DNA of 64,000 nt from Mytilus edulis (lineage: Eukaryota). The notes beneath the pieces are model-generated. The model was given only the letters and a program-made list of their open reading frames with translations. It did not search any database and was not told the origin of the DNA. The position numbers and the translations under genes were made by a program. Within the stretch, counting starts at the first letter, position 1; each line of letters begins with the position of its first letter. Shown piece by piece: positions 1 to 64,000 of the stretch. The stretch spans positions 31,682,001 through 31,746,000 of the forward strand of contig NC_092350.1 of the NCBI RefSeq assembly GCF_963676685.1. The letters are read 5' to 3'.

Positions 1-199
1 AATGTAATTGTACATATAATTAGCTGACAACAACAACAGCAGCTTGATTAAAGACAGATGTCTATAGTTAAAAAAACAAACCATGTCAATATATAATTAT
101 GTGCATATTCAATGGTGGTCTTCAAACCACAATCTATTACAAGGTTGTATGACAATAGAAAGATGTGGTCTGTTTAAACTTTCTGCTTTATAACCCGGA

Positions 200-677
200 G
201 GCCAAATAAAAATATATGTGTGGTTCCAGTAACCCAATCGACCCTAGTTTAAACCCCCCATCCCTAGAACTTTTTCTCATTTCAGAAAAATAAATTTTCA
301 AACGATCAAAGTTTGAAGATTGTGAATTAAAAAAATAAACTTCGTAGATTTCTGTCATCTGAATTTCCATCAGAAGTATCTGTTATTGATAAAATGCAAG
401 AATTCATAACAATTTGTTGTCAAAATGCAACAAAATTAACTAAAAAGGTAAATGACTGTCTTTATTTTGCAACCAAACACTTTTAAAATGGTCGACTTCC
501 TGTATTGACATGTATAATACCGGAAACAATTTCGGTAAACACAATTTTTTTACAGATTTTGACAATCCAAAATAAAATTTAGAAAAAAAAGAAAAAAAAA
601 TTTGCCGACCTATAGCTACCGACCCTATTTTTTTTAAAAGTATGTAACTGGAACCACACATATATTTTTATTTGGCC
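200..677. mobile_element. PIF/Harbinger-type MITE
   Basis: About 31-bp TIR GGCCAAATAAAAATATATGTGTGGTTCCAGT at both ends; 3-bp flanks gga/tga. Confidence 0.8.
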
Positions 678-1742
678 TGAATGGACTTTTCATATAATGA
701 CTTAAATAGCATAAGTAATTAAATTATCATATTGTAATTACATTGTAGCTGAATTTCCTATAGATTTTCTCTCATTTTGTCATATAGGCATTCAGAATGT
801 TAAGGTTTGTCTGTATTTCTCGATTTTTGGTAGGAAGTGTTCCATAACCACCATAATCAGTGCTGTGCATGCATTTGCACAAAGGCTTTATCAGTTGTTA
901 ATCTGTTGACAAAGTCACTTTATGCATTCCAGACCTTATACATGTGTAGGTCTAAATAGCTTTAAGAATTAATAGCATATTACCAGTGCAACAGGATGGG
1001 TTAAATGTTTAAACATAAAAGGGGGCAGGGATTTACTGAGTGAAAGGACAGTCTTGATATTTTGATGGTTGCAAATGTAATTGTTTAATAGATGGTGGCT
1101 GTCAACCATGCTGGTATAGTCGTACTTCAGGGATTGGTACCAGCCTGATAAAGTATGTACAAAATATATTTTATGCATTAATGGGTCAATCAGATGAAGG
1201 AAATTCAGTTTACACTTTATAACATGCATATGCACTTGACCACGATTAAGTTCTGCAACACAAATCATGTCACTCTGAGGGCAAAATGACTGCTGCCCAT
1301 TTAAATAAAATGTGTAATTTCCACAAGACATGGGTCAGAATAAACTTCCGATGTACTTGTTCAAGTAAATCGGGCTTTTCCTAGGTACATGAATGTTATC
1401 TGTTGAAGAAAAAAAAAATGCTGACCCCATATCATGTACATGTTAATTTTATAACAACATTCATTTTTCAGTGACAGTGGTCCACTTTTTGGATACACAT
1501 GTACATGTACTACTTTAAACAGATTTCTTGTACAAGTATTTTAACCTGTTTTTGTTCTACATTAGTATTTGTCACTAGATAATAAGCAAACAACAAATCA
1601 ATCAATTTCATACTTGCCAACTTCAAGAGTTAAGTTGTGAATAACACATTGGCATGATTGCACTAACAGTCCTTCAATAGAAGAATTTCAAAATGTCTGT
1701 AAGAAGAGCTAAAGGAATATATCAATCAGCAATATACTTTTT

Positions 1743-2190
1743 AACAAGAATGTGTAGTACATGGATGCCCCACTCCCACTATCATTTTCTATGTTCAGTG
1801 GATCGTGAAATTGGGGTCAAAACTTTAATTTGGAATTAAAATTAGAAAGATCATATCATAGGGAACATGTGTTCTAAGTTTCAAGTTGATGTAACTTTAA
1901 CTTCATCAAAAACTACCTTGACCAAAAACTTTAACCTGAACTTTGCACTATCATTATCTATGTTCAGTGGACCATGAAATTGGGGTCAAAACTGTAATTT
2001 GGCATTAAAATTAGAAAGATCATATCATAGGCAACATGTGTATTAAGTTTCAAGTTGATTGGACATTAGCTTCATCAAAAACTACCTTGACCAAAAACTT
2101 TAACCTGAAGCGAACAGACGGACGCACGGACGAACGGAGGCAAAGACCAGAAAACATAATGCCCCTCTACTATCGTAGGTGGGGCATAAT
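1743..2190 (+). mobile_element. Non-autonomous Helentron-like (HINE/pearl-type) element, family A
   Basis: AACAAG start, two ~169-bp core repeats, (GACG)n microsatellite, 3' hairpin ATGCCCC...GGGGCAT; other copies in the window. Confidence 0.8.
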
Positions 2191-2736
2191 AAAATAATTG
2201 AGGAAGATATTAAAAAGGCATGGGTCGATAAGGAATTAAAATTCACACAGATCCACACAACAAAAGAAAAAGAAATGAAAAAATAATTTGAAGGTAACAA
2301 ATATTTTAAATATCATTTGCAAAAGCCTCTGTTTATAGTCTTATAATTTAAATGTCTGTTGTCATGTATGTTTTTTTCTTAATTTTGGTTCATTTTTGTG
2401 TTTTGGACTTTTAGTGTGATGACCACTTTCACTGAACTAGTACACATTTATGTTAAGAGGTCAGGTGAAGCCTGCCTCCAGGTGCATGGTTTCCCCTAGT
2501 GTTGAAGACCTTGAGCTGTTTTTTTTTTTGCTCTTTGGTCAGGTTGCTGTCTCTCACACATTCCTCATTTGCATTTTCAATTCTACTGGTGGAAAAAATT
2601 ATGAAAATTCAAGTTGTAAAGAAACTGTTAACACAGAGATGTCAAGAAATCTGATTGCTAATTAATTCACCGTTGGTGGACCAAGACAAAACGGTATCAC
2701 ATCTAAATGATCCTCAAACTGGGATGTACTGATAGT

Positions 2737-3054
2737 TGTGGTGTAGTGCATCAGACATGTCGGACTACTAACAAAGATTCCCGATTCGATCCCCACTCCG
2801 GGAAGAAAATTTTAGGGATTGAATTTTCACCTCTTCCTCAACACCATCAGATGGGGACGATAAATGGCTGACCCGTGTTAAGAAAGAGACATATCTCTTG
2901 CATGCAAAAAGACACCCTTGTAGATTTCGAAACAGAGTATCATATGCTAATACCGCTACAAGGCAGTACCTGCACCCGCAAAGTGGAGAGGGATTAATAT
3001 AAGTTGCAAAACTTGTTTCCAAATCCACTATCAATAAATATGTTTAAACTAAAA
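2737..3054 (+). mobile_element. tRNA-derived SINE with a Meta-type central domain
   Basis: A box TGGTGTAGTG, B-box-like GATTCGATCC, core CCATCAGATGGGGACGATAAA..CCCGTG..AAAGACACCC; 10-bp TSD TACTGATAGT at 2727-2736 and 3055-3064; partial inverted copy near 12533-12668. Confidence 0.8.
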
Positions 3055-3113
3055 TACTGATAGTAATGCAATTTAATGGTTAAGATTGTTAAGTTTTACA
3101 AGGACATTTCCAT

Positions 3114-3185
3114 GAATTTCGTCTGAGAAAATTTAATTGAAATTCGTCTGAGGAAATTTAATTGAATTTTGTCTGAGAAAATTTG
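3114..3185. repeat. Minisatellite, about 3 x 25 bp
   Basis: GAATTTCGTCTGAGAAAATTTAATT variants in tandem. Confidence 0.8.
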
Positions 3186-4499
3186 AAAGTGTTGAGGCCA
3201 GATACTTGGTATGCAGACAAAAACAAATAGGTAAAAAAGTTGTTTGAAAGCAGAGTCATTGTTGTAAGTTGAGATTCTGTGTTCAGTATCAAACAGGAAG
3301 TAAAAAAATTAAGTTGTTGTAAATGTTGTTGTCACCTCAATTAACAAAATTTGGCTGGTCATACTGATTTTCAGGTTCATATAAACCTGAATCATAATAT
3401 ATTTCTCTTGGTTATGCTGCCCATCGAGGGCCCATAATTGGAACAATATTCTTAGAGCGACAACAACAAAAATAGACTGCTGTTAATCTTTCTTTTGCCT
3501 ATGGACTTTTTTCATTTGGATTCATGTTTAAGCATTTTAGTAACGTAACAATCAAATATGGGAAGTTGGATATAAGGTGAAAACAGCTGACAACATTTGT
3601 AACAATTGTAGGTTGCATGTTAATTGGTAACAAACCATATCTTCAAAAAATTATTGGCTATACAAGAAATATAAATTCTTTTGGCGAAAATTGTGGGTTT
3701 AAAATTTCACACAATCATTTTTTAGAGCTAAATGTACATTGATATTTATCTTCTGGTTTTGTACTATTAAGAGATGTGGTCTTGATTAATTGAATTGTAA
3801 AGTTACAAAATTTTAAAACTTTGACAATGAATAATAAATTTTATTTTATCTGGAAAGATTTTTTTATAATCTATATTGTTACTTTCAAACATGTTGATCA
3901 GTAAGTTCAACACTTAATGACAACTAAGTTACTAACACCATTTGACAACAGATTGTAGGCCATAATAATACAAATATTGCTGACGTGACCGATATTCTTT
4001 TTGCAATGGATTCTTTAACTAAATCGATTTTAAGTAACTGCGTAATAGATGAAACTTTTTAATAATATGTCGTTTCTCTTTGAAGTGGTTTTACAGATGA
4101 TATGTCGCCCAGGAAAATATACAGTTTAATTATGTTCAAAGTGAAGGACAAATGTCAAAATATTTCCTTTAATCACGAATTGTTATTTTCCTCAAAACAA
4201 AATATTCCACAACGGAGTCCAAAAATGAATCATCTCATGGCGAAATATAAATTTTGTAAACATGAAACCACCACCTTTGTCAAAGTCACGTTTGGTCAAA
4301 TATATGATATTCGTGATCTGGTTCAAATAATAATGCATACAATCAACATGATTTCCTTGTCAAGACTTTATCACCTCAAAATATTTACTTCTTGACCTCA
4401 TTCCGAACAATGCAATATCGCAATCAACAAATCACGACGTGACCAATCTGGTAATCTACGCGTTTCTTGCATTATTTTCGTACATTTTGCATATTTTAA

Positions 4500-5110
4500 T
4501 GACAAAGATTGGCCTAAATACAACTGATCCCCTAGACCCGACTAATTCCCTGCAAATTTTATCAGCAAAATAATATTCAGAGAACACTCACCGTCATGTA
4601 ACATGCCTGTTACCTTCGGGGCTTACAATTGGTTGATCATGGTTTGATTTCAACTTTGAACCCATGAGCTCATCTTTCATTTATTGTGTTAATTTTTTAA
4701 AATGGACATTAATGCGAAGAAAGAAGTCCTTTCAGAACATTGTTTTGTGTTATTGTATACATTTAGTATGTTCAAAAACTTGTTTTATCCCAAATTAAAG
4801 CGTAATTGGTGATAATTTCGGGGCGGTATTTCGTGGCTTAATTTGTGACGTAAATTCATCACCTTTGACCCTGGAGCAAATGTATTGGTTGTTGTTAGTC
4901 ATCCATTTATAGGAAAATTGCAGTTAAACCGCGCCCATAACATACTTACAAAGTGTTATTTCATGTCATTGATAATAGTAATTTAACAACAAAACATATT
5001 GACACAATATATATTTCTCTTTATGCAGCATTTTATTATCGCTTTTTACTACACACATTGTACACATATATCTATGACGTAATACACACGGAAGTGTAAA
5101 GTAGCAGGTG
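4500..5110. promoter_or_regulatory. Probable (bidirectional) promoter of TYSND1 with a non-coding first exon ending near 5107
   Basis: Local CpG enrichment; several ATTGG (CCAAT) boxes, GGGGCGG 4820, TGACGTAA at 4846 and 5075, ETS CGGAAGT 5089; + donor CAG|GTGCCC at 5108; - donor G|GTGAGT at 4591. Confidence 0.5.
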
Positions 5111-6086
5111 CCCGTTTTCATTATATTAGTGATTTATTATTCAATTATAACTCTTGTCTCTTTCTTGAAATAAATGTGATTGATTTGAAATAAAGCTAAA
5201 CTTTTTTTTATGGCAGTGTTAAAGTTTTGCATGTTGTACAAATGAATCGAAAACAATCTTGATTTTTTTCTTCTATTTTTATTTTGTTCTATTTTTAGAT
5301 ATTTTAGTCTTCTGACATAGGCAGAGGTTTACAGTTCTCAGATTTAGACTCTTTCGTTTATGAATAATCATTATGCAGTGATCTGTAAGCTTGCCAATTC
5401 TCTGTAATGTAAATAATGCCATGAAATTTTTATTATGTGGGACTAATACTGAAACAATTATTTCTATAATTGACAACAGATTTTTTTTAAATCACTTTCA
5501 TATTTTTCATAACTAATACATATTGCGATTACATAAATTCTTTACTTGAGTTGAATTGGGAAAAAGATTAAGGACGATATGTTTATGAATATTTGATGTG
5601 GATATGGAGTTAATCCCCTTTGTACACATGATGGACATGCACCGACTCTCTCCCTTTAATAATTGAATAATTATTTGTTATATGTATTAATAATCATTAT
5701 TGTCTATATTTGTAAACTTAATCGAGCCTTAATTATTATTATTAGAAAAATTTAAACAAATACTGTGGATTAGATTCATGTATTTTTGTGGAGTCCAATT
5801 TTAGTGGCTTGAGGACAAATTGTAGTTTCAGAGGTATTTGATTTTGTGAATTGCCAAAATCTGCATTATAACTTATTTTAATTCTTGGTTAACTTATAAA
5901 AACCTATGAATTCCCCAAAAATGGTATCCTTTGAATTATAGTTAACAAAGTCACAGCTATAAACTTTATAAGTATTATCAAACAACTTTGAAAACAAACT
6001 GTTTTGTAAAACAAGTATTTGTCATTGACTCATGAACACAAATAGTTAAAATGGTGTGTTAATAACTGACTACAAGATGCACAAGA

Positions 6087-6217
6087 CAGTGGCGAATCCA
6101 GAAATTTCCATAAGTGGGGGCCCACAGACTGACCTAAGAGGGGGCCCGCTCCAGTCACGCTTTAGTGATTCCCTATATAAGCAACAAAATTCCCCCCCCC
6201 CCCTAAATCCGCCTCTG
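6087..6217. mobile_element. hAT-like MITE with a 5-bp TSD
   Basis: CAGTGGCGAATCC...AATCCGCCTCTG ends; CAAGA on both flanks; second copy at 31293-31429. Confidence 0.75.
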
Positions 6218-7132
6218 CAAGAAACACCTATCCTTGCTCGATTTAAATTTGGTCAACATGATCAAATGAAAAAGTGCTTCTGTCATCTGAACAATTTGAT
6301 CAATGAAAATGAACTTTTTCAAATAATTTTTTTGTCTCTTGTATAATAATTAAAACAACGATTCCCACTTTTGTCCTAAGTAATTTTGTCCTAAGTAATT
6401 TTGTCCGTCTTATCATTTAATTATTTATATTAAGTGACAGCATAAACATATTAGGTAGTGAGCCCAGGAAAGTGTAAGCATAAAGCAGTTTTGATTGTGA
6501 ACTTGATGATCCCATTTTTATACAACTGCAAACTTTTTTGTTGTTGAAAAATTGCTAATATATAAGACAATACAATAAATTTTTGGCATAGCTGATTTTA
6601 CTGGCATGATTAACTAGTATAGGGTTCAGTTTGAATATCACATTTTATTTATCATTTTTCTTCTAAAATTGTTTTTTAAAAGGACAGATTTAACAAATAT
6701 TTTATAATCCACAGAACATTACCAATTTACCATTAAGTTGAATGGTATGCATTATGAATAAAAGGATACAAGGGTGTTGTCAATGAGTCGGCAACCCCCA
6801 TACACAATAAATCCATAAAGAACACTTCTAGGGTTAAGTATGGTCTTCAACAATAAAGAAATGTATACCATTTGGAAAATACTAAAACATCATCAAGACT
6901 AAAGAAATTGGGCTAAACAAATGGTGCAAGAACAAATACATTTTACACAAAGCAAGAAATTTTGCATTCACAATTAAAACAATTTTCACAGAGTATTGCA
7001 TATGATATGCAGCTCGAATAAAGGAAACCGTAAGTTATTAAGAATTTATAAAATCAATTACTGATTTATTTGTTTGTTTTTAATTTTCAGTAGCTGAGTG
7101 TAGTTTATCAGTGTTTAAAAAGAAGAGAAACA

Positions 7133-7863
7133 ATGTTTGATACTGGATGTGTAGTGTCTGTAAAGGTCAACGGAGAAGATAAGAAAACATTGAGTGGGGT
7201 ACTCATTGATACAAAGTCAGGACTTGTTCTGACACATGGTACTTTAGTCTCATCTTTGTTAACGGATCAGCAGATAAATTCATTACAGAACAAAGGAATT
7301 TTACAGAACAGTTTTCATCATTGGGATGCAGAAGTCTGTTTGCAAAGGACCAATAAACAAGACTCAAATAATAATTTGAGATCTATATTAAATAGTTCTG
7401 ACATTGCTACCCAGACAGAAAGTGAAACATGGCAAAAGAACTTGTACTCTGAGTATTCAGCCAATGTTCAGGCTATATTCTCTTTGAAAAAATTACAGAA
7501 TGTTGTTTCTTTTTTATTGCCTGAAAATAAATGGGAATTTGTGGAAGATTTTTCTTCACAAGAGACACCAGATGACCAGTCTAAATTTTATGCAATGCTA
7601 TCCTGTTTTATAATATTGAAATTGAACAACTGGAAGAGCTATAATAACAATATTTCTGTTCTTGCATATGATCAACTTGACAAGGGAGATAATTTAGAAA
7701 TAGAGGCCACACCTTTTGGTGGTTTGTGCCCTGAGATTTTCCTGAATTCCAGAAGTACTGGTGTGTTGAGTAACAAGGCTGGTGGGATATTGTTAATGAC
7801 TGATGCTAGATGTGTGCCAGGTTCAGAAGGTGGTCCTGTGTTTTGTAGAAAAGGTCATCACAG
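7133..7863 (+). CDS. TYSND1: TYSND1 coding exon 1 (N-terminal protease-like domain)
   Basis: Acceptor ttttcag at 7090, ATG 7133, SGVLID..GLVLTHG, ATPFGGLCPEIFLNSRSTGVLSN, TDARCVPGSEGG; donor GT at 7864. Confidence 0.93.
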
Positions 7864-10800
7864 GTTATAATTCAAATATTTTTGCATGCATATAATTTTG
7901 CGATTTTTGAGAAAAGGACAAAATTGTTAGATGTATTATTACAATTTCAAGATATTATGCAAACTCTTAATTTCATCAGATCAGAATTAGATTCTTATTA
8001 TTGCTATTATCAACTAGTCACATTCGCAATTTAAAGACAGTCATCCAAATAATTTTTAAATTTACAGTACATGTATATAGAAAATATAATACTATTGTAA
8101 TAAATGCTTGATATTAAAAATTTCATTAACATTGGTTCAAAAGCCAAAAAGCCATAAAACAACAAGTAATTAATAAGAAAATTCAATAATCTATTGAAAA
8201 AAAAAGAGAAAAAAAAGTTCATTATACCTCAAATTATTTCTGGAGTAATTGTCCTTGAATGATGATTTTAACATTTTTTATCTGTGTGAGTATCGTTAAA
8301 TTTTAAATATAATTTGATAGAGATAAAAAGTAAGCAGAAAAAAATATAGCAATACAAGCTCAACAAAAAAGATTTAAGCACTGAAATCAGTTACTAGTCT
8401 ATGATGTTTAGATGTGCCCATTGTTGAAGACACATTTTGTTTCAGGTCAGCAACACAGGCTATTTCTTTAGAGCAACTTATTTATATTTTACTATAATAG
8501 TAGATAGTGAATTTATTCCAAAATGAAAGATTTTTTATCAGCCTTTCAAAGATATACTTATATTAATTAGCTTATATTTTTTTTAGGTACCTTGTTGGTT
8601 TAATTATAACTTCACTTTGCTGGAAGTCAAATGAATGGGTTGGTTTGTCTATGGCTTGTGCAATAACAGATGTTTTAAAACGTGTAAAACAGATATGCAG
8701 AGTGGAAATAACCCCTATAGAAAACATATTTAGAGGTACATACTTTACATGGCAGATTGATCCAATTTTTGACTCAAGTGGATTGAGAATTTTCAAGAAA
8801 TCCACTGAATTTTAAAAAAATCATTGGGCGAACATATCTTTGATATATTAGCCAAGTGGATTCAGAGTTGACCTTTTGTTCATTTATCCAAACTTTAACT
8901 TTTTTCAAAGCCTCAATTAGAAGTGGACATTGTCTAGTGAGTCCTGCTAAATTAGATCACTGTCATTTATTTGTAGAACTGCATTAAGTAAAAAAATATT
9001 CTCTAACTATTGTTGGGAATGAATTTGAGATACGCTAGCAGTGTATAAAGAAGGAATGGGGTCCGACAGTATTCTTATATTTGTGATATTAAAAATTAAT
9101 AAAATCATTACCAATTATGATTTCTATTTCCTTGTTGTATGATATTTTTTTATATAGAAAGCAAGTTGAATTGTGTGATAAACTCATCACTAATGATATT
9201 TGGTAAACAGAAAGTCAATAAGCACTGGATGTGAAATTCCATCATTGGTAATAAGATCTACATTTGAAATCCTAATATAAAAAAGAACAGCAATCTTGGT
9301 TTACATTGAATTTAGTATACTATTCTTAGTTCACATAGATACAATTGGTTTGTACTGGTATGATCAGAAAAAAGGTGAATATCTTTATCAAAGATGCAAA
9401 AGTATCATATCATGCATTGTCATATTTTCTGTATCTATACTGTAAAAAAGTTATAGAAAGTTGGCAGAGAAACAAAAATAATCACTTAGTGTCATCCTTT
9501 AATTATATTCACATACTGAGAATTGAATAAAAATGTTTGATCTTTGTAACATACATTTACATGTCAATTTTTTGAATTTATATTTTCAGCTAGAAATAAC
9601 TTGAGCCAGTTGATAGAGAGCATTCCATTGATTGTAGTAGGCAGTAATTGGGGATCTGGTGTTGTAATTGGCCAGGAGGATGGATATCACATCCTTTTAA
9701 CTTGTAGCCATGTAGTTAAAGAGTCTGATTATAATACAGGTATACCTTGACTAGGGTCAGAAATCTGGCATTGTGATTGGTCAGGATGATGGACATTCCA
9801 TCCTTTTAACTTGTAGCCATGTAGTTAAAGAGTCTGATTATAATACAGGTATACCTTGACTAGGGGCAGAAATCTGGCATTGTGATTGGTCAGGATGGTG
9901 GACATTCCATCCTTTTAACTTGTAGCCATGTAGTTAAAGAGTCTGGTTATAATACAGGTATACCTTGACTAGGGGCAGAAATCTGGCATTGTGATTGGTC
10001 AGGATGGTGGACATTCCATCCTTTTAACTTGTAGCCATGTAGTTAAAGAGTCTGGTTATAATACAGGTATACCTTTACTAGGGGCAGAAATCTTGCATTG
10101 TGATTGGTCAGGATGGTGGACATTCCATCCTTTAAACTTGTAGCCATGTAGTTAAAGAGTCTGATTATAAAACAGGTATACCTTGACTAGGGTCAGAAAT
10201 CTGGCATTGTGATTGGTCAGGATGATGGACATTCCATCCTTTTAACTTGTAACCATGTAGTTAAAGAGTCTGATTATAATACAGGTATACCTTAACTAAA
10301 GTCAGAGATTGGTAAATAGTGTCAAGAAGGAACTTAAAAATGACCTTTTAGAAGAGAATATTTGTGTTTATTTAGATTATTGAACTTGCATTGTCCAAGA
10401 AAAATAAGAACACTAAGCTAGAGGGCATTACAGAAATAATTGTTTGGAAGCTGTTAATTTGAATCATATTGCCAACAAATGAAAATAACACTATAAAAAT
10501 TTCTGTGATCAAAGTGCTTTTATAAATTTCCCTTCAATAGCACTGCTCAAACCCAAGCATTTTAAAGCTAAGGATGTATACCAGTAGATACTAGAACACA
10601 TGAGGAGCTATGTACCATAACTACACCAAACAAATAATAGCTTAATTCATATGAGGGCAACAAAAGTGTGTTAAAATTCTTTTCTTGTTTTTTTTTTGCC
10701 ACATAATAAAAAAACTAATATACAAGAAAAACCTCTTATTTATTTAAAAAAAAAATTTATTATGGTAAATATAATATTTTTTCCTACACTCTTTTCCAGT

Positions 10801-13800
10801 GAAACTTAAGTTTACAGATCAACAGAAGATACATAAAGGAAAGGTGATATACAAGACACCTGTAGATGAACAGTTTGATATAGCAGTATTGAGCTGTCCA
10901 CTCAACTCAGGAAAATATATCCAGATGTCACCAAAACCAGTAGCACAAGGTTATTATTATGTTACCCTCCAACAAAAAAAAACCAGCAACAAAAAAGACA
11001 AAACGTAACAAAAACAATAAAAAGGCATACACCACCCCCCACTCCTTTTGTACATATGTTAAAGAATGATATAACGGAAGTTTTCTTTGGTCAGTATCTA
11101 TCTACCACAACAAATCTACCATTTACCTTATTATGGATATAAATGAAAGGAGATGTGACGGCAAGTAATGACACTTAAAACCTTTAAAGGTTAAAACAAA
11201 GATGCATCAGCAAAAGAATAGTGTGGATGCCATTTTGTTAAGCGCCAAAAATTTCTAGAAAGTTGAGGAAAGGTTAACAGAGATTACCGTACCTAAGATT
11301 TGCCATGGCAGTAAAAGACAGATATATAAATAAAGATAGCGGTAATGAGTTTCTGACTTAGGACCCCCACTTTACCATATGTCAGGGTTTAACTCGATTC
11401 AAGAAATCAATCCCCCATCTTTTTGTTACTATCAAAGAAATAACAAAAGGAGAAACAAAGAAGTATGTAAAATAAAAATTGTTTTAGCTCTGCACTTGCA
11501 GGTGCAAAGTGAGGATATGACACAATCAATGATTTTATTATCAAACCCTTTTTTTGTCCTTAGCTTACTTGTATGGGGGGAGTTTAAAATATTGTTTAGA
11601 TAAAAAATTTAGACTAGAAAGATGTATACTTGTATACTAATAATGTTTGTTTCTAGGAGATAAGGTGTATGTTATTGGACATGCTGTTTTTGGAGAAGAA
11701 AAGAATTTAGAACCAACAATAACATCCGGTATTATATCTAAAGTTTTGTGTATCAACAACATTCCTGTTTTGATTCAGGTATTACTATAAGATTAATAGA
11801 AATATTTTACTTTTAAAGTGTTCTTTAAAGAACTTCTACTTTTTTTTTTCACCACTAAAATATTTTTGATTACTGTAAATTCAGAAATTATTGCGAGGTT
11901 TTTATTATTGCAAAAAATGTGACAAAGTTGTAAACGCAATATTTTAAACTCACATTTTGAAATATTTTATATGAATTAAAAAGGATTTTTCTCAAAATTG
12001 TAAAAATTTATAAATCACATTCAAGTCTAAAATGACAAAATCGCAATAATAAATGCACTCAATAATTTCTGAATTTACAGTAAAGAAAATGTTTTTATAC
12101 CTATCTGACTAGCAGAGTATCAAATGAAATATTTCACAACAATATTATTATTATTTAGATAAATGTTGTATTAAGAGTTAATTCAGTTAGGTACATGTAT
12201 TATGCTTAGAAAGTATCTAACCTCCTCATCTTTATACCCTATGCTGTAAAGTAGAGGTAGTTTACCAATAACTTTATTGTGTGAATGATTCAGGCTCTTA
12301 ATGGCCTCTTGTTTTGTAAGTTTATATATTTGTTCCTTACAAGCTCAAATTTAAGTCAGGATTGCAAACTCTTTTTTAATCACAAATACTTATGTTTTCA
12401 GACAACATGTGCAGTTCATGCTGGTGCCAGTGGTGGAGCAATAGTTAATCAATATGGACAGCTTGTTGGTATACCTGTCAGCAATGCAAAGTAAGTACTA
12501 AATCTTACCAGTTTAATTTAAACATATTTAGAGATTGGGAAACAAGTTATTGCAACTTATATTAATCCCTTTTCACTTTATGGGTGACTTGTAGCGGCAA
12601 TAGCCTGCTCTTTTCGGAAATCTGTAAGGGTGTCTTTTACGTCCATAGATATCACTCTCTCTTAACAGTAACTGGTAGTGCCACTAATCAAGTGTTTTGT
12701 ATTTTGTCTTTGTTTGCAAAGTGAATCCCCTCAAATGAGAAGGGCTAAAATACCACTCTTCTTCTTTTTTAGCTCACCTGGCCCGAAGGGCCAAGTGAGC
12801 TTTTCCCATCACTTGGCGTCCGTCGTCCGTCGTCGTCGTCGTTAACTTTTACAAAAATCTTCTCCTCTGAAACTACTAGGCCAAATTAAACCACACTTGG
12901 CCACAATCATCATTGGGGTATCTAGTTTAAAAAATGTGTGGCGTGACCCGGCCAAACAACCAAGATGGCCGCCATTGCTAAAAATAGAACATAGGGGTAA
13001 AATGCAGTTTTTGGCTTATAACTCAAAAACCAAAGCATTTAGAGCAAATCTGACAGGGGTAAAATTGTTTATCAGGTCAAGATCTTTCTGCCCTCAAATT
13101 TTCAGATGAATCCGACAAACCGTTGTTGGGTTGCTGCCCCTGAATTGGGAATTTTAGGGAATTTTTGCTGTTTTTGGTTATTATCTTGAATATTATTATA
13201 GATAGAGATAAACTGTAAACAGCAATAATGTTCAGCAAAGTTAGATATACAAATAAGTCAACGTGACCAAAATGGTCAGTTGACCCCTTTAGGAGTTATT
13301 GACCTTTATAGTCAATTTTTGACCATTTTTCGTAAATCTTAGAAATCTTTTACAAAAATATTCTCCTCTGAAACTATTGGGCCAAATTAATCCAAACTTG
13401 GCCACAATCATCTTTGGGGTATCTAGTTTAAAAAATGTGTGGCGTGACCAGGCCAACCAACCAAGATGGCCGCCATGGCTAAAAATAGAACATGGGGGTA
13501 AAATGCAGTTTTTGGCTTATAACTCAAAAACCAAAGCATTTAGAGCAAATCTGACACGGGATAAAAGTGTTTATCAGGTCAAGATCTATTTGTCCTGAAA
13601 TTTTCAGATGAATCGGACAACCTGTTGTTGGGTTGCTGCCCCTGAATTGGTATTTTTAAGGAAATTTTGCTGTTTTTGGTTATCATCTTGAATATTATTA
13701 TACATAGGGCCAACATTAAAAATATCTTTGTTTCCCCTCACCCGACTGAGGTTGTTAGGGTATGGGTAGGTAGGTAGGCAAATTATTTTATTTTATTCCT

Positions 13801-16800
13801 TGATATGGTTTTCTATATTGAATTTGTAAAAAATTCAACAGGTAAGGCTTAAGTCAAGAAAAGTGGGGTATTCCCTGTTTTCTAATTCAGTGTACACCCC
13901 AGTTTTCTGGTGTTAAAAAAAACCCCTAGTATACAGGGACCTCCTTATTTTCCTTTTCATTCAATGTAATGAAATTACCAAAAGAGCACATTCTACTTGT
14001 GATAACAATGCTTAATGATAGCAAGTGTTCTTTTAGTTACAAAATCAAGCTAATTTCAAGTCTAATTTGATGCATAACTCACAACAAAACAATTCCTTTG
14101 TTCACCAATTCATACCTTGATCATCAATTATGAGATGACAAAAAGATACATGTATGTTTTAAATCACTTGGGAATTAAAATTCAATGAATACAAATTTTC
14201 AATAGAAGTGAACATAATTTAGTTATGTTCAGTTATACCTGGATCATGCAGCTTGGTCAATTGATTCTTAAACAAATATTTGTATGTTTTTTCGAGTTCT
14301 AGAAGAAACAAGGCTTCACTTTATATTCATGTTTTGTATTTCCTAAAATACTTTTAATAAGTATTTACGAATTCTATTGATGCAGTTATAACATTAAAAC
14401 GTGCCCTTTTGTAATTTTCATGCCATAAATTGAAAAAGGAAATCCCATTTAAACTGGGATTTTTTTTACACCAGAAAACAGGGACGTTCCCTGAAAGCAG
14501 GGAATACATGTATCCCACATTCCCTGACTTGTGCCCAACCTGTTCAAAGACAAAGTAGATAAATTTTAAAGCACGATTCAGACCATTTTTACTCAAAGTC
14601 TTTAAGATTCTATCCTTCAAAAATGAACAGAGGTTAGACACAAAGCAAATCAAGATGCACTCAGAAAGTTGAAAGATGCTTCAGGTTTTTTTTTATTTTC
14701 AAAAAAGATCACCCTTGCAAACATTTTGTTTATTTCCTTGATTCTGAATCATGTAGGCGCTTCCTTGCAAAAATGCCTTGATTTAAAACGCTCATTGACT
14801 ACAGCATCGGAAAGGTATCACCAAAAACCAACGCTCGTTGACTACAGCATCGGAAAGGTAACACCAATAACCAACATAGAAAAAAAAAAAAAATAGTGGA
14901 CAAGAATGGCCAATAAAAAATTTCGGGTCGCTGTGATTTTACCGAGTCGGTCGTGTGAGGGGAAACAAACAATATTTTATTTTTGGCCTAGAGATAAACT
15001 GTAAACAGCAATAATGTTCAGCAAAGTAAGATTTACAAATACGTCAACATGAACGAAATGGTCAGTTGACCCCTTTAGGAGTTATTGCCCTTTATAGTCA
15101 AATTTTAACCATTTTTCGTAAATTTTAGTAATCTTTTTCAAAAATCTTCTCCTCTGAAACTACTGGGCTAAATTAATACAAACTTGGCCACAATCATCAT
15201 TTTTTGTTATTGTCTTGAATATTATTATAGATAGTGATAAACTGTAAACAGCAATAATGTTCAGCAAAACAAGATCTACAAATAAGTTTTTCATAACCAA
15301 AATAGTCTATTAACCCCTTAAGGAGTTATTGCCCTTTATAGTAATTAATTTTTAGCATTTTTCATAAATTTTTAGAAAATATTTTCCTCTGTAATTACTG
15401 GGCCAAGTTCATTATAGATAGAGATAATTGTAGCAACAAGAATGTTCAGTAAAGTAAATTCTATAAACACATCACCATCACCTAAACACAATTATGTCAT
15501 GAATTTATCTGTGTCCATTGTTTAATATGCACATAGACCAAGGTGAGCGACACAGGCTCTTGAGAGCCTCCAGTTATGGTAATTACTGATTTTCTTTTTT
15601 CTTACAAGTGTTATCAGCTTTAAGAAGAGGAAATGTTTTTTTTATTAAGGGTATATGATACAGAAGAGATCCCTTGTTGACTTTTCTTTGATTTTTTTTT
15701 GTACAAAAAGTAAATTTATATACAAAGGAAAAATATACCTTCATTAAAATTTTGAGGTATTAGGATTTGATTTTGAACTGTTTATGATACATACACATTT
15801 GCATATTTCAATACCTAGCTATAAATTGGCAAAAAAAAGAGATATATTTTCCCTATTTGTTTTGGTAAACATTATAAACAACATCATTGCTTTCCTTTGA
15901 GACTGCTTTCAAATTTATGCAGCACATTTGATGACATCAGAGTGTTTTCTGTAGGCTCTGTAAGCAAAGATTGTCAAAACTTCAAAATAAAATATCCACA
16001 AAAACCAAACTCCTCAATGCACGAAAATTTATACACTCGAAAATAAAAAAATCGAATGAATGTTTATTTCTTGATAAAAACTCTTTCCTTAATAAAACTG
16101 TACTTTTCTTTAAACATGATTTCAATTTATTCATTGTTGCAAGAATTCATAGATGATATTACTATTTTTACAGAGATACAGAATCAAAAGCTTCATACCC
16201 ACATATCAACATGTGTATTCCCATAGCAACAGTCGCACCAATAATCCAAGAGTACATGGCCTCCAAAGGTAATGAATTTAAGCTAAAATAAATAATTCAC
16301 AAAAATTTGTAGTTTTTGAAAAAAGACTCAAATCTCACAGCAGAAATAGGGATTGTCAGTTTTTGTTGGTGGGGAAAGCCATAGCGCTGAAGAGGAACAC
16401 TGATCTTCAAAGAAAAATTAAGATAAAATATAATTTAATTTCAATTGGCACAACATATGGTTCAGGTAGAATTTCTGAGATATTCTTGTAACCAAAAGAT
16501 TAGAAAGCCAAAAATATGAATTGGAGAACCCTAAAATTCCTAAATAGAACAGCAGAATCTGTCATTTGCCTGTTAATGGGAGATGCATCTCTGGCTTCAG
16601 CAGAAAACAAAATATAATGAACTGAACATTTTTGGACAAAACTAATACATTGTAACTTGAATAATAAAAAAAAAGATGGCTTCTTATTGGATAGGTATCC
16701 AGCAACATACTAACACAATTGAAGTACAAAAATCCATATTACAATTCTCCATGGACACAACATGTGTTTCTAGAATTATTTTTATTAGGTACACTTAACA

Positions 16801-18117
16801 AAACAAAAATTGGAATTCCTCAATTATGAAATACATTTTTGTACTGGAAAGTGCAAAAAAAAACTTTGCTGGGAGTTCAAATGTTCCTTTAGATTTCATA
16901 AGTTCTTGATTTTCAAAATATTATAATATGTTTTGTATATATACCTCAGATCATCTTTAACCTGCAAGAAAGAGTAAAACACAACTTTTACTGACTTTGA
17001 TAGGAATGTTAATTTTTCTTTCTTTCAGATGCAAGCATTCTAGAAAATCTTACTATAAAACATAAACATATTAAAAGGCTGTGGATGCTGGACTCAATAC
17101 ATACAGGTAAATATTAAAAAAACCAAACACACACTTTATTATACACCCCCTTTAAAAAAAGTGGGGGTATACTGTTTTACATCTGTCTGTCTATCCATCC
17201 ATCAGTCAATCCGTCCCATGAATATTTTTCATTGCATTTTTCTCAGGAACTACACTACAAGGAATTCTGAAATTTGGTTTTAGGGTTTATATAAGTCAGC
17301 TAAACTGTGTGATGTGTTTTCAGATTCATCATGCAACTTCCTGTTTACCAAACACTTGTATCATTTTACACATGATAGCCAAGTAGAATATTTTCATCAA
17401 GTTTTTTCAGGAACTACCACTTTATTATACTGTTTTACCTCTGTCTGTCTATCCATCCATCAGTCAATCTGTCCCATGAATATTTTTCATTGCATTTTTC
17501 TCAGGAACTACAATACAAGGATTTCTGAAATTTGGCGGCGGGGGTATCATCAATAGCTCACAGTTTCACTTGTTTATCATCTTCTAAAAAGTAAGATACA
17601 TGAAGGCAAATGAAATAAATATAGTCTGTTGTAAGAGAAATAGTTTCCCTTTGCATGCGGGAGAAACATTTGAGCCAATTGGTAGTGTGAAAAGACCAAG
17701 CCTTTTGGATATGCATAGTAACCTTCTAAACCAAAAATATGTCTTAACCAAACAAATTATTCAGTACCCCTCTTTTACTTTAAAACCCCATTTAGTTAGG
17801 CAATGAAGCAAGGCTTGAGTGCAACTTTAAACCCTTAGCATTTAGTAATGAAACTGAGCATGATTATCTTTGTCTTTTATTAGAAAACTGTAAGTTGGAA
17901 GCCAATGTGAAATAAACCCCAGAAAATATAAAAAAAAGTTTTTGCTGCTTCAAGATTATCTGCAATGCAGATGTTGTTTAACAGTATACATAATTATAAT
18001 GGTATTGGTAAAACTTAGCATCTTTCTTGCTAGTATTAAGTATGATAATACATGATAGTGTAATCTGCACAATAACAGCTTTAATATTTTTTTTATATTT
18101 CAGCCAGTAAGTTATAG
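7133..18117 (+). CDS. TYSND1: Peroxisomal leader peptide-processing protease (trypsin domain-containing 1); 9 coding exons, about 525 aa
   Basis: Exons 7133-7863, 8587-8735, 9590-9739, 10800-10949, 11657-11778, 12402-12490, 16174-16268, 17029-17106 and 18104-18117 join through GT-AG introns with matching phases (1578 nt = 526 codons). TYSND1 motifs: TDARCVPGSEGG, LCWKSNEWVG, WGSGVV...LTCSHVV (His), FDIAV (Asp), TTCAVHAGASGG (Ser), YPHINMCIP, C-terminal SKL. Confidence 0.95.
8587..8735 (+). CDS. TYSND1: TYSND1 coding exon 2
   Basis: YLVGLIITSLCWKSNEWVGLSMAC...; tttag/gt boundaries, phase 2 to 1. Confidence 0.9.
9590..9739 (+). CDS. TYSND1: TYSND1 coding exon 3 (catalytic His)
   Basis: ...VGSNWGSGVVIGQEDGYHILLTCSHVVKESDYNT; ttttcag acceptor, CAG|GTATAC donor. 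Confidence 0.92.
9652..10305 (+). repeat. Tandem array of six 109-bp units; the first overlaps the 3' part of TYSND1 exon 3 and its donor
   Basis: Units start at 9652, 9761, 9870, 9979, 10088 and 10197; each contains ...ACTTGTA(G/A)CCATGTAGTTAAAGAG...ACAG|GTATACC. Confidence 0.97.
10800..10949 (+). CDS. TYSND1: TYSND1 coding exon 4 (catalytic Asp)
   Basis: GKVIYKTPVDEQFDIAVL; ttttccag acceptor, AAG|GTTATT donor. Confidence 0.9.
11657..11778 (+). CDS. TYSND1: TYSND1 coding exon 5
   Basis: GDKVYVIGHAVFGEEKNLEPTITSGIISKV...PVLIQ; phase 1 to 0. Confidence 0.92.
11873..12080. mobile_element. Tc1/mariner-type MITE
   Basis: TIR CTGTAAATTCAGAAATTATTG, TA flanks on both sides. Confidence 0.8.
12402..12490 (+). 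CDS. TYSND1: TYSND1 coding exon 6 (catalytic Ser)
   Basis: TTCAVHAGASGGAIVNQYGQLVGIPVSNA; donor GTAAGT. Confidence 0.93.
12767..15575 (-). mobile_element. HINE-like element, family B (~502-bp core repeats), containing a nested MITE
   Basis: Reverse complement of the 28854-31142 element: terminal hairpin AGCTCACCTGGCCCGAAGGGCCAAGTGAGCT, (CGT)n, core repeats, GAGCCTC.AGTT end. Confidence 0.85.
13708..14988. mobile_element. PIF/Harbinger-type non-autonomous element nested in the HINE
   Basis: GGCCAA..TTTGTTTCCCCTCAC TIRs; TAG TSD at 13705-13707 and 14989-14991 splits the host motif ATAGAGATAAACT. Confidence 0.85.
16174..16268 (+). CDS. TYSND1: TYSND1 coding exon 7
   Basis: DTESKASYPHINMCIPIATVAPIIQEY; phase 2 to 1. 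Confidence 0.9.
17029..17106 (+). CDS. TYSND1: TYSND1 coding exon 8
   Basis: DASILENLTIKHKHIKRLWMLDSIHT; strong polypyrimidine acceptor, CAG|GTAAAT donor. Confidence 0.87.
17135..17575 (-). mobile_element. HINE-like element, a third family
   Basis: Terminal hairpin ATACACCCCC...GGGGGTATAC, (TCTG/TCCA)n tract, internal duplication, CTTGTT end. Confidence 0.6.
18104..18117 (+). CDS. TYSND1: TYSND1 terminal coding exon encoding A-S-K-L-stop (PTS1)
   Basis: ttttttttatatttcag|CC AGT AAG TTA TAG; phase 1 matches exon 8 and gives the canonical SKL end of TYSND1. Confidence 0.88.
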
Positions 18118-19476
18118 AGGAAGAGAACAAACAGCTGTGATAGACATTCTTGTTAATTATTTATCTATTTTTAAATTGTTATATTTTTACTTTTAAGTAT
18201 TAAAAATTACGGACATAAGCTTTATATTTTTTAAATCTGAATATACTAATGAGTCTTTTTAAGGTGGAAACCTGTCCTGTTAAACAGGAAGCAACCAGAA
18301 AAAAAAGTTGTCAATATTATGATAGACAGTCAGGATGATATTTGTGAAGTAAATATTGATTGATTGATTGGTTGGTGTTTAATGCCACTTTCAAAACTCT
18401 TCTCATATTATGTGATGGTCAGTTTTTATTGGTGGAGGAAGCCAGAGTGGCGGGAGAGAACCACTGACCTTCTGCAGGAAAAGTGACAATCCTAGCCAAT
18501 TAAGAATGAACAGGAACATACATATTAAATATACTGTTCCCAGGAAGGAAGTAAAATAAAAAGGCCAACAGATACATGTAGTAGCCTTCATAACACTGCA
18601 TAAATTTCAAATGAATAAGAAAATTGTCAACCTAGGTTGAGGAAGTAACAATCATGCACTTTTACAATGACAACATTTTATAAAAAAAACCTAATTTGTG
18701 TTTATCCAAATCAGTTGTGTGAGATGTTACGTCTGCAATATAATTTGAGTTATTTCCCTTAGAATGCAAATTGTCTTTGAACACATGTATAAAGGCTTTT
18801 TTTCTGAATAAAATATGTTTAAATTACAATACAAATGTACTTCACGAAAAACCAAAAGTGGCAAATCAACAATAAAAATTTAGCCTGTTTCATCATACCA
18901 TATGAAAGGGGTTTCTTTGGTTGTAAGAACATCCCATTTTGTATAGTTTATTTGTTGTACTTGTCAAATGGATCACTCTTCTTTACAAGTGGCATACTAG
19001 GTGGCTTAATTTGACTCTGTGATGAAACTCTTGTTTTCTTCTGCAACCAATATTTAAACTATGATGCATTGACAAATTAACAAATAAACACTTCAATTTT
19101 GATAAGATTGATGAATTCAGTAGTTTTTGTCTCAGATTCTATGAATATTGCAATAAAAAAAAGACATAGGGATTCTTGTCCAGAGGCAGTGGTGTTAGCT
19201 CTTTGGTTTAATTTTTGCTTAATAATCTGTTTGGTTTCTTGGAAATGATTTTTTTCTCAGTTATTATAAGTAATGGGACACAATATTTGGGATATAGAAT
19301 CAATGAAGGGTATACATGACTGTCAAATAGAGAATTAACTTGACCTTGAACACATTTCATGATCAGTGACCAGTGGTTAAGTTTGTTGTATTAAATAATG
19401 TCTGTCTCTCAGATTTTATAAGCAGGAGGTCACCTGTACCTGGTGTATGAAATCATTTTTGTATATATAAAAAAAG

Positions 19477-19650
19477 AAGATATGGTATGATTGCCAATGA
19501 GACAACTCTTCACAAGAGACCAAAGTAACACAGAAATCAACAACTAAAGGTCACCGTTCTTCAACAATGAGCAAAGCCCATACCACATACTTAGCTACAA
19601 AAGGCCCCGAAATGACAATGTAAAACAATTCAAACGAGATAACTAACAGG
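19477..19650 (+). repeat. Interspersed repeat (GAAGAT.TGGTATGATTGCCAATGAGACAACT family)
   Basis: Related copies near 19966-20050(-), 26820-26930(-), 35545-35640(-), 43706, 56058(-) and 58520. Confidence 0.7.
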
Positions 19651-20244
19651 TCTGTAAAGCAGTTTCTCATAGCTTGACCTCATTTTCATGGTTCATTGGT
19701 AAATGTTGAGTTTTTAGTGGTTATGCTAGTTTTCAGATCTGCAAGCAATAGGTCAACAATATACAGTATATGTAATTATTGTAAGAGATACATGTCTGTC
19801 TCGCTGGGTTCATGACCATTACTTTATTTCTATGGATCTCGATAATGTAAGTTTATATGAAATCTAGCATGTTTACTGTTTTGTTTATTTATTAGAATAA
19901 TGAAGAACACATCCATAACATGTGTGCAATCACTGTGCACAGTTTATATCTAGAGGTCATGCCATACAGTGACCTATAGCTGCTTACATCTGAATTATTT
20001 GGTCTCCAGTGGAGAGTTTCTCATGGGCAATTATATCGCATCTTCCTATTTGAATCAATATTTGAAAATTTATAAATATTTATAAATGAAAAAAAAGAAC
20101 ACAACAGGTACTGTCTTAATTTAAGACAGTCTGAGTGCTATTGCTTCTGGCCCCACTCTTGACTCTGGCAACATGTAATAATACCTGCAGATATAACAAG
20201 GAAATTTTCTCTGTAGGTAATCCAGATATTTCACACTGTGCTAC

Positions 20245-21336
20245 TGTTGGGGCAGCAACCCAACAAAGGGTTGTCCGATTCATCTGAAAATTTCAGGGGA
20301 GATAGATGTTAACCTGTTAAACAATTTTACCCCCATGTCACATTTGCTCTAAATGCTTTGGTTTTTGAGTTATAAGCCAAAAACTGCATTTTACCCCTAT
20401 GTTCTATTTTTAGCCGTGATGGCTGGGTCACCGGACACATTTTTTAAACTAGATACCCCAAAGATAGTTGTGGCCAAGTTTGGATGAATTTGGCCCAGTA
20501 GTTTCAGAGGAGAAGATTTTTGTAAAAGATTACTAAGATTTACGAAAAAATGGTTAAAAATTGACTATAAAGGGTAATAAATCCTAAAGGGGTCAACTAA
20601 CCATTTGGGTCATGCTGACTTATTTGTAAATCTTACTTTGTTGAACATTATTGCTGTTTACAGTTTATCTCTATCTATAATAATATTCAAGATAATAACC
20701 AAAAACAGTAAAATTTCCTTAAAATTACCAATTTAGCGGCAGCAACCCAACAACGGGTTGTCCGATTCATCTGAAAATTTCAGGGTAGATAGGTCTTGAC
20801 CTGATAAACAATTTTAGCCCTGTCAGATTTGCTCTAAATGCTTTGGTTTTTGAGTTATAAGCCACCATGGCTAAAAATAGAACATAGGGGTAAAATGAAG
20901 ATTTTGACTTATAACTGAAACCAATGCATTTAGAGCAAATCGGACATGGGGTTAAATTGTTTATCAAGTTTAGATCAATCTGGCCTGAAATTTTCAGACG
21001 AATCGGACACCGGTTGTTGGATTGCTGCCCCTGAATTGGTAATTTTTAAGGAAATTTTGCCGTTTTTGGTTATTATCTTGAATATTATTGTAGATAGAGA
21101 TAAACTGTAAACAGCAATAATGTTCAGTAAAGTAAGATCTACAAAATATTTTCCTCTGTAACTAATGGGCCAAGTTCAATATAGATGAAGATAATTGTAA
21201 GTAGCAAGAATGTTCAGTAAAGTAAGATCTACAAACACATCACCAAAACACAATTTTGTCATGAATCCATCTGTGTCTTTTGTTTAATATGCACATATAC
21301 CAAGGTGAGCGACAAAGGCTCTTAAGAGCCTCTAGT
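20245..21336. mobile_element. Rearranged HINE family B copy with an internal inversion
   Basis: Core repeat in + orientation to about 20864, then - orientation through the terminus GAGCCTCTAGTT. Confidence 0.8.
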
Positions 21337-21593
21337 TTTTTTAACTTGAAAACATTTTCAGTAGAAATAAAACTTTCATTTATTTTATTAAATTTCCTCA
21401 TTCTTTACTTAGATAAATCATTGATTGATAAAAATCAGGGTGTTAAGGTCTCGAACTAGAGGCTACTAGGAGTCTGAATTGCTCAAAGGGATTTCTGTCT
21501 TAATAACATACTGGTTCTTCTATCCTCATACTCATATACTCAGAACTACAGTGCTGTCTCATAGACTTATACATTTCTACTTTTCATTGTTAT

Positions 21594-21883
21594 ATTATGC
21601 CCCACCTACAAATAGTAGAGGGGCATTATGTTTTCTGGTCCGTGGGTCCGTTCGTTTCTTTGTTCGTCCGTCTGTCCCGCTTCAGGTTAAAGTTTTTGGT
21701 CAAGTTAGTTTTTGATGAAATTGAAGTCCAATCAACTTGAAATTAAGTACACATGTTCCCTATGATATTATCTTTCTTATTTTAATGCCAAATTAAGAGT
21801 TTTTACACGAATTTGATGGTCCACTGAACATAGAAAATGATAGTGCTAGTTGAGCATCCATGTACTAGGGATACATTCTTGTT
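21594..21883 (-). mobile_element. HINE-like family A copy (single core)
   Basis: Reverse complement of the 1743-2190 structure. Confidence 0.8.
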
Positions 21884-22294
21884 CATCTTATATTACCATA
21901 ATTTATCTGCCATTGTATGCAATGGTTTAAGTTTAGATAAAGACAAAATATTAGTGAAAAGTGTTTTAATATAAATTAATAACAATATTCCGAGTTAAGA
22001 CTACCAGTAATAATTAATACCATAAATACATATAACAAATATCTCTGATTACAATAAATAAATAGGCAAGTTACCCGACTCTTATCACAATCATAATTAA
22101 TATCTTCTAATATGCTGTACATAGTACAACAAGTTCTACAAAACAAGTAAAGCTGTTTTACAATGGCACATCTGTGTTGATATAGAATAGCAAAATACAT
22201 TGAAGACTCAGGCTTTAAAAACATGTAATTTTCTGAAATGTTCAGACTTTTGACATTAGAAATAATTTTGTATGTAGTGTAGTTCATATAATAT

Positions 22295-22413
22295 AAAATT
22301 GAGAATGGAAATGGGGAATGTGTCAAAGAGACAACAACCCGACCAAATAAAAAACAACAGCAGAGGGTCACCAACAGGTCTTCAATGTAGCGAGAAATTC
22401 CCGCACCCGGAGC
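22295..22413 (-). repeat. Interspersed repeat (GGGTGCGGGAATTTCTCGCTACATTGAAGACC family)
   Basis: Related copies near 2410-2582, 28150-28335, 43826-43980, 54610-54820 and 55808-55967. Confidence 0.7.
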
Positions 22414-24199
22414 ATACATTTACATCATTTGTAAGGCAAATGAAACATTGGGTTATCTTTCTTGAACCAGAAAAATAAAATCTCCTTAAATTAAACATTG
22501 ACATTGAACATACTTAAATAGGTGCAGTTAAACAGTTACATATAAACATGATTAAATTTTTTCTGCTTTTAAGTTAGTAACATGCAATGCTGTACATGTG
22601 TATATCAATTTGAATCAAACTATTTTTTAAGAAATTCATCATAAACATGACAGAAATTAATTCAGGCAGAGTAAAATAGCTCTTTTTACATAAGTTATGT
22701 TTTTGTTGTTAATAACTGTATTAAATATTTTAAGTTGACAACTTGAATAATTGATTAGAAATTAAATTTCTATTGACATATCAGTTCTTGATAAAATATC
22801 AACTAGACTTCTTGCACTGTTTATGTCATATTAAAGCATATTCAATGTTAAAAAAATCACATATACTATGTGCTGAGTTCCAACAAATTCAATAATAAAT
22901 CAAATTTTAACTGGCCATATTGTCAACCAAAAAAGTTGTGGGAAATATTAATCATTGCTTTGTGACAATGTTATTCATTGGACAAACACTAATATCTGGT
23001 CCAACTTTATAACTTCCCTGTATTCCATTTTCTGATTGGTTGATCTTTTAAGGAAGATGTAATGTTAAACAAAAATGATCCAGCACCAAATAAATTAATA
23101 TATTATACAACTAAAATGAGGTAATCTATATAAAAAAAAGTTTAAATTTGAATTCTAAACAAAACTTATGATTATATATATATATATAATTAGTACCGGG
23201 AATTTTCAACAATGAATTTTACTAAATGTGTAATTATTTTAACCTATAAAAAGAAATGTGGTTATAGTTCAAAATGAAGAAGGTAAATTTTTGGGATTAT
23301 TTTGTCCATAATATTAATGTTAATGAAAAATTTGTTTGAGGAATTGAGCAGGGGCAATGTTGTAAATTATTTCAAAGCACATGTATTTGGAAGTCAAATG
23401 AACTGTGTAGTTTTGAAAACTTATTTTTTAAGAAATAATAGCTATGTTTATAAAGAAAATACTGGGGAATACATATTAAAATTGAAGGCATTTAGAAATA
23501 TCTATGTTTTTAGAGACAATTAAGCCTAAATTGTAGTTTATCCATGTTATTCATACATGATCTTAGTATCTTGACATGGAATAACATCCAATAAATCATA
23601 AATTTGGTCACATTTAATTATTTTAAAAACATTTAAACTCATTTATAATTCTAATTAGTTTATGGCAGATCTTATTTGAAGAATATTTAAACCAGCAATT
23701 TACTACAATTACATGGATTGCAATAAAATACAAAGAAATCATTTCCATCCACAGTACAAATAGATTAAATTCATTCTAAATTTGTCTGGATTTTTTTTTT
23801 TCATCATTACACACATTTCCACATTTTGACTTTTTCAGATTTATTGAATGAGTCAGTAGTATAAATGAAGTTTTAAAAAGTGTAAGCATTTATAGGTCAT
23901 TTCTTAGTACATAACATAAAGGGAGATAACTTTTCAGACATTTTAGCTGATAATGAGACCTTATAAAAGAGTGTTATAAAACTATCTCCACTTAAAAAAA
24001 TATCAAGTTTATGTAGAACATGTATTAAGACATAATAAATTTGTTCTATACTATCATTAGTCAAATCTGATTGCACAAATACATTTATATCACAATGATT
24101 TCAGTTAATACTTAATTCCCTGCTACAAAAAATAGACCTCAAATAAATAAATTTTCCCCCATAATAAATACTAAACAAATTAGACATGACACTACATTG

Positions 24200-38464
<14,265 letters not shown>

Positions 38465-40430
38465 CTACAATAAAACCAATCAAATTTTACATAAATATTT
38501 ATTATTTAATTTTAACCAGTTTGTTTACAGCCAAAATTGTATGTTGTTTCCATCAGATAAGACAGTTCAAGGTATTTTATTTAAAAACACTTATATTCAT
38601 TCACTTTTAAGTCTATGATATTTTAAATGCAGAAAGATATAAACCTTTTAAACGGATTGTGCTATCTATAGATCATGAAATCTGGTTGCATTATTTCCTT
38701 CTTCCTCCTTTTCCCTCTTATTTTTTCTCTTTCCCTTTTTATCATGTCCCCTTTCAACGCAATACATATTTTGCCACTGGACATTAAGCAAACAACAAAT
38801 AATCAATTAATATTAAAGATAGTTCATGTTTTTGTTCATCTGTAGCATGTAAAGGGTAATGAAGGCAATAAAAATGATAGCATCTAAGATTTCAATTATG
38901 AGAATCAGAAAATCATTTATATCATGTTATTTATCGATTTTTCATATGGCTGAATATTCAAACATAAAAACCGAATATGAATAAATATTAATGAATATTT
39001 CATGTAAAATGCATATACATAATTAAGTTTTATGGGGCAAACATAAAAAAATACCAGGTAGAACTTTACCTGAATGAACCAAATCTTCTGTATATAAGAA
39101 TCTAACATATCATGTTGATAAGATAAATCCTATAAAAGGAGTTGTTAGGACATGGTGCAACATGTACATGCTGTATATATAGTTCAAGGCAAAATAAAAT
39201 TTAAAAAAGAAATTGAAAGTGATTGAGAGGTGGGGGAATTAGTTAACTTGTAAAATAAAGGAAAATGATGTGTTATTTGGTAATAAATGCTGTTTCCCTT
39301 TTGTTCATGTCAGAAGTAAGGGATGCACCCTTTCTCTCATTTGAATCATCATTGTAAAGGGACAAATGTGTCAATTTTAAAATATTATTCTGTATATCAT
39401 GGAAAAAAAATGAGTTGAAACATTTTTTTACCCATGGCAATGGTTGCATACCATATATGGTTTGAATAGTGTCAAATACACTATTTGTACTATTAACTTT
39501 GTTTCTTGTTTAGAATAAGCACCATACAACTCAAGGTAGCCTAATGAGAGAACTGAATTTGTTATTGTTGAAATCAATTTTCACACTATGGTAATATACA
39601 TAAATATAGAACAGCCATTACAGTGTATATCTCATGTTTTTTGTAAATTTGAACCAAATACAAGAGTTTTATATTATAAAATATGGATATGAACATATAT
39701 TTACCTTTTATTGGTGGGAACATATTTATTATCCAATCTTAACAAAATATGGTAACAAAAATCAAAGTTTTAAAGCAAACAAAATAAATTCACATTATGC
39801 TAGTAATATTAAGTTTCCAAAAGTGTGAATAACTAAAAATGTAACTTTTACCCATAGTTGAAAGGAAACATAAGGTTTTCAATTAAAGTTTGATTAGATC
39901 CAAATATTGATTTTGCCCGTACCCACAGCAAAGCAATTGTTAACAATAGAGATACATGAAAATAAGCCATTAGCTACTGAATATTTCCATTCAGACGTTT
40001 TCATATTTAATAAAGACGGAAGTTGCAAACTTTGTTCTATTCCCAAGAGATGATAGAAAATCCAATTATTACTGAATAAATGAATAGTGATGATGATGCA
40101 AAATGTTTCAACATGAATTGAGTGAATCCTTTTTAGTATTTTACAAAGTTAAGTAGTATCTGTCTGGCAGTATATATATGTTGACTGAATTTAAAACATC
40201 TGAAGTAAACATGAGTCCACATGCTGAGATGTCTCACTTGCCTTACTATCCATTGATTTTATGTTGAAAGTCTTAAATTTAAAGATAAGGTTTTACTACA
40301 AGTAGCACATAAACTTTACATTTTTAAAGATCCATGACAATGAAGTCATGAAATATCCTGTCAGACAAACATATACACCTTACAATTATTCCATACACCA
40401 AATATAGTTGAACTACTGCTTGTGTATTTG

Positions 40431-41204
40431 AACTAGAGGATCTAAAGAACCTGTGTCAATCACCTTGGTCTTTGTGCATGTTAAACAAAGGACACAGATG
40501 GATTCATAATAAAATTGTGTTTGGTGATGATGTGTTTGTAGATCTTACTTACTGAACATTCTTGCTGCTTACAATTATCTCTATCTATAATGAACTTGAC
40601 CCAGTAGTTGCAGTGGAAAATATTTTGTAAAAATTAACAAAATTTATGAAATTGTTAAAAATTGACTATAAAGGGTAATAACTTCTTAAGGGGTCAATTG
40701 ACCACTTTGATCATGTTGACTTATTTGTAGATCTTACTTTGCTGAACATTATTCCTGTTTACAGTTTATCTCTATCTATAATAATATTCAAGATAATAAC
40801 CAAAAACAGCAAAATTTCCTTAAAATTACCAATTCAGGGTCAGCAACCAAACAACGGGTTGTCCGATTCATCTGAAAATTTCAGGGCAGATATATCTTGA
40901 CCTTATAAACAATTTCACCCCATGTCAGATTTGCTCTGAATGCTTTGGTTTCAGAGATATAAGCCAAAATCTACAATTTATCCCTTTGTTCTATTTTTAG
41001 TCATGGCGGCCATCTTGGTTGGTTGGGCTGGTCATCGACATATTTTTTAAACAAGATACCCCAATACTGATTATTGCCAAATTTGGTTAAATTTGGTCCA
41101 GTAGTTTCAGAGGAGAAGATTTTTGTAAAAGTTAATGACGATGGATGACGGACGCCAAGTAATGAGAAAACCTCATTGGCCATTTTGGCCAGGTGAGCTA
41201 AAAA
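40431..41204 (+). mobile_element. HINE-like family B copy (single core)
   Basis: AACTAGAGG start through the CCAGGTGAGCTAAAA end. Confidence 0.8.
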
Positions 41205-42912
41205 CAGACCAAAACACAAAAACTTAACATTGACCAATGAACCATGAAAATAAGGTCAGGATTAGAAGATGCTGCTAGACCACATAAACACAATCATTCC
41301 ATACACCAAATTTAGTTGACCTACTGCTTAAAAGACTGACCAAAACAATATTTAATCTAAGAAAAGGCACTTGAGTATAAAATTGTTCAATGTCAACTTT
41401 TCGAGATAACAAGATTGACATAGTTCAATTAGTGACAAACAGGTGAAATAAGTCCTTTTTTGTCAAGACAATCCATAGTAACAAATTATCCAGTGTTACT
41501 GTGTGTTGAAGAATAGAAACATGGGACACACATTGTACTTTGTCATTGATGTTGCAAACAAAATCTGAAGATATTGTGTTTTAACCTTATAAAAAAATCT
41601 TAGGAACTTATCCTTCTAAATATCCTTCTTTAACCTTCCCCTGGTGCCGAGGGGAAACATGTAATAATGGAAAATAGAAGTAAATAAAATAAAAATAAAA
41701 TTGTCTTTTTATTATTTAAAACCTTACCTTAGGTGCAAATGAAATATTTTGATTTTGGTGTAAATGAAAAATGGTTTGTATCCACCGAAAATAAATTGCC
41801 AATTGGCACAAATGCAAAGTCCCACACCAATATGCCGTGTTATTTTGGAGTAGACAGAATAAAGTGTACCAGAATACTTTACCTATCAAGTAAGTATATA
41901 CATGATATATATAGGAAAACCAACAACTTATCATAAGAGATAAATCTTTGCCTTCATTCTTGCCAAAATAAAGTCAAAATTGTCAAAATCAAATTTATGC
42001 ACACCATACATAATTTTGCCTAAAAAAATGCAAACATCAAAGTATCATTGACAGTTTAAAAAAGAAACTAAATATGATCTGGACAAACTTTATGTTAAAA
42101 ATCTACATAAATAAACCAGAACTAAAATGAGCACTGTTCTGAAAAGATAGATAATCAAATTGAAAAGATTACCATTTTATTTTTAAGAAAATTTAAACTG
42201 ACTAACCTTATTAGATTTAAAAGTCTTTGGTCTTTATGTCATAAATCCAGATTACTATTATAAATCATTTGACTTTTGAACATTGAGCAAATAGTATCGA
42301 TTTATAATCATGATAATAGAAGAATATGTAATATTGAATCTCGACTATTGCATTTCACTTAAATCACTTTGACTGATCAAGTGTACCTGATAGTAAAAGA
42401 AAAAACTCAAGGACATGTTTGCATTATATTACAGTATACAGTGCATCCATTTAAACCTTCTTTATTCATTTTATGTATGGCATGATTTAAACTTTATGGG
42501 TTTTAAACTACATACTCTAATACATGTTAGAGGTATGCATATGTTGTATCGGATGTATCCTTTCAACTCAATAATATAGATTCTATCTAAAACTAGACAC
42601 ATGTAAAGTGCATGTCATAAGACAGAAACCTGCCTTTATTCATATCTTGATATTTTTTTGTCCTTTGAGGATTTATGTGTTGGTTGCAGAGATCCTTATT
42701 TAATCTATGCTCAACTTTTCAATCTTAGGAAGATCTTGGGTTTGACATTTATCTCTAAATATTGATACTTTAAATTTTAGTGAGTTTATTTACTGTTAAA
42801 GTGTGTTCCATAGTGTGTGTGGACTTTTATGTGTTTGTACATCCTTGTTTCATACATAAAAATAAGGTCATTAACAAGAATTCCTTTTTACCCACTTCAT
42901 TTACATGTCTTT

Positions 42913-43696
42913 AATAGTTATCCCATAAGGACGCGGTGTGTCAGTGTAAGATCGTCCCGATGGCCGGAGGCCAGAGGGTGATCTTACACTGACACACCAA
43001 GTCCGAATGGGATAACTATTTTACATCCCAGCTGTTTTAGATTAGACGAAAAAAAAAACATTTACAATTCATAAAATCTAGTTTAGAACGCCACACAACC
43101 ATTATAATATACTTTATATATTACTATATGATGTATACCCTTTATGACCCCCTAACACGATGAGTAGATATCAAACAATGTCAACTCGCCCCACTGGCCA
43201 ATCGGCCCACACTATATCGCCACTTTATGAAAAAATCGCCGCTCTTGTAACCGAATCGCCAAACTTTAAAAAAAAGTAAAATCAAATTGAACAATCGGTC
43301 TGACAACTCATTTATTTAACGAAAAGGGTTTAAACCCAACTGAGTAAATGTCTGCCAACTCGCCCCAGTTATAAAAATATCTTACTTCCTTTAAGTATGT
43401 TAAATTTCTGATAGTTCGTATCCAGTCGTCCTGGTGAAGTGGTATGTGTCGTGGCTTGATATGCTAAAGGTCTTTAGTTCGAATCCCAGCATATACACTG
43501 GATTTTTTCTACGTGAATTTTGATAGATAGTCTTCTCCGTAAAGTTAATTATAAGTTTTATACTGGATTTGACATTCCCGCCAAATGTTTAAGAACAAAG
43601 GAAAGCATGCATAACAAAGAAACTTAAACTAGGGCGATCTGGTAGGGGTGATCCGGCTCAGATCAGCCCTGTTAGAACAATGGAGCTGGGATGTAA
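42913..43696. mobile_element. Unclassified element with a 108-bp terminal hairpin and short inverted repeats, containing a nested GAG-terminated element
   Basis: Hairpin 42913-43020; TTACATCCCAGCT 43021-43033 and its complement 43684-43696; nested segment 43162-43659 with (c/a)GAT flanks. Confidence 0.6.
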
Positions 43697-45919
43697 TTAT
43701 AAAAATAAGATGTAGTTTGATTGCCAATGAGACAACTCTCAAAAAAAAAAAAAATGACAAGGAAATTAACAACTATGTTTATTATGTCAATAAAAAGGGG
43801 TTCAAACAGAAGACTTAAATTTAGTGTGGAATCCATTTCGCTAAACTAGTATACATTATGGGTTAGGGTCCAGCTGAAGCCGTCCTCTAGGTGCAAGATT
43901 TTCTTGCTGGGTTGAAAACCCATTTGTGGCCTGGGGTTGTTTTTAGTTTTTTGTCAGGTTGTTGTCTCTTTGACTCTATTTTTTTTACAAACCAATGCAT
44001 CAAAATTAAAATGAAGACTGTTTTTACTCTGTATAATAATAATGGACATTTTGCCATTTCAGAAATATTGATATCCAAATGAACGTAATAATTATCTTAA
44101 AGATATGATGCATTTTATATTAAGATTTAATGTGAAAAAAAATATTTATTGTTATTTACAAGTGTAATCCAGGTATACATAAGTATAAGTAAACAATAAA
44201 TTCTCTCCTAATAGTTTTTCCAACAGAGTCCAAGTACATTTGGAAAAAAAATGTGAAGTTCAAAGCATTTAGATTATAATAAAAAGCACTGATTTATGAA
44301 ATTATTTCAAAACAATTAAGATATTCAGTATCGAAGCACTTACCATTTACAGTAATATCACCTGTGATATGGTATCAATCGATCTTAAGTAGGCCAATAT
44401 TTCGTGATTGGCAAATTAGTTAGTTCCCTATCAAAATTCTACATAATAGTTATATACTTTATATATAAAGGCAGGTTCAAGCTAGTAAAATAGGACAATT
44501 AAAAAGATGTGTATCTATCAGGTGTTGATCAAACATTTATAACACCTAACTCTTTGTCTTCTTTCAAGGACCATGAATTTTCAGAATACATATATTGTAC
44601 ATGCTTCTTGGTAGTGATTTAAATTTTTTATTTTTATTTCAGAAGAGTTGACTAAAAGATTAAAATTCAATATTCAAATGGGTTTTTTAGACACCCAAGG
44701 GTCAAATGACAAGCAAAAGATTTTAATGCAAAGTTTTAATTCATTTATGTAAATATTTAAATGCATATATACATTTTTGTATTCTTCATTTTTAACAAAC
44801 TCATGTATAACATATATACGAACTGTTATATTTATACAAAAGGTTAGACCATTCAAACATACATGTCATTTATTCTTTCCACAATAATAAGACTCTTGTA
44901 TTATATTGTAAATGACACAGGCATATTCTATCAAACTTAACTGTTTCTTAAAACCTTCAAATTGTTCACTTTACCAGTATACATGGTATACATTAAGATT
45001 TTTTGTAAAATCTTGACTATTGGATCTAGCAAAAATATGGACTTTTAAGACTAAGAGCCTGTGTGATCATGTGTTGCTCGCTGTAGTCTATGTGTATCTT
45101 CAACAATGGACACTCTCCAGAAGTGAGGACTAGAAAATAAATAATTCATGACAAAAATCTTTTTTCTTGATATTGTTTTGCTGAATTTTTGATTGTTTAC
45201 AGTTCCTGAATTATTTAAAGATCTTGTCTTACTGATCTTATTTGCTATTTGAATTGACTATCTATCGATTACAGTTTTCAAGATAATAGGCAAAAAACTA
45301 AAATTGGGTAATTGTATTTATAAATGGACAATATAAGCTAAGTTTTTAAAATGCTCCATTTAGGAATTTAGTTTAAGCTGTAATTGTTAGGAAACCTTTA
45401 ATCAAATTAATCTGCTTTTTTATAATATTTCTACAAGACTTAGTGGGATACAAATGGATATGTATGACAATTTTAAGTTTTTAAACATTTGTGACTTTAA
45501 GTGATTGGAAAGGGGAAGTAATTCATTTTTATTGACTCTGTTAGCATATAGAAATTAATATTGTTAATTTAGCAATTTTAGGACTGACTGATGTAGTGGA
45601 AATTAAAAGCAGAATAAATGGTTCAATTAAAAGGATAAAAGAATTACATTGTATATTACATGTATAATAAACTAAGGATTATTTATTGGGGCAAAATAGG
45701 ATAAATATATGAAATAAAACTGTGGCATATATAATTCGGCATAGTTTGTGGGATTGTAATTCTAAATGGTTGGGATATTATTTTAATTCAACTTGTGAAA
45801 TTTGTGTTTAGGATTGTTCTGAAAAGTAATTTTAAAAGAGGGGATTTTCATTAAACTATAGTTTGAGCTATTTCCCGAACAGAAAAGTCCATATATGGAG
45901 GAAATTGTTTTTTAATTAA

Positions 45920-46217
45920 CCCTTTCCTCCATAATGACACCTTTTGATGCCACCCCCTTTACTCCATAATGACGCCTTTTGACGCCTGTGTAGTACATCA
46001 GTTGAAACGCTTTGACTCCAAAATGTCTGCATCAGACTTTAAAAAAAATGTATGCAATACAAAAAAGGAGATTCATGAGAATATCTGACTTCAATTTCAT
46101 TGATGAAATATTCGTTTTCACAATGCATTAACACTTAAAACCTTATGATTTTTTTTTAATGAAAAAAATCCTATGCAAATCAAGTATGCTAAAAAAAAAA
46201 ATCCATGGAGGAAAGGG
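45920..46217. mobile_element. piggyBac-type MITE
   Basis: Perfect 13-bp TIR CCCTTTCCTCCAT with TTAA on both sides. Confidence 0.85.
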
Positions 46218-46566
46218 TTAAGTACATGTACATGCATATTTGGGAAAAGTTCAAATTATTACTGATGTAGATTCATAAATGTATTTAAGGAGAAAGCTAA
46301 TATAAATTTAATAATTTTGGTGATGCATCTTTTTATCTAGTCAACTGATGTGATGTTAAGGAGGAGGTAATTTTTCACTGTTTAGTATTGCTTTTTTGTA
46401 TGACTTTGATTGTTAGAATATTACTTTGAACTATTTATTAAACCAATTTGTATGGACCAAAATAATGAATAAACAATAAGATTAGGCATATCAAAGAACC
46501 CTATCATTTCAAGATAATTCAAACCCCATTCTACTTGGTCAGGAATAAGCAATTCAGACAAAGTTT

Positions 46567-48864
46567 AACTAGAGGCTCTTGGTCTATGTGCATATTAAAC
46601 AAAGTACACAGATGGAGGTTCCTATTAAAACCTTTATAACCCTCTTGCTGCCATTTGTTTTTCAAGGTTGCATTTTGTGTCCCATTTCCCGACGACACTC
46701 ACAAACTTGTTTTACGAACTTGAACACACCATGATTTTAAAAACGATCAAACACAGGTGTTTGTTACAAATTATTTGCCGGGTTTACTATCTATAAAAAC
46801 CCAGAAAAATTAGCAAGTCTTTGAAGTATTAATTATCACCCATTCAAACTAATAATTGTTAAGTCATTGTCAGCTTCTGTGTTTGGTTTTGTAATCCACT
46901 CTAGCAGTGTACTGTTAACCTTACAACTTTTGACAGGCCTTTTATTTAGCATAATAATTTCTCATTTTTCTTACCTTAACGTTTTATAATATTCAAATAG
47001 CTTCATCCAAGCTGGACATCGAGAAAGTGTATTTCTCCCGTCATATCAGCTTGGGGTTTGTTTTTCTATATGCTAACAGAGTCAATAAAAATGAATTACT
47101 TCCCCTTTCCCATCACCTAAAGTCACAAATGTTTAAAAACTTAAAATTTTCATACATATCCATTTGTATCCCACTTGTAGAAATATTATAAAAAAGCAGA
47201 TTAATTTGATTAAAGGTTTCCTAACAATTACAGCTTTAACTAAATTCCTAAATGGAGCATTTTAAAAACTTAGCTTATATTGTCCATTTATAAATACAAT
47301 TACCCAATTTTAGTTTTTTGCCTATTATCTTGAAAAGCTGACAATGACCATTTATTGTTGGTCCTACATGTTCTGCAACCCAGGGGGTTACTGACTATCC
47401 TTTTGCGTATAACTGTGCCGACAGCATTTGCCAAATCATACCCTGTCTGGAACATCACTTGTTAGTGCTAAGCATGAGCATGATGAGTACATCATTACAA
47501 GAGAAAACATCAATAGCATAATACAATGTATAAGAAAAACACAAACACAAAAAATTACAAACAAACCTGGGCCTCGACAGTTACTGAAAATTATCGAAAA
47601 TTACCCGTTAACCACAGCGCTATCCACAAATCCTGGGGAGAAAACTGGATTCATGACAAAATTGTGTTTTGGTGATGGTGATGTGTTTTTAGATCTTTAT
47701 GTACTGAAATTCTTGCTCCTTACAATTTTCTCTATCTATAATAAACTTGGCCCTTTCATTACAGAGGAAAATATTTTGTAAAAATTTACAAAAATTTACC
47801 AAATTAATGAAAATTGTTAAAAATTTACTATAAAGAGCAATAACTTCTTAAGGGGTCAATTGACCATTTTGGTCATGTTGACTTATTTGTAGATCTTACT
47901 TCGCTTAACATTATTGCTGATCACAGTTTATCTCTATCTATAATAGTATTCAAGATAATAACCAAAAATGGCAAAATTTCTTTAAAAATTACCAATTGGG
48001 GGACCGCAACCCAACAACCAGTTGTCCAGTTCATCTGAAAATTTCAGGGCAGATAGATATAAGCTTGATAAACAATTTAAATGCTTGTCAGATTTGCTTT
48101 AAATGCTTTGGTTTCAAAGTTGTAAGCCAAAATCTACATTTTACCCCAATGTTCTGTTTTTAGCCATGGTGGCCATCTTGGTTGGTTGGCCAGGTTACCG
48201 CACACATTTTTAAAACTAAATACCCCAATTGTGGCTTAGTTTGATCAAATTTGGCCCAGTAGTTTCAGAGGAGAAGATTTTTGTAGAAGATTACAAAAAT
48301 TTACGAAAAACTGGTAAAAAATGACTATAAAGGGCAATAACTCCTTAAGGGGTCAACTGACCATTTTAGTCATGTTGACTTATTTGTAGATCTTACTTTG
48401 CTGAACATTATGATGTGTACAGTTTATCTCTATCTAAAATAATATTCAAAATAATAACCTTCTTTTCTTAAAATTACCAATTTAGTGGCAGCAACCCAAC
48501 AACAGGTTCTCTGATTCATCTGAAAATTTTAGGCAGATAGATTTTGACCTGATAAACAATTTTACCCCCATGTCAGATTTGCTCTAAATACTTTGGTTTC
48601 TGAGATATAAGCCAAAATCTACATTTTACTCCTATGTTCTATTTTTAGCCGTGGCGGCCATCTTGGTTAGTTGGCCGAGTCACCGGACACATTTTATAAA
48701 CTAGATACCCCAATGATGATTGTGGCAAAGTTTAGTTGAATTTGACCCAGTAGTTTCAGAGAAGAAGATTTTTGTAAAAGTTAACAGATGACAATGACGA
48801 CGACGACGACAGACGCAAAGTGATGAGAAAAGCTCACTTGGCCCTTTGGGCCAGGTGAGCTAAT
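46567..48864 (+). mobile_element. HINE-like family B copy interrupted by a ~1-kb insertion (about 46617-47646)
   Basis: 5' end AACTAGAGGCTC...CACAGATGGA resumes at TGGATTCATGACAAAATTG near 47646; 3' hairpin near 48830-48862. Confidence 0.75.
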
Positions 48865-50464
48865 AAATTACTAGATTTTTACCCCCTTTTGGCCACTTAT
48901 TCCTAAGCAGATAATGACCATAACCCCTAAAGTCAATCCAACCAATCAAGTCATGAATTTTAACAGTCACAAAAATTGGTGGGGGTTCAAGAATAAAATG
49001 TAACACAAAATGTCTATAAGGTAGTGTCTATGGTATTATTAAGTAAAATACACTACTGACTATTACTGCATTTTATTTCTGTTAGGAAATAGGAAATGGG
49101 GTCATTAAGCAAAATCAGTGTCCCCTCTCTGAGAGTGTTTGTGGATGATGTTGCATTTTTTCTTACTACAATATACAAATGTAGTATTGTTGTACTTCAT
49201 GTGTAAATTTGTCAGACTAAACTCTTTCATCTTATATTCATTTATGAGCATGACATTGATGTGGAAAAATTCAACAGTGGAAACTGTACTAGTGGAAGAT
49301 GAAATAATGGCAAAAATAAGGACAAGAATAGAATTCATGACAAAAATCTCTGATCATTTTTTTCCATCTAAAGTTTCTATCTATCCTATTCATTTTACCC
49401 AAAGCACACAACAAAAATGAAAATTTAAGGGCAATCACTCCTATAAAGTGTCTACTTACAATTTCGTAAACTTTTTATTTTTATTAATAATTAGTAGGCC
49501 TTGTCTTGCTGCTCATTTTATTTTTTATCTATCTTTTATGGTTTTAAAGGTAAAGGCAAAAAGTAAAATAGTGGAAAAAATTGTTATTAAAAGGCTCCAA
49601 TATGGTAAAGTTTGAACTGTTTCCATTATTTTTTTTAATTTTCAAAAATTCAAATACTAGGCAGAGAAAAAAAGTTAGTAAAATTTACAACTGAAGGGCA
49701 ATAACTCCTATAAGAAATTATTTGACAATTTGGTTGAAATGAACTACAAATGGCGGAAGCCAAGTAATGAGAAAAGCTCACTTGGCCCCATTGGTCAATT
49801 ATGCCGATTGACCCCAGGTCTAATACGATAATATGACAGCTAGAACTTAACTGATAAAACATTGTGATTGCTTACCATTGTTGATATGCTTTTAGTTTTC
49901 AGAATGCTGCTGTCTATGTCAAATGATTACTTTGAGGTATGATTACAAGTTCAATTAGATATATATTTACTGTAACACTTGCATGCAAATCACAATTTAA
50001 AAAAATTGAATTCATATAAAATAATCTAAAAGTACCGTTATTCAGTGTTTAAAGTCAGAATGTAATTCAGAGACAGATCATAGGTCATTCAGAGAAAACA
50101 TTCAGCTCAATAATGTGGGGACAAAGTCCCAAATTTCTGTAGAAAAAAAACCAACAATTTTATTCTACTAATGAACTCTAAATCTTTTTTTTCAGACTTT
50201 TTTAAATCCCTGTAACTGCGCAGAAATCTACTTCCTTTTGCTGGTTTTGCTTTCATGAGACTTTGAAAAAAATATATATTTATCAGTCTAGTAAAATGTA
50301 GGAAGGAACTCTGTCTCAATACCAATTTATTTTAATAATTTTCCGATATAAAAAAAAAAAGTTACATGAACAGCTTTTCTTTGTTTACATTAAATATGAC
50401 GTCACAACTTAAATAACGTCACAACCCATTCTGCAAATTCTTGGTAGAATCCGCTACTCTTCTT

Positions 50465-51489
50465 CAGACCTGCCAACTTTTGAAAATCTCCCATGGAGAT
50501 TTAGCGCGCGACCAGATTTTTAAGGGTTACAATTTTAGCGACTTTTCTGTGTGCATTGTTTTTTACTCCTAAAATAGTCCAAGTTCTCTTTTTTTTTTCT
50601 TTTGGTATACTAATGATGAGCTTGTAGGCCTTGATTTCTTTTATTTGCATGATTCTTGTACTATTAAATTATAAAATTGACAAAATAACTGAAGAATATA
50701 GAAAAATGGCATTAAAAATAAAGGATTCAAAGTAGAGACCCCCCCCCCCCTTTTTCCCCCTCCAAAGACCTTCTTATCTTTGAACCTTGACTCAAAAGAC
50801 ATAAAACTACATGTCCTAAAGTTAGAAGGATGAATTAGTCTTACTTATGGTCTAATCAGTATCAATGAGAAAATGGATAAAATTTGAGTTATCTTTCTTT
50901 GTATTCAGAGGTGCTCTTACCGGCGGAGGCTTATACAGTAACACAGTAGAAGTGAATACAAAATGGCGTCGATTTTAAATCAACAGACACATGACGTCTG
51001 GTTTCAAAATTTAAACGGATTTTTAAGATAAACGATGTTTTCTTGAGAGTTCATTACAGTTCTCATCTTTCTATTTATTATGATTTTGTTGTGGAACTAC
51101 GGCAAATGTTGCAAATTGTGCTTGTATGATGAATTGATTAAAATTGAAAGGCTGTTTGACCAAATTTGTGTATACAAATTAATTTTGAGGACTGTTACGA
51201 CCCATTAGGTAATCTGATTACATACAACCACTAATTATGACACTTGTTGTGACTGTTGATTACTCAGATTAGCGTAGGGTCGTTAACTTGTCATAATATG
51301 TCCCCAGGTAAAATTATAGATTTTTTAAAATTGATCAGAAAAACTTCAAAATCGGTAAACAATAATTTTTTCGGGTATATTTGATGAAAATCGGGATTTT
51401 GACTTGTTTTACGATCCCGATATCGGGATTCGGGTTGAGGGATAAAAATCGGGATGATACCGCGAAAATCGGGATAGTTGGCAGGTCTG
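50465..51489. mobile_element. hAT-like non-autonomous element with a 6-bp TSD
   Basis: 14-bp TIR CAGACCTGCCAACT/AGTTGGCAGGTCTG; CTTCTT on both flanks; subterminal ATCGGGAT repeats. Confidence 0.75.
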
Positions 51490-51599
51490 CTTCTTCTATC
51501 CCTCGGCTGTAATATGGTATGCGATATGTGTCTACGCCTTACATTTCTTTGCCGGAAGCTGAACATTTACTGCTAGTGCTAATATTTTTAATACTTTAT

Positions 51600-52730
51600 A
51601 ATATTCCCCTGCTTTTCAGGAGATCAGTAATGGAAACCGACATATAAGCGATGAGGTTAGATGAGGTTACAGAATCGGCAGAGTTGAGACAAATGGTCAT
51701 AACCAAAATCCCTAGCCCTGCATGGACCTGGGTTTCCTTTGAAGGAGCCATCAATGAAAGCTATTGTTGTATTTATTTTTAGTTGATGTATTTTTTAATA
51801 GTCTTTTCCTGAAATGCTTGTTCCTCTGATCTAGACTTTAAACTTCCAAGATTTTTCCAATACTCTGGTTGCTGCTAACCCACAGATTTCAAATTGAGAC
51901 TCTATACCATCAGAATCAATCTCTGTTGACCTCTTCATGTCTTCAGACCAGTTGCAGACTGTAATACCATTCTTCCAATTGGTGAGATTATTTTTTCAGG
52001 TTCATTTATATTTTTCCAATCTTCAATTTTTGTTTTAAGGTTCATGTGGACCCTATGGCTAAAATGGCCGTATTTTCACCTCAAAATTTACTCGGAGTAC
52101 AGACAAACCTGCGCATCTGTAAAAAAATTCAGGCATAGCATGCCCTAGATAAATGAATTTTAAATATGTTTTATGTTTTAGAAAAGTAAAAACTTACCAG
52201 GATTTTGCCGTGCACTTTTTTTCATTTCTCCAGAAGGTGCCAAAATAAACTAAGTTGGGAAACAGGTTTGAGAACTTCCCCACAGGTAAAAATTAAAGTG
52301 AGCATTTTTAATTGACATGGACATTAGATGGACAATAGATACCCGACAATAATTGGTTATTTAAACTGTGTACCTGCTTGGACCATATCAAGGTAAACTC
52401 AACTGTTTGTTAATTTTATCGTCTTCTGCTGAGACGAAAAAAAGTGTACAGCAAAATCCAGTTAAGTTATGAATTTTCTAAATCATACAATGCATTTGAA
52501 TTCTAGTTATCTAGGGCATGCCATGCCTTAAAACTTTTCCAGATGCACAGGTTTGCCTGTACTCAGAGAAAATTTTGAGGTGAAAATACGGCCATTTTAG
52601 CCATAGGGTCCACATGAACCTTAATAGGATAGTGATTTTATATGATTTTGTTTTTGCAATTTGTCTTATACCAGTTTCTTCTTATAAAAACAGACAAAGC
52701 TTGAGCTCAGGGTAGCTCTATAACCGACGA
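51600..52730 (-). pseudogene. Decayed RNase H-encoding retroelement fragment (probably an I-group LINE)
   Basis: Minus strand 51765-51721 encodes IAFIDGSFKGNPGPC (RNase H DGS..GNPG motif); surrounded by stops and frameshifts; split by the TTAA element. Confidence 0.55.
52039..52620. mobile_element. Kolobok-type foldback MITE with long TIRs
   Basis: TTAA|GGTTCATGTGGACCCTATGGCTAAAATGGCCGTATTTTCACCTCAAAATTT, exact complement at the right end; inverted similarity continues for roughly 200 bp. Confidence 0.85.
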
Positions 52731-53049
52731 TCACATAAAAAAAATCATGCAGCATCATGAACTAAAGGTGATAAGGGATAAATCAGGCAGAAAATGTGAA
52801 GTGCTCGTATTTTTCATTAAATTACCTTTCTCGAATGCAGCCATCACGGAGGAAACTAATCTCATTTTAAAGAAAAATAGACGTTTGGAATTTTCGTCTC
52901 ATCTTTTGACTGAAAGGCCATTATTTTCTTTCTAAAATATTAAACAAATGTTTAGAATTCCAAACAGACGCCATTGCATAGATACTAGACCATTTGAGTC
53001 TCTAAAATAAAAGAGCTAGTATGAAACCTATGTACCAGCTCCGAACTCG

Positions 53050-53765
53050 TAACATAATAAGACATAAAAGCTTTATTTAGAGTCGGTATAAGCAAGCAAT
53101 TACAAACATAAGCTCTGGAGAGCTTTTAAAACCGACATAACAACAAATAAAACAAAACATACATATCGAGTCATGCACACAACATTAAACATATAAAGCA
53201 AGAGTTCAATCAGTATATAAACATGCAGCACAAAAGTTCTTTAAGCATCTTACAAGTTTAACACATACTGGTACATGCAATTGTGAGATAAAAACACAAA
53301 AGCACAAATGAAATGGTTTGCGCATAAAAAGCATAAAAGCACATTAAGTTTCTAAAATTAGCACAAAAGCAGCAGAAGCACTATAGTAAAGATATTAGAA
53401 TAAATTTGCCATGCTGAAAGTAAAGCAACAAAACAAAAAAATAATAAGCAGAGATTAACTGGTTTTGCAGGCAAAGCATTGGCATGAGCTGCCAGACCAA
53501 GAATTTATCAAGTTCTTGAATTGATTTAAAGATGATTGCTTGATGATTTGCAGAGTAGATCTTCATAACTTGCTGAATGGTCTTCGTAGATAAACCTTAG
53601 TGCTCTCTCTTGGATTTTCTCTATCCTATTTTGTATTTACCTCCCCACAAAAGTGCCAAACTAGTGGGCAGTAATTAAAGTTGGACATTATGAAAGAATA
53701 ATAAATTGTTAATTTTTCGAGTTTAGTCAGGTGTTTACCTATTCTAACAATATGTTGATTTTTTA
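53050..53765 (-). mobile_element. Decayed L2/Crack-group LINE 3' end
   Basis: Minus strand encodes RIGKHLTKLEKLTIYYSFIMSNFNYCPLVWHFCG / RIEKIQERALRFIYED with a frameshift; 3' UTR with AATAAA and a TATGT-type tail. Confidence 0.75.
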
Positions 53766-56700
53766 GTGAGCTAACTTCGGTTGTTTTTAGAGGAGTGCAT
53801 TAACTGAATGATTTCTTAGTTATTGCACTCTCCGGTCTAGCCGAAAGTTTTGTTTGAAAAGCGAAGAATTGGAGGAGTTTTAGCCAGTGCTCGAACTTCT
53901 ATCTCAAAAGTTGTTAATGCACAGTCTGGCTCCGCCCCCTTCAGTGAAGTAGTTATTAATGAAAGAATAAAATAAAATGAAATAGAATAAACTATAAATT
54001 TTCTTACAGTATTTTGCTTGGATACCTGTTTAATTGTGTCAAAATTAATTATATTTAAAAAAAAAATATATGTCACTGGATATTTAGGTCTATATCAGTG
54101 AATAAATCATGCTTCAAATTTTTGTCTCTGGACCTAAAACATATTCAACTCGTAACCATTGCAACCAGTTGGCCAATATTTTTCCAGTTCTTGGGAATAG
54201 AAAAAGCTTACAAGAGAGGTATTGGCAGAGACATATAATAAAATAATAATATAATTGTTTTAAAAATAAAATTTTCTTCTTTTCTCAGTCTTCTTTCAAC
54301 TGATTCAGATATACACAATGAAGTAGTACGCCACTACTTGATTTGACATATTGAAAAGTACCCTTTCTTTAACCGAATTATTTCCAAAATACCAGACTTC
54401 ACTCCAATAAATCATTATACAGATGCTCAATATACATATTTTATTGTTTGCAGTAAGAACGACAACTCTCTCGCAACGAGACTAATTCGTAAAAGACGTG
54501 CTATATATAAAAAATACCCAGCGCAAGAACGCAGCAAAGCAAAAGTCGGCCTTGAACACTTTCTGCTGACTGCTGTTCAAATTTACTTCAGAGTAAATTT
54601 CTGCTAGACTTGTAATGTGCGTATTGTTATGCGTTTACTTTAATACATTAGCTAGAGGTATAGGGGGAGGGTTGACATCTCATAAAACCCCGCCGCAATT
54701 TTGCGCCTATCCCAAGTCATGAGCCCGTCTGGTCTTTGTTAGTCTTGTATGATTTTTTATTTTAAAGTTTCTTGTGTTTAATTCGGAGTTTAGTATGACG
54801 TCCATTATCACTGAACTATAGTGCCTAACAAGATTTTGTGAGGTAGACGAAATTGACTTTAAAACGATCGTATTGACTTTTGATGTGCAGAAATAGGCAG
54901 ATCGGACATATGTTGACTTTAGTTACTTACTTCTTAAGTTTGGGATTAATTGTAATCAATATATTCCAATGAGACTGAAAAATGCCTTTTTTTATTATGA
55001 TAAATAATAATTTTACCTGCCGTAGTCGTGCGTAAAATATATTTCGGTATTTCTATTACGAAAATGACTTGTTTAATGGAACAAAACGTATTATTTGTAA
55101 ACTTTCTCTTTACTCTTCACAATAGGCTTTTAAAAAATAACCTTTCAACTGTATATTCCGAAAATTTTGTGAAAATCGAATAAGTGGCAATTCTTACCTT
55201 TCATACCTTAACTTTCATTGATAAAACATAATATTGACTCGTCCAGTGTCCAGTTTGAAGGTCATTTTAGTTACCGTACACATTCATGCACGTTCTAATT
55301 AATCAATAGTCGTGTATGAAAAGCATAAACAAGTTTGAAGGTAAACTAATAACAACTTAATCCAATCAAATTGCCTACGATTCAATAACAATGACCAGTC
55401 CACATCATAAAAATGTATAGGGGTAAACTGGGTAGGGAGAAAATGTCAGATATATTAAGTTCATTATTTTGCAATAACGAGTAAAAATTTGTTAACCAAT
55501 AGATTTGTTATAATTTCATAAACATGTCGTTATGTATTGGTATAGTTTTTGGATCTTTCATTAGCGTATTTAAGGCTGTAGAAAGTTTGGCCTTCAAAAG
55601 TCAACATAATCATTGACTATATAAAGAAAATTTGCCTTTTTAAAACATTTAATGTTTCACAAATAATACGCGCCAACAAAGCAAAATCATTTCTTAAAAC
55701 ACTGCAAAAAAAATAATTCTGATTGATGCAGTGGTATTGTCATAAATTGCACTGGAGTGAACACTGGTACATCAAACGTCGAATTCCCTCACACAATGTT
55801 ATCACACACTATAGTATACATATTTTTTAAGGGACCAGCTGAAGGACGCCTCCCGGTGCGGGAGTTTCTCGCTACATTGAAGACCCATTGGTGGCCTTCG
55901 GCTGTTGTCTGCTCTATGGTCGGGTTGTTGTCGCTTTGACACATTCCCCATTTCCTTTCTCAATTTTAATTTAGACCTTCAATCATGTAAGAAGGTATAC
56001 GGTTTTAACAGTCTACAATTAAGACCTATTAACATATATACTTTTTAAATTGTTATTTGTATGGAGAGTTGTCTCATTGGCACTCACACCACATCTTCCT
56101 ATATCTATTTGTTTTTTATATAGCAAATTGTCACACTCAGAAGGGCTTTTTTTCCATTTAAATTTAGCCTTTTTCAATGGTCTGAAAATGTGATTGCCAC
56201 ATCAAATGAGTATCAAATCTCAAATTATCCAATTTATAAAGAATTTTATAGAACATGCAAGCATATTTGTTCAATGCAAAAAAAAATGGATAATTAATTA
56301 AGAAAAATAATATGCAATGCCTATCCAGACACTCATTTACTGATTTCTCTGTGAAATGAAAAAAAAAAACTGAAGTCCCAATTTCAGATATTATCTAATG
56401 AAACCAGGAGGCTAGTTCAATGAACGCTACTGTCAACGCTACTGTTACATGTCAGTTGTTTTCAAATGTTTAGGTTTTATCATTTGTAATGATAGTTAAA
56501 TGTAATTTCGACTCACTGTTTTCATTCTCTTCATTTTAGTAGCTGGATCTCAGCTACTTTATTTCCAAAAGTAATTTTTCTTTGCGTGCGACGCCTTCTT
56601 TGGTTTGGCTGTTTTTCATACGAACTTTGCAATATATGTAATAGAAATGGCAATCGTTTGAACAAAATTTTTATTTGAAGTTTGGGTGCAAAAAAATTTC

Positions 56701-59237
56701 ATTAAGTTGATTACAAGATAGTTTTACAGTGAAGAATTGATTTGTGGATGTGTGTGGCTTAGGTTTCAAGAGAAACACATGGTCACTGAAAAGATCGGAA
56801 TTAACATTTTAAGTTTTAGGACAGGGTTGTATATCAAGGGGGATAAATCCTATAAACTGTAATTACATGAAACCATGCAAGTCAGATTTTCGAATATTTC
56901 ATCCTACTGTTTTTGTGTGTATTTTTTGTTATTTGGACAAGTTTGAATTGATAACATTTCTTTGATAATTTCTGCTAAACTTATAATATACATATTTTTT
57001 TAACACTTGAACGATCAATAAAACAGCTGAAGTAATACTGTAATATCAGATAGCCGACCAGTCTCAAATCAATGTATGATCTTGACGGCAAAGTGTCAAA
57101 ACAATTTCGAAATTTTGTACCTTCTAATCAACGTCGAATTTGTTGTTATGAATTATCTAAACAACTCCGATACAAGTCACTTCGAATACATTGATGTTCA
57201 ATAGGATTTAATAATGTCCACCTAATTAGCTAGGTTTGTGTCATATTGTGCTTTGAGTATATATTTATAGTGATATATCAAGGATTTGTATAGTATTACC
57301 ATACAAATCTTTGGTGATAATTTTTACTTCAATGTTGCATAAATATACTTTGTTCCTTGTTGAATGTCATAGGGTGACCTATTATGGTTAGGTAACTGGT
57401 TCTAAGGCATTTTGTCTCTATTTGAGATTTGTCTTCATTAGAAATCATAGAGTTGACTTATGTAAAGTCATAAACGGCAAAGACAGAAACTCCAAACCAC
57501 GAAGTATAGCAAATCAAATAAAATAAAAGGACTGACAGTCAAATTAACAAAATAAGGCTAGGCTCAATTTGCTATCATGGTTAAGATAAGTGAATAACGG
57601 TTGTATGTGGCCAGCGTCATGATAAAATAAGTGTAGTTTTATATTGGCAACTGATGTTTGGAACATATAAAGCAAATGAAGGACCCCAATTTACTGGTCT
57701 GGTCCTTTGCTTTGACTTTGGTGACTTCTCTTCGAGCTAAGTGTCGACACAACCATATTTAATTTCTTATTTCTTTAGCTCTTTTACTTTATTCAAGTAT
57801 CCGTCATCATGACATATACATTGATTTAAAAATCCTACTCATCATATCTGTCTATTGAGTACAAAACACGGGTCATATTGAAATATTTGCGTCTCGTGTT
57901 GCAGGTACTTAACTGTTGACTTTTTTTGCGTTTTTCAAATGACTACCAACTAGGTAACAGATTGTTTTTTAGACACACAAAGAAAGAAGTCGGTAACCAT
58001 ACAGTCTACTTTGAAAGATAGAACTCTGATTTCGTTAAACTCCATATGAAATCAGAGTTCTATATTCTAATTAGACTGATAAAATTCCACAAGATCATCC
58101 ATTTAGTAATACCAAGGAATTGTAAATATACAATTCCTTGGTAATACGTACCTGTTACTTCAACTTTATTCTTTTTCTAATATTTTCATTGGTTCCTTTT
58201 TCTATGGATTTTTTTTAAAAGTTCTCTTTTGCCATGATTGGTTTCGTTTCTCAATTGTTTGGCACTTATGAAAGATGAGTTTATTATAGGCACTCGTAAA
58301 AAATGATCGTTGTAAGTCTCGTAGTTCAGTTATCAATCGTTGCATCATTCTTTATGTATGCTATATAAATATTTGGGACCAGAAAGGTATTCTGTCAGAG
58401 ATTATAGCGTATGTCTTAACTATATAATTGGGGTTGAGTTAACAAATCTATGTCATTCCTCTTCTCTGAAAGTTCTCATGTATTTTGGTATCCTAAGAAG
58501 TTATCTATATAGAATAAGAAAATGTGGTATGATTGCCGCTGATACCTTAACGTGACAGATCTGATTTTTCCCCACCAGGGACTTTCAATACTAACTTTAG
58601 TATAGAAAGTCCCTGGTCAAACTGGTCGAATAAAGTGATTTTTTTCCATTTAAAATGGAATTCAGTAAGATATTTAAAGTATTTTTCTGTATGAGTAATA
58701 CATTTTGGAGATTTTTTTCTGTCAACTAAAATCTGAAGAAATATGTCATTACATATATCATACCACTGTGAAATCTATTATCACAGATATCTTTAACAAC
58801 TAAAGTCGGAAACTGAATGCCACCGGAGTCGCAACAAAGAAATGATTCCGGTTATAAAAACTTACTCACATAACTTGATGCCCAGTTACAGGAGGCTGAA
58901 ACTTCTCATGCGATAACAAAATTTTAATGATATATTGTATCATATGTCTCTGCCTTAACACTAAGTTATAGTAATCATGCATGGCTTAACGAACTTGAAC
59001 TTCTAATGCTAAATGCAAGCTATAAAGTTTGCCCCATCATTTATATCAGCATGAATGTCCCTTTGTTATCTTTTGCCTTTCTTTTTCAGTAACACAGAAA
59101 AACTGTTGTTGCCTTAATTTACTTACACTTGTTTCAATAAACAAAGACATGATTTAGACAATTATCTATCAACATTATTTGAGTGCTGATCATATTTCGA
59201 ATTTCTGTGAATTACATTTCTCGCCCGCTCGTACATG

Positions 59238-60813
59238 ACTCACAGACCTATATCAAACATCATTGAACACTGGTGAAGTCCCGCAAGATTGGAGAGATGC
59301 CAATGTAGTTCCACTTTTTAAAAAAGACGAAAGGCACCTAGCATCTAACTACAGACCAGTATCTCTAACTTCCATCACATGTAAGGTCTTAGAACATATT
59401 GTACATAGCAACATCATGGACCACTTTGACAAAAATAAAATACTAACTGATGCACAACACGGATTCCGCAAAAGACGATCATGCGAATCCCAACTAATCG
59501 TAACCATCAACGACATTGCATCGAAATTAAAAAGTAGCGGCCAAGTAGACATCATCCTGCTTGACTTTGCAAAAGCATTTGACAAGGTACCACATCACCG
59601 CCTCCTACACAAGTTGGAATACTACGGCGTCAACCCCAAAACCAATAAATGGATTCGCTCCTTCCTACATAACAGAAAACAGAGCGTGATATTAGAGGGT
59701 GCCGTCTCTTCACAAGTACCAGTACTCTCTGGTGTACCCCAAGGCACAGTCCTTGGTCCATTACTGTTCCTGGCCTACATTAATGACATGCCAGAAACAG
59801 CATCTACATCAGAGACCAAATTGTTCGCGGATGACAGCCTTCTCTTTCGTACCATCACCAACCAAGCTGACAGTGAACTTCTACAAAAGGACTTAACAGC
59901 ATTGGAAGACTGGGAAAACAAATGGCAGATGAGTTTTAATGCCAAAAAATGCCTTGTCATTAGAATATCCCCCAAAAATAGACCAGTGATACAAACATCG
60001 TACCATCTTCACGGTCATACTCTAGACACAGAGGAAGCAAGTAAATATCTTGGAGTAACCATCAGCAACAACCTAACATGGGATAAACACATAGACAATA
60101 CAGTAGGCAAAGGAAACAGAACGTTGGGGTTTATACGTAGAAACCTCAAAGGCTGTACAAAACCTGTAAAAGCAGCTGCATATGTGTCCATGGTAAGACC
60201 TGCAGTGGAATATGCAAGCACAGTATGGGACCCAACCGCCCAAAATAAAATCAAGGCAATTGAACAGGTGCAGAAAAGAGCAGCACGATTTGTGAATAAC
60301 AACTACACAGACCGAACACCTGGCTGTGTCACAAATATGGTTAAAAATCTAAAGTGGGAAAGCCTCGAAGAACGGAGGAAAACAAATAGATTGTGCATGC
60401 TATTCAAGATCCAGCATGAACTTATAGATATAGACCGTCACCAATATTTGACCCCGAATGATAACCGGACCAGAGGTAAAAACCGCTTCTTCCAAGAAAG
60501 AACAAGTACAGACACCTATGGCCAATCTTTCTTCCCGAGGACAATCAGGGACTGGAACAACCTACCAACAACAGTTACAGCGACCAACACCGTTGAGGGA
60601 TTCAGAGCTGCCCTGAAGGCATGCTCTGAAAGGAAGTAGGAAAACCAGTTGTAAATAATTTTAATTGTATATTTTTTTGCGAACGTTTTAAATGTAATTT
60701 GTAAATAGCCAAGAGAAATCTTTCTGTGTTGCCCGACACTGCGTAAAGTTTTCGCGCGGAACCATTAACATTCAGCAATGAATCCGGTTCCTTACCTGGA
60801 AGAAGAAGAAGAA
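59238..60813 (+). mobile_element. 5'-truncated CR1-group non-LTR retrotransposon (RT domain intact) with a (GAA)n tail
   Basis: ORF 59263-60639: NYRPVSLTS, QHGFRK.RSC, LDFAKAFDKV, GVPQGTVLGPLLF, LFADD, FFPRTIRDWN; endonuclease missing; GAAGAAGAAGAAGAA at 60799-60813. Confidence 0.93.
59263..60639 (+). CDS. Reverse transcriptase (partial ORF2 of the LINE)
   Basis: 458-aa open frame with canonical RT motifs; no ATG start, 5'-truncated. Confidence 0.8.
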   Translation: MNTGEVPQDWRDANVVPLFKKDERHLASNYRPVSLTSITCKVLEHIVHSNIMDHFDKNKILTDAQHGFRKRRSCESQLIVTINDIASKLKSSGQVDIILLDFAKAFDKVPHHRLLHKLEYYGVNPKTNKWIRSFLHNRKQSVILEGAVSSQVPVLSGVPQGTVLGPLLFLAYINDMPETASTSETKLFADDSLLFRTITNQADSELLQKDLTALEDWENKWQMSFNAKKCLVIRISPKNRPVIQTSYHLHGHTLDTEEASKYLGVTISNNLTWDKHIDNTVGKGNRTLGFIRRNLKGCTKPVKAAAYVSMVRPAVEYASTVWDPTAQNKIKAIEQVQKRAARFVNNNYTDRTPGCVTNMVKNLKWESLEERRKTNRLCMLFKIQHELIDIDRHQYLTPNDNRTRGKNRFFQERTSTDTYGQSFFPRTIRDWNNLPTTVTATNTVEGFRAALKACSERK

Positions 60814-60823
60814 GGCTATTTAC

Positions 60824-61210
60824 CATAGTGGGCCTCTTTTCAATAGAGTTGTCTTCTCTTTCAACTTTCAGTTTCGCTTTCACCTTTGTCAAGAAATGTA
60901 AAATATCTTCCGTTTAAAACTATATTTTGTAATATTAAAGAAACAATCTAACGCTAATCAGTTTTTTTTAATGCTGATTTTACAACTGTGCCTGTTTTTA
61001 CTGCCTAAATCTTTATTTTATATCTGATAAACAAAGTCTCCTGTGCGCACTTAATCGCGCGCAAGGAATTATGAAAATCGCCATATTGGTATGTTGTTTT
61101 GGTTGACACTAAGAAGATTGTGAAAGAAAGACATTTATTGAAAGTGACAAACTGGAGAAGATACCCGAATATTTAAGGGACACTATGGATTGGTTTATGG
61201 GGTAGGTTTG
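60824..61210. promoter_or_regulatory. Candidate bidirectional promoter/first exons (minus: sirtuin candidate exon ending ATG|GTAAAT; plus: unknown downstream transcript), with an ISRE-like motif
   Basis: CpG cluster (gcgcac..cgcgcgc), YY1-like CGCCAT near 61079, ETS CGGAAG on - near 60912, tandem GAAA motif 60859-60881 on -, + donor GTAGGT near 61202. Confidence 0.4.
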
Positions 61211-62290
61211 TTCAAATATTGACATTTAACGCATCCTGACGAGAGGCTAAAATAGAACAGCAAACTGATGAAGCGTTCTAGATCTGCAGCCAATTACAAA
61301 AGAGCCGGCTTTTTATCTTATTTTTTACCTTGAAACATGTGTAATGATTAAAAATAATCAACATTCTTCAGTCAGATGATGTTAGATAATCGTTTGTTTA
61401 TCCTTCTTCAAGTTGAACAAAATCCATGATGATTCTAAATTTAAAGAAATATATCTGGTCTGATAAAGTAATTATTTTATTATCAAATAATTCATCTTTG
61501 GAATTAAAAAGCTGAACTCTCAAATAACTAGTTGTATTGGTCTTAATCCTATTGTTTGGTCCCATAATTTCTGCAAGGTTGCTAGCCTTCAAAGTTTAGG
61601 TACTAGCAGCTGAAAATTATATAATTACATATTTGAAAGTTGTCCTCTATAGAGTATCATCTACTGATCTAGTCAAAGTATACTTATATAATTAGGTTAA
61701 TTAGATTGTCTAGATCTTTATTTATATTAACAGACTCATTACATACATGTATAATTCACAGACAGGTTTAAAAAAAATCTTTTTTGTCCTAAACTCAGAA
61801 TTGACATAAAAAATCAACAGGGTTTACAGCAGACTATTCAGTGTACATGTATTAGAATATGGTACTCCTTCACCTTTTCATATTAAGCAAAACTTGAATT
61901 TCCTGGGTAAACCTCAAATATTTAGATGTTATTATTATGAAGTTTGAATAAGATATGAATAACATGTACAATTATATAAACAGCCAGATGATACATTTCA
62001 ATTCATGAACATGATGAATTTAGAAGTACATTGTATTGCAAAAAGGTTTTATAGGTTTATTTATGCTGATCCAGGAGAGTTATGTCCCTTGGTCACTTTT
62101 AATGAGATGTTGAAGGTTTGTTAATGATTTCACTAAATATACATATACTTTACAGTTATCGATACTGTTCAAGGATATGCCCTTTATTATCATCATTGAC
62201 ATTTTTGTTCATTTTGTGGAGAGAAATGTTGACATTGACTAAAAAGTGGATCATAAATTTACAACAAGAGTTGTTGCAAATAGATTTGGA

Positions 62291-62502
62291 TCAGGTGAAA
62301 GTCTTTGGTCAAGGTAGTTTTTGATGAAGTTAAAGTCCAATCACCTTGAAACTTAGTACACATGTTCCCTATGAAATGGTCTTTCTATTGTAAATGCCAA
62401 ATTAAAATTTTGACCCCAATTCCAAGGTCCACTGAACATAGAAAATGATAACGCAAGTGGGGCATCCTTGTACAAAAAAATGAAATATGGACACATTCTT
62501 GT
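62291..62502 (-). mobile_element. HINE-like family A fragment
   Basis: Core GGTCAAGGTAGTTTTTGATGAAG...GTGGGGCATCC...ACATTCTTG. Confidence 0.7.
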
Positions 62503-62715
62503 ATCTTGTAATTTCTATGACAAAATGTGCAGGTAAATATACCACCAAAAGTTTGTGGTTCTCAGTAGCATTTTACCATTAGGAAAGTTTTACCTTCTTG
62601 TTTTATTCTCAAAAATCAAGTGTTTACAATTCAAGTAATAATGATGCATATATACATTTAGGGGCATGACTGTTTCCAACACAAACAAGCGAATTTCTTG
62701 CTTTGCTGTCATACT

Positions 62716-62869
62716 CCTATTGACATCTTACTTTATTTTTCTTGTATCTTCTTAACAAGATATTACAGACATGTCAGTTGTAAATATCAGCCTATTGACA
62801 TCTTACTTTATTTTTCTTGTATCTTTTTAACAAGATATTACAGACATGTCAGTTGTAAATATCAGCCTA
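62716..62869 (+). repeat. Near-perfect tandem duplication, 2 x 75 bp
   Basis: Units 62716-62790 and 62791-62865 differ by one base. Confidence 0.9.
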
Positions 62870-64000
62870 CAATACTGAGCTACAATACCACATTAAATGC
62901 ATTTATTTAAATAGCTGGATAATATTACAAAAAGAATTTCAACAAGGGAAGCATGCTGATTTCTACTGTGTTTGTTCAAAAATGGCAAATTATGAAGATG
63001 TCTTGCTTGGAATTAAACTTGAGGATGGTTTGTTTTTATAAAACATATTTTTATTTTAGCTCTTATTTCTGACTATACACCTATAATTCCAATCAATACT
63101 CTTCATATGTTACTTTCTTTTAACTGTGAAAACTATGAATTTTGCAAAACATGCTTAACAGATGTGATTTCATCATTTCAAGTGCACATTTTTTATGTGA
63201 AGATGTTTTCTTTTTTTCGATCACATCATCAAATAGTACTTTTGATAAATATATGATCTAAATAAATTAGATATATAATGAGACTTTTTAATCCATAGTA
63301 TCAAGAAAAAACAGATTCATTTAGAAATTATTCATTGACATTTGTTGATGCCAATACTTTGATATAAATGAGAAGTTAATCTCACATTAGCATTAGATCA
63401 TGCAGATTTGGACTATTCAATATATGAAGGGAGAGATGTTGAACAATTACCAATCAGATGACAATCCACCAAAGATCAAAAAGAAGATATGATAGAGAAT
63501 GACAACTCATTTTCCATGTACATGTATGAATGCATTTGTGTGTATAGCTACATGCACATGTACAATGTATATGCATACTTTTCACTTTTGAAATTTTAGA
63601 ATTTACATTTCCTTTCCTGTTATGGTACATGTAGCTAATGAACATTGGTGTTATTGCTAAACATGAGGGGGGAATGCATGAACACTTTTTACAGCAAAAT
63701 ATTATCAAGATTTTAGATATTCAAAAATTCAAATGACTGTTTATTGGAGTTATTGCCCTTAAAGCTACTTTGTACTAATTATTTGCATATTTTTTCGAAA
63801 AACCTTTACCTTCAAAAGGTCTGAAATTTAAACCAAACTTAACTTTAGTTAAGAGGAACACAACATAGTTTGTATGGGTTTTTTGAGAATGAGAATTATA
63901 TTCCAGTTTGTCTATCTACATGTACATGTAGTAAGTAAAAATTTAGCATATATATGGTTAAAATGCAAGTCTAATATCTTGCAAACTGTTTAGGATAGAA

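Follow-up and report, generated by a model that had tools for sequence, protein, structure and literature searches.

A tandem array that carries the end of a protease gene's active-site exon, together with its splice donor, several times over into the following intron raises two questions: whether the additional donors influence splicing, and whether the intronic copies and the coding exon exchange sequence. The window analysed here is the whole stretch of 64,000 nt from Mytilus edulis (contig NC_092350.1, positions 31,682,001 to 31,746,000 of the forward strand), and the gene in question was annotated as follows:

TYSND1 coding span, 7133–18117, + strand: nine exons, 525 aa, C-terminal SKL, an open frame with GT-AG introns.
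TYSND1 exons, + strand: 7133–7863, 8587–8735, 9590–9739, 10800–10949, 11657–11778, 12402–12490, 16174–16268, 17029–17106 and 18104–18117.
Exon 3, 9590–9739, + strand: holds His334 (codon 9709–9711), the predicted catalytic His; both of its junctions are present in the X20 RNA contig.
Exon 4, 10800–10949, + strand: joined to 9739 in the X20 contig, skipping 1060 nt (GT..AG).

The encoded protein was identical to P0009, an M. edulis record that bears the name peroxisomal leader peptide-processing protease-like; this record may derive from the same DNA as the window and is not independent support. A Trypsin_2 domain was present in the orthologue P0001. By sequence, the host gene is identified as TYSND1 by its Trypsin_2 domain, His-Asp-Ser triad and C-terminal PTS1, with predicted protease activity. 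The Trypsin_2 domain, the triad positions and the C-terminal SKL are common to the window protein and the peroxisomal TYSND1/Deg15 serine proteases of the Deg-HtrA type (PMC3473262); no difference at the protein level emerged from the part of that source consulted, the window array being intronic. His334 lies inside the duplicated part, aligned with the TxxHV His of DegQ/DegP chains, and was kept in 89 of the 90 other orthologues (P0002 and P0015–P0103; 29 HtrA-like hits and 47 more fell outside this set). Across the nine full-length Mytilus proteins (P0001, P0003–P0009 and P0013), TYSND1 alleles were highly divergent, standing 20–27 residues from the window protein and forming a mosaic exon by exon; P0007 and P0009, both named M. 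edulis, differed at 20/525 aligned residues, likewise as a mosaic by exon.

Tandem Repeats Finder (TRF) placed an array of period 109 at 9654–10298 (5.9 copies, 95% matches, score 1143). Six 109-bp copies straddle the boundary of exon 3 and intron 3, the first being the exon copy and the other five intronic:

Left-edge tract, 9654–9689, + strand: contains all eight fixed differences between exon and copies (9660, 9661, 9666, 9672, 9678, 9685, 9688 and 9689).
Run of 67 nt identical between exon copy and copy 1, 9690–9756, + strand: crosses the used donor.
Used donor and first 21-nt spacer, 9740–9760, + strand: in-frame TGA at 9748–9750 upon donor read-through.
Intronic copy 1, 9761–9869, + strand: its 28 codons correspond to residues 316–343 of P0007, with identical translation.
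Intronic copies 2 and 3, 9870–10087, + strand: separated by a single difference; each would encode D324G and D340G.
Intronic copy 4, 10088–10196, + strand: decayed; its translation would have an internal stop as well as G317C, D324G and N342K.
Last copy, 10197–10305, + strand: would read S333N; its spacer differs from the first spacer at three sites (right edge).

The six CAG/GTATAC donors (intron-side G at 9740, 9849, 9958, 10067, 10176 and 10285) have identical 9-mers, and each 21-nt spacer begins with GT and ends with AG. TRF and the donor positions thus agreed with the original prediction of six units and five extra donors, and the TGA expected on read-through of the first donor was found in frame. 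Several details of that prediction required correction. Homology starts at 9654, the two opening letters of each unit as first drawn being part of the junction, and the near-identity described for about 56 nt of the distal exon is real, with its extent now set at 9690–9756 (50 exon nt plus 17 intron nt). All eight proximal changes named were present; 3/8 of them are synonymous, no more than chance would give (P 0.33–0.56). Lengths of 88 and 109 nt are indeed not multiples of 3, but three copies together (327 nt) are, and the stop comes first.

A search of the genome with the 109-bp unit matched no locus besides the TYSND1 array, which is a lower bound, and no look-alike windows were found in the other genomes compared. 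Rfam gave no matches at E up to 1, and the metagenome search for exon 3 relatives returned one weak 17-residue match among 599 candidate stretches, which was left unused. The copies were also considered as tandem cassettes or mutually exclusive exons. This was rejected: the spacer AG is not preceded by a pyrimidine tract, unlike all eight real TYSND1 acceptors, and the copies are 88 nt long, do not include the Trp-Gly of WGSG and have a stop in copy 4. Among shorter proteins covering exon 3, the candidate for an array-derived or truncated isoform proved to be a 43-aa genomic frame of another organism. Features resembling bacterial promoters or terminators were set aside as irrelevant to an animal intron, short hairpins recurring because the unit recurs.

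Other repeats were noted elsewhere in the window: a 75-bp unit at 62716–62869 (98% alike over 2.1 copies and including a pyrimidine-rich stretch that closes with AAG), dimers of a related 169–170 bp unit at 1777–2109 and 33418–33730 with a similar piece near 62340–62470, and internally repeated pieces at 12760–13720 and 14990–15560 that, judged by eye, appear to be an interspersed repeat in intron 6.

Eight of 24 sequencing runs were examined, namely DNA runs X1, X2, X5 and X7 (4/14 DNA-like runs, from four studies and under three species labels) and RNA runs X20–X23; contig results refer to the pieces listed (32 of 120) and the variant rows listed. Signs of the array were seen in all four independent DNA runs and under all three species labels. 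A 76-nt piece in X5 (record 22) crossed the junction from spacer to copy with 48 and 28 nt on its two sides, zero differences and 4.5 times the flank depth. Three array pieces were listed for X7, one of which spanned a whole unit at 3.9 times the flank depth, while a copy-type piece (record 30) showed two differences over 117 nt; X7 also has unit variants absent from the window; contigs collapse repeats, and depth gives no copy number. Array bins in X1 reached a depth of 576–623 versus 169 (~3-fold excess), and those in X2 199–261 versus about 55–107, contig depth again not being equivalent to copy number. Contigs of X2 do not cover the 5' part of exon 3, and none of the four array pieces listed reaches 31 letters to each side of a junction. 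That the array is an assembly artefact, as might be argued from the fact that no listed contig spans it whole, is very improbable: the intronic copies differ by 1–8 letters from one another (and by 10–13 from the exon copy), junction-crossing pieces in X5 and X7 lie at 2–4.5 times the flank depth, and X1 has its 3-fold excess. The artefact reading is largely refuted, and presence of the array in other mussels is supported.

The eight exon-versus-copy differences fall into two sets. At 9660, 9661, 9666 and 9672, it is the copies that differ from the Val-type exon. At 9678, 9685, 9688 and 9689, it is the window exon that is derived (E323, Y326 and H327), the copy state D323, H326 and S327 being found in 8/9 full-length Mytilus proteins; relative to these, four nonsynonymous changes are packed into 12 nt of the window allele (9678–9689; D323E, H326Y and S327H). 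RNA runs X20–X22 read the same D323/H326/S327 state as the copies wherever the sites were covered. The E-Y-H tract of the window is not an assembly error, as record 21 of X5 (9644–9708) matches it with one difference. A search for a local template for either substitution cluster gave nothing above chance, the best 11-mer lying 40 kb away. The common allele at 9678–9689 forms a 6-bp hairpin.

Val318 was present in 8/9 Mytilus proteins, three other species included, and Ile318 in one (P0007, M. edulis), whose residues were identical to those of copy 1 at 28/28 positions. Ile-type exons were not confined to that record. In X1, record 1 (9399–9702), whose depth of 169 is that of both haplotypes together, carries the letters of the copies at exon positions 9660, 9661 and 9666 and is free of listed differences from the window over 9399–9659. 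Downstream, four pieces of one X1 haplotype are identical to the window, and the other haplotype has the P0007-type exon 4 changes K353T and I360L. Judging from seven differences and a contig end at 9672+30, C appears to be retained at 9672 in the X1 exon, in contrast to the T of the window copies, and assembly breaks suggest the same letter in one X7 unit type. The exons of X5 and X7 were Val-type, no other letter being listed at 9660, 9661 and 9666, and the arrays beside them were copy-type. Mussel exons come in three states: Val combined with D-H-S, Val combined with the E-Y-H of the window, and the Ile type of the copies. Copies of the Ile type adjoin Val-type exons in the window and in two DNA runs (X5 and X7), and Ile-type exons occur in X1 and P0007, so that exon and array are found in both matched and mismatched combinations.

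The suggestion that the copies record an older allele of the exon was thus half right: at E323, Y326 and H327 they keep the state of 8/9 Mytilus proteins, from which the window exon has departed, but at V318I their state is a derived one, which some exons continue to carry as a segregating variant (P0007 and X1). Since Ile318 is found in 19/90 other orthologues and residues 323–327 lie in a gapped, variable loop, the effects of these changes on the enzyme are probably mild. Three of the four edge differences were synonymous, versus none of six variants within the array (Fisher P 0.033), one of the latter being a stop. Two of the six array-private variants equal exon residues of other species (D324G in P0003 and P0005; G317C in P0001; P 0.03–0.07, post hoc), a resemblance that may be taken as a hint only. 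Copy 4 would read Cys (at 10094) in place of Gly317, for which M. coruscus P0001 also has Cys and 88/90 other orthologues have Gly.

The first unit spans an exon-intron boundary confirmed by the RNA contig, and its donor is repeated in the intron, which places the TYSND1 array in a described class, the exon-intron boundary minisatellites (human F7 type, or amphioxus mirages). The human arrays comprise a 37-bp VNTR in F7 IVS7, a 100-bp repeat in LMNB2, an 81-bp repeat in PDGF, and those of CBS IVS13 and the interferon-inducible gene 6-16 (Borensztajn et al. 2006, PMC1557585). According to the part of that account consulted, only the first donor is used in F7, LMNB2 and PDGF, while in CBS and 6-16 two later donors are used as well. 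The mussel array resembles these in that its first unit spans the exon end and identical donors recur in the intron, and its unit size is near that of LMNB2; the RNA seen here uses the first donor, as in F7, LMNB2 and PDGF.

The original prediction had been that decoy donors tune productive splicing. The long-read RNA contig from X20 joins 8735 to 9590 and 9739 to 10800, i.e. the first donor was used in one of one contig (the same contig may underlie P0013 and was counted once). Raw RNA came from X21–X23, a single study, of which about 6% of each run was sampled and 45 reads aligned; the depth is low, and decay would hide aberrant forms. At this depth, none of the 45 reads lay in copies 2–4 (depth 0 over 9928–10179), the bin sums (192, 64 and 9 letters) were accounted for without any read on the first spacer, and no read was listed across the joint of exons 3 and 4. 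A few raw reads were placed on copy 1 and, to judge from bin depths, ended at ~9845, as expected of spliced reads of the common D-H-S allele. Reads of X22 at about 10195–10330 were examined as a sign of donor use and rejected, being one unspliced fragment that covers the last copy together with its flank.

If any of the five later donors is used, translation meets TGA at codon 347, before Asp370 and Ser444 are reached; the resulting transcripts would encode a product without these two residues and are predicted targets of nonsense-mediated decay. A model in which later donors are used and copy number tunes the TYSND1 level through such decay could draw on this early stop, on the identity of all six donor 9-mers, on the later donors used in CBS and 6-16 (PMC1557585, in the part consulted), and on the persistence of the array under three species labels. 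Repeat length can shift splicing in humans, where it is associated with splicing quantity across individuals (splicing-associated tandem repeats, spl-TR; PMC10078293). Set against the empty copies 2–4, the first spacer without reads and the copy 1 reads that stop where spliced common-allele reads would, we consider it improbable. In these thin RNA data, the array is likely passive for splicing, with minor use of later donors possible. The mapping of RNA junctions to the six donors, which had been proposed as a check, agreed with use of the first donor as far as the X20 contig and the empty copies 2–4 go; the check would itself mislead, because common-allele reads fit copy 1 better than the window exon, map there, and would be miscalled as decoy donor use.

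Homogenisation of the array with the coding exon, which had also been predicted, was supported, the unit middle being shared and both edges diverged. With the E-Y-H sites set aside, 7/8 differences between the exon and the last copy fell in the first 19 or last 12 nt, leaving 1/8 for the 76 nt in the middle of the 107 (P 0.0006, region chosen post hoc). This distribution is the one expected of unequal exchange in a tandem array and suggests that the inside of the array evolves in concert with its edges excluded. We regard it as probable that the array is a passive 109-bp exon-intron boundary minisatellite that swaps short tracts with its exon. It may have begun with one old tandem duplication of 9654–9762, amplified by unequal exchange, which would hold exon and copies alike in the middle of the unit while sparing both edges. 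Homogenisation would persist and include the 3' part of the exon; an exchange reaching the left edge would likely have written the Ile318 of the copies into the exon of some haplotypes, and E-Y-H would have arisen in an exon allele after the founding of the array. The direction of exchange between exon and copies is inferred.

Three observations run counter to such exchange. The X1 exon is apparently not a full copy of the window units, given its C at 9672; repeat homology reaches only 6 nt to the left of 9660; and the synonymous shares of 3/4 at the edge and 0/6 in the array also fit founding from a working Ile allele, although the exon may just as well be where the synonymous edge changes arose. 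An array founded on an existing Ile-type allele would merely record it, the copies never having written into the exon; ordinary recombination between alleles would later have placed the array beside Val-type exons, with the window tract 9660–9689 coming from another allele. Besides the mostly synonymous edge differences, this account is favoured by both X1 haplotypes sharing the Ile exon and the upstream flank of the window, by the E-Y-H tract of X5 seeming to lie next to a different upstream flank (records 20 and 21, unphased), and by the exon-by-exon mosaic of Mytilus alleles. On the other hand, it requires three changes clustered in 7 nt just inside what would later become the repeat's edge, and at least two Val-type alleles (E-Y-H in the window and X5, another in X7) would each need a crossover of their own; it also has to contend with Val in 8/9 Mytilus proteins, three other species included; we consider it rather unlikely. 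Founding and exchange alike leave the array without a function.

Amphioxus mirages provide a parallel to the excluded edges. In the Adh3 and globin genes of amphioxus, with 3–6 units of about 150 bp in BflGb6, splicing is undisturbed, concerted evolution excludes the array edges, and array length is polymorphic (Ebner et al. 2010, PMC3087553, in the part consulted). Tandem exon-boundary copies in a highly polymorphic marine invertebrate, and the exclusion of edges, are common to both. In the mussel, by contrast, the amino-acid state of the copies (Ile318) is also found in the exon of some haplotypes, a case with no counterpart among the mirages in the part of PMC3087553 consulted. The mussel unit further differs from that of F7, which holds 4 exon bases, in being ~80% coding and holding the predicted catalytic His, and its copies match another exon allele; exchange with the exon is absent from the account of PMC1557585, as far as the part consulted goes. 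A literature search found nothing on TYSND1 in Mytilus and, with most subscription journals outside its reach, nothing on a boundary minisatellite converting its own exon.

Taken as a whole, the array is real and of a known kind, and a role in splicing is unlikely; the architecture being already known, the array alone matters little. What deserves attention is the likely exchange of alleles, seen in a specific residue change for which both matched and mismatched haplotypes exist. Because the alleles of exon and copies can be distinguished at individual sites in different mussels, conversion of a coding exon by the boundary repeat in its own intron becomes open to testing. More tentatively, the intronic copies might act as a lasting store of the active-site exon from which amino-acid changes return to the protein, supplying variants repeatedly. 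V318I would then have come from the array, D324G (copies 2–4; exons of P0003 and P0005) may have done so too, and the stop in copy 4 would put a null allele one exchange away. If this proved true, intron-to-exon conversion could be a general and unrecognised source of coding polymorphism in mussels.
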